Shown one piece after another: positions 1 to 64,000 of a DNA stretch of 64,000 bases; within the stretch, counting starts at the first letter, position 1; every line of letters begins with the position of its first letter. Both the position numbers and the translations under genes were made by a program. Source of the stretch: an uncultured Clostridia bacterium (GTDB lineage Bacteria > Bacillota > Clostridia > Oscillospirales > CAG-272). The stretch lies in NCBI GenBank assembly GCA_946407735.1, contig CAMJPL010000009.1, positions 14,847-78,846 of the forward strand. Reading direction: 5' to 3'. The notes beneath the pieces were generated by a model that did no database searches, had not been told where the DNA came from, and saw only the letters and a program-made list of their open reading frames with translations.

Positions 1-66
1 CGATAATACCGTTTTTAAAAGAATATGCTGAAAAGGAGATGAAATATCGGGCACGGCATAAGCCGC

Positions 67-1455
67 TCAGTCGTCGACCACCCTTGATTTCGACAGACTC
101 GTTTTGTGATAGTAGATGAAGGTTATCGTCGAGCAGACGAGCCATCCGGCGGGATAGCCCATCGCTATCGGTATCAGCTCGTTCGCGATGAAATTCGACA
201 TGACGAAAAGATATATCTGCCTGAATACCACGAACGACAGCAGCATTATGATCATCGGCGCGCGGCTGTCTCCGGCTCCGCGCAGCGCGCCGGAATACAC
301 CTGATTCACGCAGCAGAGCACGTAAAACGGCGATATCGCGCGCAGCAGCATCGCTCCGTATTCGACGACCTCCGGCTTTGAGTTGAAGAAGGCGACGAAC
401 TTCGGCGCGAACAGCATTACCGGGATCATGATGACGACCGTCGAGACGGCGGCCATCATAAGGGAGATGTTCGCTCCCCGCTTTGCCCGCTCGACCTGCT
501 TTTTCCCGAGATTCTGTCCGACGAAGGTGGTGGAGGCGAGGGATATCGACTGCATCGGCAGGAACAGGATCTGGTCGATCTTGTTGTATGCCGTCCATCC
601 GGCCATGACGTCGGTTTGGAAGTAGTTGATGTACGACTGAACGAAGATGTTCGAGAACGACGTCACCGCCATCTGCAGCGCCGCCGGTATGCCGACCTTG
701 AATATCTTTTTCAGCATGTCGAAGGATATCCTCAGTCTGCGCGGTATCAGCCTGATGCACGATTTCGACCGCATAAGGGTGATGATGACGAGCACCGCCG
801 ATGTGCACTGGGCTATGACTGTCGCCCACGCGACTCCGGCGACGCCCATATCGAAGGCGAGCACGAACAGCAGATCGAGGACGGTGTTCATCAGAGCCGA
901 CACGCAGAGAAAGTAGAATGGCCGCTGCGAGTCGCCGACCGCCCTCAGGATCCCGGCCCCGATGTTGTAGACCATGAGCCCGGCGACGCCGGAAAAGTAT
1001 ATCGTAAGGTATGACACCGCCTCCGGCCTCACGTCCGCCGGAGCCTTCATCATGTCCACCATGTAGGGCGACATTATGACTCCCGCCGCCGTGAACACGG
1101 CTGCCATCGCCAGCGTCATCAGGATCGAGGTGTGGACGGCCTCGCTCACCTTTTCGTCGTTCTTCGCGCCGTAATACTGCGAGATGACGACTCCGGCGCC
1201 GCTCGCCAGACCGAGGAAGAAGCCGATCAGCATGTTGGTGATCGGACCGACGCTCCCGACGGCCGAGAAGGCCGCCGTCGAGACATAATTGCCGACCACC
1301 CATGTGTCGACCATGTTGTAAAGCTGCTGGAAGATGTTCCCTATAAGCAGAGGGAAGGCGAAGGTCAGGATATGCCTGACGATACCGCCCTCCGTCATGT
1401 CGACGTCGCCGCGCCCGAAGCGGCTGAAAACAGAGGCTTTTATTCCCGATGCCAT
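67..1455 (-). CDS. MATE family efflux transporter
   Basis: 462-aa multi-TM ORF. The N-terminal ILTFAFPLLIGNIFQQLYNMVDTWVVG is the classic MatE motif. An internal Met at 1398 is an alternative start. Confidence 0.85.
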   Translation of the reverse strand: MASGIKASVFSRFGRGDVDMTEGGIVRHILTFAFPLLIGNIFQQLYNMVDTWVVGNYVSTAAFSAVGSVGPITNMLIGFFLGLASGAGVVISQYYGAKNDEKVSEAVHTSILMTLAMAAVFTAAGVIMSPYMVDMMKAPADVRPEAVSYLTIYFSGVAGLMVYNIGAGILRAVGDSQRPFYFLCVSALMNTVLDLLFVLAFDMGVAGVAWATVIAQCTSAVLVIITLMRSKSCIRLIPRRLRISFDMLKKIFKVGIPAALQMAVTSFSNIFVQSYINYFQTDVMAGWTAYNKIDQILFLPMQSISLASTTFVGQNLGKKQVERAKRGANISLMMAAVSTVVIMIPVMLFAPKFVAFFNSKPEVVEYGAMLLRAISPFYVLCCVNQVYSGALRGAGDSRAPMIIMLLSFVVFRQIYLFVMSNFIANELIPIAMGYPAGWLVCSTITFIYYHKTSLSKSRVVDD

Positions 1456-1574
1456 AATCCGTGCCGTAGATACCGCGTTTGCTCCGGATTATGATACCAG
1501 AACATCGCCCCGATTTCAAGCTGTGACAATGAAATTTCGGTTAAATGATTCGACCGTCAGCCCATGGCGCGCCG

Positions 1575-3899
1575 TCAGTTCGCGGCGCTGTCTTCGGTGA
1601 TATACAGTTCCGTCATGCCGCCGTCTCCGATAAGAACCGTCTTTATCTCGTACGGCCGCATCGGGACGGCGTATTCCTTGCCTTTCGCGCGGAGCAGGGC
1701 GTCGGTTTTCACGCCTTTGTCCCCGTAAAGTCGGAGGACAGTTCCGCCGCCGTCCTCGCAGAGCTTCACGGCGGCAAGGCAGGCGCCTTCGGCCGAATAA
1801 TAGCTGTTTTCTGGCGGCAGATCGCCGCCGTGATTCGATTCGTCGATGGTGATCGGCGGATTCAGGAAGCCGTCCGCCATCTCCCATCTTCCGCGGCTGA
1901 AATCGATCCTCAGCTTCCCCTCGTTCATCCCCTGGGACATGTAGTCGTAATCGCCGTTTTCCTCGTCGAGCGGTGATATCCTGAGATCGCCGTATATCGC
2001 GCTGCGAAGGACCGTCAGCCCGAGCCTGCCGCCCGTCATTGTATAGGCGAAGACGCTGTCGGCGCAGACCGAGTATCTGCCGGTGTCGAGCCACAGCCCG
2101 AGCGGGAGATCGGCCTTCGTCCCGCCGCGCGCCGTCTCGCCGTAGGGAAGCGCCGCCGTGTGACCGTGCGATTCCGCAGGCAGCTCGAGCTTGAGGACGA
2201 TATGCTTTTCGTTCCAGTTCACGCGGTATGATATGTCGATATACCCGGCGTCTTTGTATATTATATAGTATATGTCGATGAGCGACGAGCGGAAGCGGTA
2301 GGAAGTCTTCACCTTTATCCGGTGGATCCCCGACTCCGTCACTTTCACGCTGAGAAGCTCCGGGTCCTCAAGCCTTTCGCCGTACTCTGAGATATTGAAG
2401 CACCATGTGTCGCCGTCGTCCTTATAGCATACCGGCCTTACGCCGCCGCGGAGAAGATCCTCGCCTGTCGCTATGTCGGTCACGGAGGCTATATACCCGG
2501 TCGATCTGTCTATCGAAACGGTGAAGCGGTCCGTCGTTATCCGGCTTATGTCGGTTTCCGGTTTCGGCTGCTTTTCGCCGGTCTTTATCACCCGGAAGCA
2601 CTTGTAGCCGAGAGACGGTATATCGGCTTTGAACAGGAACCTCGAGCGGAAGCCGGGTATCACCGACTTCTCCTGAATAATCTGGCAGGGGTATCTTGCA
2701 CCGTCAGCGTCCTCGAGATCGATCCCGTCATAGTACCACGGGAACTGATGCACCCACTGTACCTCGGCTTCGATATAGCCGCGGTACGGCGCTCCGCCGA
2801 GGTTCCACGCGACTATGTTCCACTCGTCCCGGGAATTCTCCCCAACCGTTTTTATCCTCGCCGTGACGCTCTGCAGGCTGAAATGCGTGATCTCGTCCGC
2901 CGATGCTACCGCGCGCCCGGTGAGGTTGCGGGCGTCAAAGTACTCGTCCTTTATGCAGGTGCCGCCGAGGGTGTCGTGGAACTGACCGAACATGATATCC
3001 CGCCAGATATTTTCGATCTCCCGCCGCCTGTCGAGCCCGGCTATGACGGACGCCTTCTCGGCGTTCAGCGCGGCGTACTCGGCGTTCCTGTTCAGACGCT
3101 TGTACCAGCTCTCGTCGGAATACGAGCCGAAATCCGGGATCGGCAGCTCGCCCTCGACGACATAGCCGATATCTCCGCGTGACGCGAAGAAATCGTCGAC
3201 GCGGGAGAAGACGGCGTCCTCCCGGGCGTTTATATCGCTTATCATCTTTTTCGTCGGCGCCCCGCCGTGGTCGGTGACGCCGTATAGGATCATCTCGTCG
3301 CCGCCGTCGGCATCGCCGCCCTCGGATAGCGGCTTTCCGAGCCTGTCGCCGAGCTCATATGGATAGCAGCCGTCGAAGCGGTACGCCGGGATATCGCTTC
3401 CGTCGCAGCCGCGCCAGACGAAAAGCGGACGCTCGAACTCATACTGCCCCGGCGTCGGGCGGACGAAGCAGTAGTGGAGGATATGGCTTTTCAATAGTAT
3501 CTGCGGCAGGGAGGAGCTGTGCCCGAAGCTGTCGACGTTGAAGGCGCCGGAGGAGAAGATACCGAAGTTGTCCTTCAGATATCTCTGTCCGTACAGCCCG
3601 TGCCTCGCGTAGCTCTCGCCCATGGCGCAGTAGCAGTCGGGCTGAACCCACCATCCCTCGCACAGCTCCCAGCGCCCCTCTCTGACGCGGGCTTTGATCT
3701 CATCGAACATCTCCGGCTCGGTGTTCTTTATCCACTCGAATACCGGCGGGCAGGAGAAGGAGTAGATGAAGCCCTCGTCCTCCTTCATCCGGTCGAGCGC
3801 CGATCTGAAGGTGGCGCGTATCGAAGCCATGCTCTCGTCCCATTTCCATTCCCATACCGGGTCGAAATGGGTGTTGCCTATCATGTAATATCTTTTCAT
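1575..3899 (-). CDS. GH38 alpha-mannosidase (cytoplasmic)
   Basis: ORF 1575..4061 trimmed to Met55 (ATG at 3899), preceded by GGGAGG. YMIGNTHFDPVWEW and VDSFGH are GH38 N-terminal catalytic motifs. No signal peptide. Confidence 0.85.
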   Translation of the reverse strand: MKRYYMIGNTHFDPVWEWKWDESMASIRATFRSALDRMKEDEGFIYSFSCPPVFEWIKNTEPEMFDEIKARVREGRWELCEGWWVQPDCYCAMGESYARHGLYGQRYLKDNFGIFSSGAFNVDSFGHSSSLPQILLKSHILHYCFVRPTPGQYEFERPLFVWRGCDGSDIPAYRFDGCYPYELGDRLGKPLSEGGDADGGDEMILYGVTDHGGAPTKKMISDINAREDAVFSRVDDFFASRGDIGYVVEGELPIPDFGSYSDESWYKRLNRNAEYAALNAEKASVIAGLDRRREIENIWRDIMFGQFHDTLGGTCIKDEYFDARNLTGRAVASADEITHFSLQSVTARIKTVGENSRDEWNIVAWNLGGAPYRGYIEAEVQWVHQFPWYYDGIDLEDADGARYPCQIIQEKSVIPGFRSRFLFKADIPSLGYKCFRVIKTGEKQPKPETDISRITTDRFTVSIDRSTGYIASVTDIATGEDLLRGGVRPVCYKDDGDTWCFNISEYGERLEDPELLSVKVTESGIHRIKVKTSYRFRSSLIDIYYIIYKDAGYIDISYRVNWNEKHIVLKLELPAESHGHTAALPYGETARGGTKADLPLGLWLDTGRYSVCADSVFAYTMTGGRLGLTVLRSAIYGDLRISPLDEENGDYDYMSQGMNEGKLRIDFSRGRWEMADGFLNPPITIDESNHGGDLPPENSYYSAEGACLAAVKLCEDGGGTVLRLYGDKGVKTDALLRAKGKEYAVPMRPYEIKTVLIGDGGMTELYITEDSAAN

Positions 3900-3939
3900 A
3901 TGCCCTCCCAGGACGGCGGTGGCGTGTTGTATGGTTATT

Positions 3940-3968
3940 ATTATACTGCATTCGGGCGGCAAATGCAA
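3940..3968 (-). promoter_or_regulatory. sigma-A type promoter for the GH38 gene (TTGCAT-N17-TATAAT)
   Basis: The minus strand reads TTGCAT (3968..3963), a 17-nt spacer, then TATAAT (3945..3940), about 40 nt upstream of the ATG at 3899. Confidence 0.6.
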
Positions 3969-4062
3969 CAGAAACATCAGAATACCTTGTGAATGCAAGA
4001 CGGAATTGATCTGATAATCTGAATTTGCAAAAAACACGGTGCAACATAATCCCGGGATCATA

Positions 4063-4091
4063 TTGACAAATCACAATTTTTTATCTATAAT
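4063..4091 (+). promoter_or_regulatory. consensus promoter TTGACA-N17-TATAAT for the GH2 operon
   Basis: TTGACA at 4063..4068, exact 17-nt spacer, TATAAT at 4086..4091. Divergent from the GH38 promoter. Leaves a leader of about 165 nt before the ATG at 4264. Confidence 0.7.
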
Positions 4092-4263
4092 ATGAAGTGT
4101 GATCCTCGCCGGACAGAGAGATTTTTCAGGAATAAACGGCCTGAAATGCCGGTCCCGGAAAACAAACGATACATCAAAAGATACTCCGGCAACAGAAAAA
4201 TCCACAAATAAAACCGCATAATGATTCCGAATCGAACCGAAGAAAAATTTACGGGGGATAGAT

Positions 4264-6537
4264 ATGAAGATACCGCTTAAAGACTGGACCGTCGCCGGAT
4301 CGTGGCCGTGGACCGTCATGCAAGGCGCGTCCGTCGAAACCGGAGCGAAGTTCTCAGCCGTGACGCCGCGCATCGCGGCGAGAGTGCCTGGCAGCGTGTA
4401 CGACGATCTCGAGCGGGCCGGACTGATCCCGGACCCGTATTTCGAGCGAAACTCCCTGCTCTGCGAGTGGGTGGCGAATCGTTTCTGGAGCTACTGCACG
4501 TCGCTGAAAAAGCCGGAGACTGGCGGCAGACGCGCGCGTCTTGTCTTCCTTGGGATCGACTATCATGCCCATGTGTTTCTGAACGACCGGAAGATCGCGG
4601 AGCACGTCGGCATGTACGCGCCGCTTACCGTCGACGTGACGGAAGCTCTGCGCGAAGGGGAGAACACCCTGACGGTCGTGCTCGAAAGCGCGCCTGACGA
4701 GATGGGGCAGATCGGGTACACCAGCCGCACATGGACGCAGAAGGCGCGGTTCGGGTACAAGTGGGACTTCGGCACGCGGCTGGTGAACCTAGGTCTGTAC
4801 GGTGAAGCGTTTCTCGATATCTGCGATGATCCTTTAAAGGACGTACAGATCCGATATGAAGGCGGCGGGAGGCTCACCGTCTCGGCCGCGAATCCGAGCT
4901 TTTGCGCGGCCCTGTCGCTGCGCGGCATCCCGAAAGCTGAGGGGAAGACCGCAGCCGGAACGCTGACCCTCGAGATCCCCGAGCCCGAGCTGTGGTTTCC
5001 GAACGGATACGGAGAACAGCCGCTGTACGACCTGACGCTTTGCTCTGAGGACGACGAAAAAACCTTCCGTGTCGGGCTGAGGACGATCGAATACCGAAAG
5101 CCGGACTGCTCAGACCCGGGCGTGCTGCCGTATGTTTCAGTCGTGAACGGGATACCCGTTTACATCAAGGGCATGAACATGACTCCGCTTGACCATCGGA
5201 CCGGCACGGTGACGAGGGAGCGGTATGACAGACTGCTTTCCCTCGCCCGGGACGTCGGAGTGAACCTGATCCGAGTCTGGGGCGGAGGAGTGATCGAAAG
5301 CGAGGATTTTTACGGGCTCTGCGACGAATACGGCATCATGGTCTGGCAGGAGTTCATCCAGTCCTCGTCCGGGATCGACAACATCCCGTCGAAGCGCCCG
5401 GAATTTCTGAGACTTCTTGAGCAGACCGCCCGGGCGGTCCTGCCGGAGAAGCGCAATCATGTCTCCCTTACATATCTCAGCGGCGGGAACGAGCTGATGG
5501 ACGAAAACGGGATCCCCTCCGATTTCTCGGACGAAAACATCGCCATGCTGAAGCGGATCGCCGACAGGCTCGCGCCGGATGTGCTCATGCTGCCCACCTC
5601 CGCGTCAGGGCCGACCGAGTGGTTCGATCCCGACCGCCCGGAGCGTAATCAGGACATCCACGGCCCATGGAAATATGAGGGTGTGCGCGGACAGTACGAA
5701 TTGTACAACCGTTCAACGATCCTTCTGCACAGCGAGTTCGGCGTGGACGGCATGTCGAACATCGGCTCGATCCGGACCGTCCTATCACCCGAGAATCAGA
5801 AGGTCACGATCATGGCTGAAAACCTCACATGGCGGCATCACGGGGAGTGGTGGGACACCTATTCCTATCGCGAACGCCCGCTGTTCGGGGAGATCGACGA
5901 TCTCGAAGAGCTCTGCGATCTCAGCCAGTATATGCAGGCCGAAGGCATCCGATACGCGGTCGAGGCGCACCGCCGCCGGGCGAAGACGTCAAAGCCCGCT
6001 GTCTTCACGCAGGGCGAGGTTTTTGCGCCGGTCACACAGGAGAATATCGGTTCGATCGTGTGGCAGCTGAACGAGCCGTGGCCGAACGTATCCTGCACCT
6101 CGATGGCCGATTATTACGGGAATCCGAAGCTCGCCCTCCTGTTCTGGCGGGACGCGCAGGAGCCGCTCCGTCTGACGCTTCGCTATGACCGGCTGGTGTG
6201 GAAAACGGGTGAGAGCTTTGAAGGATTTGCCTTCCTCTGCGACGACAGGAGCACGGGAGCCGATTCTATCTCTGTCAGAGCGTACGGGGACGGGTATTCG
6301 CTTCTCCCGGGAGCGGACAGCGAAAAGCTCCGCATCCCGGTCACGCTCTCCGGAAACCGCGTCTCATTCCCGGTCCCGGAGGGAGGATCCTTCTCCGTCG
6401 TCTGCGATGCCGTAAAGGACGGCAGGAAGCGCAGCGCGGTTTATCTCTTCCTTGTAGGGGAGGAAGGCAGCCTGCCGCGTGAGCCGATCCTGCGGTTTGT
6501 GCGGGAATACAGGGCTGTAAACGGGCAAAAGCAGTGA
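4264..6537 (+). CDS. GH2 family glycosidase, beta-mannosidase-like
   Basis: 757 aa with GGGGGA RBS. N-terminal VPGSVYDDLERAGLIPDPYFERNSLLCEWV and the WQEF../NEL acid/base region are typical of GH2 beta-mannosidases. No signal peptide. Confidence 0.8.
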   Translation: MKIPLKDWTVAGSWPWTVMQGASVETGAKFSAVTPRIAARVPGSVYDDLERAGLIPDPYFERNSLLCEWVANRFWSYCTSLKKPETGGRRARLVFLGIDYHAHVFLNDRKIAEHVGMYAPLTVDVTEALREGENTLTVVLESAPDEMGQIGYTSRTWTQKARFGYKWDFGTRLVNLGLYGEAFLDICDDPLKDVQIRYEGGGRLTVSAANPSFCAALSLRGIPKAEGKTAAGTLTLEIPEPELWFPNGYGEQPLYDLTLCSEDDEKTFRVGLRTIEYRKPDCSDPGVLPYVSVVNGIPVYIKGMNMTPLDHRTGTVTRERYDRLLSLARDVGVNLIRVWGGGVIESEDFYGLCDEYGIMVWQEFIQSSSGIDNIPSKRPEFLRLLEQTARAVLPEKRNHVSLTYLSGGNELMDENGIPSDFSDENIAMLKRIADRLAPDVLMLPTSASGPTEWFDPDRPERNQDIHGPWKYEGVRGQYELYNRSTILLHSEFGVDGMSNIGSIRTVLSPENQKVTIMAENLTWRHHGEWWDTYSYRERPLFGEIDDLEELCDLSQYMQAEGIRYAVEAHRRRAKTSKPAVFTQGEVFAPVTQENIGSIVWQLNEPWPNVSCTSMADYYGNPKLALLFWRDAQEPLRLTLRYDRLVWKTGESFEGFAFLCDDRSTGADSISVRAYGDGYSLLPGADSEKLRIPVTLSGNRVSFPVPEGGSFSVVCDAVKDGRKRSAVYLFLVGEEGSLPREPILRFVREYRAVNGQKQ

Positions 6538-6625
6538 AAACGAACTCGTCGCCGCTCAGAGCATAAAGGGCATTCCTGCCGCCGCTTATTGATGCGCCAA
6601 AAAACACGCTCAAAGGCCAAATATC

Positions 6626-9199
6626 ATGATCGACATAAAAAATATAAAACAATCGTTCGAGAAAAAGGGATTCGATTTTTCCGGAAAGTATATCCCGTAC
6701 GCCTTCGATATGCAGGAGTATATGAAACGGTATGACGTCGTTTTCCGTACTCCGATGAAGCAGCCCTTCGAAGCTTTGCCGATCGGGAACGGCGACGTCG
6801 CGGCGATGATATGGAATACCGACGAATGCCTGAATATGCAGATAAACAAATGCGATCTCTGGTCGCAGCCTGACGGCGAGTCGCCGATGCTGCTGAGATC
6901 GGCGGCCCGCGTGAAAATCGACTTCGGGATGCCGTGCTTTGATTATCTGTATCTTGACGACTTTGATTCCCGTCTCTGCATCTCGAACGCCGAGGCGAAG
7001 TTTTATTCGTCGACTCCGTTCGCTCAGGTGTCCGCGGCAGCGTATGCCGACCCGGATCGCAATATCATAGTCGTCGAGCTGGAAAGCAGGACGGCGGATT
7101 TCTCTGCGATCCGCATCTCTCTTGAGCGCTACGGCAGCCGGTCATACGCCGGATGGTATCACAGTATTTATAAAGGCGCCGAAAAAGGCCTCGGAACGGC
7201 GAAGACCGGGATCAGTGACGGCAGGGCGTGGATGCTTGAAGGATTCGACGGGACCGGATCGCTTTCCTGCGCCGTCGCCGCGGCTGTCCTTGATGATGGA
7301 GCGGTCCTGAAAAAAATAAATGACCGACGGACGGAATTCACGATAGATTCCGACGGCAGCCGCAGGGTGACCCTTCTGATCTCGGCGGCGACGTCTCACG
7401 AAGCTCCCGATCCGCTCTCGAAGGCGTTTTCTCTGCTTGATGAGGGCATGGCCGGGTATGCCGCGATAAGATCCCGGAAGGACGAATGGTGGAAGGACTT
7501 CTGGAACCGGTCCTACGTTCATCTCAGCAAAGAGGGAAAAGAGGAGGAATTCGAGTATCTTTCCAATATCTATTACATACAGCAGTATATGATGGGTATC
7601 GGGTCACGCGGCAGATATCTCATGACATTCAACGCGGGGACATTCACATGGAACCGCGACGTCAGGCAGTGGGTAAATCCGCATCACTGGAACACGCAGC
7701 AGGCGTACTGGGCATTACAGGCGTCAAATCATCCCGAGTTGATGGAGCCGTATATAAACACATATACCCGGATAAGACCTCAGGCGGAAAAGTACGCTCG
7801 AGACACGTTCGGGATAAGCGGCATCGTCATAAGCGAGATGCACGACTTCGACGGGAGTATGCTCGCGTACAAATATACGCTCACCCCGGCGGCCCAGATC
7901 GCGATGCATTTCTGGGAGCATTATCTCTACAACGGGGACACAAAATACCTGCGCGATACCGCCTACCCGTTTATCGCCGGATGCGCTGATACCTACGCCG
8001 GTTACGCAAAGTACAACGAATCCACCGGGAAGTACGATATCGGCCCCGCGTCGCCGTACGAAACCGACTGCGACCTTCTGCTGTACAACACAGCCGTCGA
8101 CGGCGTCATGTCGAGGTACATCCTGTCGGCGGCTCTGAAAGCCGCGGCCGTCCTCGGGACAGAGGATGAGAGAACGGATAGATGGAAGAAGGTGCTTGAC
8201 AACATCTTTGATTTCGTCTATGAGCGCTCCTACGGCGATCCGAAAAAAGCGAAGGAATATCTGGCACTGGGACTGTCCGCCGACGACAGGACGGTCGTTC
8301 CGGGAAACGGCGGGTTCGCCCGCAACGCGGCTCCCCTGATGCCGGCCGCGATCATCGGGTCAAAAGATAAAGGCACCAGATTGTACAAAGCGGTGGAATC
8401 GGCTGTCTCGTCCTATCAGCGGCATATTCTCGCGATCACTCCGAAGGCGTGTCTCGAGGCTCGTCTCGGACACGGAGACGCGGCGGTTGATACCATGTTC
8501 GACATGATAGACCAGCTTCAGCATTTCCCGCAGGGGCTGTTCTACAATATCGACCACTGGCATATCTACTCGCGGTATGTCGCCTCGCATGACAAGGTCT
8601 CGAGAGCGGACGGGACCGGCCTTCAGTATCCCTTCTCACAGCGGGATTATATGTATGACTCGATGTGCGAATACGACAACATAACCGTTCGCGTCCCCGG
8701 CGGGTCGGAAGGGACGGTCGAGACCCCGACGCAGCCGTTCGTTCAGTGCGGATTTGAAAGTCCCGGAATAATAACGCACGCGTACAACGAGCTTTCGATG
8801 CAGAGCTATGAGAACGTCATACGGGTATATCCCTCATTCAGCGGAAATTACACGGGTTCCTTCACGCTGAAGGCCGTCGGCGGATTCATGGTGACAGGCG
8901 CCTGTACTCCGAAGGGACCGTCGAAATATATCATAATCAAGAGTCTGCTCGGGAACAGATGCGCGGTCGAGATCCCGTTCCCTGACGCCGTAATCTGCGA
9001 TACGGACGGCACGGAGATCGAAAGCCGGACTGACGAAAACGGATATACGGTCTTTGCGACGGAAGCCGGCATGACGTATCTTATATTCGGCAGAGATCTT
9101 TCGGAAGACGACATTCGGGATATGCGCATCCCGATGTATACGAATAACGACTGGCGGCACTGCGGAAACGCCAGGATCGGAAGCAAAAGACAGTTCTGA
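6626..9199 (+). CDS. six-hairpin glycosidase, GH95-like
   Basis: 857 aa. LPIGNGDVAAMIW near the N-terminus and FNAGTFTWNRDVRQWVNPHHWNTQQAYWALQASNHPEL resemble GH95-type N-terminal and catalytic-domain signatures. Family assignment is tentative. Confidence 0.6.
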   Translation: MIDIKNIKQSFEKKGFDFSGKYIPYAFDMQEYMKRYDVVFRTPMKQPFEALPIGNGDVAAMIWNTDECLNMQINKCDLWSQPDGESPMLLRSAARVKIDFGMPCFDYLYLDDFDSRLCISNAEAKFYSSTPFAQVSAAAYADPDRNIIVVELESRTADFSAIRISLERYGSRSYAGWYHSIYKGAEKGLGTAKTGISDGRAWMLEGFDGTGSLSCAVAAAVLDDGAVLKKINDRRTEFTIDSDGSRRVTLLISAATSHEAPDPLSKAFSLLDEGMAGYAAIRSRKDEWWKDFWNRSYVHLSKEGKEEEFEYLSNIYYIQQYMMGIGSRGRYLMTFNAGTFTWNRDVRQWVNPHHWNTQQAYWALQASNHPELMEPYINTYTRIRPQAEKYARDTFGISGIVISEMHDFDGSMLAYKYTLTPAAQIAMHFWEHYLYNGDTKYLRDTAYPFIAGCADTYAGYAKYNESTGKYDIGPASPYETDCDLLLYNTAVDGVMSRYILSAALKAAAVLGTEDERTDRWKKVLDNIFDFVYERSYGDPKKAKEYLALGLSADDRTVVPGNGGFARNAAPLMPAAIIGSKDKGTRLYKAVESAVSSYQRHILAITPKACLEARLGHGDAAVDTMFDMIDQLQHFPQGLFYNIDHWHIYSRYVASHDKVSRADGTGLQYPFSQRDYMYDSMCEYDNITVRVPGGSEGTVETPTQPFVQCGFESPGIITHAYNELSMQSYENVIRVYPSFSGNYTGSFTLKAVGGFMVTGACTPKGPSKYIIIKSLLGNRCAVEIPFPDAVICDTDGTEIESRTDENGYTVFATEAGMTYLIFGRDLSEDDIRDMRIPMYTNNDWRHCGNARIGSKRQF

Positions 9200-9241
9200 T
9201 TCATATCTATGAAAAATCACATACTTTGAGGAAGCGGAAAA

Positions 9242-10201
9242 ATGAAACCGTATTTAGTGCACATGACCGATCTGTTCCACCCGCACGGCGATCCCGACGA
9301 CCATTACGATCTGGCTTTGGCGTTTGCTCTTCACAAGCTGGGATATCTGGAACTCGGGAGGGTGGTATGCGACTATCCGCCGGCGCATCGGGCCGGCGAT
9401 CCCGCGCTCTGCGCCGTTGCCCAGCTGAATGAGCTCACCGGGAGCGACGTTCGTGTTTCTGTCTCTCCGTCCGATCCGTCTGCTCAGGCGCAGATGATAG
9501 TGAGCATACTGAAAGAAAGCAGCCGTCCGGTCTGTTTTACCGTCGTAGGCACGACGGAGCATATCGCCGGCGCGATAAGACTCGATCCAGAACTGTTTTC
9601 GGAAAAGTGCGCGGGGATCTGGCTGGCTGCGGGGACCGGCGCGGAAACAGAAGGCGGCGTTTTGGAATACAACGTCAGTCTTCACCCGTCGGCATTCGTC
9701 ACTACGCTGAACGCTCCGTGCCCGGTGTACTGGGCTCCCTGCTTCCATACGATTCTTCCTTCCGGGGAGCAGCACGGCGGTGAATACGGCAGCGTATACT
9801 GCATCAGACAAAGCGAGCTGCTGGATGATCTCTCATCCGGCCTGAAAAATTATTTTCTCTACATGCTGACCCGTTCGGATGATCCCAGATATCTGAGGTA
9901 TCTTAAAAAGCCGGTGGATGAGTCTTCCTTATCGGCTTTCGGCTCAGAACTGCGCAGGCTGTGGTCCACCCCGCTCCTGCTCGATATAGCGGGCGTTCCC
10001 TGCGAAAGCTATGAATTCCTGCCCGTTCAGATCAGCTGCACCGAGGATGCCCGTGTGTCATGGAAATACAGCTCCGAAAGCAGCCGCTTCATTTTCCGCA
10101 TGAAACATTGTGACAGGCAGACAGCGGACTCCTTCGATCGAACTGGGAGATACCATGATGAAATGCTTGCTCAGATGAAGCGGGTGCTATGTCGGATATG
10201 A
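9242..10201 (+). CDS. hypothetical protein, nucleoside-hydrolase-like fold
   Basis: 319 aa with GAGGAAG RBS. The N-terminal acidic cluster HMTDLFHPHGDPDDHYDLALAFAL and later VVGTTEHIAGAI...EYNVSLHPSAF recall the IU-nucleoside hydrolase architecture. Function unknown. Confidence 0.5.
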   Translation: MKPYLVHMTDLFHPHGDPDDHYDLALAFALHKLGYLELGRVVCDYPPAHRAGDPALCAVAQLNELTGSDVRVSVSPSDPSAQAQMIVSILKESSRPVCFTVVGTTEHIAGAIRLDPELFSEKCAGIWLAAGTGAETEGGVLEYNVSLHPSAFVTTLNAPCPVYWAPCFHTILPSGEQHGGEYGSVYCIRQSELLDDLSSGLKNYFLYMLTRSDDPRYLRYLKKPVDESSLSAFGSELRRLWSTPLLLDIAGVPCESYEFLPVQISCTEDARVSWKYSSESSRFIFRMKHCDRQTADSFDRTGRYHDEMLAQMKRVLCRI

Positions 10202-10235
10202 AGGAGGCGGGGGTATCGGCGGCGGTCAGAGAGTT

Positions 10236-10520
10236 TTCGATGAGGATGGCTGTTATGTAAAGCCGGCCTATCTTGAGCAGGCTCTCAAGATCAAGTATTC
10301 ACGCGACGATACCGCGTCGAGAGTTATCGATATCATCCTTGACAACTGCCGTATCGATTTCCTGTTCGTCGAACGTCTCGGCGGTCTCGGGAACGTGTTC
10401 AGCGATCTCGTGAAGAAGGGATCGACGGATCTTGCTTCATATTATCAGAAAAAGCTGCAGTCAGCTGAAAAGAATCTCGCGAAAATGATAGATTCCTACA
10501 ACGAATCGACAGGCGCGTGA
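10236..10520 (+). pseudogene. 3' remnant of an ABC solute-binding lipoprotein gene (same family as the four intact SBPs)
   Basis: A start-less frame translates to FDEDGCYVKPAYLEQALKIKYSRDDTASRVIDIILDNCRIDFLF...KMIDSYNESTGA*. It aligns by eye with the last ~90 aa of the SBPs (e.g. MPAYYETALKVKYVRDDASAQMIDIIHDSI). The N-terminal ~400 codons, signal peptide and start are missing. Confidence 0.7.
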
Positions 10521-10536
10521 AGGGAGGCGCAGGATA

Positions 10537-11970
10537 TTGAATAAGTGGTGTTATGACGCGCTGATGGTCAACCGTGACCCCGACTGGGTGTTCGCCTTAA
10601 ATACAGTTCCCGCCGAAAAGGCGCTTCAGACGGTCCTCGATTATTTCGGCGCTTTTACCGGATACAGGATAACCGATCTTGCTCTCTGCGTATATGAGCA
10701 GTCATCGGTAGTGCCGTGCGGCTCTCTTCTCTGGCGGGGGGATAAATACCTCATGAAGGAAGAGAAGGGGATCCCGGTCGATTACTCCGGCCTTGAAGGG
10801 ATATACAGATATTACCGGGAGTATGATATCGACCCGGTGGAGGTTTACCTTTCCGTGATGAAGGATCACGGCATCCGTCCGTGGATCGCCTTCCGTATGA
10901 ACGACGCTCACGAAAACAGCGCGCCCGTCGTATATCTCAGGGATCAGGAGTTTTTCGATAAAGCCGCGGAAAACGGATGGATGATCGGCGAGGAATACGG
11001 ATATTACGCCCATAACTATAACTTCGCCGCTGAACCGGTCAGAAAGCGCATGCTCGATTATATCGCCGAGATCGCCGGAAGATATGACGCCTTCGGCTTC
11101 GAGCTCGATTTCATGCGCGAGATATACTGCTTTGATTTCAGACACGATCCCGACATATGTGAAACCATGACGGGATTCATGCGCGATGTAAGGAAGATAC
11201 TGAATGATATCGGCGCAAAACGCGGTCATGACATAAAGCTTTCCGTCAGACTGGCACGCAGCGCGAAGGAAGCGAAAGGGTACGGCTTTGACGCCGCCGG
11301 GTGGGCGAAGGGAAGACTGGTCGACGTCATAGTCCCCACGGCGCGGTGGGAGTGCACCGACAGCGGCATACTGGTAAAGGAATGGAGAGAAGTATTGGGA
11401 GACGAAGTCGCTCTTATCCCCGGCGTTGAGACGCGTTTTCTGAAATCTACCGCAATCTTTCCCGAGATCTCGAAGGCTTATGCCGCGGCATGGTACGCCG
11501 AAGGCGCGGACGGCTTCTATCTGAACAATCACGATTACACGGCGGTCGAGAGAAATATACGCTCATATGATATCCATCGGAAGACCGCGCTGGAAGGCCT
11601 CAGGCGATATGTTGTCACATATCAGGATATCACATCGCTCGGCGAGCTCTGGCATCCGCTTCCGATGGACATACCCGGAAGCATAAGCATTTCAGTCGGG
11701 CCGATAACGAAAGACAGCAAGGCGAAGCTGATAATCGACTTTGATGGCGATACGCCTCCCGCCGTCACGGTCAACGGAGTGAGGCTTCATGGACCGAAGG
11801 CCGGAAAGCCTTTTGTCAGGCCCGATGTCTCCGATCCTTCGCGGGATGTGTATATCACCGATAATCCTCTCAGCTATGATATGAACGGGATCGTGACTGA
11901 CGGGCAGCTTGATATCGCGTTTGATACCGCCGGAACGGTAAAGTATATCGAAGTCAGTATCGGGAACTGA
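10537..11970 (+). CDS. putative glycoside hydrolase-like TIM-barrel protein (family unassigned)
   Basis: 477 aa with a TTG start 9 nt after AGGGAGG. WIAFRMNDAHE and GFELDFMRE motifs resemble GH-like TIM-barrel (GHL-type) proteins. No signal peptide. Confidence 0.5.
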   Translation: MNKWCYDALMVNRDPDWVFALNTVPAEKALQTVLDYFGAFTGYRITDLALCVYEQSSVVPCGSLLWRGDKYLMKEEKGIPVDYSGLEGIYRYYREYDIDPVEVYLSVMKDHGIRPWIAFRMNDAHENSAPVVYLRDQEFFDKAAENGWMIGEEYGYYAHNYNFAAEPVRKRMLDYIAEIAGRYDAFGFELDFMREIYCFDFRHDPDICETMTGFMRDVRKILNDIGAKRGHDIKLSVRLARSAKEAKGYGFDAAGWAKGRLVDVIVPTARWECTDSGILVKEWREVLGDEVALIPGVETRFLKSTAIFPEISKAYAAAWYAEGADGFYLNNHDYTAVERNIRSYDIHRKTALEGLRRYVVTYQDITSLGELWHPLPMDIPGSISISVGPITKDSKAKLIIDFDGDTPPAVTVNGVRLHGPKAGKPFVRPDVSDPSRDVYITDNPLSYDMNGIVTDGQLDIAFDTAGTVKYIEVSIGN

Positions 11971-12043
11971 CGGCCGATAATTATATAACGGCTGTTGATT
12001 CTGCGGATCGGATGCGATGAATTCTCCGCGATGTTTCTCATAA

Positions 12044-12073
12044 CGGATGCCGCCTCGGCATCCGTTTTCTTTC
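12044..12073 (+). terminator. intrinsic terminator
   Basis: CGGATGCC-gcctc-GGCATCCG hairpin followed by TTTTCTTTCTC. Confidence 0.7.
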
Positions 12074-12173
12074 TCCCGATATGTAAGCTCCGTCATGCTC
12101 CGCGCTTTGTAAGATGACAGGGAAACGGCTCGGCCGGGATTTATCCGTGAATGACAAAAAGTTTCATGACCGC

Positions 12174-12202
12174 TATACAAACAGCGCGAAATGTGATATA
12201 AT
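12174..12202 (+). promoter_or_regulatory. candidate promoter with extended -10 (TATACA-N17-TGaTATAAT)
   Basis: TGATATAAT at 12194..12202 and a weak -35 TATACA at 12174..12179, 48 nt upstream of the ATG at 12250. Confidence 0.45.
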
Positions 12203-12249
12203 ATACTCGGATATACCATGATAATGATCCATTCTTAGTGGAGGGCAGC

Positions 12250-14805
12250 ATGATATCGCTTATCAGAAGAGAGTCGGGATGGGCTCTTGAGCCCGCGCCC
12301 GAAAATCCGACCGCTATCCGTGCAGATATAACCGGAAACACGCTCTCGCTCGGTTTCTCCGGTTTTTCCCTAACCCTTGACGACAAGATCCATTCCGGCT
12401 GGCTCCACGCCGGGGATGGCGGCAATCTAAATCCCGCCATGCTGACGAAAAGCGGCGATTACCCGCTGTTTTCCGCCGAATCGACCGTCGATGTGTCTCC
12501 GGGGACGGTGATAATCAGGACCCCGCTCGCCGACGGGATCACCGGGACCCCGCTCGGCGCCGACGCTTACATAAAGCTGATCGCGCGTGACGGTCTTATC
12601 GCCGTCCTGACATGGTTCGACGCGAAGGAATACACTCCCGTCCGTCAGATATCCCTCTGCCGGGCGGCTGTGAGCGAGGGGAAGGCATACGCGTGCTATG
12701 GCGGTGATGTGAGCGAGATCACTCAGGAGACCGGAGCTTTCGCCGATTCCTTCCTTGTCTGCCGGGATCTTCGTGAGTTCGGGGAGGACGACCCGATAAT
12801 CTATTATCTCTGCGCGGAAAAGACAGAGATCCCGGAGCTTGTCCGCGAAAGGCGGGAAATGAGCCTTACGTCTGTACGGAGCGGCGATCTTGCCATATAT
12901 CTTCGCGAAGGGGAGCACGGGATAAGCCTTGCCGGGATATCGGACAGTAAGATCGGTGATATCTTCTCCGGCCCGCCTGCTCCGCTGTTCAGGGTCATTA
13001 TACGGGATCTGAGCGAAGGAAAGGACGAGATGCTGACGTCCGAATCGGGATGGGAGAGCATTTCGCGCTTCGATACCCCGTCAGGCTCGGGATTCGTTTT
13101 CGAGCGGGAAGGGATCCGCGCCGAGCTCACTGCCGTTTTGTCGCCCGAAATAAGTCAGATAGCGTGGGAGGCTGACATACGGCTGAGAGATCCCGGTCTT
13201 TCGGTCGTCCGGTTCGATCCTCCGTCGGCGAAAATGAAGGCGGGAGACGACACCCGGTTCTTCTTCGCCCTCGGCCCCGGTCAGGACATCCCCGTCACCA
13301 AGACCACCGAGATGCACTCGACGAGCCCGTATCCCTCCATCGGTGTGTGCATGCAGTATCTCGCCGTCTGCGACAGAAAGCTGAGACGCGGCCTTTATGC
13401 CGGATTCCATGACCCGGAGGGATCATACAAGACCCTTGTCGCCGACTGCCATAACGGAGTCTGCTCGGCGATCGCCATGATCCCCGCCGAAGGGATAGAC
13501 GAGCCGATGAACGGTTATCATCAGGAGGGTCAGGTCGTCTGGCGGCTCTTCGACGGCGACTGGTACGACGCAGCCATGATCTACCGCGACTGGGTGCATA
13601 CCTGCTCCGCGTGGTTCACCGAGGTAAAGGCGAAGGACAGGCCGGACGTTCCCAAGTGGCTGCTTGAAATGCCGGTGTGGCTGCGCTCCGACGCGAATCA
13701 TGACGGGTGGCTGGACAATATATTCAAAGCCCGTGAGTTCATCGGCGATATCCCGCTCGGGCTCCATCTCTATCGGTGGCACAGGATACCCTTTGACACC
13801 AACTATCCTCACTACAAGCCGGCAAGGGAGGACGTCGCCGCCGTAATGCCGGTGCTTCAGGCGGCGGGGATAAAGGTCATGCCGTACATAAACGGCCGCC
13901 TGTGGGACACTCACGACCGCGGTGATTACGATTATCAGTTCTCGTCTCTCGCGAAGCCGTACGCCGCAAAGGGCAGGGACGGCGAAGTCATCACCGAGCA
14001 CTACGCCTCGAAAAACAGCCGCGGCGAGCCGGTCGAGCTCGCGGTCATGTGCCCGTCGACCGCTCTCTGGCAGGAAAAGCAGTCGGAGATAAACGACTGG
14101 ATACTGAACGATCTCGGCTGCGACGCCGTGTACGTCGATCAGATCGCCGCCGCTCCCCCGGTCGCCTGCATGGACAGGAGCCATTCCCACCGTCCCGGCG
14201 GCGGATCGTGGTGGTATCATCATTATTATAATCTTATCGACCATCTCAGCAGACGCGCCGGAAAGGCCAAGTGCTATACCACCGAATCGAACGCCGAACC
14301 GTTTACCGGGCACATAGGCGGGATGCTGGTGTGGCACTGGGTGGGATCGAATCAGGTCCCCGCCTATCCCGCCGTCTACGCCGGATATCAGCCGATGCTC
14401 GGAAGGAATTACGGCGCGATAAAGCCGGACGACGGCATGGCGTTCAAGGTGCTGACGGCGCAGTCCCTCTGCTTCGGGGACCAGATAGGATGGATGACGC
14501 CGGAGATCCTTTTTGCGAATCCGGAAAAGGAATTCTTCAGGCGGATCGTTGAGCTGAGATATAAATACGGCGAGTATTTTACGTCGGGGAGATGCCTGCG
14601 CCCGCCGGTGCTTTCCGGCGATGTCGGGGAAAGGTCGCTTCCGTTTGCCTCCGACGCCGTCATATCAGCCATGTGGGAAAAGGAGGACGGGAGCAGGATA
14701 GTCGTGATCGTCAACATAAGCGGCGAAACGAGGACTGTCGAGGCCGCGCCGGACGGGCTCGACGGCTTCGCGATCACCCTCGGGCCGTCGTCCGCCGAGA
14801 TCTAG
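12250..14805 (+). CDS. large uncharacterised glycoside-hydrolase-like protein
   Basis: ORF from GTG 12238. The ATG at 12250 follows GGAGGG. The C-terminal half (LHLYRWHRIPFDTNYPHY, MPYINGRLWD, DAVYVDQIAAA) looks like a TIM-barrel sugar-processing domain and resembles DUF6259-type proteins from memory. Confidence 0.5.
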   Translation: MISLIRRESGWALEPAPENPTAIRADITGNTLSLGFSGFSLTLDDKIHSGWLHAGDGGNLNPAMLTKSGDYPLFSAESTVDVSPGTVIIRTPLADGITGTPLGADAYIKLIARDGLIAVLTWFDAKEYTPVRQISLCRAAVSEGKAYACYGGDVSEITQETGAFADSFLVCRDLREFGEDDPIIYYLCAEKTEIPELVRERREMSLTSVRSGDLAIYLREGEHGISLAGISDSKIGDIFSGPPAPLFRVIIRDLSEGKDEMLTSESGWESISRFDTPSGSGFVFEREGIRAELTAVLSPEISQIAWEADIRLRDPGLSVVRFDPPSAKMKAGDDTRFFFALGPGQDIPVTKTTEMHSTSPYPSIGVCMQYLAVCDRKLRRGLYAGFHDPEGSYKTLVADCHNGVCSAIAMIPAEGIDEPMNGYHQEGQVVWRLFDGDWYDAAMIYRDWVHTCSAWFTEVKAKDRPDVPKWLLEMPVWLRSDANHDGWLDNIFKAREFIGDIPLGLHLYRWHRIPFDTNYPHYKPAREDVAAVMPVLQAAGIKVMPYINGRLWDTHDRGDYDYQFSSLAKPYAAKGRDGEVITEHYASKNSRGEPVELAVMCPSTALWQEKQSEINDWILNDLGCDAVYVDQIAAAPPVACMDRSHSHRPGGGSWWYHHYYNLIDHLSRRAGKAKCYTTESNAEPFTGHIGGMLVWHWVGSNQVPAYPAVYAGYQPMLGRNYGAIKPDDGMAFKVLTAQSLCFGDQIGWMTPEILFANPEKEFFRRIVELRYKYGEYFTSGRCLRPPVLSGDVGERSLPFASDAVISAMWEKEDGSRIVVIVNISGETRTVEAAPDGLDGFAITLGPSSAEI

Positions 14806-14822
14806 ATAAAGGAGTATGTAAA

Positions 14823-15452
14823 ATGAGCGAATTCATAAAAATGAGGAACCGCCTGCTGGCGGAAAAGGTGATAAAGGGCCTTGCGTCCCGCAACATGACG
14901 GGGTATTACGCAGAGACGAAGGAGGACGCGCTCAGGCTCGCGCTCGGACTCATACCGGAGGGCAGCTCGGTATCCATGGGCGGCGGGATGAGCGTCATCG
15001 AGATCGGACTGTGGGACGCGCTTAAAAACGGAAAATACGACGTCATCGACAGAGAAGCGTATCAGGACAAGCGGGAGGCGATGATAAAGGCATACGACGC
15101 CGATTATTTTCTCTCCAGCTCCAACGCTGTCACCGAGGACGGGGTGCTTGTCAATATCGACGGCAATTCCAACCGCGTCTCCGCCATCGCCCAGGGGCCG
15201 AAGCATGTGCTGATGATAGTAGGCATGAACAAGATCTGCAGCGACGTCGACGGCGCGATGAAGCGCGCGAGAAACGTAGCCGCGCCGACGAACGCCCAGC
15301 GCTTCGGTCTTTCCACCCCCTGCGCGAAAACCGGCTCATGCCTGAACTGCAAATCGCCGGACACGATATGCTGCCAGTTCCTGATCACAAGATTCTCAAG
15401 GCACACCGGCAGGATCATCGTGATACTCGTGAACGACAGCCTGGGATTCTGA
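14823..15452 (+). CDS. LUD-domain (LutC/YkgG-like) protein
   Basis: ORF 14592..15452 trimmed to Met78, preceded by AAGGAG. SSSNAVTEDGVLVNIDGNSNRVSA and the C-terminal Cys cluster CLNCKSPDTICC are typical of standalone LUD/DUF162 proteins. Confidence 0.75.
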   Translation: MSEFIKMRNRLLAEKVIKGLASRNMTGYYAETKEDALRLALGLIPEGSSVSMGGGMSVIEIGLWDALKNGKYDVIDREAYQDKREAMIKAYDADYFLSSSNAVTEDGVLVNIDGNSNRVSAIAQGPKHVLMIVGMNKICSDVDGAMKRARNVAAPTNAQRFGLSTPCAKTGSCLNCKSPDTICCQFLITRFSRHTGRIIVILVNDSLGF

Positions 15453-15496
15453 CGGGGAGGCGGATATCGGCGCGGCAATTTGAAATCAGCTAATAT

Positions 15497-15957
15497 ATGT
15501 CCATGACAGTGAATCCAATACTTATTGAAAATGACAGGCTGATAATCCGCAGCCTTTAAAAACAGGATCTGAAAGGGCTTGAAGCTCTCAGACGCGATCA
15601 GCAGATATACCGCTTTGAACCGGCGTTTATTATGGAGCTTCAGAAGACCTCGGAATAGGCATTGGAAACGATCCGTCAGTGCATCCTGGGCGTATATGAA
15701 AACAAGATCCTGCCGTATTGGTCGGTCTGGCGGAATTGTATGATTTCAAATCATCCGAAAAAGTGATCTAGATGGGTTACAGATTTTTGTCAAAGTATTG
15801 GGGAAGGGGGATCACCACCTGTTGCATCCGCGCCTTATTGCAGTATATTCAAAGCAATCCGGACGTGGAACTTGTCACCGCCCATCTGATCCCGCAAAAC
15901 AAAGCCTCGGCACCTGAAACAATCATAGAAAAGATCAGGCTGACTATATCAGATTAA
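15497..15957 (+). pseudogene. disrupted GNAT (RimJ/RimL-like) N-acetyltransferase
   Basis: MSMTVNPILIENDRLIIRSL then TAA (15557). The same frame continues KQDLKGLEALRRDQQIYRFEP.. to TAG (15655). A frameshift lies near 15700 and another TAG at 15769. Then MGYRFLSKYWGRGITT...AHLIPQNKASA (GNAT motif A/B). The 3' end is truncated. The stretch is visibly AT-richer than its flanks. Confidence 0.75.
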
Positions 15958-15965
15958 GTAACATT

Positions 15966-17732
15966 ATGAAATATCAACCGCTTACCGAACGCTTCGGCGT
16001 TCTGGACACCTGCGCGACGTTTGAATGCCGCTATACATATGAAGAATTCGCCGCCATGCGTGACAGAGGCTATACAGGCGTGATCTTCGGCTATCTGGAC
16101 GCCAACTGGGACGGGAATTTCAGCCGTCTGGACAATTACGGACATACCGATGTTTTTGCCGACATGATCCCGGCTGACTTCATCGAGGCAAACCGCATCG
16201 AGCTTGCCCGCCGTCTGGAATGCGCAAAAAAAGCCGGTCTCAAAGTCTGGATGTCCGTCCGCGGACCTCTGACCGGCACCGATCTGTATGCCGTTTCACC
16301 GGAAACCGAAGCAAAATACAGGAACTATTTCGGTCCCGGCGGCGACAAATGGGGCGGCTCCGGCAAAAGGCCCATGTGCCTGTCCTTCCCGGAAGTCCGG
16401 CAGCGGTATCGTGAACTGATAAGTGATATCGTGAAGTCGTTCCCCGATATCGACGGATTCACCTTCTTCGGCGGCGATTCCTATTCCCTTGTTTGCGATG
16501 AAACCTGTGAACGCTGCAATATCCGCCCCTGTCACAGCAACTGGTCGGGCTGGATCACAGAGCTTAAGGAAACTGCGGCCGCTATAAGGGATAATGTGGA
16601 ATTTAACATCATGAACTGGCCGTGGTGGGACGACATGTTCGATATTGCAGAAGAAACTCCCGCCGACATTTCCTTTATGGTGATCCCGAACTGGGGAGCG
16701 GTCTACAGCGGAGACGGGGAAGAATATCCCGCCGCCGTCACTCCGTGGGAGTGTCAGGAATGTCAGTCAGACGCCCTGCGTGTTCCCACCAACAACAAAA
16801 TGACCGCTATTGCGCTGACCCAGCATTGGATCAACGCGCCGGTGACGGATAAGTTCAGGAGGCTCGCGCGGATATGCGATACGCAGGGACGAAAGCTGTA
16901 CGCGTGGTGCGACCTGACGACTGCCGAAGCGGTTTTGCCGTATTTCACGCCGTATCCGGCTACTGCGCTTTCCAGACTGCGTTCCTTTGCGGAAGCCGGC
17001 GCCTATGGTTTGGCGGACGGCTGGGGGATCCCGGCAGACAACATTTACGGAAGACATATCGACGCCAACACCGTCCTGATGGGCGAGTATCTGAAAGACA
17101 TGTCGGCCGAAGGCGATATCCCCCTCCGCAGAACGGCTGAAAAGCTTTACGGAAAAGGCACCGCCGAAGATGCGGTCGACGCGTGGACGCTTATCGACAA
17201 AGCGCTGGCGCAGTGGCCCATCATAGCCTACTCACAGCGGATGCACTGGATCCTGCGCCGCCTTTTCCAGAATCTGAATAAGATATTCTATGTGTTCGAT
17301 CTGACTCTGCCGTATTTTGAGCGCAGCAAGACATATGAGCCGGAATGGCCTGAATTCCTGTATGACCCGGCAGTCTGGGAAAACCTGAAAAAGCACATGA
17401 CCCGAGTCGTGGATCTGTACGACCGCGCGCTGGCGGCATATGAACGGATCTGCATGACCGCTGAGAAGAACATGGATCCGGCGCTTCTGGAAAACGCGCG
17501 TTTTCACCGTGACTGCGTGACGCTTACCCGGTGCTATTTCATGCTCGCGCTGGAAACCTGCGACTACCATATCGCCGGACTGAACGGCAGAACGCTGTCC
17601 AGAGAGTATATCCGAAACGCGCTCGGAACAAGACGCCTTTGCAGGACGCTGTTTACCAAGCTGAATGTGTCGCCGTATGAGAACGATCTGAGTCAGGCTC
17701 TGGCGAATATGAGCGGGTATTCGGCGGAATAA
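15966..17732 (+). CDS. hypothetical protein, possible glycoside-hydrolase-like TIM barrel
   Basis: 588-aa ORF with codon usage like its neighbours. GYTGVIFGYLD, GLKVWMSVRGP and DIDGFTFFGGDSYS suggest an alpha/beta barrel. No family recognised and no clear SD. Confidence 0.4.
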   Translation: MKYQPLTERFGVLDTCATFECRYTYEEFAAMRDRGYTGVIFGYLDANWDGNFSRLDNYGHTDVFADMIPADFIEANRIELARRLECAKKAGLKVWMSVRGPLTGTDLYAVSPETEAKYRNYFGPGGDKWGGSGKRPMCLSFPEVRQRYRELISDIVKSFPDIDGFTFFGGDSYSLVCDETCERCNIRPCHSNWSGWITELKETAAAIRDNVEFNIMNWPWWDDMFDIAEETPADISFMVIPNWGAVYSGDGEEYPAAVTPWECQECQSDALRVPTNNKMTAIALTQHWINAPVTDKFRRLARICDTQGRKLYAWCDLTTAEAVLPYFTPYPATALSRLRSFAEAGAYGLADGWGIPADNIYGRHIDANTVLMGEYLKDMSAEGDIPLRRTAEKLYGKGTAEDAVDAWTLIDKALAQWPIIAYSQRMHWILRRLFQNLNKIFYVFDLTLPYFERSKTYEPEWPEFLYDPAVWENLKKHMTRVVDLYDRALAAYERICMTAEKNMDPALLENARFHRDCVTLTRCYFMLALETCDYHIAGLNGRTLSREYIRNALGTRRLCRTLFTKLNVSPYENDLSQALANMSGYSAE

Positions 17733-17998
17733 GTGATCGGGGGACGGGAGTATTCGGTTTGAGGGAAATAAGAAAATATCGGGAAGGGCGATTCTCTATG
17801 TCTCTGCATTTTTATCCCGGCATATTTGAAATCAGATCCCATCCCGCAGCCCCGAAAACGCGTCCGCTATTCCTCCCATCTCACCCATACTCCCTTAAAT
17901 TAACAAAATCACAAAGAACTCCGCCGTGAATGATGATATAATCATTTATGCCGCTCTGATCATAGGCGCGGCTGAATACGATGTGAGGTGAAATCGGC

Positions 17999-18967
17999 AT
18001 GGAACTGTACGACGGACATACGACGCATCCGGATGCGCAGTGGTTCCCGAAGGCTGAGCTCGGTCTTTTCCTGCACTGGGGCATAAGCTCGGTGCACGGC
18101 AACATAGACCTGTCGTGGGGCATGTTCAGGGACTTCAAATGGGGTCCCGAGGTGATACCGCCGGAGGAGTATTTCGATCTCGCGAAGCGCTTCAACCCGA
18201 AGAAGTACGATCCCGAGAAGTGGATCAAGGCCGCGAGCGACGCCGGCTTTAAATACGCCGTGCTGACGACGAGGCACCACGACTCGTTCGCCCTCTGGCC
18301 GTCAGATTTCGGCGACTTCAACACCGGAAGATATATGGACGGGCGCGATCTCGTCGGCGAATATGTTAAGGCCTGCCGCAGATACGGCATGAAGGTGGGA
18401 TTCTACTACTCTCCGCCCGATTTCCGTACGCAGAGGAAGTACATGTCCTTCGGCGGCTGGTACGACGACCGGAAGGAGGATCTCATCGTCCCGCAGGTCT
18501 ATACCGATTACATGCGCGCGATAGTCCGCGGACAGCTCACCGAGCTTCTGACGCGCTACGGCGTGATCGATCTGCTCTGGTTCGACGGCGCCGGGCTCGA
18601 TTACATGAGCCGGGACGAGATTTACTACTATCAGCCCTCCGTCGTCATCGGGCGCGGGGAGATGACCGACTTCCTCAGCACCGAGTGCACCATCCCGACG
18701 GAGGAATACTATCATGAGAACCTCGAGGGGCACTGGTGGGAGTGCTGCCACGAGTGGAACTGCGGCGGCTGGGGATATACCAGAGACGAGGTCTACAAAT
18801 CCGCCGAAACGATCATGGACTACTACAAGACCGTGGTCGTGAAATATCACGGCAATCTCCTTATCAACATGGGCCCGAACGCCGACGGCGAGCTGCCGCC
18901 GGTCGCCTATGAAAGGCTGAGCGAGTTCGGGGAGATGCTGAAAGAATATAAAAAATCGGGACAGTGA
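17999..18967 (+). CDS. GH29 alpha-L-fucosidase, catalytic domain only
   Basis: AELGLFLHWGISS and FKYAVLTTRHHDSFALWPS are GH29 hallmarks. GAGGTG RBS. At 322 aa there is no C-terminal beta-sandwich and no signal peptide. Confidence 0.85.
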   Translation: MELYDGHTTHPDAQWFPKAELGLFLHWGISSVHGNIDLSWGMFRDFKWGPEVIPPEEYFDLAKRFNPKKYDPEKWIKAASDAGFKYAVLTTRHHDSFALWPSDFGDFNTGRYMDGRDLVGEYVKACRRYGMKVGFYYSPPDFRTQRKYMSFGGWYDDRKEDLIVPQVYTDYMRAIVRGQLTELLTRYGVIDLLWFDGAGLDYMSRDEIYYYQPSVVIGRGEMTDFLSTECTIPTEEYYHENLEGHWWECCHEWNCGGWGYTRDEVYKSAETIMDYYKTVVVKYHGNLLINMGPNADGELPPVAYERLSEFGEMLKEYKKSGQ

Positions 18968-18973
18968 AGTGTT

Positions 18974-19744
18974 ATGCCGGAGAACCGGGAAATGCCTGAA
19001 GAGAATATGAGCCCGGGAGATTTCTCCCGCAGCGCCGCGTTCAGCCGCGCGAGGATGCTGCTCGGCGACGAGGCGATGGATAAGCTCGCGTCGGCGAAAG
19101 TCGCCGTTTTCGGCGTCGGCGGCGTCGGCGGCTACTGCGTCGAGGCGCTGGCCAGATCCGGCGTCGGCGCGCTCGAGCTCGTCGACGGAGACACCGTCTC
19201 GGAATCGAATCTGAACCGCCAGATAATCGCCCTGCGCTCGACCGTCGGGAAGTACAAGACCGACGTCTTCGCCGACAGGATAGCCGATATCAATCCCGCC
19301 TGCCGGGTCGGCAGGCACAGCGTCTTCTGGCTGCCGGGAGACCCGCTCGGCTTCGATATATCCGACTGCGATTATATAGTCGACTGCGTCGACACCGTCA
19401 CGGCGAAGATAGGGCTGATATGCGCGGCAAAGGATGCCGGAGTGCCGGTCATATCCTGCATGGGCATGGGCAACAAGACCGATCCGACGCGGATATGCGT
19501 GACCGACATCTATAAAACGTCGGTCGATCCGCTCGCCAAGGTGATGAGATATAAGCTGAAACGCCTTGGCATAAAGAAGCTCAAGGTCGTCTTCTCGCCT
19601 GAGGAGCCGCTCACGCCTCTCATGCCCGCCGGGGACGGAGGGAGCAGGCGCGCCGTGCCGGGATCGCTCGCCTTCGTGCCGTCGGCGGCCGGACTCGTCA
19701 TGGCTTCCGAGATCGTGAAGGATCTCACGGGACCCGGCAGATAA
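18974..19744 (+). CDS. tcdA: tRNA threonylcarbamoyladenosine dehydratase (ThiF/HesA family)
   Basis: VAVFGVGGVGGYCVEALARSGVGALELVDGDTVSESNLNRQ Rossmann/ThiF motif, with length and layout typical of TcdA/CsdL. Confidence 0.8.
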   Translation: MPENREMPEENMSPGDFSRSAAFSRARMLLGDEAMDKLASAKVAVFGVGGVGGYCVEALARSGVGALELVDGDTVSESNLNRQIIALRSTVGKYKTDVFADRIADINPACRVGRHSVFWLPGDPLGFDISDCDYIVDCVDTVTAKIGLICAAKDAGVPVISCMGMGNKTDPTRICVTDIYKTSVDPLAKVMRYKLKRLGIKKLKVVFSPEEPLTPLMPAGDGGSRRAVPGSLAFVPSAAGLVMASEIVKDLTGPGR

Positions 19745-19785
19745 AAAACAACAGCAACAAAAAAAACGAAAAGAGGCAGATAAAA

Positions 19786-20163
19786 ATGAAGATCATCTCA
19801 ACTCCGAACGCTCCGGCCGCGATAGGGCCGTATTCGCAGGCTGTCGTTTCCGGCGGCTTTGTCTACGTCTCAGGACAGCTCCCGGCAGATCCCGCCACCG
19901 GAGAACTCAAGACCGATATCACATCCGCCGCGCGCCAGTCGCTTGACAACGTCGCCGCAATCCTCGCCGAGGCGGGGACCGACATGGCTCACGTCGTGAA
20001 GACGACCTGCTATCTCGCGCATCTGTCCGATTTCGCCGCCTTCAACGCGGTCTACGCCGAATATTTCAAGTCCGACTGCCCGGCGCGCGCCTGCTTTGAG
20101 GTAGCGGCGCTGCCGAAGGGAGCTCTCTGCGAGGTCGAGGCTGTCGCCGAGATCGCCGGCTGA
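19786..20163 (+). CDS. ridA: RidA/YjgF family reactive-intermediate deaminase
   Basis: 125 aa. APAAIGPYSQAV..GGFVYVSGQLP and the C-terminal CEVEAVA are signature RidA motifs. Confidence 0.9.
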   Translation: MKIISTPNAPAAIGPYSQAVVSGGFVYVSGQLPADPATGELKTDITSAARQSLDNVAAILAEAGTDMAHVVKTTCYLAHLSDFAAFNAVYAEYFKSDCPARACFEVAALPKGALCEVEAVAEIAG

Positions 20164-20486
20164 CATACGCTGCATAAATGTGATAATGCGCTGTAATTCA
20201 CATATCATGGCGCCGTGTTTTTTCACCGGAATGTAATTCGGCGGTTTTCTGTACAGATTGCACAAATTAATCACATGAATTTTGGAAAAAAAAACACTTT
20301 AAATTTACGCCCAAATATGATATAATATTATAGCGAAAAAAACCGGTATTGCGCAGGCAGATCATCTCCAGTATTCAGAATTTATGGTGCGCGGGCCGGA
20401 AAATGATCTTGGAAAGAAACGACAATCCGGCCGCCCGATGGCCCGGGAAGACCGCGTTTTGCACAATATCGAGGAGGATATAATTC

Positions 20487-21626
20487 ATGGCAAGTCTGTC
20501 GTTCAAGCATATCTATAAGAAGTACCTCGGCAACGTTACCGCCGTGTCTGACTTCACTCTCGAAGTCCGCGACAAGGAGTTCCTTGTTCTCGTCGGCCCG
20601 TCTGGCTGCGGAAAGTCCACCACCCTGCGTATGATCGCCGGCCTTGAGGAGATCTCCGAAGGCGAGCTCTTCATCGGCGACAAGCTGGTAAACGATATCG
20701 CTCCGAAGGACCGCGACATCGCGATGGTGTTCCAGAACTACGCTCTGTACCCGCACATGACCGTGTTCGACAACATGGCTTTCGGCCTCAAGCTCCGCAA
20801 GACTCCGAAGGAGGAGATCAAGCGCCGCGTCGAGGAAGCCGCCCGCATCCTTGATATCACCCACCTTCTCGACCGTCGTCCGAAGGCTCTTTCGGGCGGT
20901 CAGAAGCAGCGTGTCGCTCTCGGCCGCGCCATCGTCCGCGAGCCGAAGGTCTTCCTTCTCGACGAGCCGCTGTCGAACCTCGACGCTAAGCTCCGCGCGC
21001 AGATGAGAACCGAGCTCACCAAGATCCACAAGAGACTCCAGACCACCTTCGTTTACGTTACGCATGACCAGGTCGAGGCTATGACCATGGCGACCCGTAT
21101 CGTCGTTATGAAGGACGGCGTTATCCAGCAGGTCGACACTCCTCAGAACCTCTACGACAAGCCCGTCAACGTATTCGTCGCCGGCTTCATCGGCACTCCT
21201 CAGATGAACTTCATCAACGCCACCCTCGAGCAGAGAAGCGACGGCGTTTACGCCAAGTTCGGCGATCCCGAGGACCTCAACAATCCGGTTTACGCCTACT
21301 TCAAGATCCCGGCCGAGAAGGCTTCCGACCCGGCTCTCAAGGATTACATCGGCAAGGATGTCATCATCGGTATCCGTCCCGAGTGTCTGCATGACGACGC
21401 CGCCTCCATCGCCGCCAACCCCGACGCTATCATCGAGTGCGACATCGACGTCACCGAGCTTATGGGCTCCGAGATCCTTCAGTACGTCAACTGCGACAAC
21501 ATCAACCTTGTCGCCCGCGTATCGAACCGCTCCACCGCCCGCGCCGGCGATCATATCAAGATGGCTGTCGAAGCTTCCCGCGTGCACATCTTCGACAAGG
21601 ACACCGAAAAGTGCCTTATCCACTGA
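20487..21626 (+). CDS. msmX: stand-alone sugar ABC transporter ATP-binding protein (MsmX/MsmK/UgpC type)
   Basis: Walker [24 protein letters not shown], Walker [12 protein letters not shown], and a C-terminal MalK-like regulatory domain. GAGGAGG RBS. No adjacent permease or SBP. Confidence 0.85.
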
Positions 21627-21651
21627 TATAAATCGGTACATAAACAATATC

Positions 21652-21684
21652 GCGGCCGCCCTTCGAAGGCGGCCGCTTTGTTCG
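21652..21684 (+). terminator. intrinsic terminator after msmX
   Basis: GCGGCCGCC-cttcgaa-GGCGGCCGC followed by TTTGTTCGTT. Confidence 0.8.
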
Positions 21685-21774
21685 TTCTCACCCTTTTTAC
21701 ATTATTCGGTAGAAATCCGGCGGACTGTATGATATGATATTAGAGTATTTCGCGTCCGGGAGGCGGAAGATATC

Positions 21775-22560
21775 ATGTACGGCATGATGAAGGCGCTGAA
21801 TCGTATGGCTTCTCTCGTTTTTCCGCCGAGATGCGCGGTATGCGGCTCCGTAATGGCGGAGCGTGACTCGCCGCTGTGCGGCAGATGCATGGAGCGGTGG
21901 CTTGCCGAGTGCGCCGAATACGACGGCTCGCCGAAGGCGGATATCGAAGGGGTAAAAAGATCGTATCATCTCGCCTTCTATACTCCGTCGCGCATGGGAG
22001 AGCGCACCGTCGCCGACACGCTCGCCTATTCGATGAAAAGCGGCGGCAGCGGGAGCGTCTATCCCTTTCTCGCCCGTCAGATGTGCCAAAGGCTTTATAT
22101 GAGCGCGGTCGACGGACGGTGTGAGCCGAAGGACGAAGATCTCAGGCGGCTGGCCGGATTTTTCGATATCGTGGCATATATCCCGAGATCGAGAAAGAAC
22201 GCGCTCAGATTCGGCGTCGATCAGTCCGGCATGCTGGCGCGCGGGATATCGGAGCTTACCGGGATACCGGCGGCGCGCCTGTTCGTCAACGCATCGGATA
22301 AGACTCAGCATGAGCTGACGGAAGAAGAGCGGCGGGAGAACATGTCGAAGCTGCGCCTGAGAAAGGGAGCGGAAGACGAAATTCTGGGAGCGAGGGTGAT
22401 CCTTATCGACGACATCGTCACGACAGGCGCGACGGTATCGTCGGCGGCGTCGCTCGTAGCATCTGCCGGAGCCTCGGAGATCATACTGACGGCGCCATTC
22501 AGGACGCGCGGCAAAGTACAGAAACACGGCGAAAAGAGAGATCCCAGCGAAAGGGCTTGA
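21775..22560 (+). CDS. comFC: ComF family protein (phosphoribosyltransferase-like)
   Basis: N-terminal zinc-finger-like PPRCAVCG..CGRC and C-terminal PRTase motif VILIDDIVTTGAT. GGGAGG RBS. Confidence 0.75.
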   Translation: MYGMMKALNRMASLVFPPRCAVCGSVMAERDSPLCGRCMERWLAECAEYDGSPKADIEGVKRSYHLAFYTPSRMGERTVADTLAYSMKSGGSGSVYPFLARQMCQRLYMSAVDGRCEPKDEDLRRLAGFFDIVAYIPRSRKNALRFGVDQSGMLARGISELTGIPAARLFVNASDKTQHELTEEERRENMSKLRLRKGAEDEILGARVILIDDIVTTGATVSSAASLVASAGASEIILTAPFRTRGKVQKHGEKRDPSERA

Positions 22561-22603
22561 CAAGGAGACACGGGGAGATCCCCCGTAAGACAAGGCGGGA
22601 AGC

Positions 22604-24292
22604 ATGAAGACAGATATCCAGATCGCGCACGAAAAGAAGATGAAGCCGATCGCCGAGATAGCGGCGATGCTCGGCATACCCGGCGAGGAGCTCTGGCCGT
22701 ACGGACAGTACAAGGCTAAGATCAGCGAGAAGTTCATCGCTGAGAAGACGGCCGAATACAAAAATTCCGGCGAAAAGCACAAGCTGATCCTCGTCACGGC
22801 GATCAATCCCACCCCGGCGGGCGAGGGCAAGACGACCACGACGATCGGTCTCGGCATGGCGCTCAACCGCATAGGAAAGAAGGCCTGCGTGGCTCTGCGC
22901 GAGCCGTCCCTCGGCCCGGTGTTCGGCATCAAGGGCGGAGCAGCCGGAGGCGGATACAGCCAGGTGCTCCCGATGGAGGATATCAACCTTCATTTCACCG
23001 GCGATTTCCACGCCATCACATCGGCGAACAACCTGCTCTGCGCGCTGCTCGACAACAGCATCCAGCAGGGCAACGAGCTCGATATCGACCCGAGACGCGT
23101 CGTGATCAACCGCGTCCTCGACATGAACGACCGCGCACTGCGCAACATCGTCGTCGGTCTCGGCGGCAAGGCGAACGGCGTGCCGCGCGAGGATCATTTC
23201 TCGATCACCGTGGCTTCCGAGGTCATGGCGATATTCTGCCTCGCGACGTCGCTTTCCGACATGAGACGCCGTCTCGGCGAGATGGTCGTCGCCTACACAT
23301 ACTCCGGCAAGCCGGTTACGGCTCACGATCTCAGGGCCGAAGGCGCGATGACGGCGCTTCTGCGCGACGCTCTCAAGCCGAATCTGGTGCAGACGATAGA
23401 AGGCACCCCCGCCTTCGTGCACGGCGGTCCCTTCGCCAACATAGCTCACGGCTGCAACTCGGTCAGAGCGACCCAGCTTTCGATGGCTCTCGCCGACTAC
23501 ACCGTCACCGAGGCCGGCTTCGGAGCCGATCTCGGCGCCGAGAAGTTCCTTGACATCAAGTGCCGCATGACCGGCCTGAAGCCCGACGCCATAGTCCTTG
23601 TCGCCACGATAAGGGCGCTGAAATACAACGGCGGCGTGAAGAAAGAGGACCTTAAGACCGAAAACGTCGAGGCGCTGAAAAAGGGCATCTGCAATCTCGA
23701 AGCCCATATCGACAATCTCCGCAAATTCGGAGTGCCGATCGTCGTCGCGATGAACCACTTCGACACCGACTCGAAGGAGGAGATCGACACCGTGCTGTCC
23801 TTCTGCGAGAGCAAGGGCGTCGAAGCGGCCTTCTCGGACGTCTTCGCGAAGGGAAGCGAGGGCGGCATCGAGCTCGCCGAAAAGGTCGCCGCCGCCTGCG
23901 ATACCGAGTCTGACTTCCATACCCTTTACCCGGACGACATGCCGGTGAAGGAGAAGATCATGACCGTCGCGCGAGAGATCTACGGCGCCGACGATGTCGT
24001 TTACGAAAAGGCGGCTCTCGATTCGCTGAAGCAGATATACTCGACCGTGCCGGACGCTGACAAAATGCCGGTCTGCATGGCGAAGACCCAGTACAGCCTC
24101 TCCGACGATCAGAACCTGCTCGGCAGGCCGACCGGCTTCAGTCTGACCGTCCGCGACATGAAGCTCAGCGCCGGAGCCGGCTTTATCGTGGTGCTCACCG
24201 GAGCCATCCTGACCATGCCGGGACTCGGCAAGACGCCGGCCGCGTGGGGGATCGACGTCGACGAAAACGACGAGATCACCGGCTTGTCATGA
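22604..24292 (+). CDS. fhs: formate--tetrahydrofolate ligase
   Basis: 562 aa. [20 protein letters not shown]-loop and full-length similarity to FTHFS. Confidence 0.95.
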
Positions 24293-24786
24293 CGCTCAGG
24301 CTGTTTGATTGCGAGACGTCAGACCCGAAGGAGACCGAGGAGCTCGGACGCCGTCTCGCCGGGATTCTCGTCCCGGCGCTAGAGGATGAAAGGTTCGCCC
24401 TTGTCGCTCTCAGCGGAGAGCTCGGGGCGGGGAAGACCGCCTTCACCCGCGGCCTCGCGTCGCTTTTCTGCGACGGGGCGTATGTCCACAGCCCGAGCTA
24501 TACCATCGTCAACAGATACCCGGGGACTCTGCCGTCCGGCAGACGTCTCGAAATCGAGCATTTTGACATCTGGCGGCTGAAGGACGAGGACGATCTCTAT
24601 TCGGTCGGATATTTCGACAGCTTTCCATACGGCGACGAGACGATGAAGCCCGAAACTGCGACGCTCATGGCGGTCGAATGGTGCGACAGCGTGCCCGGCG
24701 CCCTGCCAGACGTCTGCTGGAGGGTCGATATCTCCGGAAGCGGAGACGAGAAGCGCCGCATCACGGTCTCCCGCGTCGAAAAATAA
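24289..24786 (+). CDS. tsaE: tRNA t6A biosynthesis ATPase TsaE
   Basis: ATG at 24289 overlaps the fhs stop (ATGA). [18 protein letters not shown]-loop, about 165 aa. Confidence 0.8.
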
Positions 24787-24803
24787 ATAATGATAAAAAC
24801 ATT

Positions 24804-24836
24804 TCTCCCCGCGGATCACGTGCATCCGCGGGGAGA
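24804..24836. terminator. bidirectional hairpin between convergent tsaE and gtrA-like genes
   Basis: TCTCCCCGCGGAT-cacgtgc-ATCCGCGGGGAGA, with T-rich sequence on one side and A-rich on the other. Confidence 0.7.
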
Positions 24837-24839
24837 TGA

Positions 24840-25262
24840 TCATTTTTCCCTTTTCTTTACGAACACCAGCAGCTTGCCGGTGACGTAATTCAGTATTACG
24901 ACGAGTATCGCGACGGGGATCTTTATAAGGTATCTGTCGATGCCGAGCTTCTCGCAGCCTGTCCAGATAAGGAGCGTCTCAACCCCGAGCGAGAACAGTC
25001 TCGAGGCGGCGAATTTCAAAAATTGCGGGACGACGTATGACGGCTTTGAGTACCTGTCGCGGAAGACAAGGACCTTATTCGCCCAGAACGCCCATATGAC
25101 GGCGCAAATCCACTGAACGATCTGCGCTGTGATGACGCCGGCGCCGAGCCATATCATGAGCCAGTAGACTCCGGTGCCGATGACCGTCGTCACGCCGCCG
25201 ACGAACAGATATACGATCTGCTCGCGGTATCGTGCAAACAAAGCTTTTATCTTATCCATCAT
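24840..25262 (-). CDS. GtrA family membrane protein
   Basis: 140 aa, 4 TM. YLFVGGVTTVIGTGVYW and WAFWANKVLVFRD are typical GtrA-like features. Confidence 0.8.
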   Translation of the reverse strand: MMDKIKALFARYREQIVYLFVGGVTTVIGTGVYWLMIWLGAGVITAQIVQWICAVIWAFWANKVLVFRDRYSKPSYVVPQFLKFAASRLFSLGVETLLIWTGCEKLGIDRYLIKIPVAILVVILNYVTGKLLVFVKKREK

Positions 25263-25848
25263 AATCGCCGTTTATCATCTCAAGCGCCTTATCGCGGCTG
25301 TAAAGCAGATTCAGCGCCTCGAGCAGCGCCGCCGAGCTCATGCCGGACGGAAGTGCCGCCGCCTTTGCCACGGCGTCCCGCTTCGCGGCGCTTTTGTCGC
25401 CGCCGCAGAGACCCGCGAGATAGAGGTCGGTCTTGGTTATCCCGCCGTGCACATCAGCGTCAGATCCGCCGGAGGCGAAGGGGAGGAATAGGTCGTACAG
25501 CAGCTTTTCGTCCATTCCCTCGACACCGAGATACCCCTCCTTCGAAGGGGCTTTTTTGCGCTTCTCGCGTCCCTCGATCTGGGGGATGTAGAGGTTTATC
25601 AGCTTATCCTTCGGAAGGATCGAGCGGAAATAGTTCCGTATGACCTTTCCGGCGCCGTCGCTGTCGGTGAGGACGATGATGCCGTTCTTTTCGGCGAGGC
25701 GGGTTATCAGCATCCGCTTCTCGCCGCTGCTGAACACCGAGAAGCCGCCGGTGGTGACGATCTGCGCATCTATCACGCGCATCAGCTTTTCCCGGTCGTA
25801 TCTGCCCTCTACGACGACCGGGCGGTCGATTGCGAGCTTCTGTGTCAT
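25252..25848 (-). CDS. Toprim-domain protein (RNase M5-like / DUF4093-type)
   Basis: VVVEGRYDREKL (Toprim Glu) and IIVLTDSDGAGKVIRN (DxD). Overlaps the upstream MATE gene by 4 nt and the downstream gtrA-like gene by 11 nt. Confidence 0.65.
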   Translation of the reverse strand: MTQKLAIDRPVVVEGRYDREKLMRVIDAQIVTTGGFSVFSSGEKRMLITRLAEKNGIIVLTDSDGAGKVIRNYFRSILPKDKLINLYIPQIEGREKRKKAPSKEGYLGVEGMDEKLLYDLFLPFASGGSDADVHGGITKTDLYLAGLCGGDKSAAKRDAVAKAAALPSGMSSAALLEALNLLYSRDKALEMINGDYDG

Positions 25849-27164
25849 GATATGACCTTTTTATATTTCCAGCGCCCGGACAGGAAACGCCAGATATACC
25901 ACGCCGAGCGGAAGATCCAGTCGATATACATCGCGTACCATACGCCGTTCAGCCCCATATCGAAGCAGCTGCAGAGCAGGTACGAGAAGCCTATCCTGAA
26001 CACCCACATGCTGATTATGGCGATGACCATCGTGAAGCGGGCGTCGCCGGCGGCTCTGAGCGAATTGGGAAGGGAGAAGCTGAGCGACCAGATGAGGAAG
26101 CTTGCCAGCGCGTATGTTCGGACGATATACTCCGCCATCTCCTTTGCCTGAGGCGAGATATTGAACAGCGAGACTATCTCCGGCCCGGCGAAGAACATTA
26201 TGAGGTCTATGCCGCCGCCGATGATGTAGGTGTACGACATGAGCCTGAAGGTGTACTTTTTTGCCTGATCGTAGTCCCCCGCGCCGACGCACTGGCCGAC
26301 GACGGTGACCATGGCGAGGCCTATGGCCGATCCGGGGATTATGGCGAAGCCTGCGAGGGTATTTGATACGGCGTTCGCGGCGATGGAGGCGGTGCCGAAG
26401 GTGGTGATGAGGTTCGCCACCAGCAGCTTGCCTATCTGGAACATGCCGCCCTCGGCGCCGTTCGGCAGTCCGACTTTCAGTATGCTCTTAATCATGCCGG
26501 GATCGGTCTCCGGCTTATAGATCCTTTCGACCCTGAACTCGCTCCTGTTTGCAGTCGGGCGGCACATCAGAGCGAGCATTATGACCGCGCCGACCGTCCT
26601 CGACGCGAGCGTGGCCCATGCGGCTCCCGCCGCGCCCATGCCGAAGCCGTATATGAGCAGGGCGTTGCCGAACAGGTTGATGACGTTCATTATCAGCGAC
26701 GTTATCATCGACACCGGGGAATTTCCCATCGAGCGGAAAAGCGCCGCGCCGCTGTTGTATATGCCGAGGGCCGGGTAGGATACGCAGGTGATGTAAAAAT
26801 ATATCTCGGCGCTGCTCATGACCTCCGGTTCCACCGCTCCGTACACGGCGCGGAGTATGCCGTGGTTGAATATTAGGCACACCGCCATGATGACGGAGGT
26901 TATGGTGCCGCTGAGCCAGAACAGCTGCTTTGCCGCCTTGCCCGCGTTCTTCCTGTCGTCCCGCCCCATATACTGCGCGGCGACGACTGCGCCTCCCGTG
27001 GTGAGGGCGCTGAATATATTGATGAGAAGGATGTTTATCTGATCTACGAGCGAGACTCCTGATATGGCCGCCTCACCGGCGGCCGACACCATGACGGTGT
27101 CGAGCATGCCGATCGTTACAGCGAGGGTCTGCTCGGCGATGAGCGGCAGTATCAGCCGCAGCAT
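25845..27164 (-). CDS. MATE family efflux transporter
   Basis: ORF 25845..27287 trimmed to Met42 (ATG at 27164), because the upstream 41 codons translate repeat copy A. LILPLIAEQTLAVTIGMLDTVMVS is the MatE motif, with 12 TM. An in-frame TTG at 27209 is an alternative start. Confidence 0.8.
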   Translation of the reverse strand: MLRLILPLIAEQTLAVTIGMLDTVMVSAAGEAAISGVSLVDQINILLINIFSALTTGGAVVAAQYMGRDDRKNAGKAAKQLFWLSGTITSVIMAVCLIFNHGILRAVYGAVEPEVMSSAEIYFYITCVSYPALGIYNSGAALFRSMGNSPVSMITSLIMNVINLFGNALLIYGFGMGAAGAAWATLASRTVGAVIMLALMCRPTANRSEFRVERIYKPETDPGMIKSILKVGLPNGAEGGMFQIGKLLVANLITTFGTASIAANAVSNTLAGFAIIPGSAIGLAMVTVVGQCVGAGDYDQAKKYTFRLMSYTYIIGGGIDLIMFFAGPEIVSLFNISPQAKEMAEYIVRTYALASFLIWSLSFSLPNSLRAAGDARFTMVIAIISMWVFRIGFSYLLCSCFDMGLNGVWYAMYIDWIFRSAWYIWRFLSGRWKYKKVIS

Positions 27165-27217
27165 CCTGCGCCGGGGAAACAGCTCCCCGACGGGTGTTTG
27201 TGTGTTCAAGATACGGA

Positions 27218-27296
27218 ATTTATTATCTGGGGGAGGGAAACCCTTCTGAAGAAGGGTTTCCCTCCCCCAGGCCCCCACCTTTCCCAAGACTTTTGC
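27218..27296 (-). repeat. copy A of a ~80-nt G-rich palindromic intergenic element
   Basis: The minus strand reads GCAAAAGTCTTGGGAAAGGTGGGGGCCT + perfect 18-bp hairpin GGGGGAGGGAAACCCTTC-ttca-GAAGGGTTTCCCTCCCCC + AGATAATAAAT. It lies 23 nt after the dapB stop and 53 nt before the MATE ATG. Confidence 0.75.
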
Positions 27297-27319
27297 TGCA
27301 AATTGTATTACCTATGTTA

Positions 27320-28093
27320 TTACAGAGCGCCGTTTATCACGTCGGTCATCGAGTACATCCCGGGCCCTCTGCCCTTCATGAACTCGGCCGCCCTGAGCGC
27401 GCCTTCGGCGAAGACCTCGCGGCTCTCGGCGGTATGCGACAGGCGTATGACCTCCTTCGGCCCGGCGAAGATGACCTCATGCTCGCCGACGATGGTGCCG
27501 CCGCGTATCGAGGATATGCCTATCTCGTTTTTCGGGCGCTTCATCGAGCGGTCGTGTCTGCCGTAAACGTACTCGACGTCTTTTTCCATGCCTTCCTTCG
27601 CGGCGTCGGCGAGCATGAGCGCCGTGCCGCTCGGGGCGTCGAGCTTGTTCCTGTGATGGGCTTCGACGATCTCGATATCGAAATCCTCTCCGAGCGTTTT
27701 CGCCGCCTGTCTCACAAGCATCTGGAGGACGTTTATCCCGAGCGACATATTGCCGGAGCGGAAGACGGCGGTCTTCTCCGACGTCTGCCTGATGCAGTCC
27801 AGCTCGTCTTCGGTATATCCAGTCGTGCAGAGGACGATCGGCAGATGTCTCTCGGCGGCGTAGCCGCAGAGCGCCTTTCCGGCGCTGTGATGCGAGAAAT
27901 CGACTATGACCTCGTCTCCGTCTGGAGTTATCTCGTTTATATCCCGCGCGACAGGATAGTCGGCGCTCTGTCTGCCGTCAAAGCCGACGTCGACGCCGTA
28001 TTTCACTCTGAAAGCGGAACTTTTTTCCTTCGCGGCTTCGGTGACGGCGCGTCCCATGCGGCCGAGGCAGCCGACAAGTATGATGTCCGTCAT
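27320..28093 (-). CDS. dapB: 4-hydroxy-tetrahydrodipicolinate reductase
   Basis: N-terminal VGCLGRMGRAV Rossmann motif and the EAHHRNKLDAPSGTAL signature. Overlaps dapA by 4 nt. Confidence 0.9.
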   Translation of the reverse strand: MTDIILVGCLGRMGRAVTEAAKEKSSAFRVKYGVDVGFDGRQSADYPVARDINEITPDGDEVIVDFSHHSAGKALCGYAAERHLPIVLCTTGYTEDELDCIRQTSEKTAVFRSGNMSLGINVLQMLVRQAAKTLGEDFDIEIVEAHHRNKLDAPSGTALMLADAAKEGMEKDVEYVYGRHDRSMKRPKNEIGISSIRGGTIVGEHEVIFAGPKEVIRLSHTAESREVFAEGALRAAEFMKGRGPGMYSMTDVINGAL

Positions 28094-28980
28094 TTTATGA
28101 GCCCGTGCTTTCTCATTGCGGCGAGCAGTCTTTCCTTATGCTCCGGCTCCATGGCGCAGAGCGGCAGACGCAGCTCGTCCTGACACCAGCCGAGCTCGGC
28201 CATGGCTGTCTTCACCGGGATGGGATTCACCTCGCAGAACAGGGCGTTTATGAGGTCGAGGAGCTTGAGCTGCATTATGGCGGCTTCCTTTGTGCGTCCG
28301 GAAAGGTAGAGCTCGACGATATCGTGCGTCTCCCTCGGCATGACGTTCGACAGCACCGAGATGACTCCGACGCCTCCGAGCGAGAGTATCGGGACGATCT
28401 GGTCGTCGTTGCCGGAGTATATATCGAGCGAATCCCCGCACTCGGCGGCGATCTCGGCTATGGCTGAGATATTGCCGGAGGCTTCCTTGGTGGCGACGAT
28501 GCGGTCGTGCTTTGCGAGCTCCTTATACACGGAGAGCGGGATGTTGCATCCGGTGCGCGACGGGACGTTATAAAGGATGATGGGCTTATCGGTGGCGTCT
28601 TCGATTGCCGAGAAGGACGCGATGAGTCCCTTCGGCGTGGCCTTATTGTAATACGGAGTGACGAGCAGCAGCGCGTCGCAGCCTATCTCGCAGGCGTATT
28701 TCGAGAGCTGTATGGCGTAATCGGTGTCGTTTGAGCCTGTGCCGGCTATGACGGGGACGCGTCCGGCCGTCTTTTCGACGCAGTACTTCATTACGGCCTT
28801 ATGCTCCTCGTCGGAGAGCGTCGAGCCCTCTCCCGTGGTGCCGGCGATGACTATTGCGTCGGTTTTATTGTCTATCTGCCAGTCGATGATCCTGCCGAGG
28901 GATTCATAGTCCGGAATATTGTCCTTGAAGGGTGTGATGATGGCGACCGCTGCGCCGGTGAAGACTCTTTGCTTCTGCAT
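28090..28980 (-). CDS. dapA: 4-hydroxy-tetrahydrodipicolinate synthase
   Basis: ORF trimmed to Met21 (ATG at 28980) after GGAGGAAAAATCAG. GAAVAIITPF, GTTGEGSTLS and YNVPSRTG motifs are present. Confidence 0.9.
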   Translation of the reverse strand: MQKQRVFTGAAVAIITPFKDNIPDYESLGRIIDWQIDNKTDAIVIAGTTGEGSTLSDEEHKAVMKYCVEKTAGRVPVIAGTGSNDTDYAIQLSKYACEIGCDALLLVTPYYNKATPKGLIASFSAIEDATDKPIILYNVPSRTGCNIPLSVYKELAKHDRIVATKEASGNISAIAEIAAECGDSLDIYSGNDDQIVPILSLGGVGVISVLSNVMPRETHDIVELYLSGRTKEAAIMQLKLLDLINALFCEVNPIPVKTAMAELGWCQDELRLPLCAMEPEHKERLLAAMRKHGLIK

Positions 28981-29047
28981 CTGATTTTTCCTCCGCGATG
29001 CCGCTTTTCGGCCCGAGACCGCTTCGGCGGCGTGAAACATTTTTGTT

Positions 29048-29077
29048 AAAAAATAAAAAACCGGTTGAAAACCAGCT
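29048..29077 (-). terminator. leader terminator (expression platform of the lysine riboswitch)
   Basis: The minus strand reads CTGGTT-ttc-AACCGG followed by TTTTTTATTTTTT. The upstream ACATGCATAGCT can pair with the P1 3' strand AGCTATCATGT, giving an antiterminator alternative. Confidence 0.6.
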
Positions 29078-29165
29078 ATGCATGTAATATAATATACTGA
29101 TGCGCGCCGTCAGTCTGCCGCGGCGTTATGCGGCCGTGATCCGCGCAAGCGATATGTCTATACAT

Positions 29166-29461
29166 GATAGCTCTCCACAGCCCTTAGGGCTGTGACAGTC
29201 CGGCGGCTTCCGCCAGCCGGCCCGACATACGGCTTATGCGGCGCCGTACATCTCGGCGAAGCTTCCTCACGCGCCGCGTCCCGCCGCACGGGGTGCGAGA
29301 TACGTTTATTCAAGGGAGGGGGAAAACCCCTTCTGCAGAAGGGGTTTTTCCCCCTCCCTTGACCCACCCCTTTTCCCCAAGACTTTTACTAAAGGGAAAA
29401 GCGGTTTATATCGTTTTTTCTCGCTTCGCGGCGGCGCTGCTAAGCTCCGCGCCTCTATCTC
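29166..29461 (-). promoter_or_regulatory. lysine riboswitch (L-box) in the dapA-dapB leader, with an enlarged P2 arm
   Basis: The minus strand shows GATAGAGGCGCGGAGC (conserved AGAGGCGC 5' core), then TGAGGAAGCTTCGCCGAGA, CCGGCTGG and GGACTGTCACAGCCCTAAGGGCTGTGGAGAGCTATC (conserved ACUGUCA..GGAGAGC 3' core, with P1 closing GATAG/CTATC). Total span is ~296 nt against ~170-190 nt typical. Confidence 0.65.
29304..29389 (-). repeat. copy B of the G-rich palindromic element, embedded in the riboswitch P2 arm
   Basis: The minus strand reads GTAAAAGTCTTGGGGAAAAGGGGTGGGTCAA + GGGAGGGGGAAAAACCCCTTC-tgca-GAAGGGGTTTTCCCCCTCCC + TTGAATAAAC. Confidence 0.75.
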
Positions 29462-29498
29462 TGACGCCCGCCTTCTGCGGCGGCACGCCACAATATTA

Positions 29499-29527
29499 AT
29501 TTTATCACTTACTGCCGAGATTGTCAA
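29499..29527 (-). promoter_or_regulatory. dapA leader promoter TTGACA-N17-TAAAAT
   Basis: The minus strand has TTGACA (29527..29522), a 17-nt spacer and TAAAAT (29504..29499), ~35 nt upstream of the riboswitch 5' end. The -35 overlaps a plus-strand TTGTCA (29521..29526) that could serve queA. Confidence 0.65.
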
Positions 29528-29574
29528 TCTTTTATAGGGCAATATACATTAATTTATTTTAAACTTTATCGAAA

Positions 29575-30654
29575 ATGACATCATCTTGTGAAATTCCGGG
29601 CGGTGTAATAAAAAACGAGCTGCCGCCGACCGATCTTGTTACCGCCGATTTCAGCTACGATCTGCCTCAGGAGCTCATCGCCCAGACTCCGGCCCAGCCG
29701 CGCGACAGCGCCCGTCTCATGACGGTCGACCGTCGTACCGGAGCGCTTTCTCATCACGTTTTCAGCGAGATCTGCGATTTTCTGCGTCCCGGGGATGTGC
29801 TTGTCATAAACGACACCAAGGTCATCCCGGCGAGGATCTACGGCGTGAAGGATCAGTCTGGGATCGTGATGGAAACGCTGCTGCTGCGCCAGCTCACGCC
29901 CGACACATGGGAGACGATCATGCGTCCGGGACGGCGGGGAAAGGTCGGCGTGACGCTTACATACGGCGACGGCAGGCTGAGAGGCGAGATCGTCGGGACG
30001 AAGGACGACGGGGGAAGGATCATCCGCTTCGACAAGAGCGGCGCCAATCTTTACGCCGCCCTCGACGAGATAGGCACCATGCCGCTTCCTCCGTACATAA
30101 CCGAGAAGCTTGAGGATCAGAGCCAGTACAACACCGTTTACGCCCGTGAGAAGGGCTCGGCGGCCGCTCCGACGGCGGGGCTCCATTTCACGCCCGAGCT
30201 GCTTCGGAAGGTCTCGGACATGGGCGTTGACATCGTGCCGGTGCTGCTGCATGTGGGGCTCGGCACCTTCCGCCCGGTGAAGGCCGAGCATCTGACCGAC
30301 CACGTCATGCACAGCGAGTTCATAACCGTTACCGAGGACGCCGCCCGCCGCATCAACGGCCGCAGAGGTCGTCTCATCTGCGTCGGCACGACCTCCTGCC
30401 GGACTATCGAGTCGGCGGCCGACGATAAGGGCGAGATACACGCCGTCGCCGGGGACACCGGGATATTCATCTACCCCGGCTACCGGTTCAAGGCCATGGA
30501 GGGGCTGATAACGAACTTCCATCTGCCCCAGTCGACGCTCCTGATGCTCGTCTCCGCCTTCTCGAGCCGTGAGATTATGCTATCAGCGTATAAAACGGCG
30601 GTCGATATGAGATACCGCTTCTTCTCCTTCGGCGACGCCATGATGATAACCTGA
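29575..30654 (+). CDS. queA: S-adenosylmethionine:tRNA ribosyltransferase-isomerase
   Basis: DFSYDLPQELIAQTPAQPRDSARLM, GTMPLPPYI and the C-terminal YRFFSFGDAMMI are present. No obvious SD before the ATG. Confidence 0.9.
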   Translation: MTSSCEIPGGVIKNELPPTDLVTADFSYDLPQELIAQTPAQPRDSARLMTVDRRTGALSHHVFSEICDFLRPGDVLVINDTKVIPARIYGVKDQSGIVMETLLLRQLTPDTWETIMRPGRRGKVGVTLTYGDGRLRGEIVGTKDDGGRIIRFDKSGANLYAALDEIGTMPLPPYITEKLEDQSQYNTVYAREKGSAAAPTAGLHFTPELLRKVSDMGVDIVPVLLHVGLGTFRPVKAEHLTDHVMHSEFITVTEDAARRINGRRGRLICVGTTSCRTIESAADDKGEIHAVAGDTGIFIYPGYRFKAMEGLITNFHLPQSTLLMLVSAFSSREIMLSAYKTAVDMRYRFFSFGDAMMIT

Positions 30655-30670
30655 GCCGATAAATGAGACT

Positions 30671-30698
30671 GCCTCCCGCGCTTATGGGCGCGGGAGGC
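30671..30698. terminator. hairpin between convergent queA and the GH51-like gene
   Basis: GCCTCCCGCGC-ttatgg-GCGCGGGAGGC followed by GTGTTTAT. The U-tract is weak in both directions. Confidence 0.55.
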
Positions 30699-30712
30699 GT
30701 GTTTATACATGT

Positions 30713-32563
30713 TTATCCGATCTTCACCGTGATCCTCGCGGCGCTGTGAGGCGGAAGGACCGCCGTGACGCAGCCGTCTGAGAGACCTGCGTCGAGCGCG
30801 GCTTCTTTGAACACCGAATGAGGCATCACGCTGTCTGACGTAAGGAGGACGCTGTCCGTTATCTCGCCGGAGCAGGCGAAGGAGAAGGTCTTATCCTCGC
30901 CGTAATCGGCGTTTATCAGCGTGACGGTCAGTACCCCGTCCTTTATCGTCGCGGCGGCACAGTGATCGTCATCTTTCCCGACAGGGCAGAGCCTGCCGCC
31001 CTGATGCGCCCGCATCAGCTCGAACATCTGCCCGATGGCGGTGAGGCTGACGCCGTCCGGGCGGACAAGTATCGCCCCCTCGCCGACAGGCTGGAAGTAG
31101 CAGCAGACATCGGCGCCGTTTTCCGGGCATTTATACATCATCATGTGCAGCATCCGCGCGGCGTATATCCCCTCTCCGACGCAGGAGGGACGGTACCAGG
31201 CGTACCAGAAGTTCCACTCGTCGAAGGAGATCCTTATCTTATCGCAGAATCTGTCGACGCTCCTCCTCATGTCGGAGATAAGCCTCTCGGCCGGGAAGAC
31301 GGAATCCGCTATGGCTTTGTACGTTTCCTCCGTCTTTTCCGGCGTCGTGTAATCAAGCGCCGTGAAGCTGTAATGATGGAGCGAGACGTGGTCGGTCTCC
31401 GGGTAAAGCGCCGCCGCCGAGTCCCTTGCCCAGTCGTCATTCGGGTACGGGCCGGACGAGAACAGGGTGATATCGGGCGATTTCTCCTTCATCGCGGCGG
31501 CGTGCTCTCCGGCGAGCGCCGCGTAGCCTGACGGCGCGTTCGGCCCCTCCATGTGTCCGTATCCCATCTCGTTTCCGAGCGACCAGAACTTCACGTTATA
31601 CGGCTCGGGATGTCCGTTTTCGGCGCGCTTCGCCCCGTATTCGCTGTCGGCGGGGCCGTTGCAGTACTCGACCCAGTCGGCGCTGTCACGGACGCTGTTC
31701 CACGTCAGGTTGATCGTGAGGAACGGCTCGGCGCCGACCTCGCGGCAGAGGGCGATGAAGTCGTCGGTCGATATCTCGTGGAAATCGTAGCCGAAGCTGT
31801 GCGGCTGCGTCTCGATCTCCATATTCGACTGGAGCGGACCCCTCATATCGCAGGGAAGCAGCCCGTCCTTCCACCGGTACTCGCCGGCGAAGTTGCCGCC
31901 CGGCCACCGGATGATCGTCGGCCCGATTCGCCTGAGCGCCTCGACTACGTCGGCTCTCATGCCGTGGAAGCTGTCGGCTCTCATCATCGACACCGCGCCG
32001 AAGACGACCTCGGTCTTTTCGGTGAAGGTGATATACAGCCCGGCGTCACGGCAGGTTTCGTCCGGCGTGAGGATGAACGAAAGGGTATTCCAGTCTCCCG
32101 GTCCGATATCGGCCGTGTGTCCGGCGAGCGTCCTGCCGCCGGAAGACCTTATCTCGAAGCGGAGCGCGGCGGCAGACTTGCAGCTCACGGCGGCGCGTAT
32201 CTCGTACGCGGCGCCTTTTTCGGCGTAAAGCCCGCGCTGGGCCATGCCGCATACGTCCCCGGTGAGATTCTGGATGCTCTGGGAGGACAGCTCGTTCTGC
32301 CGCGCCATCTTCTCGCAGCCGATGTGCTTTGTGTACGAAGGGCGGAAATTCATCTGGAAGAAGGCGGTCTCCTCCCCTATCGGTTCCCATTCGGCGGCTA
32401 GACCGAGATTCTTCTGCGGCTTCCCGGCGAATTTGCGGTTGCGCAGCATCTGAGCCGAAAGCCCGCCGGCTCCGCCTACCGCCGAGCGGGTGTGCTCGAG
32501 ATTGTGACCGAAGATATACGGCGAGAGCTCTATCGCGCCGTTTATGTCGATGCTTAAAGTCAT
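30713..32563 (-). CDS. GH51-like alpha-L-arabinofuranosidase
   Basis: IFGHNLEHTRSAV, IIRWPGGNFAGEYRWKDG and KFWSLGNEMGYG match the GH51 layout (PGGNF.., acid/base GNE). No signal peptide. AAAGGAAA RBS. Confidence 0.7.
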   Translation of the reverse strand: MTLSIDINGAIELSPYIFGHNLEHTRSAVGGAGGLSAQMLRNRKFAGKPQKNLGLAAEWEPIGEETAFFQMNFRPSYTKHIGCEKMARQNELSSQSIQNLTGDVCGMAQRGLYAEKGAAYEIRAAVSCKSAAALRFEIRSSGGRTLAGHTADIGPGDWNTLSFILTPDETCRDAGLYITFTEKTEVVFGAVSMMRADSFHGMRADVVEALRRIGPTIIRWPGGNFAGEYRWKDGLLPCDMRGPLQSNMEIETQPHSFGYDFHEISTDDFIALCREVGAEPFLTINLTWNSVRDSADWVEYCNGPADSEYGAKRAENGHPEPYNVKFWSLGNEMGYGHMEGPNAPSGYAALAGEHAAAMKEKSPDITLFSSGPYPNDDWARDSAAALYPETDHVSLHHYSFTALDYTTPEKTEETYKAIADSVFPAERLISDMRRSVDRFCDKIRISFDEWNFWYAWYRPSCVGEGIYAARMLHMMMYKCPENGADVCCYFQPVGEGAILVRPDGVSLTAIGQMFELMRAHQGGRLCPVGKDDDHCAAATIKDGVLTVTLINADYGEDKTFSFACSGEITDSVLLTSDSVMPHSVFKEAALDAGLSDGCVTAVLPPHSAARITVKIG

Positions 32564-32614
32564 TCTTCGTTTCCTTTCCGGCCTTTTCCGACCGTGACGG
32601 ACTGGAACCGGATC

Positions 32615-33532
32615 TTACGGCAGGCGGTTCCCGGCGGCGAGGTACATTCTGTACCAGTCCTCTCTCGTCATCGTAACCTCCGTTCCGGCGGCGATCTCGG
32701 CGAGACGCCCGGCGTTCATCGTGCCGGAGATCATCATTATGTTCGCCGGATGGCGGAGCACCCACGCCGTGATTATGCCGTTGTCGGTGACACCGTATTT
32801 TTCGGCGAGCTCGGCTATGACCTTGCTCAGCTCGGCGTATTTCTCCGAGCCGAGGAAGACGCCCTCGAAGAAGCCGTACTGGAACGGCGACCACGCCTGG
32901 ATGGTGATATCCTTTAAGCGGCAGTATTCGAGCACCCCTCCGTCGCGGACGGCTGCGGAGTCGAACATCGTGTTGACGTTGAGCCCCGAGTCGATCATCC
33001 CGGTGTGGGCGGGACCGAACTGCAGCTGATCGGCGATGATGGGCTGATTCAGATACTTCGACAGCAGCTCCATCTGGCCGGGATTCTGGTTGGAAACGCC
33101 GAAATGCAGGACCTTGCCCGACGATTTCAGCTGATCGAAGGCCTCCGCGACCTCCTCCGGTTCCATCAGCGTATCGGGACGGTGCAGGAGAAGCACGTCG
33201 AGATAGTCGGTGCGAAGGCGCTTCAGCGATCCGTCGACCGCCTCGAGGATATGCTCCTTCGAGAAGTCGTACATTCCCTTGCGGATGCCGCATTTCGACT
33301 GTATGAAGATCTTCTCGCGGACGTCGTCGTTCATGCCGGCGGCGTCGGCGAATACGCTCTCGCAGGAGCCGCCGCCGTAGATGTCGGCGTGATCGAAGAA
33401 ATTGAGACCGAGGTCTATGGCGGTTTTTACGAATTCCTCCGCCTTTTTCCCGGCGATCCCGGCGAGCCTCATGCATCCGACGGCTACGGGCGGCACGCGA
33501 AGCCCGGAAACTCCCAGCTCCATTGTTCTCAT
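32615..33532 (-). CDS. aldo/keto reductase
   Basis: NFFDHADIYGGGSCE, LLHRPD and VLHFGVSN are AKR motifs. 305 aa. Confidence 0.85.
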   Translation of the reverse strand: MRTMELGVSGLRVPPVAVGCMRLAGIAGKKAEEFVKTAIDLGLNFFDHADIYGGGSCESVFADAAGMNDDVREKIFIQSKCGIRKGMYDFSKEHILEAVDGSLKRLRTDYLDVLLLHRPDTLMEPEEVAEAFDQLKSSGKVLHFGVSNQNPGQMELLSKYLNQPIIADQLQFGPAHTGMIDSGLNVNTMFDSAAVRDGGVLEYCRLKDITIQAWSPFQYGFFEGVFLGSEKYAELSKVIAELAEKYGVTDNGIITAWVLRHPANIMMISGTMNAGRLAEIAAGTEVTMTREDWYRMYLAAGNRLP

Positions 33533-33658
33533 GATATTTTCCCTTTCATGTCTGTTTATTTATGATATCCTTGCTGTATCAATGATTATATCATATAACC
33601 CACGGCATTTCAAGCCCTGCGCGGGAGCCGGAAAATAATTTACACTTGACGCCGTCTG

Positions 33659-33687
33659 TTGACAAACCCGCCGTCCGATGCTATAAT
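33659..33687 (+). promoter_or_regulatory. consensus promoter TTGACA-N17-TATAAT upstream of thiN
   Basis: TTGACA at 33659..33664, a 17-nt spacer and TATAAT at 33682..33687, with the ATG at 33726. Confidence 0.65.
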
Positions 33688-33725
33688 AATAGTCGTAAAA
33701 ATGCGAAAAGGACATCCTGATCATT

Positions 33726-34397
33726 ATGGAAAATACGGAAAAAAAGCGCTGCGTCGTCGTCGCGGCGGGAAATCTTTTCGGGCGGCGGATAGAGGCTGGG
33801 CCGGGCGATCTCGTGATCGCCGCCGACGCCGGGTACAGATACTGCGTGGAGCAGGGGATAAAATACGACATCCTTGTCGGGGATTTCGACTCGGCTCCGC
33901 GTCCCGATTTTCACGGCGAGACGGTCGCTCTGCCGGTGAGAAAGGACGTCACCGACACGTGGCAGGCGATGGAGATCGCCGCCGAAAGGGGATATGACGA
34001 GATAATCCTGTACGGCGGAGGCGGCGGGAGGATAGATCATACTCTCGCGAACATACAGACCGTCTGCGCCCACGCGATCGAGGAAAGACGCGTGACGATG
34101 CTTGACGACGGCATGGCGCTTACCGCCGTTCACAACGGCGTCCTGCGTGTCGCGAAGCCGCCGTTCGACGACAGTGCGGCGGCGTCGCCTGAGGATCAGC
34201 CGCATATCGGCGTCTTCGCCTTCGGCGGCAGAGCCGAGGGCGTTTCGATAAGCGGCACGCTGTACACGATGGAGGACGGCTGTCTTGAAAACACCTTCCC
34301 CCTCGGCGTGTCGAACCTGTTCGCCGCCGGATGCGGCGAAGCCGTCGTTTCGGTGAAAAGCGGCACTCTTATCGTCTGCTGGCAGGACAGGATATAA
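33726..34397 (+). CDS. thiN: thiamine diphosphokinase
   Basis: ILVGDFDS, KDVTDTWQAMEIA and YGGGGGRIDHTLANI are TPK catalytic motifs, followed by a C-terminal thiamine-binding domain. Confidence 0.85.
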   Translation: MENTEKKRCVVVAAGNLFGRRIEAGPGDLVIAADAGYRYCVEQGIKYDILVGDFDSAPRPDFHGETVALPVRKDVTDTWQAMEIAAERGYDEIILYGGGGGRIDHTLANIQTVCAHAIEERRVTMLDDGMALTAVHNGVLRVAKPPFDDSAAASPEDQPHIGVFAFGGRAEGVSISGTLYTMEDGCLENTFPLGVSNLFAAGCGEAVVSVKSGTLIVCWQDRI

Positions 34398-34514
34398 ATC
34401 ATTTCCGTTTTTTTGACTTTTTTTCGGATTCGGCGGAACACTTTCGCCTCCGCGGCGTCATACTGAGCAGACAGCATTCAATAATTGAGAAATCTATCGA
34501 AAAGAGGGTATATC

Positions 34515-36809
34515 ATGAAATCGGCAAACAAAAACCGCGCCGTCGTTCTGGCGGCTCTTCTGGCGGCTTCGGCGGCCGTCCCGGTCTTCGCGGCCGGAGT
34601 GGTGTCAGAGCCTTACATCCCGGCCGGCGTAGCCGTCGCGACGACGGTCAGTCCGCCGGCACCCATCGCTGTCGCCGCTCCTGTTGCGGAGCCAGCTCCG
34701 GCGTCCCCGGCTCCTTCCGCGAAAAAGTCTCAATCGTCCTCCGAAGCCGACGCTTCCGAGGCGATAAAGGCGGCGAAGAAGATCTTCGGCTCGACAGACG
34801 AGTACAAGAAGGTCGAAACATACTCGTCAAAGCAGGGCGATCTCACTCTTTTCGACATAGAGTGGTCGGACGGCGGCGAGCGGAAGAACATGTCCGTCAC
34901 GATGGGCTCGGACGGGATCCTTTACAGCTATTATCTCGATCAGGACTCGGTGAATTACAACAGGATTGTCGAGCCTTCGATCACAAGGCTCGAGGCGGCG
35001 AAAAAGGGACTTGAGTTCATAAAGAAGGTCTATCCCGATATATCCGGCGATTTCAGCGCCGACTGGTCGGATGTCACCTACAGCTCATACGGCCGCTTCA
35101 ATCTCGAGTTCAGGCGGGTGCATGACGGATATCCCGTCGGCGAGGAATACATCTCGATGACGACGGACGCTGACGGCGAGATATACTCGGTAAATAACAA
35201 CGCGACATACGCCCTCGTCTTTCCCGAGGCCGAAACCATATCCGACGCCGAGCTCGTCTCCGTCATAAAGAGCGAGCTTCCGATGAAGCTGAGATACGAG
35301 AGCTGGTACCCGGACGGCTACGGCAGGGACAAGAAGGCGCAGATACGCCTCGTCTACGTACCGAACGACGATTACGGCCGCTATTTCATCGGCGCGGCTG
35401 ACGGTGAGCTTTATACCTATACATACGACTGGGCGAGAGCCGGAGGAAGCAAGAATTACTACGCCGCCGACATGGCTACGGCCGCCGCTCCAATGCCCGA
35501 GGCTGCCGAGGAGGATTCAGGACTTTCCGCCGCCGAGCAGGAATCGGTCGAGCTGCTTTCCTCGATACTGACGGCTGAAAAGGCCGCCGAAAAGGTTCTG
35601 AAAGACAAGGAGCTTTACTTCGCTGCGGCGAAGGACGGGGAAGTTTCGTTCAAGCTCTCTCATTCGCGGCTGTATAAGGAGACGTCCACATATTCCGACG
35701 CCGAGAGATACATATGGAACCTTGAGTTCAGCGACTCCGAAGGCCGCTGGAGCTCGGCATCGGTCAACGCCGACACCGGCGAGCTGATATCCTTCTCGTC
35801 GTATTCCGACCAGTGGAAGGCCGCGTCGGATTATAAGCTCGGCTATGACGACTGCGCAAAGATCGCCGACAAATTCATCGCCGCGCGTCTGCCCGACATC
35901 TATGGCGAATACACGCTTAAAGAGAACGACTACTGGATCACCGCCGAAAAAAGCGAGGAATACATCAGCACATACAGCTTCTCGTATGTCCGCGTGGTGA
36001 ACGGCATCGAGTATCAGGCCGACAGGATAAGCGTCCAGATCGAGCCTGAAAACGGCCTTGTCAGCCAGTTCGGCTACAGCTACGCCGACGCCTCCTTCCC
36101 GGATCCGAAGAAGGCCGTGACCGCCGATCACGCCGCCGACGTCTATTACCGCACGGCCGAGCTGCAGCGCTCATGGATCGCCGTCGAGACCGGGGAAAAG
36201 TCTGACGAGTGCGATCTCATAATCGCCTCCGGCGCCGCCGTCGGCAAGCCGGTGAAGGCCATGCTCGTCACTAAGGCCGTCAGCTTCAAGGTCGACGCGA
36301 TAAAGAGCAGCATGCTCCAGACACCGTATGACGTCAAGGCCGAAAAGTCGGTCTACGCCTTCTCAGATATCGCCGGAAACAAATACGAGGACGCGATAAA
36401 CCGCCTCGCCGATATGAGCATCATTGATTTCAAGGCGAAGTATGAGCCCGACAAGGCGATCTCCGAGTCCGATCTCACCGCCATGATCAACGCCGCCGGA
36501 AGACGCTGGTATTATTACAGCTCCGAGGGCAAGCTCCGCGACACCATGACCCGCATCGAAGCGCTGAAGGTCATCGTCTCCACCCTCGGATGGGACGAGA
36601 TCGCCTCGCACAGCGAGATATTCAGGCTCGATGAGGACGCCGCCGTGAATCTCGACGCAGAAGACGTCGGTTATATGGCGGTCGCGAAGGCTGTCGGCAT
36701 GCTGGATTACATCGGCACAAGCTACGACGTCTCCCGCACCTTCTCCCGCGGCGAAGCCGCCGCTCTTGTGAGCGCGTACATCGACTATCTCATGACGAAG
36801 AACGGCTGA
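34515..36809 (+). CDS. secreted cell-wall protein with PepSY-like repeats and C-terminal SLH-like domains
   Basis: ATG at 34515 after AAGAGGG. Signal peptide MKSANKNRAVVLAALLAASAAVPVFA, then an Ala/Pro-rich linker. Repeated ..F(I)KKVYPDISGDF / FIAARLPDIYGEY modules. The C-terminal FSDIAGNKYEDAINRLADMSII and SRTFSRGEAAALV resemble SLH repeats. Confidence 0.6.
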   Translation: MKSANKNRAVVLAALLAASAAVPVFAAGVVSEPYIPAGVAVATTVSPPAPIAVAAPVAEPAPASPAPSAKKSQSSSEADASEAIKAAKKIFGSTDEYKKVETYSSKQGDLTLFDIEWSDGGERKNMSVTMGSDGILYSYYLDQDSVNYNRIVEPSITRLEAAKKGLEFIKKVYPDISGDFSADWSDVTYSSYGRFNLEFRRVHDGYPVGEEYISMTTDADGEIYSVNNNATYALVFPEAETISDAELVSVIKSELPMKLRYESWYPDGYGRDKKAQIRLVYVPNDDYGRYFIGAADGELYTYTYDWARAGGSKNYYAADMATAAAPMPEAAEEDSGLSAAEQESVELLSSILTAEKAAEKVLKDKELYFAAAKDGEVSFKLSHSRLYKETSTYSDAERYIWNLEFSDSEGRWSSASVNADTGELISFSSYSDQWKAASDYKLGYDDCAKIADKFIAARLPDIYGEYTLKENDYWITAEKSEEYISTYSFSYVRVVNGIEYQADRISVQIEPENGLVSQFGYSYADASFPDPKKAVTADHAADVYYRTAELQRSWIAVETGEKSDECDLIIASGAAVGKPVKAMLVTKAVSFKVDAIKSSMLQTPYDVKAEKSVYAFSDIAGNKYEDAINRLADMSIIDFKAKYEPDKAISESDLTAMINAAGRRWYYYSSEGKLRDTMTRIEALKVIVSTLGWDEIASHSEIFRLDEDAAVNLDAEDVGYMAVAKAVGMLDYIGTSYDVSRTFSRGEAAALVSAYIDYLMTKNG

Positions 36810-36828
36810 CAGGACCTATATAACAAAA

Positions 36829-36862
36829 GCGAAGCCCGATAAGCGGGGGCTTCGCTTTTTTT
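36829..36862 (+). terminator. intrinsic terminator
   Basis: GCGAAGCCC-gataagcgg-GGGCTTCGC followed by TTTTTTT. Confidence 0.8.
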
Positions 36863-36881
36863 CGTGATCATTCTAGATTTG

Positions 36882-37667
36882 TCATTTTTTCACATATGTG
36901 AGCCTGACGGACGGGGCGTCGGCGACGAAGATCTCAGCCGTGATGACGCCGTTTTCATACCGCATGGAGGAGAAGAATCCGACGAGCTGCACGGCGGGAT
37001 CGGCGTCGATTATAGATATCCAGCCGCCAGAGTTGTGCCTTACCGCCGCGACTCTGACGGTATAGTCGACGCTCTCATCGTCTCCGATCTCGAGTATGCC
37101 GTCCTTGAAGCGGAGCTCGGACGGGAAATCGTCGGACACCCATCTGCCCTCGAGCTCGGGCAGCAGTTCGCCGCTTATCACCGTCACGTCGCCGTAGCGG
37201 CTGTTCGTCGTCGGGTACAGCGTCTCGACCCTCTCGCCGGAGAATCTGAACTCGTCTACGAAGACGATGGCTCCGTCTTCATAGCGGCATTCCTTCACCA
37301 CGGCGTACGGATCGTCCGACGGGCTGTTCCTCAGACCGTTTTCGGCGAGCTTGAGTATTATCTTCCCGTCCTTTTCCTCGATCGTGAATTCGGTCTCGAG
37401 CACCGGGCTGCTGTTCCAGAGCCGTATCATCCTGCTACCGTCGATCTCGGCGCGCGGGCCGACATACCCCTCCGGCTCCCACGCCCCGTCAAGCGAAATG
37501 CCGTCCGACAGCCTGCCGCCGTTTTCGCTCATAGTCTCACCCTCCGTTTGTCCCTGCGGCTTATCTGTCTGCGCCGGTCTCGTCATCAGCGCCGCCGCTG
37601 CCGCCGTGAGCGCCGCGATGATCAGCAGGATCGCTCCCTTCATTTTTATACCGCCTCGTTTCGTCAT
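36882..37667 (-). CDS. hypothetical secreted/membrane-anchored protein
   Basis: Start taken at Met9 (37667), with Met17 (37643) as an alternative. N-terminal MTKRGGIKMKGAILLIIAALTAAAAAL is a signal anchor. No recognisable domain. Confidence 0.55.
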   Translation of the reverse strand: MTKRGGIKMKGAILLIIAALTAAAAALMTRPAQTDKPQGQTEGETMSENGGRLSDGISLDGAWEPEGYVGPRAEIDGSRMIRLWNSSPVLETEFTIEEKDGKIILKLAENGLRNSPSDDPYAVVKECRYEDGAIVFVDEFRFSGERVETLYPTTNSRYGDVTVISGELLPELEGRWVSDDFPSELRFKDGILEIGDDESVDYTVRVAAVRHNSGGWISIIDADPAVQLVGFFSSMRYENGVITAEIFVADAPSVRLTYVKK

Positions 37668-37845
37668 TTTCCCGTTCCCCTTTTCATCCATTATATCATG
37701 CCGGGTGTCTCATGTCAAGCGAAAAAAGGCGTCTCACGGCCGAAAAAGGGCGGCAAAGCGTCAAAACTATTCTTATGGGTAGTTGCGCCGGAGCGCCGTG
37801 AGGAGTATAATATGGATAGACGCTCAGCGGAAGGGAGGGAATACT

Positions 37846-38430
37846 ATGCCGGATATGGCTGATCTCGCGGCGGCGTACACGCCGAGGACGGTGTCTCTGC
37901 CCGACGGCATGAATCTGTACGGCCTGCTTGACGCTCTCACGAAGGCGTCGGGCGTCTTTCCCACCGCGTTCGGTCTGCGCGACACCAGCCTCGGGCGCGC
38001 GATAAGGTTCGAGCGGGAGCCGCAGACGGGGCTCGCCGTGCACGTCCTCGTCTCTGACGGCAGAGCGACCGTCATGCCGGTGATAACCGAAAGCGGCGAC
38101 GAAGGCTTCGGCGGGTATATGACCCGCCTGAGGACGAGATATATCGACGCCATGACCGACTCGATAGAGGCGGCGGCGAGAGGCGTAATTACCGAGAGGG
38201 TGACGCCGTCCGTCACATACGGCGGGCACAGGGCGCTCTATCGGCGGACTGCTCTTATTCTGGCGGTGTTCCTCGGCGTTTTCGGGGCGCACAGGTTCTA
38301 TGCAGGAAAAAAAGTCAGCGGCGCTATATGGCTGCTGACTTTGGGATTGTTCGGTCTCGGCTGGATCGCCGACATCGCGGCGATCATCGGCGGAACGTTT
38401 CTCGACTCATACGGGGAAACGCTGCTCTGA
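37846..38430 (+). CDS. TM2-domain membrane protein
   Basis: ATG at 37846 after GGGAGGG. C-terminal LAVFLGVFGAHRFYAGK..LLTLGLFGLGWIADI is the TM2 domain. The ~130-aa N-terminal soluble domain is unknown. Confidence 0.75.
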   Translation: MPDMADLAAAYTPRTVSLPDGMNLYGLLDALTKASGVFPTAFGLRDTSLGRAIRFEREPQTGLAVHVLVSDGRATVMPVITESGDEGFGGYMTRLRTRYIDAMTDSIEAAARGVITERVTPSVTYGGHRALYRRTALILAVFLGVFGAHRFYAGKKVSGAIWLLTLGLFGLGWIADIAAIIGGTFLDSYGETLL

Positions 38431-38476
38431 CCTTGTCATGCCGCCCCTCAGCGGACGGCGGATAAGCCGACGGCTG

Positions 38477-38806
38477 TCAGCCGATCAGCTCTCTCAGCTT
38501 GTCGAGGAAGGCCTCCTCGCCGAAGGTGTTGATCTTGAAGAACATCGCCTGGCTGCCGCCGCTCGTGATGGCCGAAAGATGTATCGCGTCGGATCCGGCC
38601 TGGAAAAGGGTGACGCTGAGGCTGACGCGGTTGCCGCCGATGTAGCTGTACCGCTCGAACACCCGCACCGCGCATCTCGCGCTGCCGGAGTAAAAATCGC
38701 TTTTGTCCTCGAGCGTCGCCGATACGCTGCCTCCGAGTATCCCGTCCTCGATGGTCCGAAGCAGGGTGTCGAAGCTTCCGGTTACTGTCTTTTCGAGCTT
38801 GGCCAT
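38477..38806 (-). CDS. small hypothetical protein
   Basis: ATG at 38806 after GGAGGA. 109 aa and soluble. Resembles a DUF6054-type family from memory only. Confidence 0.55.
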   Translation of the reverse strand: MAKLEKTVTGSFDTLLRTIEDGILGGSVSATLEDKSDFYSGSARCAVRVFERYSYIGGNRVSLSVTLFQAGSDAIHLSAITSGGSQAMFFKINTFGEEAFLDKLRELIG

Positions 38807-38906
38807 TGTGATTCCTCCGTTCAAGGCTTCGCTTTCAACGCTATGCGTTCAAGACTATTTGTTTCTTTTCGCCTTATATGACGTGCGAATCCGGAGGTTT
38901 GTTCCG

Positions 38907-39359
38907 TTATCTTCCGAGTCCCGCCGCGATTATTACGATCAGCGCGACGACGGCGAGCGCGGCGCATATGATGAGCACCGTTTTCGCGATCCTCCGCTTT
39001 TTTTGGCTGCGGCGCATAAGGGCCTCGTTTATCTCGCGCTGGGCCGCCTCGACGTCCGAGGCGTCGGGGGATATCACGACGCGGCGAGGACGGTCGGCTC
39101 CTATCGTCGTGAATACCTTGGTGTCGCCGCTCGGCGGGTTTCCCGGATCGAAGGTCACTGTGTCGCCGCCGTCCGGGACGTGCTCTTCCGGCGTCATACC
39201 CGCCGCCTGACGCAGCTCGCGCTCGATCCGCGCCGCGGCCTCTTGCTTTGTCTCGCGTCTGTATGAGTATGGCGGGGAGCCGCCGCTGTTCTGCGAAAAT
39301 GAGGCGCTTTCTATATTTCTGACCGCCCTGAGCGGTCTTTTGGTTTTCTTTTCGGTCAT
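38907..39359 (-). CDS. hypothetical C-terminally membrane-anchored protein
   Basis: Strong GGAGGG RBS. 150 aa with a single TM at the C-terminus (TVLIICAALAVVALIVIIAAGL). Preferred over the overlapping Arg-rich ORF 38821..39420. Confidence 0.6.
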   Translation of the reverse strand: MTEKKTKRPLRAVRNIESASFSQNSGGSPPYSYRRETKQEAAARIERELRQAAGMTPEEHVPDGGDTVTFDPGNPPSGDTKVFTTIGADRPRRVVISPDASDVEAAQREINEALMRRSQKKRRIAKTVLIICAALAVVALIVIIAAGLGR

Positions 39360-39494
39360 ATACCCTCCGGGGCAAGAATGGTTTATATATTATACCGCGC
39401 GGCGGATCATTAATCAACATACCGCCTTGAAATAATAATGGCTTTTTTTGTTAAGGCGGATATGAGATCTTTGCACAAAAAATCTGCTATCCGC

Positions 39495-39523
39495 TTGACA
39501 GTTTTGGTGCGATATGGTATAAT
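39495..39523 (+). promoter_or_regulatory. consensus promoter with extended -10 (TTGACA-N17-TGgTATAAT) for SBP1
   Basis: TTGACA at 39495..39500, a 17-nt spacer ending in TGg, and TATAAT at 39518..39523. The ATG at 39567 follows GAGAGGG. Confidence 0.7.
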
Positions 39524-39566
39524 ATACCCATCCAGAATATTCATATATCTTCGAGAGGGCAGTAAG

Positions 39567-41081
39567 ATGACAAAAACAAAACGAATCGCGGCGCTCGCGC
39601 TGGGACTGATAATGTCGGGATCGGCGCTGATATCCTGCGGAAATGACGCCGGACAGGCGGCTTCCGTCACTGCGGCGGCGAATGACGCAGCCGTCACCGA
39701 AGCCGAGGTGACGACAGACCCGAACGACCGCTCCGGGTACAAGGACAGCCTGCCGGAGGATCTCGATTTCGGCGGCGATACCGTCACTGTTTATACCATC
39801 GAAGTATCAAGCGGCACCGACTATGTCATCGGCGGGGATGAAATGACCGGCGATATCGTCACCGATACCGTCATCGAGCGCAACCAAAAGGTGGCCGAGC
39901 GCCTCAACATCGATCTGAAATTCATTCCCAACGCCACCTCCTACGATCAGATAGGAAACGCCGTGAACAAGCTGGTCATGGCCGGCGATACCACATACGA
40001 CTACATCTTCGGTCAGCAGTTCGGTCTCGTCGCGCAGGCCACGAAGGGCATATATTACAACGTGCTCGATCTGCCGTATATCGATTTCAGCCAGCCGTGG
40101 TGGTGGAACGACTATATGGACGAGATCTCCATCGGCTCCGACAAGCGCTTCTTCCTCGTCGGCGACTATTTCATCGACTGCCTGCGCTGGAGCGGCGTTC
40201 TGTTCTTCAACAAGGATATGTACCGCAACCTCAAGGGCGATCCCGCCGAGCTTTATCAGCAGGTCTTCGATCAGAAATGGACGCTTGAGAAGATGGCGGC
40301 GCTCGTCTCCGACTGCTACAACGATCTCAACGGCGACTCGATTAAGAACGAACTGGATCAGTACGGCTTCGTTACCTACGTCACATACTCCAGCTCCGAC
40401 CGCTTCGCCTTTGCCACCGACATCCATATGACCGAGCGCGGCGAGGACGGCACCATGACATGGACGATGGGCACCGAGCGCCAGCTCAAGGCCGCCGAGC
40501 TCATCAACAAGGTGTTCTGGAACGACGGTTCATATATCAGCAAGATAGACGTCAACCTCGCCGACCCGATATTCACCGAGGGACGCTCGCTTACTCTCGG
40601 AAACGCCACCCTCAGGACGATGGAGGGAGACGCGATGCGCGCCATGCAGGCCGAGTTCGGAATGATGCCGAACCCGAAGCTCGACGAGCAGCAGGAAAAC
40701 TATCGCTCGCTGGTGCATGACACCGCGATCATGGGCGTCGTGCCGATGAACTGCGCCAGAACCGAGATAGTCGGCGCCACCATCGAGGCGATGTCCGCCG
40801 AGACGTGGAAGTCCCTGATGCCGGCTTACTATGAGACGGCGCTTAAGGTCAAGTATGTCCGTGACGACGCCAGCGCGCAGATGATCGACATCATCCACGA
40901 CTCGATCTCCACCGAGTTCGCGTTCGTCTACTACGCCACACTCAACAACGCCGGACAGATCTACCGCACCCTCGTCACCAACAACTCCAACGACTTCATG
41001 TCGACATGGGCGAAGCTCGAGAAGGGCGCTACAAAGGCTCTCGACAAGCTGAACGCCGCATATCTTGACAACGTCGGCTGA
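39567..41081 (+). CDS. ABC transporter solute-binding lipoprotein (LplA-like large family-1 SBP), paralog 1
   Basis: ORF trimmed to Met44. Lipoprotein signal MTKTKRIAALALGLIMSGSALISC. Shared family motifs are DFGGD, GDIVTD..ERN, FFNK, KWT.E, DLNGD and PAYYETALKVKY. Confidence 0.85.
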   Translation: MTKTKRIAALALGLIMSGSALISCGNDAGQAASVTAAANDAAVTEAEVTTDPNDRSGYKDSLPEDLDFGGDTVTVYTIEVSSGTDYVIGGDEMTGDIVTDTVIERNQKVAERLNIDLKFIPNATSYDQIGNAVNKLVMAGDTTYDYIFGQQFGLVAQATKGIYYNVLDLPYIDFSQPWWWNDYMDEISIGSDKRFFLVGDYFIDCLRWSGVLFFNKDMYRNLKGDPAELYQQVFDQKWTLEKMAALVSDCYNDLNGDSIKNELDQYGFVTYVTYSSSDRFAFATDIHMTERGEDGTMTWTMGTERQLKAAELINKVFWNDGSYISKIDVNLADPIFTEGRSLTLGNATLRTMEGDAMRAMQAEFGMMPNPKLDEQQENYRSLVHDTAIMGVVPMNCARTEIVGATIEAMSAETWKSLMPAYYETALKVKYVRDDASAQMIDIIHDSISTEFAFVYYATLNNAGQIYRTLVTNNSNDFMSTWAKLEKGATKALDKLNAAYLDNVG

Positions 41082-41100
41082 TAAGCCGGACAATATGAAA

Positions 41101-41135
41101 GGAGAGAGGATCATATCCCCTCTCCTTTTTGCGCT
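41101..41135 (+). terminator. intrinsic terminator after SBP1
   Basis: GGAGAGAGGAT-cat-ATCCCCTCTCC (one mismatch) followed by TTTTTGCGCTTTTTG. Confidence 0.8.
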
Positions 41136-41145
41136 TTTTGTTTTT

Positions 41146-42333
41146 TTACGGCGATTTTCTGACGAGCTTCAGCAGATCGTCCCGGGTATTCCGCGCTTCA
41201 CCGCTCACCACGGCTTCGAAAAGCCGTTTTTTTGTCTCTCCGATCTGTGTGCCTGAATATCCCATTTTGGCGAGATCGGAGCCTCGGAGAGCGAGATCAC
41301 CCTCCGAGAGCGGGACGGCTGATCTTATGAGCTCATCGGCGGTTTCAAGCGCCGAGGCTCTTTCGTCCGCCGATATCTCGCCCAGCGCCAGCTTTATGTC
41401 GAACAGTCTCTTTATATCGCCTGAGCCGAGGCGTATAAGGAGCCGGTAGACGGCTTCTCTCCCGCGCGACGGCAGGTCCATGGCTTCGGTCACACGCATG
41501 GCCGTTCCGATATCGGCTCTCGAGCGCTTCAGCCGTCTCAGGACATTTGGTGCCTCGCTGCCGAAGAGCAGGATCAGCCGGGTCAGCGGATCGGGCGGGG
41601 CATATCGAAGCGGCTCTGTCCGCTGTGCCTTCGCTCCGGCGGCGGTCTCTATGATACCGGAGAAGCGGTCGATCACCGACTCGGCGTGATCTCCGGCGGC
41701 TGTCTTGTACAGCTCGTCGGCGATCCTCTCGCGGCTGACGCTGCCGAGCATACAGGCGCACCGCACCGCGGCGTCCGCCGTCTTTTCCTCGATATCGTAC
41801 CCGAGGACCGACGAGAATCGCAGCGCCCGCATGACGCGAAGGCCGTCCTCCGAAAAGCGGGCGTAAGGGTCGCCGACGCACCGTATCAGCCGACGCGATA
41901 TGTCGTCTCGCCCGCCGAACGGATCGGCGGTCTTTTCGGTGTCGGCGTATCCTCCGGCGAGCGGTATCGCCATGGCGTTCACGGTGAAGTCGCGCCGTGC
42001 GAGATCGGATATTATGTCTTTCGTGAAGCTGACGGCGTCGGGATGCCGCCCGTCGCTGTACCCGCCCTCCGAGCGGAAGGTGGTGATCTCGATCTTTTCG
42101 CCGGATATCATCACGGCGACGGTACCGTGCTTCACGCCGTCGAGGATCAGGGTGCGTCCGGGAAAGCAGGCGGCGGTAACGTCCGGCGGCGATGGGACGG
42201 CGATGTCGAAATCATGCGGAGACGCGCCGCGAATGATGTCGCGGACGCAACCGCCGACGAGGTACGCCTGTATTCCGCCGCCGGAAAGCGCTTCGGCGGC
42301 GGTCTTCACCGGCGCGGGAAGAGGATAGAGCAT
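41146..42333 (-). CDS. cca: CCA-adding tRNA nucleotidyltransferase
   Basis: LVGGCVRDIIRG..PHDFDIAV, RDFTVNAMA and a C-terminal HD-less tail. Starts 10 nt after the GH39-like stop. Confidence 0.85.
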   Translation of the reverse strand: MLYPLPAPVKTAAEALSGGGIQAYLVGGCVRDIIRGASPHDFDIAVPSPPDVTAACFPGRTLILDGVKHGTVAVMISGEKIEITTFRSEGGYSDGRHPDAVSFTKDIISDLARRDFTVNAMAIPLAGGYADTEKTADPFGGRDDISRRLIRCVGDPYARFSEDGLRVMRALRFSSVLGYDIEEKTADAAVRCACMLGSVSRERIADELYKTAAGDHAESVIDRFSGIIETAAGAKAQRTEPLRYAPPDPLTRLILLFGSEAPNVLRRLKRSRADIGTAMRVTEAMDLPSRGREAVYRLLIRLGSGDIKRLFDIKLALGEISADERASALETADELIRSAVPLSEGDLALRGSDLAKMGYSGTQIGETKKRLFEAVVSGEARNTRDDLLKLVRKSP

Positions 42334-42343
42334 TTTTTGTAAA

Positions 42344-43711
42344 TCAGGCCTTTTTCAGCTTTATGAGCGCCGTCGAGTAGAGCGGCAGATCGAGTATATG
42401 CCCGCCGCGGCATCCGGTGAAGGTCTCAAACGATGTCAGCTCGAGATCACGGCTGCCGTCCAGCATGAGGTATTCGGCGTCGGTCCCGGCATCGCAGGCG
42501 AAGCCGTCCCACTCGACGCGGACGCGCTGCGTCTCGCCTTCGGCGCCCGAGCCGTCGATGGAGTCGTGATCCTTGTAGTAGGTGATCATTATCGCCGCTT
42601 CGCGGCCGTCTTCGCCGAGAGCCGCGAGCGCCCTTATGTCGGGACAGTCGGAGCCGCTTTTCACTTCGCGGCCGAGGGTCTTCAGAGCGTCGAAGCAGAT
42701 CATCGACCAGTATCCCTTGAGCGGAGCGGCCGTCGTCCTGTCGAACAGGCCGTTCCATGTCGAGGCCTGGCAGGCCTCATAGTACATGAAGTGGTCGAGC
42801 GGCGATTTCTGCGCCTCGATCAGCGACGACGCGATGAAGGCCGAGCCCTTGAGCGAGCGGAGAGCCAGATGCGAGTAGACGATGTCGTCCCCGGTCCAGC
42901 CGCGGACATAGTTCCATTCGTTCAGTATCAGCTCGGCGCCGTTGTACCCGTACGAGTCGAGCAGCTCTCTCGCACGGCGGGCGGTGTCTGAATACATGGA
43001 AGGATCCGTCGTGTAGCAGTGGTATGAGAAGAAGTCTATCGGCGTCGGATCGTCTTTGGCGCGGGTCATGTAGTCGAGCAGCTTGCGGCAGTAGCCGTTC
43101 TCCGACAGATGCGTGACCGCCGGACCGCCGATCTTCAGCTCCGGGAAGCATTTTTTGAGGTGTCTTACCGCCGTGTCGAACAGCGGGAAGAATTCCTCGT
43201 CCGTCCCGTCCCAGCACTGGGGATGAAGATCCGGCTCGTTCCATATCTCCCAGTATTCGATGCCGTAGCTGTGGCCGTCGGCCCAGCCGTAATTCATATG
43301 GCGTATGATATGCTCGCATATCCGCGCCCATTTGGCGTAATCCTTCGGCGGGATCGCTCCGTAGCGCTTCGACTCGTGCTCGATCTTCTGCCCGAGGCGG
43401 TAGAACACCTTCGTGCCGGTGGCGAGGATGTTCTCCATATACTCGTCGGTAAGCCAGAAATCATAGCTCGCGGGATCGTTCTCGTCGGCGTCGAAATCCG
43501 GGAAAATGTTCGATACGTCCACCGAGTGCTCGCCGCCGTAGGCGGTGAAGAAGGCGGCGTCATGGGTGCGCGCCATCGGGAAGTGAGCTTTGGCGTAGAG
43601 ATCGGTGTTGCTCCTTGTGTGCGCTCTTTTGGTGAACGGCCCGTTGCCGACGCTGTTCATCGGTTTGATCGGTCCGATCATTGAGGAAAAATCGGTTTTT
43701 ACAGTGATCAT
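42344..43711 (-). CDS. clan GH-A glycoside hydrolase, GH39-like
   Basis: 455 aa with GAGAGGA RBS. YWEIWNEPDL (acid/base NEP) and the overall TIM-plus-beta-sandwich length resemble GH39. No signal peptide. Confidence 0.6.
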   Translation of the reverse strand: MITVKTDFSSMIGPIKPMNSVGNGPFTKRAHTRSNTDLYAKAHFPMARTHDAAFFTAYGGEHSVDVSNIFPDFDADENDPASYDFWLTDEYMENILATGTKVFYRLGQKIEHESKRYGAIPPKDYAKWARICEHIIRHMNYGWADGHSYGIEYWEIWNEPDLHPQCWDGTDEEFFPLFDTAVRHLKKCFPELKIGGPAVTHLSENGYCRKLLDYMTRAKDDPTPIDFFSYHCYTTDPSMYSDTARRARELLDSYGYNGAELILNEWNYVRGWTGDDIVYSHLALRSLKGSAFIASSLIEAQKSPLDHFMYYEACQASTWNGLFDRTTAAPLKGYWSMICFDALKTLGREVKSGSDCPDIRALAALGEDGREAAIMITYYKDHDSIDGSGAEGETQRVRVEWDGFACDAGTDAEYLMLDGSRDLELTSFETFTGCRGGHILDLPLYSTALIKLKKA

Positions 43712-43751
43712 GATTGCCTGTCCTCTCTTTATATCATCTGTCTGAAATCAT

Positions 43752-45245
43752 TCAGCCGCCGAGCTCTGCCCACGTCGCCGCCATCGCTTCGAGTCCGGTC
43801 TCGATCTGAGGCTTGACGCTGGCATATGTGGAAGCGAAATCGCTGCTGTTTTTCTGAATCGGGGTGAAGAAGATCGTGATCAGATTGCCGCCGAGATAGC
43901 CGTTGTAAGCCAGGAAGAATGACGCGTTTATGTTGTCGTGGATGATATCCAGCATCTGCGCCGACACGTTGTCGCTCGTGTACTTGACCTTGAGCGCGGT
44001 CTCGTAATACGCCGGCATGATCGTCTTCTGCCCTTCGCGGGAGAGCATTTCAAGAGCGGTGCCGATCATGTCATATTTCTTCGATGTGATGGGGACGATG
44101 CCGGTCTCGGTGGTGTCATGCGTGACCGTGACGTATCTTTCCTGTTCCTCGTCCAGCTTCGGGTAGGGAAGTATGCCGACGCCGAAATCGTTTTCGCGCA
44201 GCTGAGAGAAGGTATTCAGGTCGGCGTAGCCGAGGAAGAGGGAAAGCCCGTTATTGAAGTACGGCACCCACATCTCATCGTCGAAGGTCGTGATCGTGCC
44301 GGTATTCCAGAATACCTTGTTCATCGCCTCAAGTGTTTTGGCGGCGCGGGTCTCGTTCAGCACCAGTCTGAGATCGCCGTCGACATACTGAACCCACTGC
44401 AGGTCGCCGCAGAGCATGAACGGCATGCCCGAGCCCCAGTATCCCTGACAGCAGAAGCCGAGCTGGTCGCCCATATTGACCTGCGAGTTGCCGTCGAGAT
44501 CGGAATACGCGCCTTCGATATATGAAGCAAGCGCGTCACAGGTCCATTTTCCGTCGATCACGGTCTTATATATAGCGTCGGGATCGCCGTAGATGTTCTC
44601 CATCATGGTCTTGTTGAAGTACAGCGCGTGAGCCGACTTGATCGCTCCCATGAAGAAGTCGCCGGCCATGATGTACACCTTCTGCCTGTCGACAGACATG
44701 TCGTACATATAGTCGCCCATCCAGTACGGCTGCGTGAAGTCAAGCATGGGATGCTGAGACATGTCTATCGCCATGCCCTCCATCACGACCTGAGCCTCAC
44801 GGTACATATCCTGGATTATAACGTCGTAAAGATCCTCGCCGGACATGATGACCGAGCGCATCTTTTCCAGATTCGTGACGTAGTCCTCGTCGCACGGAGT
44901 GAATTCGATCTTTATGTTCAGGGCTTCCTCGACCTCCATGTTGCGCATGTAGACGGCGTCGTTTACCACTTCGCCGTTTTCCGCGCCGGTTCCGGCGATG
45001 AGATCGTGGGCGTTCGTGGAATCGTAATCGTTTATCGATGACCAGACGCGGAGCTTATCGCCTCCGAAGTCGATATTGTCGAATTTGTCGGATTCCTTTG
45101 TTTCGGCATTCGCTGCCGTATCTGCGCTCCCGGCGGTATCTTCCGCGGTGTTTTCCTCCGCGTCCGCCTCTCCGCCGCATGACGGCAGAATCGCCGAGGC
45201 GGTTATGATCAGGGCGAGAAGGGAGGCTGATATCTGTTTTCTCAA
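43752..45245 (-). CDS. ABC solute-binding lipoprotein, paralog 2
   Basis: TTG start without a good SD. Lipobox AILPSC. Closest by eye to paralog 1 (TIMPAYYETALKVKYTSDNVSAQMLDIIHDNI). Confidence 0.8.
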   Translation of the reverse strand: MRKQISASLLALIITASAILPSCGGEADAEENTAEDTAGSADTAANAETKESDKFDNIDFGGDKLRVWSSINDYDSTNAHDLIAGTGAENGEVVNDAVYMRNMEVEEALNIKIEFTPCDEDYVTNLEKMRSVIMSGEDLYDVIIQDMYREAQVVMEGMAIDMSQHPMLDFTQPYWMGDYMYDMSVDRQKVYIMAGDFFMGAIKSAHALYFNKTMMENIYGDPDAIYKTVIDGKWTCDALASYIEGAYSDLDGNSQVNMGDQLGFCCQGYWGSGMPFMLCGDLQWVQYVDGDLRLVLNETRAAKTLEAMNKVFWNTGTITTFDDEMWVPYFNNGLSLFLGYADLNTFSQLRENDFGVGILPYPKLDEEQERYVTVTHDTTETGIVPITSKKYDMIGTALEMLSREGQKTIMPAYYETALKVKYTSDNVSAQMLDIIHDNINASFFLAYNGYLGGNLITIFFTPIQKNSSDFASTYASVKPQIETGLEAMAATWAELGG

Positions 45246-45292
45246 TTTTTTTAAATAATGTCTCTTGCGTAATTATATCCGGAAAATCGGCG

Positions 45293-45360
45293 CAGGGGAA
45301 GAAACCCGATGTTTTCCCCGGCGTTTTATCGCCGAAATACGGGCTGAGTTTCTTCCCCTG
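45293..45360 (-). other. 68-nt extended stem-loop between the oxidoreductase and SBP2 genes
   Basis: CAGGGGAAGAAAC pairs with GTTTCTTCCCCTG (13 bp). Inside are CCCG/CGGG and a CGGCG-ttttat-CGCCG hairpin. The minus-strand 3' flank CGCCGATTTTCC has only a short U run. Confidence 0.5.
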
Positions 45361-45376
45361 CATGATTTTTCGCTTA

Positions 45377-46444
45377 TTAAATGATATCCACCGCTTTGCC
45401 GGTCCTTGCCGACTCGTAGATGGCGTCGATCATCTTCATGAGGATCACGCCGTCCTCGGCGGGGGCGCGGCAGGGGGCTTTGCCCTCGGCGGCGTCGACG
45501 AAGCCGCGGATCTCGTCGTTGAAGGCGCGGGTGAAGTCGAAGCCGGTGTTGCCCTGCGGCGCTATGTTGATGAAGCGTCCGGCCATATCGGTGTAGATCT
45601 CGAACTTAGGCGAGAAGGAAAGGCCGCCCTTGGTGCCCATGAGCTCGATATTGCCGGTGTCGTGGGCGATGTTCAGGTTGAACGAGGCCTCCATCAGCAT
45701 CGTCAGACCCGAGTCGAAGCGTATCATCGCCGAGGTGAAGTCCTCAACGTCGTACTTGTACTTCGACGCCGCTGTCGACGCCGCCCACGCCTGCTCGCCG
45801 CCGGATGCGCGGTTGTTGCCGAGGTTCTTGTATGTCACGCCGAAGGCCTGTATCGGCTTCGGAAGACCCGAGAGATAGCGCACCAGATCCATGACGTGCA
45901 CGCCGAGATCGATCAGCGGGCCGCCGCCGGAGTAGGCAAGATCGCCGAACCAGCCGCCCGGGAAGCCGCTGCGGCGGAGGTATGTCGCCTTGGCGTAGTA
46001 GATGTCGCCGAGAGCGCCGGCCTTCGAGAAGGCGAGCACGGTGTCGGCGTCCCCGCCGAAGCGGCGGACGAAGCCGACCTGGAGGACCTTGCCGGTCTCC
46101 TTCGCCGTGTCGAGCATCGCCTGAGCCTCGATCGCGTTCATCGCCATCGGCTTCTCGCATATGACGTTGGCACCGCCTTTGAGCGCGGCTATCGTCGCGC
46201 CGCAGTGAGCGGCGTTCCATGTGGTGACGGAGACAAGATCGAGCGTCTCCTTCGCCATCATCTCGTTGTAATCCTCATATACGGCATCAGCCGGGATGCC
46301 GAATTCCTCGGCGTAGCGCTTTGCCTTCGGCAGGTCGATGTCGCAGCAGGCGACTACGTCTACACGGTCGGATAAAGCCTTGTACCCGGCCATGTGGCAG
46401 CGGCTGATGCCGCCGCAGCCTATGATTGCGGCGCGAAGTTTCAT
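45377..46444 (-). CDS. Gfo/Idh/MocA family NAD(P)-dependent oxidoreductase
   Basis: ORF trimmed to Met22 (ATG at 46444) after AAAGGAG. MKLRAAIIGCGGISRCH Rossmann motif and the VICEKPMA motif. Confidence 0.85.
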   Translation of the reverse strand: MKLRAAIIGCGGISRCHMAGYKALSDRVDVVACCDIDLPKAKRYAEEFGIPADAVYEDYNEMMAKETLDLVSVTTWNAAHCGATIAALKGGANVICEKPMAMNAIEAQAMLDTAKETGKVLQVGFVRRFGGDADTVLAFSKAGALGDIYYAKATYLRRSGFPGGWFGDLAYSGGGPLIDLGVHVMDLVRYLSGLPKPIQAFGVTYKNLGNNRASGGEQAWAASTAASKYKYDVEDFTSAMIRFDSGLTMLMEASFNLNIAHDTGNIELMGTKGGLSFSPKFEIYTDMAGRFINIAPQGNTGFDFTRAFNDEIRGFVDAAEGKAPCRAPAEDGVILMKMIDAIYESARTGKAVDII

Positions 46445-46503
46445 GATGTTATGCTCCTTTATGATTATTGTTCTGATTTTATATTGACGATACTGCGTTT
46501 TTC

Positions 46504-47991
46504 TCAATGCATGTACGCTTCGAAAGCCGCGAGGACATCGTTGTAATGCTGGATGTACGACGATTCCTTCTTCGCGTAGGCGGAGGCGTAATCGGTCTTG
46601 TTCGCGACCGCGAGATCCTGCAGAAGGAAGGACGGTCCCTTCCAGTTGTCATAGATGAAGCCGAAATCGAACACGCGGCTGTTCATGATCATGTCGAGCA
46701 TGTCGACCGAGATCTCGTCGCGCGCGCCCTTGAGCTTGAGAACGATGTCGTAGTAGACGGGCTCGACCGTCTTGTAGGTCTCGGCGCAGAGCGCTTCGGT
46801 TATGATGCCGATGTACTCGGGATCCGATACCGCCTTCGATACCGCCATGGCCTCGTGGCAGCCGTTTACCATTGTTTTGTATTCCGGCTGAGCCTCGTCG
46901 AGCTTCGGATACGGGATGAGTCCGTAGTTGTCCGTCATGTCCCTGAAATAGTTGACAGAGTCATAGACGCAGCCGAGGACGAATATCGTTTCGCCCTTCG
47001 AGAACTTATTGCAGTAGAAGCTGTAGTCGGTGCTGCATATCGCGCCCGTGTTGTTGTGCATCAGGTCGCAGAGCTTGGAGAGCATGACCGGCATTTTTTC
47101 GGTATTTCCGACCAGAGTCGGTCTGCCGGTGTCGTCCTTTGCCATGACGGGGTTGTCGAACGCCCACTGGAAGGCGGCTATATGCGTGCCGCCGGAGCGG
47201 ATGGTGATCCCGTAGAAATCGTCGTTGTCGCGCTTGCTGTTTCCGTTCAAATCGGTATAAACGTCGTTTACCGTTTCGGCCAGCCTGTCTATCGTCCACT
47301 GACCGTTGTTCACGGTTTCGTACAGATCGGGGATGCCGTACGATTCGGCGAGACGCTTGTTGAAGAACATGCAGAAGGTGACGGCTTCGGTCGACATGGC
47401 GTAGCTGCCCATCGCCAGCAGGGCGACGTTGTTGTATGTCAGATCGTTTATGTTGCTGGGCGACCACCACGGCTTCTCGAAATCGACATACGGGATATCG
47501 TACCAGTTGAGCACGATGTCGTTCGTGACGATGCCGGAGACCGTGACGACGTGCATCGAGATCAGATCGACGGCGTCCTCGCCGGCGAGCGTGCTTTTGG
47601 AGACAAACGACGCGGCCGCGTTCATGTCCTTGGAAACGTCGATCTGCATGTCGACGTTGAAACGGTCCTCTATCACTATGTTGCGCTGATAGAGCGTGTC
47701 GTTCATTATGTCGCCGTTCTCTTCTTCGGCCGCGAAATAGACGACCTGATTTTCGTTGTGGCCGAGGATGTAGAACCTGCGCCCGCCGTAATCCTTTTCC
47801 GGCAGACCGTCGCTTAAGGCGGCTCTCCCCTCGAACACGTCGGTTTCAGCGGGCTCCGCCGTGGTCTCCTGTACGGCCGTATCAGCCACCGCGGTGGGCG
47901 CGATCTCTTCAGAGGCTTCGCCGCAGGCTGTCGCCGAGGCGGATATGATGACCGCCAGCAGAAGACCTGCCGCGGTAAGCTTTTTTTTCAT
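46504..47991 (-). CDS. ABC solute-binding lipoprotein, paralog 3
   Basis: AAGGAG RBS. Lipobox SATAC. Family motifs DYGGRRF, GDIMNDTLYQRN, FFNK, GQWTIDR, DLNGNS and YYDIVLKLK. Confidence 0.85.
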   Translation of the reverse strand: MKKKLTAAGLLLAVIISASATACGEASEEIAPTAVADTAVQETTAEPAETDVFEGRAALSDGLPEKDYGGRRFYILGHNENQVVYFAAEEENGDIMNDTLYQRNIVIEDRFNVDMQIDVSKDMNAAASFVSKSTLAGEDAVDLISMHVVTVSGIVTNDIVLNWYDIPYVDFEKPWWSPSNINDLTYNNVALLAMGSYAMSTEAVTFCMFFNKRLAESYGIPDLYETVNNGQWTIDRLAETVNDVYTDLNGNSKRDNDDFYGITIRSGGTHIAAFQWAFDNPVMAKDDTGRPTLVGNTEKMPVMLSKLCDLMHNNTGAICSTDYSFYCNKFSKGETIFVLGCVYDSVNYFRDMTDNYGLIPYPKLDEAQPEYKTMVNGCHEAMAVSKAVSDPEYIGIITEALCAETYKTVEPVYYDIVLKLKGARDEISVDMLDMIMNSRVFDFGFIYDNWKGPSFLLQDLAVANKTDYASAYAKKESSYIQHYNDVLAAFEAYMH

Positions 47992-48043
47992 GACGCTGGG
48001 CTCCTTATATATGAGTTTTTATATGGGATTCGTTTTTCCGCCG

Positions 48044-49537
48044 TCATTCTCCGGCGTTCAGGGCCTTTTCTATCGCCTTGTTCACCTTCTTCTCCATCTT
48101 CTCGAGATACGAGGCGACAGGCTTGCCCTGCACGAAGACGTCGTTCGTGAACGGGCCTCTGATCTCGTTGAACCAGACGGTGTCGGCGAGGTCGATCATC
48201 TTGTTGGTCTGGACGATGTCCAGCATCTCGAGCGTATCGTCGTCGCGGATGAACTTGTTCTTCAGCGCGTCCTCATAGTACGCCGGGATGATGTAGTTCT
48301 TGGTGCCGATGGCGAGCTCCTCGAGTATCGCGCTGACGAATTCGGTGTCGGCGCAGTGGGTGGGGACGTTCAGGAGCCATCCGTCGGCTATGCGGGAGTA
48401 GTAGTCCTTCTGACTTTCGTCGTATTTCGGCAGCGGCACTATGCCGAAGTCATCCTCCATCGCGCGGAAGGCCGACGCCGTGCCGAAGCCTCCCATGTAG
48501 TAGAGCGCCTGGCCGTTTATGTAATACTGCCGTCCGACGGCGCGCTCGTTCTCGTCAAATTTTCCCTTGAGGAAGCTGTCCCAGTAGAAGCCGTCGGTGT
48601 CGAAGTATGTGTACATCTTCTCGATCAGCGACGCGAACTTCTCGTTGCCGAGGGCGGCGAAATACGGGATGTCGTTTTCGTCCTTCTTTATTATCATCAT
48701 GTCGGCGCCGATCCACAGCGGCGGGATATAGCCGTCGTACTCGCCGACGTCGGCGAAGACGTCCCCGCCGTCGGGCGTGAACACGCCGTCGCCGTTGACG
48801 TCGCTTATCGCCGCCATCCCGTTTTCGTAGTATCTGTCAAGCGTCCATTTCCCGCCCCGCACGTCGTCGTAGGGCGAGCTGAGACCTAAGGTCTCGGCGA
48901 TATGCTTGTTGAAGAAGACGGCGCAGGCTCCGGTGAAGGTGCCCATGCACTCGTCGGTGTAGAAGATGTAATAGTTGTTGTCGATCCGAAGCGCGTCGTT
49001 TACGAATCTGACGTACCACGGGCTGTCAAGATCGGCGTACGGCAGAGAGCTCACTGGCAGTACGTATCCCTGAAGCGCGAGCGAGAAGGCGTCGCGCATG
49101 ATCAGGCGGCAGACGTCGAAGTCGTCGGACGACGCCATGACGCTCTTTTTGAAGGTCGACGTAAGCTCGCTGTAGCTCGCCATCGGGATGTAGCTGTCGC
49201 TGATCTTGATATTGTACTTTTCCTCGATTATGAGGTTGCGCTTGTACTGCGCGTCGTCGACGATATCGCCGGTCTGTTCCGGCATCTCGACGGGATCGCT
49301 GTCGCTTGTTATGACGCGGAAGGTCCGGCCGCCGTAGTCCTTTACGGCGATGGTATCGAGACTGTAGAGCGAGGTTGTCTCCTCCTCGGTCTCGTCAGGA
49401 GTGTTTTCCCCTGCCTGCGGCGCGTCCGTTGCCGACGCCGGAGTATCGGCGCCGGATGAGCCGCAGGACGATGCCGCGGCCGCTGAGAGCGCGAGGATCG
49501 CGGCGAGCAAGAGCGATGAAAGACGCATAGGTTTCAT
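48044..49537 (-). CDS. ABC solute-binding lipoprotein, paralog 4
   Basis: GAGGGG RBS. Lipobox AASSC. Family motifs DYGGRTF, GDIVDDAQYKRN, FFNK, GKWTLDR, DVNGDG and AYYEDALKNK. Confidence 0.85.
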   Translation of the reverse strand: MKPMRLSSLLLAAILALSAAAASSCGSSGADTPASATDAPQAGENTPDETEEETTSLYSLDTIAVKDYGGRTFRVITSDSDPVEMPEQTGDIVDDAQYKRNLIIEEKYNIKISDSYIPMASYSELTSTFKKSVMASSDDFDVCRLIMRDAFSLALQGYVLPVSSLPYADLDSPWYVRFVNDALRIDNNYYIFYTDECMGTFTGACAVFFNKHIAETLGLSSPYDDVRGGKWTLDRYYENGMAAISDVNGDGVFTPDGGDVFADVGEYDGYIPPLWIGADMMIIKKDENDIPYFAALGNEKFASLIEKMYTYFDTDGFYWDSFLKGKFDENERAVGRQYYINGQALYYMGGFGTASAFRAMEDDFGIVPLPKYDESQKDYYSRIADGWLLNVPTHCADTEFVSAILEELAIGTKNYIIPAYYEDALKNKFIRDDDTLEMLDIVQTNKMIDLADTVWFNEIRGPFTNDVFVQGKPVASYLEKMEKKVNKAIEKALNAGE

Positions 49538-49571
49538 ATAATTTTCCCCTCATAGTTATTAATCGCGTTGT

Positions 49572-50372
49572 TTATCCGAATACGCTGACGATGTCGGTGA
49601 GATGCGTGAAGGCGAGGACGGTCAGCACTACCAGAGCCACCGCGATCACCAGCCGTATCACCCATTTGATGACAAGGTTCTGTTTTCCCGTCTGCGGCTT
49701 GTCTCCGCTATCCGGCCTCTGCGCCTTCATCCGGCCGATGTCGGCGGCGATGAATATTCCGGCGTCGATCAGCGCCTCTACGATGAAGGCTATGCCGATG
49801 ATCTTGACGGTGCCGATCTCCCCTCCCGGTATCACGATGACGAGGATCCCGACGGCGGCCGACAGATACGCCGACACCGCGAGCGGGAACCATATCCGCC
49901 GCATCGCCGGTATCAGCCGGAGCTTGACCACCCCGAGCAGACACAGCACCGAGCCGAAGAACACCGGGATCAGCTCGATGATTATGCCGGCCTTCGCGAG
50001 CGAGGCTATCCCGAGGATAATGAACCACGTCCCGGTGTAAATCGCGTAATTCAGCCGCTGCTCGCGGTCGCGCCCGCGGCTCTGGCGCGGAGCGCTCATG
50101 CCGAACACCATCAGTATGCCGGATATCACGAAGACGGCGCAGACGAGATATGCGAGAGCCTGCGCGAAGAAGCTTGCCGCGATGATCATCACGGCGCCTA
50201 TCAGCGCGGCGAAGACGGGAACTATGTATTTGAACCTGTCCTCCGGGAGACGGTTTGACAGCAGCTCGTCGGGAGACCGCTTCTGCGGCGGATCCTCCGC
50301 CTTTACGTCTGCCGGGCGCGCCGGCACGTCGGCTATCGGCCTGCCGGTTTCCGGATCGAATTTGTTTGCCAT
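49572..50372 (-). CDS. polytopic membrane protein (DUF308/HdeD-like)
   Basis: AAGGGG RBS. Pro-rich cytoplasmic N-terminus followed by ~7 predicted TM helices. First gene of the SBP operon. Not an ABC permease (no EAA loop). Confidence 0.55.
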   Translation of the reverse strand: MANKFDPETGRPIADVPARPADVKAEDPPQKRSPDELLSNRLPEDRFKYIVPVFAALIGAVMIIAASFFAQALAYLVCAVFVISGILMVFGMSAPRQSRGRDREQRLNYAIYTGTWFIILGIASLAKAGIIIELIPVFFGSVLCLLGVVKLRLIPAMRRIWFPLAVSAYLSAAVGILVIVIPGGEIGTVKIIGIAFIVEALIDAGIFIAADIGRMKAQRPDSGDKPQTGKQNLVIKWVIRLVIAVALVVLTVLAFTHLTDIVSVFG

Positions 50373-50420
50373 GGCGTTATGCCCCTTGTTCAGCTTTTCG
50401 TATGTTTATGCGTTCAATAT

Positions 50421-50449
50421 ATTATATAATAAAAATTTCCCCGTGTCAA
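50421..50449 (-). promoter_or_regulatory. consensus promoter TTGACA-N17-TATAAT for the DUF308-SBP4-SBP3 operon
   Basis: The minus strand has TTGACA (50449..50444), a 17-nt spacer and TATAAT (50426..50421), ~50 nt upstream of the ATG at 50372. Confidence 0.7.
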
Positions 50450-50503
50450 GTATAATCGGGAACAACGCCGCCGAAGCGCCCGGGTTTGTTTACACGATGT
50501 TCA

Positions 50504-50532
50504 TTGAAATCCCGCCGCGATTATAGTATAAT
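50504..50532 (+). promoter_or_regulatory. promoter TTGAAA-N17-TATAAT for the GT4-CsaB gene
   Basis: TTGAAA at 50504..50509, a 17-nt spacer and TATAAT at 50527..50532. Divergent from the promoter at 50421..50449. Confidence 0.6.
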
Positions 50533-50617
50533 GAAAAAAGAAGCATATCATTCAAAGGCGTTTTTCGGGAGAGGCTTTTTCCCGTCCTTTTCCCGGCACT
50601 GACTTATCTTACTTCAA

Positions 50618-52864
50618 ATGAACATTCTGATGGCAACCATGTCGCTCGGCATCGGCGGCGCTGAGACGCATATCGTGGAGCTCTCGAAGGAGCTCGTCCG
50701 CCGCGGCCACAGCGTCACGATCGTGTCTGACGGAGGGGACTACGTCCCCTCGCTTGAAGGCACCGGCGTGGAGCATGTCAGGCTCCCGCTCGATTCCAAG
50801 CGCCCGGACCGGGCTGTCAGGGCCTATTTCGGCGTGAAGAAGCTGATAAAGGAGCGCCGGTTCGACGTCGTCCACTCGCATTCACGCATCTCGTCGTTCA
50901 TCTGCTCCCGCGCCTGCGAAAGGCTGGGCGTGCGCTTCGTGACGACCTGCCACGGCGTCTACGACATGAACGCGGCATGGCGCCGTCTTTCGAGATGGGG
51001 GCTTTATTCGCTGGCGGTAAGCTACGACACGAAGGATTATCTTATCCGCGAGTACGGCATACCCGGCGACTGCGTCGAGCTGACGATAAACGGCATCGAC
51101 ACTTCACGCTTCTCGCCGATGCCGCCGGAAAAGTCGCCGGAGGGCGTTCGCGCCGATTCGGCGCACCGCGTCGTCTATGTCAGCCGCATCGACGACGCCT
51201 CGGCGCATGTCGCCTTCATGCTCGCCGAAAAGGCGGCGGAGCTGGCTGCCGAATACCCCGACATCGAGATAGACATCATCGGCGGCGGCGACGCCTATGA
51301 CCGCCTCAGAGCCGAGGCCGAAAAGGCGAACGCGGCTGTCGGCCGCGAGGCCGTCCGCGCCGTCGGCTCCGTCACCGACGTCGAGAACTATCTCCGCGCC
51401 GGAAAGCGTGAAAATACCGTCTTCGTCGGTGTCTCGCGCGCGGCGCTCGAGGCGATGGCGTGCGGGCTGCCGACCGTGCTCGCCGGAAGTCAGGGATATC
51501 TCGGCATCTTCGATCAGGATACGGTGCGTGACGCGCTCGACACGAATCTCTGCGGCAGGGGAAGGGCCCTGCCGGACGCCGCGACCGTCGCGTCGGACAT
51601 AAAGCGCCTGTTTTCGATGACGGACGAAAAAAGACTGGCGCTCGGCGCCTTCGGAAGGGCTTTCGTAAGGAAGCATTTCACGGTCGGGCGTATGGCCGAC
51701 GACGCCGAGGCGCTGTACAACCGCGTCCGTCCGTTCAGGCCGAGATACAAGGGCGAGGCCGACGTCATGCTCGTCGGCTATTACGGCTTCGGAAACATCG
51801 GCGACGACAGCCTGCTCTGGCAGATAACCGGGTCGCTAAAGGCGCTTTCTCCCGATCTCGACATCATTGTCCTCGCCCATCGGCCGAAGAACATATCGTC
51901 GCACGGAGCGGTGAGGGCGGTCGGCAGATTCAGGCTGCTCACTATAAAAAAGCTGATGCGCCGCACCTCGCTGCTGATAAACGGTGGCGGTTCGCTTCTG
52001 CAGAATTCCACCTCGATGAGGTCGCTGTATTATTACACCTATATCATAAATTCCGCCAAGAGAGCCGGCATGAAGGTCATGCTGTACGGCTCCGGCATAG
52101 GTCCACTCACCGGAGAGCGCGCACGCTCGGCGGCATCTGCGGCTCTCAGGGGGATAGACGCCGTCACGCTGAGAGACGAGGGCTCGCTTTCGCTGCTTAA
52201 GTCGCTCGACACCGGCGCGGCCGGGGAGACGGCGGCCGTCACGGCCGATCCGGCCATGCTGCTCGAGCCGTGCGACGGCGGATGGCTCGATTATCTGATG
52301 TCAAAGCAGGGGATAAAGGCCGACGAGACCTTTACCGTGTCGCTGCGCGGGCTTATCCCCGGCGAGCACGATCAGGACATCAACGAAAGGATCCTGACTG
52401 CCGTGAAGAGCATCGCCGCCGCAACGTCACTTACGCCGGTGTTCATGCCGCTGCAGCAGAAGCAGGACCTCGAGCTGAACAGGCGGGCGGCGAAGGAAAC
52501 GGGCGGGCGGCTCGTCTGCGGCCTGACGCCACGGGAGACGCGCGCCTTCGCGGCGAAGACGCGGTTCGTCATATCCATGCGCCTGCATCTCATGATCTAC
52601 GCCTTCTCCGCCGGGACGCCGGTGATAGGATTTTCCTGCGACCCGAAGATAGAGGCTCTCGCCCGTCAGACCGGGTGCGGCGTCATCATGCCGATGAAAG
52701 GCTTTTCGCCCGACGCCCTCGCGCGTGAGTCCGGGAGGATAAACGCCGAGCGGGATGAGCTTTCAAAGATCATGCTCCGCAGCGCCGGACCGCTCAGGAG
52801 CCGCGCGTCGTCCGACGCTCCGCTCGCGCTCGAGATCCTTATGAAAAACCGCCGAAGGGTCTAA
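50618..52864 (+). CDS. csaB: fusion protein: GT4 glycosyltransferase + CsaB-type polysaccharide pyruvyl transferase
   Basis: N-terminal half: MNILMATMSLGIGGAETHIVEL.. and E..ACGLPTV (GT4). C-terminal half: MLVGYYGFGNIGDDSLL, LINGGGSLLQNSTS and MRLHLMIYA (CsaB/pyruvyl transferase). No obvious SD. Confidence 0.8.
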   Translation: MNILMATMSLGIGGAETHIVELSKELVRRGHSVTIVSDGGDYVPSLEGTGVEHVRLPLDSKRPDRAVRAYFGVKKLIKERRFDVVHSHSRISSFICSRACERLGVRFVTTCHGVYDMNAAWRRLSRWGLYSLAVSYDTKDYLIREYGIPGDCVELTINGIDTSRFSPMPPEKSPEGVRADSAHRVVYVSRIDDASAHVAFMLAEKAAELAAEYPDIEIDIIGGGDAYDRLRAEAEKANAAVGREAVRAVGSVTDVENYLRAGKRENTVFVGVSRAALEAMACGLPTVLAGSQGYLGIFDQDTVRDALDTNLCGRGRALPDAATVASDIKRLFSMTDEKRLALGAFGRAFVRKHFTVGRMADDAEALYNRVRPFRPRYKGEADVMLVGYYGFGNIGDDSLLWQITGSLKALSPDLDIIVLAHRPKNISSHGAVRAVGRFRLLTIKKLMRRTSLLINGGGSLLQNSTSMRSLYYYTYIINSAKRAGMKVMLYGSGIGPLTGERARSAASAALRGIDAVTLRDEGSLSLLKSLDTGAAGETAAVTADPAMLLEPCDGGWLDYLMSKQGIKADETFTVSLRGLIPGEHDQDINERILTAVKSIAAATSLTPVFMPLQQKQDLELNRRAAKETGGRLVCGLTPRETRAFAAKTRFVISMRLHLMIYAFSAGTPVIGFSCDPKIEALARQTGCGVIMPMKGFSPDALARESGRINAERDELSKIMLRSAGPLRSRASSDAPLALEILMKNRRRV

Positions 52865-53006
52865 TATTTACATGAGTTTAACAAATCATGCTCCGATTGG
52901 TTTATAATTTAGGAGTATTATAAAATAAAGATAGCTTTCCGCTATCAGCCGTACGGGGCAGGGCGGGGAGCGCGATCAGAGGAATGTTTTCCGGAGGTTT
53001 CAGTTT

Positions 53007-55331
53007 TTGGCTAATCTGGTCATAATGGAGTCACCCGCCAAGGCGTCCACGGTAAAGGGCTACCTTGGCTCGTCATATAAGGTAGTTGCGTCGAAGGGGC
53101 ATGTGAGGGATCTCCCGAAATCCACGCTCGGCGTCGACATCGAGAACGGCTTCGAGCCGAAATACATAAATATCAGAGGCAAGGGCGAGCTCATAAAAGA
53201 GCTGCGCAGGGACGCGAAGAACGCCGGCAAGGTCTATCTCATGACGGACCCCGACCGGGAGGGGGAGGCCATCGCCTGGCATCTCGCCAACACCCTCGGC
53301 ATCCCGGTGGATCAGGCCCTTCGCGTCTCGGTGAACGAGATAACGAAGAACAAGGTCAAGGAGGCCGTGAAAAAGCCTCGCCATATCGATATGGACCTTG
53401 TCAACGCGCAGCAGACCCGCCGCATCCTCGACAGGATCGTCGGCTACAAGCTGAGCCCGTATCTCTGGAAGAGCGTAAGATCCGGCCTTTCGGCCGGGCG
53501 CGTGCAGTCGGTCGCTGCGAGGATGATAGTCGACCGCGAGCGCGAGATAAGGGCGTTCGTGCCGGAGGAATACTGGACGATAGACGCCTCGCTGACGGCG
53601 TCGTCCGGCGAGCTCTTCACGGCTAGATTCTGGGGCGAGCTCCCCGAGGGCGGCGCTCCCCGCGCCGTCGAGCTTAAAAACAGCGGCGACGCTGATAAGA
53701 TAGTCGATTTCTGCAGAGGACGCGATTTCACCGTCACGTCGGTGAAGAAGGCCGCCAAGGCGAAGAACCCGGCGCCGCCCTTCACCACCTCCACCCTTCT
53801 CGTCGAGGCGGCGAGAAAGCTCGGCTTCCAGTCCCAGCGCATTATGAAGACGGCGCAGGAGCTGTACGAGGGTATGGATCTCGGCCCCGAGAACGGCGGC
53901 TCGCACGGTCTTATCACCTACATGAGGACCGACTCCACACGCGTCTCCGACGAGGCCGCCGCCGCGGCGAAAGAACTGATCCTCGACAGATACGGCGAGA
54001 AATACTTCCCGTCGTCCCAGCGGCAGTATAAGACCGACGCCGGGGCTCAGGACGCCCATGAGGCGATCCGCCCCTCCGATCCCGCCATACTCCCCGAGGC
54101 GGTCAAGGGACGCCTCACACAGGATCAGTACAGGCTCTACAAGCTCATATGGAGCCGCTTCATAGCCTCCCAGATGTCGTCGGCGATACTCGACACGGTG
54201 TCCGCCGAGATAATGTGCGGCAGCTATATATTCCGCGCCTCCGGCTATACCGTCGGCTTCAAGGGATATATGACCGTCTACGAGGAGAGCGAGCAGGCGG
54301 AGGACGAGGACAGGACGAAGCCCGACAGCGGCGACAAGCCTTCGAAGACGCTCCTTCCCGAGCTTTCGCAGGGCGATAGGCTGAAGGCCGCCGACGTCAT
54401 CCCTCAGCAGCATTTCACCGAGCCGCCTCCGAGATACACCGAGGCCTCGCTGATAAAGCGCTTCAAGGAGCTCGGCATCGGCCGCCCGTCGACATGGACG
54501 CCGATAATCACGACGATAATCTCGCGCGGGTACGTCACCCGCGAGGGCAAATCGCTTCTGCCTACGCCTCTCGGCGAGACGACGACGGAGCTCATGGAGA
54601 AGAATTTCGAGGACGTCGTCGATTACAGGTTCACCGCCAATATGGAGAATGAGCTCGACGACATCGAGAACGGCACCCGCACCATGCAGGACGTTCTCGG
54701 CGCCTTCTACTCCGGCTTCTCCCGCGATCTCGATCAGGCGCAGAAGAATCTCGGCGGGGAAAAGGCCGAGGTCGCGCCCGAGATGACCGATCTCATCTGC
54801 GAGAAGTGCGGGGCGAGGATGATAGTGAAGACCGGCCGATTCGGCCGCTTCGCCGCCTGCCCGAACTACCCGAAATGCCGCAACACCAAGCCCCTCGGCG
54901 ACGACGGAAAGCCCGCCGAGACGGTACCGGCGCCCGACGGCATCAAGTGCGAGGTCTGCGGCTCGCCGATGATCGTAAAGACGGGACGCTGGGGCAGCTT
55001 CTACGCCTGCTCGCGCTATCCCGACTGCAAATACACGAAGAGGATAGAGAAGGAGATCGGCGTCAAATGCCCCGACTGCGGCGGCGAGCTCGTCGTCAGG
55101 CGCGGCAAGAGCAAGCGGGTCTTCTACGGCTGCTCGAACTACCCGACCTGCACCTTCGCGTCGTACGATCTGCCGACGAGCGAGAAATGCCCGGTATGCG
55201 GCGACATGCTGATGGCGAAGCGCGGCAGGAGCGCGAAGCTCGTCTGCCGCAATAAGGACTGCGGCTATTCCCGCCCGGACGACCGTCCCGAGGCGAAGAA
55301 GCCTCAGTCGGGAGACGAATCCGATGAGTGA
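53007..55331 (+). CDS. topA: DNA topoisomerase I
   Basis: TTG start after [15 protein letters not shown], Toprim DPDREGEAI, active-site region YMRTDS, and four C-terminal CxxC zinc ribbons. Confidence 0.95.
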
Positions 55332-56673
55332 AGCCGCCCTCATCGTCGCCGGAGCCGGGCTTGCCGGATGCGAGGCGGCGTGGCAGGCGGCGCAGCGCGG
55401 GATAAGCGTTCGTCTTATCGAGATGAAGCCGGAAAAATACACCCCGGCTCACAGATCGCCGATGTATTCCGAGCTTGTCTGCTCGAATTCGCTCCGCGCC
55501 GCCGCCATCACAAACGCGGTCGGCCTCCTCAAGGAGGAGATGCGGCGGATCGGCTCGCTCATAATCGAGGCTGCCGATCACACCTCGGTCCCGGCGGGCG
55601 GCGCTCTCGCCGTGGACAGGGATAAGTTCTCGGCGTATATCACAGATAAGATAAAAAATCATCCGAATATTACTACCGAGACGGCGGAGCTCACCGAGAT
55701 CCCCGACGCTCCGGCGATAATAGCCACCGGCCCGCTCACGTCGGACGCGCTCGCCGGAAAGATAGCCGGGCTGTGCGGCGGCGGACTGCATTTTTACGAC
55801 GCCGTCGCGCCCATCGTCGACGCCTCGAGCGTCGATATGGATAAGGCGTTCTTCGCGTCGAGATGGGGAGAAGGTGAAGGAGAATACCTCAACTGCCCGA
55901 TGCAGAAGGACGAGTACGAGGCCTTCTACGAGGCGCTCGTCTCGGCTGAAACGGCTCAGCTTCACGATTTCGACACCCCCGACACCGACAAGGACGGCAG
56001 GCTGAAGGTCTTCGACGGCTGCATGCCGATAGAGGAGATGGCAAGGCGCGGGCGCGACACGATCCGCTTCGGTCCGCTCAAGCCCGTCGGGATAAGCCGT
56101 CCCGGCACTGGGGAGAGATATTACGCCGTCGTCCAGCTGAGAGCCGAGAACGCCGAGGGGACAATGTACAACATCGTAGGCTTCCAGACGCATCTCACCT
56201 GGCCGGAGCAGAAGCGGGTGTTCCGCATGATTCCCGGGCTTGAAGACGCCGAGTTCCTTCGCTACGGCGTCATGCACCGCAACACCTTCATCGACTCGCC
56301 GAAGCTGCTCGATCCCACCTTCCGCATGAGAGACCGCGAAGGACTGCGCTTCGCCGGGCAGATGACCGGAGTCGAGGGATATGTTGAGTCGGCTATGAGC
56401 GGCATGGTATGCGGCATCGAGTCGGCGAGGGAGCTGCGCGGCATGGAGCCTTTTATATTCCCCCGCGAGACGATGACCGGCGCGATGTCGGCCTATATAA
56501 GCGAGGGCGGCGTCGGGTCTTTCCAGCCGATGAACGCGAATTTCGCTCTCATCCCGCTCGATATGACCGGCTGGGACAAAAAGAAGCGCCACGACAAGAA
56601 GGCTCGCGCCGAAATGAGGGCCGAATCGGCTCTCGCGGCTCTCGAAGCCGTGATCGGCGAGATAAAAAAATAA
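55324..56673 (+). CDS. trmFO: methylenetetrahydrofolate--tRNA-(uracil54-C5)-methyltransferase
   Basis: [17 protein letters not shown] motif, ELVCSNSLR, and full-length TrmFO/Gid similarity. Overlaps topA by 8 nt. Confidence 0.95.
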
Positions 56674-56691
56674 AACATAACATATACCTGT

Positions 56692-56771
56692 ATAGAAGTC
56701 TTTGAGGAAAGAGGGGGTATGGGGAGAGAACCCCTTTCCTCAGAAAGGGGTTCTCTCCCCCGCAAATAAAC
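56692..56771 (+). repeat. copy C of the G-rich palindromic element (opposite genomic orientation to A and B, but co-oriented with local transcription)
   Basis: ATAGAAGTCTTTGAGGAAAGAGGGGGTAT + perfect 18-bp hairpin GGGGAGAGAACCCCTTTC-ctca-GAAAGGGGTTCTCTCCCC + CGCAAATAAAC. It lies 18 nt after the trmFO stop and 9 nt before the plsX ATG. Confidence 0.75.
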
Positions 56772-56780
56772 TCATTCGTC

Positions 56781-57845
56781 ATGAAAATCATCTTGGACGC
56801 CATGGGCGGCGACAACGCGCCGCTCGAGGTAATAAAAGGGGCGGTTATGGCCGCCGCGGAATACGACGCCGTCATCGTGCTCGTCGGTCAGACTGAGACG
56901 ATAAAGCAGTGCGCCTCGGAGAACGGGCTTAAGATCGAACCCGAAGGGGACGGCCCGCGGAAGATAGAGATAGTCGAGGCTCCCGACATAATAACCATGG
57001 AGGATCCGGCGCTGTCGGTGAGAACGAAGCGTGAATCGAGCATGGCGGTCGGGCTTCACCTTCTCAAGGACGGAGGCGGCGACGCCTTCGTCTCGGCGGG
57101 CAACACCGGCGCTCTTTACGCCGGAGCGTCGCTCATCGTCGGAAGGATCAAGGGCTTCCGCAAGGCCGCAATCGCCACCGTGATGCCGTTCACCGATCCC
57201 ACGCTTCTCATCGACTCGGGTGCAAACGTCTCGGTGTCCGCCGAGAACCTGCTCCAGTTCGCTCATATGGGCTCGGTCTATATGGAAAACGTGCTCGGAG
57301 TGCAAAGCCCGCGCGTCGGGCTGCTCAACAACGGCACCGAGCCTCACAAGGGCACCGACATGATGATAGAGGCTCATAAGCTGATATCGTCCGACCCGCA
57401 GATAAACTTCATCGGCAACGTCGAGGCGAAGACGGTGCCGTCCGGCGGCTGCGACGTGCTCGTCACCGACGGCTTCACCGGCAACATCTTCCTCAAGCTC
57501 ACCGAGGGACTCGGATCGCTTCTGTTCGGCCGCATCAAGGCCATGTATAAAAAGAATGCCCTGACGAAGCTGTCGGCGGCGATGGTGATGAAGGACATGA
57601 AGGCGATGAAGAAGGAGTTCGACGCCTCGGAGTACGGCGGGGCCCCGATCCTAGGCATCTCGAAGCCGGTCATCAAGACCCACGGTTCGTCGGACGCCCT
57701 CGAGGTGAAGAACGCGGTGCGTCAGGCGATATCCTATGTGAACTCCGGCGTCATCATGCGTCTCGCCGAGTCTGTCGGAGCCGCGTCTCCGGCGCAGCCT
57801 GCCGCGCCGCAGCCGGCAGCGCCTCAGCCGGAGGATAAGCAATGA
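56781..57845 (+). CDS. plsX: phosphate acyltransferase PlsX
   Basis: MKIILDAMGGDNAP and GNTGA motifs. Low-complexity AAPQPAAPQP tail. No SD upstream. Confidence 0.95.
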   Translation: MKIILDAMGGDNAPLEVIKGAVMAAAEYDAVIVLVGQTETIKQCASENGLKIEPEGDGPRKIEIVEAPDIITMEDPALSVRTKRESSMAVGLHLLKDGGGDAFVSAGNTGALYAGASLIVGRIKGFRKAAIATVMPFTDPTLLIDSGANVSVSAENLLQFAHMGSVYMENVLGVQSPRVGLLNNGTEPHKGTDMMIEAHKLISSDPQINFIGNVEAKTVPSGGCDVLVTDGFTGNIFLKLTEGLGSLLFGRIKAMYKKNALTKLSAAMVMKDMKAMKKEFDASEYGGAPILGISKPVIKTHGSSDALEVKNAVRQAISYVNSGVIMRLAESVGAASPAQPAAPQPAAPQPEDKQ

Positions 57846-58558
57846 GCGAAGGTCTTCCGCTCGGGCTCGATCTGCTTGAGGAAAGGATCGGGTACAAATT
57901 CCGCGATATCTCGTTTCTTCAGACCGCCGTCACGCACTCGTCGTTCACGAACGAGCAGAAGGCGCACGGGATAGCCGCCGAATGCAACGAGCGGATGGAA
58001 TTTCTCGGCGACTCGGTGCTGTCGATCACGGCGAGCGAATATCTGTTCAGGCACTATCCGTCGACGGCGGAGGGCGAGCTGTCGCCGATACGCGCGTCGG
58101 TGGTGTGCGAGGAGACTCTGGCGAAGCTGGCGTCCGACATCGATCTCGGATCGTTCCTGCGCATGGGACACGGCGAGGAGCTGACCAGCGGCCGGACCCG
58201 CCCGTCGATACTCGCCGACGCCTTCGAGTCGCTTCTGGCGGCGATCTATCTCGACGGCGGCTTCGGCCCGGTAAAGGAGTTCCTTCTGCCGAGGCTGATC
58301 CCGCACATCAGGGCCCACGCCGAGAAGGGGAGGTTCCGCGACTACAAGACACAGCTGCAGCAGCTCATACAGCAGGGAGGCTCCGGCGACATCCTTGAAT
58401 ACGTCACGGTCGGCGAATCCGGCCCGATGCACATGCGGGTGTTCGACGTCGAAGCTCGTCTCAACAGCAACGTCATCGGACACGGCACCGCGCGCTCGAA
58501 GCGGGCGGCAGAGCAGCTCGCCGCCAAGGAAGCTCTGGAGCTTTTCGGAGAAAACTGA
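57842..58558 (+). CDS. rnc: ribonuclease III
   Basis: NERMEFLGDSVL signature and a C-terminal dsRBD. ATGA overlap with plsX. Confidence 0.95.
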   Translation: MSEGLPLGLDLLEERIGYKFRDISFLQTAVTHSSFTNEQKAHGIAAECNERMEFLGDSVLSITASEYLFRHYPSTAEGELSPIRASVVCEETLAKLASDIDLGSFLRMGHGEELTSGRTRPSILADAFESLLAAIYLDGGFGPVKEFLLPRLIPHIRAHAEKGRFRDYKTQLQQLIQQGGSGDILEYVTVGESGPMHMRVFDVEARLNSNVIGHGTARSKRAAEQLAAKEALELFGEN

Positions 58559-58571
58559 CGGAGGCATCGTC

Positions 58572-58775
58572 ATGAAAAAGGAAACCGCTGACATCCTGTG
58601 GGCGATCTCGCTGATCATCTGCGGCACCGTCGGCATCATCGCCGGACTTACCGGCATCATCGGAGTCGACATCCCGGATGTGCTCACGCGGGTACTCGGC
58701 GTGATATCGCTCATCGGTCTCGCGCTTCTGGGATATACGAGCGTTATAAAGCTGAAAAACAGGAAAAAGAAATGA
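58572..58775 (+). CDS. small two-TM membrane protein
   Basis: ATG 7 nt after GGAGG. 67 aa: MKKETADILWAISLIICGTVGIIAGL...LIGLALLGYTSVIKLKNRKKK. Confidence 0.5.
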   Translation: MKKETADILWAISLIICGTVGIIAGLTGIIGVDIPDVLTRVLGVISLIGLALLGYTSVIKLKNRKKK

Positions 58776-58781
58776 TGAAAA

Positions 58782-58812
58782 AACCGCGCCGGTCAAAGGC
58801 GCGGTTTTGTAT
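58782..58812. terminator. bidirectional intrinsic terminator
   Basis: AACCGCGCC-ggtcaaa-GGCGCGGTT, flanked by an A-run upstream and TTGTATTG downstream. Confidence 0.75.
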
Positions 58813-58820
58813 TGTCGGAT

Positions 58821-59456
58821 TCAGTATCCGCCGTGATCGTAATAGTAGTCCTCGGCGTCGCAGTAATCGGAGAAGTCATCGTAATAATAGTCGTAGAAAT
58901 CCTCGGGATCGGTGAAATCGGAGGGATCCGGATCGTATGACGGGTACGGCGTCTTTGATCCGTTCCTGTTCCGCTCTATCTGCCGCTGGATCTCACGGCT
59001 GTATTCTCTTTTTTCCTCGAGCCAGCGCTCAAAGGCTTCGGATTCCTCAGCGGCTTTCTCGGCTTCCCGCGCCTTTTCGGCGGCTCGTCTTTCCTCGTAG
59101 CCGCTTTTCCATTCGCGGTGCCATTCGTTATACGTCCTCCTCCGCCAGTTTTCAGCCTCCGTTTTATACTTCCCGCTGAGCTTGTCGGCCGCTGAATCGA
59201 ATTCGGCCCACGCCATGTCGGCGTATCCCATCGAGTACAGCTTCCGCCCGTAGCAGTAATATGACATACCCCTCGAGTCCCGGTATCCGGATCCGGTGAG
59301 GCGGCTGAAAGTCTCGGCGGCCTTGTCCCATTCCGAAAGCCTTATCAGCCTCAGCCCCTCCTGATACCTTATCTCGTTCGGTACGATATAAAGCGATATG
59401 AAGAGCGCCAGGGCGGAAAAAGCGGCGATAAGAGCGATGCGGGCTTTTTTTGTCAT
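58821..59456 (-). CDS. hypothetical membrane-anchored protein with an acidic Asp/Tyr-rich tail
   Basis: N-terminal TM (IALIAAFSALALFISLYIV), a charged coiled-coil-like middle, and a C-terminal DPDPSDFTDPEDFYDYYYDDFSDYCDAEDYYYDHGGY. Overlaps the upstream GH28-like gene by 4 nt. Confidence 0.6.
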   Translation of the reverse strand: MTKKARIALIAAFSALALFISLYIVPNEIRYQEGLRLIRLSEWDKAAETFSRLTGSGYRDSRGMSYYCYGRKLYSMGYADMAWAEFDSAADKLSGKYKTEAENWRRRTYNEWHREWKSGYEERRAAEKAREAEKAAEESEAFERWLEEKREYSREIQRQIERNRNGSKTPYPSYDPDPSDFTDPEDFYDYYYDDFSDYCDAEDYYYDHGGY

Positions 59457-60904
59457 TTTACAAGGATGTCTTCGGCGAAGTCCCCTATCCTTACATTGGC
59501 TTCATCTATCGACGTCACTGGTCTGCCGTTGAAGGTGAGGTTTTCGATCGTTATGCCGCGCGTCCAGTGGGCGTCATCCGCGCCGGAGAATTCGCTCGGC
59601 GGCATCGTCAGCCCGTCGTCGGCGAAGACCTGGATGTTCCTGAATGTGACGCGCTTGTTCTCGCCGTAAAGCATGTCCTTCGACCAGACGCCGCGGTAGA
59701 GGTGAGCCTTCATCAGCATCGGCAGATACGGCTTTGACGTGTCCGGCTCGTATTTCATGTCCTCGGTCGACTGATATATCGGTTCCGTCTGATATTTCGA
59801 GTACTCGCAGCGGATGTTGTCGAAAATCAGCTCGTGCACCGAGGCACGGTCGCCGTTCTGGATGTCGAGCATGATATGCGCGCCGTGGATGCAGTCGCAG
59901 TCCTCGAAGATGATATTGCGGTACTCGTCTGCGCAGGTCTCGGCGCCGATCTCGAGATTGCGTCCCCAGTCGCACCACGTCACGCAGTTTTTGACGTGGA
60001 TGTTCTCGACGTTCCTGTGATCCCAGCCCTTCAGGCCTTTCAGGACTATGACGTCGTCGTAGTTGCGCAGATAGGAGTTCAGGACGCGGCAGTTGGCGGA
60101 GTTGACGAAATCGAAGCCGTCGCTGTTGTACCGCCACATGCCTATCGCCTTGCAGCGGTCGAAGGTCACGTTGTCGCAGTTGTACATCGTCGCCGTCCAG
60201 ACTCCCGAGTCGCGGAAGACGGGACCGTGTATCTCGGCGTTGACGCAGCGGAACAGCTTCATGTTGCCGAGCGGGTATTTCATCTGCTTCACATACGCGT
60301 GGTTCTCTTCGCGCACCGAGCGGCTGTTGTCGAGTATGCCGTAGCCGACGACGCGGATGTTCGAGGCGTCCTCCGCGACGATGCCGCCGTAGACGACGGC
60401 TCCGGCGTCGATATATACCGTTTCGTTCGAGCGCATGCGGATCTCTCCGATATCGTGCACGCCGGGACCGTAATAGGTTATCCCCGGGCCTTCCTTCAGC
60501 CCGAAATCGAACGGAGGATCGACGAAAACGGTCAGCGCGCTGTGCATGCCGTCGATCTCGACCGAATACTGCCCTGGGCCGGGGAGGTCGAATTTAGCCG
60601 TATCGCCGTCGATGACCGGCTTTATCCCGAATCTGAGCGGGCGCACGGTCACGTCTGAATCCGGTCTTACGCCGCCTGCCTGAGCGGCCTTTTTCACCTC
60701 GACGGTTATCTTTCCGTCCGAGATCACCGAGACGAACGCGGCCTCCTCCGTCTGATCGATCGGCCGCTGATGCCCCGGCCAGACGACGTCGAACGGCATC
60801 GCCGAGACGCGGCAGACGCTGCAGCCGGCAGGTGTGCCGTTGATCTTTACCGAATAGAGCTCGGACGCCGGCTCACCGGCCGGAAGCGGGATTATCTGGA
60901 ACAT
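59453..60904 (-). CDS. right-handed beta-helix glycosidase, GH28-like
   Basis: GGAGG RBS. NSDGFDFVNSANCRV and YDDVIVLKG resemble the GH28 NTDG/DD catalytic region. No signal peptide. Confidence 0.6.
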   Translation of the reverse strand: MFQIIPLPAGEPASELYSVKINGTPAGCSVCRVSAMPFDVVWPGHQRPIDQTEEAAFVSVISDGKITVEVKKAAQAGGVRPDSDVTVRPLRFGIKPVIDGDTAKFDLPGPGQYSVEIDGMHSALTVFVDPPFDFGLKEGPGITYYGPGVHDIGEIRMRSNETVYIDAGAVVYGGIVAEDASNIRVVGYGILDNSRSVREENHAYVKQMKYPLGNMKLFRCVNAEIHGPVFRDSGVWTATMYNCDNVTFDRCKAIGMWRYNSDGFDFVNSANCRVLNSYLRNYDDVIVLKGLKGWDHRNVENIHVKNCVTWCDWGRNLEIGAETCADEYRNIIFEDCDCIHGAHIMLDIQNGDRASVHELIFDNIRCEYSKYQTEPIYQSTEDMKYEPDTSKPYLPMLMKAHLYRGVWSKDMLYGENKRVTFRNIQVFADDGLTMPPSEFSGADDAHWTRGITIENLTFNGRPVTSIDEANVRIGDFAEDILVK

Positions 60905-60953
60905 GATATGCCTCCGTTATGTTATCCTGAAAAATACGGCCCGACTGGAAAAA

Positions 60954-61808
60954 TTATCCTTCTCTCCTGATCACGCATACTCCCATGCGGACGAACATCT
61001 CCTTCACGCCGGGGATCTTCGCGAGCGGAGTGAGGAACTTTCTCAGCGGTATCTCGGCGTAGTATTCCGGCGTGAGACCGGCTTCTTTCAGCACCTTCCT
61101 GAACTTGACGAGGGTCATCTTGTTTATGTAGCTCATGTACTCCCTTCCGTTCTCGTCGTAGGAGAAGCGGAGGGATATGCGCTCCTTCTCGTCCGGGAGC
61201 CCTCGGACCAGATCGTGATAGGCGGCGATAAGGGATTTTTCCGACCACAGCACCTGACACCACGGCGTGTTGATGGCGTCGGTCAGATGTGCGCCGTAGG
61301 GATGGAGATACGGCGGGAAGTTGACGAATATCCTCCCTCCGGACCTGAGCAGACGGTAGGCCTCCTTCAGCGCGTCGGCAGGCTGAGAGACGTGCTCCAT
61401 GAAATCGTTCATGATGATCGTGTCGAAGGATTGGTCGGGGAAGGGGAGATCGAACGCCGACGCGCAGACGAAACTGAATTTCTTCTCGTAGCCGAGCTTT
61501 TTCGCCAGCTCCTCAGCTTCGCGCTCATAGCGCTGCACGATGTCGACGCCGACCACCCTCGAAGCGCCCTGACTCACGTAATAGAGCGATTTTCCGGCCG
61601 CGCCGCATCCCATGTCGAGCACGGTCTTGTCCTCGAACATGTCGTAGGTCTTGTATTTCGGCGCGTAGCACGCCACCGTGTCCATGCCCTTCTCGTACTG
61701 CCATTCGGCGTAGGACATCTCACCGCTGTCGGCGAGATTGAAGGGATGCCGCACCGGCTTGAAGATCCGGTTGCCGAATTTGATCAGTGAAACGCCTATT
61801 CTCGACAT
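60954..61808 (-). CDS. class I SAM-dependent methyltransferase
   Basis: ORF trimmed to Met21 (ATG at 61808) after GGAGGAACAG. VLDMGCGAAGKS motif I and IIMNDFMEHV. Confidence 0.8.
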   Translation of the reverse strand: MSRIGVSLIKFGNRIFKPVRHPFNLADSGEMSYAEWQYEKGMDTVACYAPKYKTYDMFEDKTVLDMGCGAAGKSLYYVSQGASRVVGVDIVQRYEREAEELAKKLGYEKKFSFVCASAFDLPFPDQSFDTIIMNDFMEHVSQPADALKEAYRLLRSGGRIFVNFPPYLHPYGAHLTDAINTPWCQVLWSEKSLIAAYHDLVRGLPDEKERISLRFSYDENGREYMSYINKMTLVKFRKVLKEAGLTPEYYAEIPLRKFLTPLAKIPGVKEMFVRMGVCVIRREG

Positions 61809-61906
61809 CTGTTCCTCCGCTATCAGGTTCAACAGAAAGAAAACAAATATTGTAAACATCGTAAGCATTTAGAACTCGATCAGACTGCCATGGTGCCGCG
61901 CCCGTG

Positions 61907-63577
61907 TTATCCGGAATAGACCACGAGGTCTATCGGTGAGCCTGCCGGCACCGTGCTCGAGTGGTTGAGCGACTGGCTCGCTATCGTCCCGGCGGCGCCT
62001 CCCGCGCGGTATGTCACGTCCCCGAGTTTGAGTCCGGCCGACGTCAGCATGCTGTATGCTTCGGACGTCGTTTTGCCGACCATATTGGGCACCGTGGTCT
62101 GCTGCACTTCCTCGCCCTTGCTGATCGTGAGCACGACGACGTCGCCGGCGTTCATGATGGTCCCGGCCTGAGGCTCGGTCGAAATCACATACCCCGCCGG
62201 TATCGTCGGGCTCGAGATCCTCTGCGGGTTGTTTTTGGCGTTGAGCCCGAGGTCCTTCAGATAATTGACGGCTTCGCGCGCATCGTAGATCGTGAGGTCG
62301 GGCAGGCGTATCGTCTCGGCTCCGCGGGAGACGGTCAGCTTGAGATCGCACCGCTGCTCGCCGGCCTTTACCTTGCGCCGCTCCCCGGCGGCGGGGGTCT
62401 GGTCGATTATCTGGTTTTCCGGCGTGTCGGGATCGTACTCGTATTCCACCGTTATGTTGTAATAGTTGGAATACTCGGTCGTCATGTCGAAGGTGTACAT
62501 CGTCCCGATGAAATTCGGGATCTGGATCGACTTCGGCTGATTCTCGTTCATGCTCGCGGTGAGAGCGTTCCAGATGAATATCGCGCAGGTGAGCGCGACT
62601 ATGAGGAAGGCGGAGGCGACGCCGAGTATGACCGGGAGCATGGTGTGGCTCTCGCGCTTGCCGGCGATTGTGCCCTGCACACGGCCTGAGAAGCGCGAGA
62701 CTCCGCTGTCGCGGTATTCCTTGAAGATGATTTTCGGGTTGTCCTGAAGGGTGCGGACGTATTTTAGCATCTGCTCGGCCGTCTGGAAGCGGCGGTCGGG
62801 AGCCTTCTCCATCGCGCCAAGGATTATCTGCTCGAGTCCGACTGGGATCCTCGGGTTTATGTCCCTGGGCGGCACCGGATCGTCGTTCACCTGCATCAGA
62901 GCGACCGATACCGGCGTGTCGCCGGTGAAGGGCAGCTGTCCTGTCGCCATCTCGTACATCATGACGCCGAGAGAATACAGGTCGCTTCGCGCGTCGATCT
63001 TCTGACCGGAGGCCTGCTCGGGGCTGATGTAATAGACCGTGCCGATGGCCTTGTCGCCGACGGTGATGGTGTCGGCGTTCGGCATCTTGGCTATGCCGAA
63101 GTCGGTGACCTTTATCCGCCCGGACCTGAGCAGCATGATGTTCTGCGGCTTTATGTCGCGGTGGATTATCCCCTTCGAATGGGCCTGCTCGAGAGCCTTG
63201 AGTATCTGCTCGGCGTATGAGAGTATCTCCTTCGCCGGAAGCGCTCCGGTGCGGTTCATGTAGCCCTTGAGGGTGACGCCCTCGACAAGCTCCATGACTA
63301 TGTATTTCGGCCCGGCGCTGCCTGTGACCGAGACGTCGTATATCTTGACTATGTTCGGATGGTTCAGCGCGGCGATGGCCTTCGACTCGTTCACGAAGCG
63401 GTAGACCGAGGCGCTGTCATTGGCGTACTCGTCCTTCAGCATCTTGACGGCAACATGCCGCCCCGAGCCGGTGTCCATGCCCTCGTAAACGACCGCCATG
63501 CCGCCGACGCCGATTATCCTCAGCAGATAATACCTGCGGTCCAGCGTCTGGCCGATGTATCGTTCGTATGTATCCAT
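61907..63577 (-). CDS. prkC: PASTA-domain Ser/Thr protein kinase
   Basis: Hanks kinase motifs (GVGGMAVVY, HRDIKPQN, DFGIA, SPEQ), one TM, and three PASTA-like repeats in the C-terminal half. Confidence 0.9.
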   Translation of the reverse strand: MDTYERYIGQTLDRRYYLLRIIGVGGMAVVYEGMDTGSGRHVAVKMLKDEYANDSASVYRFVNESKAIAALNHPNIVKIYDVSVTGSAGPKYIVMELVEGVTLKGYMNRTGALPAKEILSYAEQILKALEQAHSKGIIHRDIKPQNIMLLRSGRIKVTDFGIAKMPNADTITVGDKAIGTVYYISPEQASGQKIDARSDLYSLGVMMYEMATGQLPFTGDTPVSVALMQVNDDPVPPRDINPRIPVGLEQIILGAMEKAPDRRFQTAEQMLKYVRTLQDNPKIIFKEYRDSGVSRFSGRVQGTIAGKRESHTMLPVILGVASAFLIVALTCAIFIWNALTASMNENQPKSIQIPNFIGTMYTFDMTTEYSNYYNITVEYEYDPDTPENQIIDQTPAAGERRKVKAGEQRCDLKLTVSRGAETIRLPDLTIYDAREAVNYLKDLGLNAKNNPQRISSPTIPAGYVISTEPQAGTIMNAGDVVVLTISKGEEVQQTTVPNMVGKTTSEAYSMLTSAGLKLGDVTYRAGGAAGTIASQSLNHSSTVPAGSPIDLVVYSG

Positions 63578-63635
63578 GATCTATATGTTCTGAATCTGTC
63601 AATAACGCTCGGCGCTGTTCAGTGACGCCGGCACG

Positions 63636-64000
63636 TCATTCGTTCTGCTCGCATTCGATGAGTATCGCGGTGATGTTGTCGCCGCCGCCGCCGTCGTTTG
63701 CGGAGCTGAGCAGGGTGGCCACCCTCGACCTCAGATCGGTCGGATCGGCGGGCGCGAAGCCGGAGCGCGCCGGAGCGCCAGTTTCCTCAGCCTCGTCCTC
63801 ACGCTTTTCCGCCTCGCCGAGGGTCATCTGACCGACGACCGCTCCGCGCATGATGTCTCGGCTGACGTAATTCGTCAGTCCGTCGGAGCAGAGCAGGACG
63901 TATATCGGCTTCTCGGCGTCGTCGCCGTCATCGTACTGCGACGAGCGCATGCTCTTGACGCCCGATCTCGCCCGCCGCTCGTTAGCGGCGCGGGCGGACG
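63636..64000 (-). CDS. stp: PP2C-family Ser/Thr phosphatase (Stp), 3' part only; the gene continues beyond the window
   Basis: The C-terminal LLCSDGLTNYV and GGGDNITAILIE are PP2C motifs. The frame is open to the window edge. Confidence 0.8.
   Translation of the reverse strand, partial: SARAANERRARSGVKSMRSSQYDDGDDAEKPIYVLLCSDGLTNYVSRDIMRGAVVGQMTLGEAEKREDEAEETGAPARSGFAPADPTDLRSRVATLLSSANDGGGGDNITAILIECEQNE

Follow-up and report, generated by a model that had tools for sequence, protein, structure and literature searches.

The three palindromic copies in the window, i.e., the whole stretch of 64,000 nucleotides that was analysed (C9:14847-78846), belong to a dispersed repeat family of about 125 copies in the source genome, and in this family three strands of each copy, the two arms of a hairpin and a segment located 5' of it, vary together. 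Both the repeat family and its three-way covariation are near certain. Comparison of the copies makes it probable that this is a mobile, non-autonomous family of the BoxC/PIT/TMECO kind, whose G-rich strand would fold as an alternate-strand intramolecular triplex. The property conserved in the family is then probably the predicted fold and not the sequence.

The source assembly comprises 3.57 Mb in 111 contigs, with 56.5% GC and 93% completeness. Relatives of its DapB protein place the host in an uncultured, Oscillospirales-like lineage of Clostridia known from gut, rumen and digester samples. Gene calls were codon-usage ORF calls made in this analysis, and the genes flanking the copies were assigned by Pfam as DapA, DapB, MatE, TrmFO (GIDA family) and PlsX. 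A crude scan for AAGTCTT plus a hairpin gave about 65 copies genome-wide. With nhmmer 137 loci were recovered, 124 of them at 30 bits or more, and only two of these 124 copies were intragenic, the rest being intergenic. A covariance model run with filters off matched the window exactly three times, at 27220-27299 (minus strand), 29306-29392 (minus) and 56690-56770 (plus), with scores of 73-75 bits; these are the three copies that a preliminary description, made from the window sequence, had pointed out. A further copy was observed on the same contig at C9:79676-79771, approximately 830 nt past the 3' end of the window. The Rfam search at the element returned no curated RNA family, only the flanking lysine riboswitch and sub-threshold miRNA-hairpin noise.

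Each unit is approximately 85-100 nt long and consists of a 5' box, (T)GTAnnAAAAG, a segment of 17-22 nt (the third strand), a turn of 1-4 nt, a hairpin with a near-perfect stem of 18-26 bp (arms X and Y) and a centre of 2-4 nt, and an A/T-rich tail of about 9 nt. The architecture first described, with an AAGTCTT box, a G-rich segment, a hairpin of 18-25 bp and an A-rich tail, was thus recovered, except that the supposedly fixed tail AATAAA(C/T) is simply A/T-rich across the family. The parts of the window copies and the features around them are as follows.

27218-27299, minus strand: copy A, whole, flanked by the dapB stop codon (27320) on one side and the start of matE on the other; model R1 scores it at 74.9 bits
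27290-27299, minus strand: copy A, 5' box GCAGCAAAAG; family consensus (T)GTAnnAAAAG
27272-27289, minus strand: copy A, third-strand segment TCTTGGGAAAGGTGGGGG; reversed it reads GGGGG-T-GG-AAA-GGG-TTCT against the 5' arm GGGGG-A-GGG-AAA-CCC-TTCT
27227-27270, minus strand: copy A, hairpin with a perfect 21-bp stem and a CT-TC-AG centre; -26.5 kcal/mol as ssDNA, z -5.8
27218-27226, minus strand: copy A, A/T-rich tail ATAATAAAT
29302-29393, minus strand: copy B, whole, inside the P2 region of a lysine riboswitch
29363-29382, minus strand: copy B, third-strand segment TCTTGGGGAAAAGGGGTGGG; mirror GGG-T-GGGG-AAAA-GGGG-TTCT against the arm GGG-A-GGGGG-AAAAA-CCCC-TTCT
29311-29361, minus strand: copy B, hairpin with arms of 25 and 24 nt, one bulged A and a GC loop; -29 kcal/mol, z -6.6
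56689-56771, plus strand: copy C, whole, filling the 107-nt trmFO-plsX spacer
56699-56717, plus strand: copy C, third-strand segment TCTTTGAGGAAAGAGGGGG
56721-56760, plus strand: copy C, hairpin with an 18-bp stem and a CTCA loop; -24.4 kcal/mol, z -5.8
29160-29461, minus strand: lysine riboswitch in the leader of dapA-dapB, split by copy B; the aptamer is intact in congeners, at about 194 nt
29499-29527, minus strand: near-consensus promoter-like site TTGACA-17-TAAAAT with extended TG, upstream of the riboswitch

Among the 99 copies that could be parsed, 95 hairpin sequences were distinct and 68 stems were perfect, mismatches making up 2% of stem pairs, and the median pairwise identity among copies was 0.77. 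Pair counting gave 111 compensated alignment cells, against 41.9 +/- 4.4 in shuffles. Folded as ssDNA, the window hairpins reached -24 to -29 kcal/mol with z values of -5.8 to -6.6, and the segment upstream stayed unpaired in Watson-Crick folding. The box starts variably with GTAG, GTAT, GTAC or GCAG, and the third strand, 17-22 nt long, lies between it and the palindrome. Outside the unit the flanks are unique to each locus and A/T-rich on both sides. No copy-specific pairing was found for a closing helix between the 5' flank or box and the tail, and a motif search, both at the neighbouring stop codon and 5' of the box, returned only A/T-richness and stop-context k-mers. Neither a longer master element nor shared flanks were detected, the shared pieces being neighbouring copies or paralogous genes.

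The segment first described as a G-rich spacer is, copy by copy, a mirror of the 5' arm X, and read 5' to 3' it runs parallel to the 3' arm Y. The sub-families show this directly, as box-proximal bases and the loop-proximal stem vary in step across them: AAAAG followed by TCTTT occurs with the stem centre CT-TC-AGAAA, AAAG followed by CTTTT with C-TC-GAAAA, AAAG followed by TTTTT with T-TC-AAAAA, and AAAG followed by TTCTTGGG with AC-AAGAAGGG. The base table of the third strand against Y was filled by A:T (432), T:A (427), G:C (616), G:G (228) and C:G (117), all other cells holding 22 or fewer. Run lengths in the third strand and the duplex were equal in 90 of the 99 copies for the loop-proximal run (values 4-7), in 75 for the core and in 56 for the A-run. 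Directly after the outer G-run the pairs of third strand and arm were A:A in 54 copies, T:A in 30, T:C in 10 and A:C in one, i.e., T stands opposite an A or a C interruption and A, save in that single case, opposite A; T faced A or C in 40 of 95 copies.

A third strand fitted its own hairpin with a score of 18.4, against 7.3 for the hairpins of other copies and 9.1 for the best of 2000 permutations, and the own hairpin ranked best of 99 in 38 copies. An untrained triplex matrix set a priori gave 15.1 for own versus 10.0 for other hairpins, a value that none of 5000 permutations reached; with the arm reversed as a control the same matrix gave 7.9 versus 7.2. In a maximum likelihood tree built from the element sequences themselves, which makes it conservative, the loop-proximal run required at least 21 changes in the third strand and at least 22 in the duplex but only 27 in the joint state; for the core the counts were 37, 41 and 49, respectively. 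Most changes were thus coordinated. The mirror rule was replicated in a genome of another genus (G015), where the own hairpin was best in 10 of 12 copies and none of 5000 permutations reached the observed score. Copies in relative G017 also obey the code, but are short and homogeneous and hold no power, and the copies from viral contigs conform to it as well, with T opposite C and an unusual AGGAGA block among them. The preliminary description had offered selection on structure or hairpin-templated copying as the cause of the compensated stems. The former is now better supported than was first seen, because three strands are covered and not two, and the latter fails, because the relation of the 5' segment is a mirror one, non-complementary, which such copying cannot yield.

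We infer that the three-strand covariation reflects selection for a triplex, and a triplex is, on the evidence of this code, the likely reading of the mirror relation. On the G-rich strand the third strand would pair in antiparallel direction with the outer, purine-rich half of the 5' arm, forming purine-motif (reverse-Hoogsteen) triples, G.G-C with A.A-T or T.A-T and with T.C-G at interruptions. It would then cross the groove and continue parallel to the 3' arm, along the half next to the loop, which is rich in purines, through T.A-T, C+.G-C and G.G-C triples. As both an antiparallel and a parallel pairing are available, and both flanks are A/T-rich, the strand could fold back twice when the DNA is single-stranded or locally melted, giving an alternate-strand intramolecular triple helix. 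The code matches the so-called alternate-strand design for 5'-(Pu)m(Py)n-3' targets, reportedly due to Beal and Dervan. Synthetic alternate-strand triple helices are said to have been made by Beal and Dervan and by Jayasena and Johnston in the early 1990s, with a third strand of natural polarity combining an antiparallel purine motif and a parallel pyrimidine motif on a 5'-(purine)m(pyrimidine)n-3' duplex. Those were designed, intermolecular oligonucleotides, whereas in Clostridia the proposed design appears in a natural, intramolecular, multi-copy element. Like an intrastrand-triplex repeat, it carries hairpin blocks and a third block that follows mirror rules. In the nomenclature of Hoyne and Holder the proposed fold corresponds to class I plus class IV (PMC4666352). 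The complementary C-rich strand offers a nearly equivalent code (class III plus II), so a fold of that strand or of RNA keeps some probability; however, T facing A or C in the third strand counts, like the 228 G:G positions, as canonical or semi-canonical in a reading of the G-rich strand alone. Some points count against a triplex: the core code is noisy, with third-strand GTCGG, GCCGG and GCGG facing arm CCACC, CCGAC and CCGC; core G.G-C triples would need the less usual parallel orientation; and pairing is conserved in the 2-3 bp farthest out on the stem, which leaves a turn of only 1-2 free nt.

Two smaller repeats were observed in association with the element. A second palindromic repeat, TGAATAAGTC(C/G)GC-N3-GC(G/C)GACTTATTCA, occurs in 44 copies genome-wide, none of them in the window (examples are C1:280083, C26:7110, C31:19056, C6:43725 and C6:64113). 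About 16 of the 44 are nested in the element, at one of the two places where the proposed fold would form a loop: exactly at the turn from third strand to hairpin, or in the loop of the hairpin itself; the remaining copies sit at the apex of a different repeat, CCCCTG...CAGGGG. A third mini-hairpin, CCTTTGCGGC-N3-GCCGCAAAGG, noted at C7:5584, C16:19290, C16:24380, C23:9681, C86:6406 and C7:87846, is present in seven copies, and six of the seven lie within hairpin loops of the element, directly after CTCGAA or CTTCAGA. The sub-lineage bearing it has about 50 nt of A/T-rich sequence in common upstream of the box.

Empty sites were sought between species, in three genomes of the same genus, and all three window sites were empty there. 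The dapB-matE spacer measures about 125 nt here versus 4-11 nt in one congener (G002) and a 4-nt overlap in another (G003), and the 107 nt between trmFO and plsX stand against abutting genes in G002 and an ATGA overlap in G003. Since the plsX ATG overlaps the trmFO stop codon in congeners, the insertion of copy C would have broken translational coupling. At the site of copy B the congeners have an intact lysine riboswitch with an uninterrupted P2 arm, scoring 72-74 bits versus 46 bits in the window, where the aptamer has a hole of 59 positions in P2 and the alignment carries approximately 125 extra nt, copy B included, between the conserved 5' (GATAGAGGCGCGG) and 3' halves. The promoter-like site upstream of the riboswitch places copy B inside the transcript. 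Copies A and C lie at gene junctions, and copy B, which sits within a riboswitch, does not merely precede a gene. Three further observations were made at these sites. The matE gene 3' of copy A has an apparent TTG start about 30 nt past the stem (27170-27226) and approximately 17 N-terminal residues fewer than the G002 orthologue, and plsX (ATG at 56781; region 56761-56783) is without a Shine-Dalgarno sequence. In copy A, the centre TTCAGA and the tail GATAAT (27222-27250, minus strand), spaced by 17 nt, resemble a weak sigma-70 promoter directed out of the tail (9 of 12 positions); such a match occurs in only one of the three window copies, and the spacing is too long with longer stems.

Genome-wide, 40 copies lie sense and 51 antisense between tandem genes, 24 between convergent and 7 between divergent genes, and 2 are intragenic. 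The co-orientation with transcription noted at first is real for the three window copies and does not extend to the genome, where the scan added many copies (124 at 30 bits or more) and no orientation bias. As indicators of replication strand, GC skew and the majority direction of neighbouring genes revealed no bias either, copies being split 62/55 by GC skew. The 124 copies are over-represented relative to chance and dispersed, without preference for strand or gene orientation. Sense and antisense copies were equally conserved, and G.T (16) and A.C (10) mismatches in the stems were similar in number, so that wobble gave no strand preference. Purine-motif triplexes have been reported not to form in RNA (PMC4666352). 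Because of the mixed orientation, the lack of skew bias, the equal conservation, the similar mismatch counts and the reported unsuitability of the purine motif for RNA, a fold at the DNA level is moderately favoured, and we infer that the active form is DNA and not RNA. The distances to genes show a regularity. On the tail side, the median distance from the end of the stem is 18 nt to a convergent stop codon (IQR 16-23, n=58) and 25.5 nt to a co-oriented start codon (IQR 19-36, n=40); on the box side the spacing is much less tight (medians 67 and 37 nt), and the distributions extend far toward high values. The tail-side spacing fits insertion exactly at gene junctions, with a poorly conserved tail of approximately 16-20 nt belonging to the element, and it equally fits a limit set by the ribosome footprint. 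Its tightness toward stops and starts hints at a translation- or transcript-related constraint, which the triplex explanation does not account for.

Sequence comparison also makes it fairly probable that the element is mobile. None of the three window sites is occupied in congeners, the source genome has at least 110 copies versus 3 in each congener, and the flanks are unique to each copy. A copy in G003 beside a 234-aa ORF has no counterpart at the equivalent position in the source genome, so that this copy is not shared. A look-up of identical proteins for strain-level empty sites returned no record. The first suggestion of a REP- or MITE-like dispersed repeat is supported. As a MITE in the strict sense the element was rejected, there being no target-site duplication and no pairing of 5' flank or box with the tail as terminal inverted repeats; the longest flank match, taken as the sign of a target-site duplication, was 5.18 versus 5.30 in controls. 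Multi-copy transposase-like genes were not found in the fragmented source assembly. A few head-to-head (box-to-box) doublets were noted, at C6:43592-43808 and C52:5708-5887 in the source genome and at C12:35716-35925 and C16:7279-7493 in G015; few in number, they recall inverted TMECO pairs and REPINs.

In the bacterial family to which the source genome belongs, the element was detected in at least 31 of 151 genomes and at least 22 of 97 genera (29 candidates scored per genome). Sixteen genomes of the order that lie outside this family were all negative when scored in the same way. Other genera of the family show separate expansions. The occurrence is patchy, covering at least 22 of the 97 sampled genera and four viral contigs; the latter come from 80 pattern-scan loci, of which four were upheld by the covariance model and the remainder were mostly chance matches. 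Copies in G015 (loci L091-L102, genus g13) carry an extra conserved box, GGTCTT(A/T), directly 3' of the hairpin, which is absent from the source genome.

Other causes of the mirror relation were considered. It might arise from a single protein that recognises both the 5' segment and the hairpin, or from some copying process, the element being a protein-binding or structural DNA site. Sequence-specific contacts are suggested by the conservation of the 5' box and of the CT-TC-AG centre, the element is anchored beside genes by its tail side, and the support for the triplex is comparative. Such a cause is nevertheless quite improbable: 95 of 99 hairpins are distinct with nearly every position variable, which speaks against a protein that reads the sequence of the variable parts, polymerases make direct or inverted copies and not mirror copies, and the observed substitution table is the known triplex code, T.C-G included. 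A G-quadruplex, or a switch between hairpin and quadruplex, was raised at first because the 5' segment and 5' arm of copies A and B together hold at least four G3+ tracts. That count stands, but the canonical motif, in which loops of 1-7 nt join four G3+ tracts, occurs in no more than 23 of 99 copies, two such tracts or fewer are present in 41 of the 99, and the concordance of A/T positions and run lengths is not predicted by a quadruplex; the family census has largely refuted this reading, which is very improbable. The earlier view that the elements are not classical terminators agrees with the terminator scan, in which no full copy was flagged on either strand; a loose pattern matched only the inner 5-bp sub-stem of copy B on the plus strand, the tail is A-rich, and the opposite strand is C-rich after the stem.

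An RNA-level module would consist of the C-strand hairpin with a pyrimidine-rich 3' strand, forming a U.A-U / C+.G-C triple helix or acting as a plain strong hairpin in mRNA 3'-end protection or processing; in about 60% of copies transcription of the C-rich strand would follow directly on a stop codon, and in about 40% the element would lie in a 5' leader. Stem-to-stop and stem-to-start distances (medians of 18 nt in 58 copies and 25.5 nt in 40) place it just outside ribosome footprints, divergent promoter-only spacers are depleted (7 of 122 versus 23% expected), and pyrimidine-motif triplexes are able to form in RNA (PMC4666352). We regard it as unlikely, as both orientations are common (40 vs 51) and equally conserved, third-strand T opposite A or C (40 of 95) becomes a non-canonical A when the C-rich strand is read, neutral pH disfavours 4-6 C+.G-C triples in a row, G.U-type wobble is in excess on neither strand, and a U-tract is lacking. 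For the same reason of equal conservation in sense and antisense copies, the orientation-dependent mRNA role proposed earlier is not favoured. With respect to mobilisation, an ordinary REP/REPIN moved by a RAYT (Y1 HUH transposase), for which the GTAG-like 5' box would be the cleavage or recognition site, would agree with short palindromic intergenic repeats, many of them starting with GTAG, GTAT or GTAC, with the lack of target-site duplication as in IS200/IS605 and REP elements, and with the few head-to-head doublets. REP elements, however, have no mirror third strand, and the enzyme is missing where it would be needed. The absence of a RAYT from the window, as first reported, extends to the whole source genome, where the Y1/RAYT profile (PF01797) had no match and control profiles did, and to every element-rich relative (G015, G017 and G023). 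PF01797 was instead present in 17 relatives, of which 16 had no element match at E <= 0.001 and one (G019) had two weak matches. This explanation is therefore very improbable. If the element folds as proposed, the fold may be recognised by trans-acting machinery for spreading, or may allow copies to persist.

Among known systems the nearest are the intrastrand-triplex repeats called BoxC, PIT (potential intrastrand triplex) or TMECO, which occur in E. coli and other Proteobacteria (Hoyne et al., 2000; Holder et al., 2015, PMC4666352). These repeats and the Clostridia element alike are interspersed intergenic repeats with a hairpin and a third block on one strand under purine-motif rules, without gene-orientation bias, very different in copy number between close relatives, occasionally arranged as inverted doublets, and without a known function or mobilising enzyme. 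TMECO is 34-36 nt long with 9-nt blocks and one purine tract (class II), against approximately 85-100 nt and stems of 18-26 bp in the Clostridia element, and has a fixed consensus, CCCTCNCCC-N3-6-GGGNGAGGG-N3-GGGNGAGGG, whereas the Clostridia element differs in almost every copy, with three-way compensation. In the latter the third strand would lie 5' of the hairpin (class I) and switch strands to class IV near the loop, there are a conserved 5' box and an A/T-rich tail with the tail side 16-25 nt from gene ends, and the occurrence is in Clostridia and viral contigs. The TMECO consensus had no match in the source genome, so the Clostridia element is a different sequence family. With REP/REPIN elements it shares abundance, short palindromic extragenic form, location usually beside gene 3' ends and lack of target-site duplication, and its 5' end may also be counted as GTAG-like; it differs in that the element-rich genomes tested have no Y1/RAYT, that REPs have no mirror third strand, and that doublets are rare. 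The ENE/MALAT1-type RNA triple helix resembles it in that a hairpin-borne tract clamps a neighbouring strand in the major groove, and many copies of the element lie right after a stop codon; in ENE, however, a U-rich internal loop and an A-rich tail do so in RNA, whereas the Clostridia element is best met by a purine motif of the G-rich strand, with mixed orientation. A literature search found no paper on a natural alternate-strand triplex repeat, nor on such a family in Clostridia.

It is a question of long standing whether living cells form DNA triplexes and whether these matter there, and for TMECO in E. coli in-vivo DMS probing showed no stable triplexes (PMC4666352). As BoxC/PIT/TMECO repeats are nearly invariant in sequence, they could give no covariation evidence. 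Here about 125 naturally varied copies in one genome, together with those in other genera and on phage contigs, have all three strands varying together, which is the type of evidence that established RNA secondary structures, now for a triple helix. The copies also form a natural allelic series for biophysics, with wild type, natural mismatches and natural compensations. For the bacteria themselves, the insertions at the formerly overlapping dapB-matE and trmFO-plsX junctions and in the lysine riboswitch are a natural experiment on the robustness of operons and riboswitches, and the family points to a mobilisation mechanism that targets gene junctions. We tentatively suggest, as one possibility, that a natural alternate-strand DNA triplex might be the recognition structure for a Y1-independent mobilisation of ssDNA, acting without target duplication at stop/start junctions and even in a riboswitch helix. 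If so, the family would be the first comparative-genomic case of sustained selection for a DNA triplex in vivo.

Follow-up and report, generated by a model that had tools for sequence, protein, structure and literature searches.

Self-folding segments are tolerated at the periphery of stable RNAs, as illustrated by the intervening sequences in helices of 23S rRNA, which are excised by RNase III, and by the short tandem repeats in cyanobacterial RNase P RNA. REP sequences are imperfect palindromes of 20-40 nt that carry a 5' tetranucleotide of the GTAG type and have a cognate RAYT gene. For riboswitches, our literature search for a repeat element inside an aptamer surfaced only the trp leader of S. 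pneumoniae, where a BOX element sits between two T-box riboswitches and was judged to be compatible with regulation (Croucher et al. 2011, PMC3049150). Among lysine riboswitches (L-box), a K-turn has been described for that of B. subtilis and not for that of T. maritima, which has an alternative kink, and a k-junction is a K-turn in which the addition of a third helix has produced a three-way junction (PMC4316175).

In the window, the 64,000-nt stretch of DNA that we analysed, the leader of the dapA-dapB operon is an L-box, an element of known kind; the unusual part is mobile DNA nested inside the aptamer. Like the BOX element of the trp leader, this DNA is a small dispersed repeat that is co-transcribed within a riboswitch leader and apparently tolerated, but BOX lies between two complete riboswitches, whereas the repeat in the window lies inside a ligand-binding aptamer, between the strands of P1, P2 and P2a. 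It also resembles the rRNA intervening sequences and the RNase P repeats in being an extra self-folding segment at a peripheral helix of a functional RNA, although the hosts there are stable RNAs and the host here is a riboswitch that acts co-transcriptionally. We favour tolerance over inactivation and consider, with a probability of about 0.7, that the insert is a tolerated passenger and that the switch is likely still functional. The leader and its downstream genes comprise the following features.

29499..29527, minus strand: sigma-A-type promoter of the dapA-dapB leader, TTGACA-17-TAAAAT, with 11/12 positions matching and a TG preceding the -10 element (promoter scan)
29166..29459, minus strand: complete lysine riboswitch (L-box) aptamer of 294 nt, insert branch included (minimum-energy fold, Rfam RF00168, comparison with the relative L006)
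29450-29442, minus strand: 5' strand of P2, GCGGAGCUU, which pairs with AAGCUUCGC in the fold
29437-29427, minus strand: 5' strand of P2a, GCGC-C-GCCGCG (fold)
29295..29424, minus strand: insert branch of 130 nt (folds, ensemble pairing, relatives' leaders)
29280..29293, minus strand: P2b/L2 hairpin CCC-GUGCGGC-GGG, retained 3' of the insert (folds)
29224..29252, minus strand: P3, GAUGUACGGC / GCCGUAUGUC (Rfam alignment)
29242-29234, minus strand: loop L3, GCCGCAUAA (Rfam alignment)
29220-29200, minus strand: P4 (Rfam alignment and fold)
29194-29176, minus strand: P5 (Rfam alignment and fold)
29049..29085, minus strand: expression platform (terminator scan, fold of 29185..29040)
28090..28980, minus strand: dapA (4-hydroxy-tetrahydrodipicolinate synthase), the first regulated gene (translation; 94%-identical homologues with Pfam PF00701)
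27320..28093, minus strand: dapB (dihydrodipicolinate reductase), the second gene of the operon (translation; DapB_N and DapB_C in orthologues)

The architecture of the aptamer is that of the L-box as represented by Rfam RF00168 (B. subtilis lysC, T. maritima), with a five-helix junction, the conserved junction nucleotides AGAGGCGC, GCCGA, ACUGUCA (accompanying P4 and P5, 29176..29220) and GUGGAGAGCUA, complementarity between L2 and L3, a terminator/antiterminator platform that engages the 3' strand of P1, and a lysine-biosynthesis operon as its target. It departs from the class in length (294 nt versus ~180) and in the P2a/P2b turn, which is a three-way junction bearing the 130-nt branch. P1 is formed by GAUAG (29459-29455) and CUAUC (29170-29166) with pair probabilities of 0.95-0.97, and an unconstrained minimum-energy fold of 29465..29160 yields P1, P2, P2a, P3, P4 and P5 (-164 kcal/mol, z = -11.3), an AGCA internal loop separating the 5' strands of P2 and P2a (both within 29427..29450). 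The 5' core GATAGAGGCGCGGAGC begins at 29459, and the P3, P4 and P5 modules, which resume ~190 nt past this core, terminate together with GGAGAGCTATC at 29166. A preliminary description of this DNA had listed the 5' core and the 3' modules, all of which we find in place, and had estimated an oversized aptamer of ~296 nt, close to the 294 nt that we measured from P1 to P1; its promoter, TTGACA-N17-TAAAAT, is likewise present at 29527..29499 and lies ~35 nt upstream of the distal GAUAG. A divergent gene at 29575 is queA.

Lysine (RF00168) is the sole Rfam family detected across the whole window, and its match covers only the 3' part of the aptamer (29160-29287, minus strand; 46 bits, above the gathering score of 30; E = 6.7e-9). 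In this alignment 59 P2 model positions are skipped and a surrogate P1 with 3/6 non-standard pairs is drawn, as the covariance model is unable to bridge the surplus between the two aptamer halves. A score above the gathering score, five helices with the conserved junction residues and the platform were nevertheless all found, and where the preliminary description would have counted the lack of a significant L-box match, even with the insert excised, against its proposal, the intact leader gives 46 bits and that of L006 gives 83.2 bits over its full length. Interrupted riboswitches of this type appear in covariance-model searches as short, low-scoring partial matches with a false P1, and similar ones have probably been missed or mis-delimited in annotation.

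Downstream of the aptamer, the terminator scan returned a stem-loop at 29077-29059 (minus strand) followed by a U tract up to 29049, in agreement with the terminator platform initially proposed at 29048..29077. In the fold of the platform region (29185..29040) the antiterminator forms, with ACAUGCAUAGCU (29085-29074) pairing with the P1 3' region AGCUAUCAUGU (29172-29162), and the platform is almost identical across L001, L003 and L006. When lysine is bound, P1 (29459-29455 / 29170-29166) would hold, the terminator (29077-29049) would form and transcription would stop; without lysine, the P1 3' strand would pair with 29085-29074 as an antiterminator. As modelled, dapA-dapB control is that of a standard transcription-attenuating lysine riboswitch, the lysine response itself being predicted. 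On the opposite strand, a conserved promoter-like site at 29065-29093 overlaps the platform.

The insert branch is closed by a base helix, GCGAGA (29424-29419) / UCUCGC (29300-29295), with pair probabilities of 0.9-1.0, and in the predicted fold it leaves the 5' strand of the P2a/P2b turn to create a three-way junction. Five variant leaders (the window, L001, L013, L117 and L006) follow this same plan: P2a, two unpaired A residues, a branch, the hairpin CCC-GNGCGGC-GGG and the 3' strand of P2a. The thermodynamic ensemble contains 44.5 expected pairs inside the branch versus 1.0 between the branch and the riboswitch core, so the branch is, by this calculation, insulated from the core; when the branch is removed, ~164 nt remain between the P1 ends and the L-box fold persists. 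Comparison with L003 identifies the small hairpin 3' of the branch in the window as P2b/L2, and since this hairpin is kept beside the branch, the insert occupies the long 5' junction strand, neither replacing L2 nor extending P2 coaxially.

These results refine what had been proposed for the insert. The three complementary segments said to bracket the palindromic element (AGCTT/AAGCT, GCGCCGC/GCGGCGC and GCGAGA/TCTCGC) all pair in the fold with ensemble probabilities of 0.84-1.0, and the element (copy B, drawn at 29304..29389) is indeed a repeat copy, but its limits have to be moved to a core at 29387..29310, the remaining ~50 nt of the branch falling outside the repeat family. The proposal that the element stacks on top of P2 does not hold either, because it branches off sideways from the 5' strand, between P2a and P2b, and the L2 hairpin (29293..29280) survives alongside. 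The non-repeat sequence on the 5' side of the branch is homologous to a small hairpin of L006; the mobile repeat would have entered the aptamer where it is most variable and most peripheral, at a place already occupied by a small extra hairpin in an ancestor. We looked for a K-turn (tandem G-A pairs) at the P2a/P2b turn and recognised none. As in a k-junction, an added helix breaks into a helical turn that places a loop for a tertiary contact, and this contact, we infer, is kept; unlike in a k-junction, there are no recognisable G-A pairs in the window, so that membership is unsupported, and the third helix is a recent mobile insertion and not a conserved part of the fold.

The repeat nested in the aptamer has two further copies in the window, as had been noticed in the preliminary description; a degenerate pattern found exactly these three sites (0 expected from shuffles), and an nhmmer profile search of the window returned the same three.

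27227..27294, minus strand: copy A, immediately downstream of dapB, co-oriented with transcription (pattern and profile matches)
29310..29387, minus strand: copy B, inside the aptamer (inverted repeat, pattern and profile matches, 80-copy alignment)
56694..56760, plus strand: copy C, between two plus-strand genes upstream of plsX, co-oriented with transcription (pattern and profile matches)

In copy B, a G-rich spacer joins the head AAAAGTCTT (29387-29379) to a hairpin of ~23 bp (29362-29310) with TTCTGCAGAA at its centre. The three copies align across ~85 nt, the non-palindromic head included, and their hairpins lie at 27227-27270 (A), 29310-29362 (B) and 56721-56760 (C). Clade X (see below) has a copy D that is absent from the window, relatives have further copies elsewhere, and at the four distinct lineage sites (A, B, C and D) the repeat runs in the direction of transcription (4/4).

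Scanning a species-representative genome collection with the degenerate pattern revealed at least >100 loci, and among the pattern matches listed (114, genome and viral combined) 97 form 12 or more loop-spanning pairs, the median being 25 bp. By record title the hosts include Mailhella, Bilophila, Desulfovibrio, Lawsonia, a sheep-rumen Clostridia MAG, Ruminococcus including R. flavefaciens, and a Planctomycetia MAG, and multiple copies occur within a single MAG in Mailhella, Bilophila and Clostridia RGIG6788; at least ~90 copies in other phyla match the core of copy B. An alignment of 80 copies (copy B and 79 others from the window, relatives and other genomes) follows one plan: the head, a spacer rich in purines that ends in a run of G, and a long hairpin rich in G and A around a central TTCNNCAGAA, the invariance of head and loop being imposed by the search pattern and the G-rich hairpin not. 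The head lies 15-25 nt upstream of the hairpin in these 80 copies, the flanks diverge directly outside the aligned repeat, and the consensus hairpin has 19 pairs, 16 of which show compensatory changes. The occurrence of multiple copies at unrelated sites and the presence/absence differences between close relatives mark this, judging from genome comparison, as a dispersed mobile repeat.

Several searches delimit the family further. An exact 20-mer from copy B had no match in the genome collection, and blastn of copy B against plasmids and phages gave none; only 9 pattern matches fell in viral contigs, and a viral origin is therefore not indicated. In the window, Rfam returned only sub-threshold matches of the repeat to generic microRNA hairpins, and an Rfam scan of 18 other repeat-bearing loci detected no riboswitch or structured RNA overlapping a repeat copy. 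A literature search found no published description of the family, which looks like an uncharacterised element common to distant gut and rumen anaerobes. It shares with REP/BIME sequences and with MITEs (Correia, ERIC, RUP) its short length, its multiple intergenic copies and the dominance of a stable hairpin, but it differs from them in that no terminal inverted repeats, target-site duplication or GTAG head were found, and in having a single long hairpin (median 25 bp) together with the conserved head in several phyla. Assignment to the MITEs was rejected as the 80 copies are without terminal inverted repeats, the 5' end being the non-palindromic head and the 3' end the hairpin foot. With regard to target-site duplication, we detected no direct repeat at the junction when the filled site of the window was compared to the empty site of L006, and the copy-A site in L002 was too diverged to compare. 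RAYT-associated REP sequences were likewise discarded as candidates, the median 25-bp hairpin being longer than that of REP and the head, 15-25 nt upstream of it, not being GTAG.

We obtained the dapA leaders of relatives through DapA homologues and grouped them into lineages by the nucleotide identity of dapA to that of the window.

Clade W: window, L007, L008, L009, L117 and L118; dapA identity to the window at least 94.7%
Clade X: L001 and L011-L014; dapA identity to the window 86%, at least 98.5% within the clade
L006 lineage: L006; dapA identity to the window 81.5%, DapA protein 89% identical
L003 lineage: L003; dapA identity to the window 74%, DapA protein 81% identical

At the insert site L006 has only 24 nt, UAGGAAAAAACGUCGGUUCUUUCC, which form a small hairpin, and its 195-nt aptamer is matched by the Rfam model over the full length with the distal GAUAG as P1. 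L003 has no insert and possesses a canonical 181-nt aptamer with a two-way turn (72 bits), in the order P2a, ACACAAAGA and P2b/L2 CUCCG-GGUAUG-CGGAG. An empty site among relatives, for which the preliminary description had suggested looking, thus exists in L006, which lacks the element; L006 is a natural counterpart of the window leader with the insert excised, albeit as a proxy and not the same molecule. Together with the membership of the segment in a dispersed repeat family, this empty site bears out the central proposal that a repeat copy is nested in the P2 arm of an L-box, and the segment is not the lineage-specific P2 expansion, unlike copies A and C, that the preliminary description had named as the alternative, copy B matching both.

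Most members of clades W and X carry an insert at the same position (type 1) that is 84% identical between the clades, compared to 86% for dapA, and a single insertion in the common ancestor of W and X is the simplest reading of these sequences. A different branch (type 2) is present in L013 (clade X) and L117 (clade W); the two are 65.5% identical to each other versus a shuffle maximum of 53.8%. The L013 copy belongs to another repeat subfamily than the type 1 copy at the same site, and the L117 copy has decayed (9 bits, E = 8e-4 against the family profile) while the remaining riboswitch is intact. The leader of L117 is a recombinant whose 5' riboswitch half is X-like and whose 3' half is W-like. 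From the two insert alleles and the recombinant leaders it follows that the site is polymorphic and exchanged between lineages. A scan of JGI metagenome data with clade-specific 3' P2 sequence gave no match and no further alleles. The result is a natural allelic series at one site (no insert, a 24-nt hairpin, two repeat alleles and a decayed copy) that is useful for testing the role of the P2 turn and of the L2-L3 contact in co-transcriptional sensing; this series and the apparently undescribed cross-phylum repeat family add to the interest of the case.

An alignment of nine leaders bears on whether the switch still works. Standard pairs occupied 93.8% of the cells, compared to 89.3 ± 0.6% in shuffles (0/500 as high), and 12 pairs had changed on both sides, which 0/500 shuffles reached, the covariation coming from four or five independent lineages only. 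Slid-register controls were paired at 30-46%, a contrast that is inflated, since the tested pairing scheme derives from the window itself. The pairs of P2 and P2a were kept at 100% in the nine leaders and the distal GAUAG/CUAUC pairing was perfect and invariant; P3 was paired in 97.8% of cells, with five pairs changed on both sides across relatives, and the base helix of the branch was kept with two compensatory pairs. In the window, the L2 bases 29289-29283 are complementary to L3, and each lineage has its own version of the L2/L3 duplex.

Clade W: UGCGGCG / CGCCGCA, 7 bp
Clade X: AGCGG / CCGCU, 5 bp
L006: CGCGGCGG / CCGCCGCG, 8 bp
L003: GUAUGC / GCAUAC, 6 bp

One kissing position is U-A in clade W, A-U in clade X and C-G in L006. 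From this complementarity alone we infer a kissing contact between L2 and L3. As both clades carry the type 1 insert, the compensatory differences between W and X postdate the insertion, and therefore argue for a working aptamer. The P2b/L2 hairpin 3' of the branch could still kiss L3, in which case the lysine pocket could still assemble; that the geometry of the junction brings L2 to L3 across the turn is an assumption. The preliminary description had envisaged two outcomes, tolerance of the element as a helical extension of P2 or destruction of the loop-loop contact. The retained and covarying L2/L3 complementarity and the compensatory changes in P3 and in the base helix favour tolerance and speak against destruction, although tolerance would be achieved by a side branch and not by an extension of P2. 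If the switch works, the locus marks a place in a complex five-helix aptamer that can accommodate a foreign sequence of 130 nt with a strong fold of its own.

The principal rival to a tolerated passenger is that the insertion disabled lysine sensing and locked the leader as a constitutive terminator or in read-through, the conservation of the core reflecting short divergence or constraint on the opposite strand. The Rfam score does fall from 83 bits in L006 to 46 and 31.5 bits in insert-bearing leaders, the turn is without a canonical K-turn, and the promoter-like site on the opposite strand over the platform could account for part of the conservation. Folding during transcription could suffer from the long distance between the two halves of the aptamer: with ~130 extra nt between the halves of P1 and P2, misfolding that is invisible to equilibrium folding could be favoured, and the G/C-rich L2 (GCGGCGG) could alternatively pair with the P2a 5' strand (CCGCCGC). 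A perfect 23-bp duplex would probably also attract a double-strand-specific RNase. The fall in score is, however, a modelling effect: unable to reach across the insert, the covariance model resorts to a false P1 with mismatched pairs. Moreover, clades W and X, which are 14% apart in dapA, keep all helices, with the five compensatory P3 pairs and a compensating L2/L3 change, which are not expected to persist in a dead aptamer, and the terminator and antiterminator are intact. We therefore regard a disabled switch as unlikely. Co-option of the segment, for instance for cleavage by a double-strand-specific RNase that detaches the leader from the mRNA, for protein binding at the hairpin, or as a pause site or roadblock by which the kinetic window of the switch is tuned, would be compatible with a tolerated passenger, and is in our view distinctly improbable. 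The hairpin of the family is maintained by compensatory changes (16/19 pairs across 80 copies), the insert is retained in two species-level clades, and the repeat is co-oriented with transcription at 4/4 lineage sites, which is nonetheless weak statistics. On the other hand, L006 and L003 lack the repeat, and the decay of the hairpin in L117 (9 bits) has left the other parts of the riboswitch unharmed, which shows that an intact hairpin is not required by the riboswitch.

Two further readings would do away with a mobile insert in the aptamer, and both are hard to reconcile with the data. That the segment is a lineage-specific P2 expansion that evolved in place, and not a copy of a mobile repeat, draws on the small extra hairpin of L006, which suggests a turn prone to elaboration in this clade. 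Yet copies that match the core recur at unrelated intergenic positions in the window and in relatives, and other phyla contribute at least about 90 more; L006 and L003 lack it, and in L013 the site is taken by a copy from a different subfamily. This very improbable reading is already contradicted. Still harder to credit is that the 128-nt Rfam match (29287..29160) represents the whole aptamer with a minimal P2, leaving the upstream GATAGAGGCGCG as an unrelated relic. Although cmscan reports the model as matched in full here (positions 1-182), it does so with the defective P1 and the skipped P2 positions described above, whereas the distal GAUAG pairs perfectly with CUAUC in all nine leaders, is used by L006 in its 83-bit full-length match and follows the promoter at ~35 nt; the 5' fragment alone, moreover, is placed on model positions 1-23 at a high posterior probability, albeit with a weak score (7.7 bits, E = 3.1, 3'-truncated).

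Beyond the tolerance of a single passenger, we tentatively propose, as a possibility somewhat short of even odds, that the P2a/P2b turn of this L-box clade is a recurrent landing or exchange site for a hairpin-type mobile repeat, apparently undescribed so far, that is common to Desulfovibrionaceae, Clostridia, Ruminococcus and Planctomycetes of gut and rumen, lysine sensing being kept via a three-way junction that presents L2 to L3. If true, a ligand-sensing aptamer would be a stable host for mobile DNA in a natural case, and the turn would be a peripheral L-box site onto which large cargo can be grafted. At Mailhella loci the repeat is itself a target, with an integrase island inserted in the hairpin loop; like REP/BIME sequences and MITEs, the family thus combines presence/absence polymorphism between strains with a hairpin that is targeted by other mobile DNA.

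Across the loci L015-L116, which were drawn from a collection of species-representative genomes with a degenerate repeat pattern, the hairpin repeat family that includes the copy inside the dapA-dapB lysine riboswitch (L-box) follows one plan, a head AAAAGTCTT joined to a long G-rich hairpin with the centre TTCNNCAGAA. Among the matches listed, the hosts were gut or rumen Desulfovibrionaceae (Mailhella, Bilophila, Desulfovibrio, Lawsonia), Clostridia, Ruminococcus and one Planctomycetia MAG, and single MAGs often held several copies. The family has no entry in Rfam, and a literature search gave no description of it. Three Mailhella loci contain a repeat that is broken off directly past the loop:

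L064 1-1346, minus strand: repeat broken off past the loop (also L055 and L033).

In L064, a gene for a tyrosine integrase with the domains Arm-DNA-bind_3, Phage_int_M and Phage_integrase comes after the cut repeat. The repeat hairpin appears to serve as the attachment site of an integrase-bearing island.

Close relatives of the window differ in their repeats. At the orthologous site downstream of dapB, the window (27195-27300) and the clade W locus L007 (4983-5082) share identical flanks around strongly different repeat interiors; elsewhere their dapA genes are 98.9% identical and their 3' leaders, from P2b/L2 to the dapA start, are identical. Turnover or conversion thus appears to be far faster in the repeats than in the surrounding sequence. 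Clade X, a second group by dapA nucleotide identity, carries a further copy that is missing in the window and is again oriented in the direction of transcription:

L011 284-383, L013 1-88 and L001 1-77: additional repeat copy downstream of queA.

The riboswitch itself is mosaic in one clade W member:

L117 70-372: recombinant riboswitch allele.

By sequence comparison this allele is a recombinant, with a promoter and 5' riboswitch half (GCGAAGTTTAATAG) similar to clade X or another donor, a 3' half and dapA of clade W, and a breakpoint at or within the insert. In another clade W locus (L118 1-80, the contig start in NCBI GCA_017455795.1), the 3' arm of the repeat and its flank are duplicated as a fold-back. 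Misassembly at the palindrome probably produced this duplicate, and repeats of this kind may cause breaks or distortions in MAG assemblies at the dapA riboswitch.

Within the dapA terminator/antiterminator lies a near-consensus promoter-like site, directed antisense across the riboswitch and repeat toward the divergent queA gene (start 29575):

Window 29065-29093, plus strand: TTGAAA-17-TATAAT, 11/12 matches.

The 11/12 match is likewise present in the L001, L003 and L006 leaders. Transcription of queA may therefore cross the L-box in antisense from this site, and the riboswitch region would then be under a second constraint.

Two further sets of repeats occur in the window:

12169-12207, 20293-20331, 29060-29098 and 39490-39528: four-member direct-repeat family.
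54848-55151: part of a long ORF with three 31-nt repeats (CTTCnnCGnCTGCnCGnnCTAnCC...) spaced in tandem.

The former are simply strong promoter-like sites (TTGAnA ... TATAATATAC), and the latter probably encode repeated cysteine-containing protein modules.
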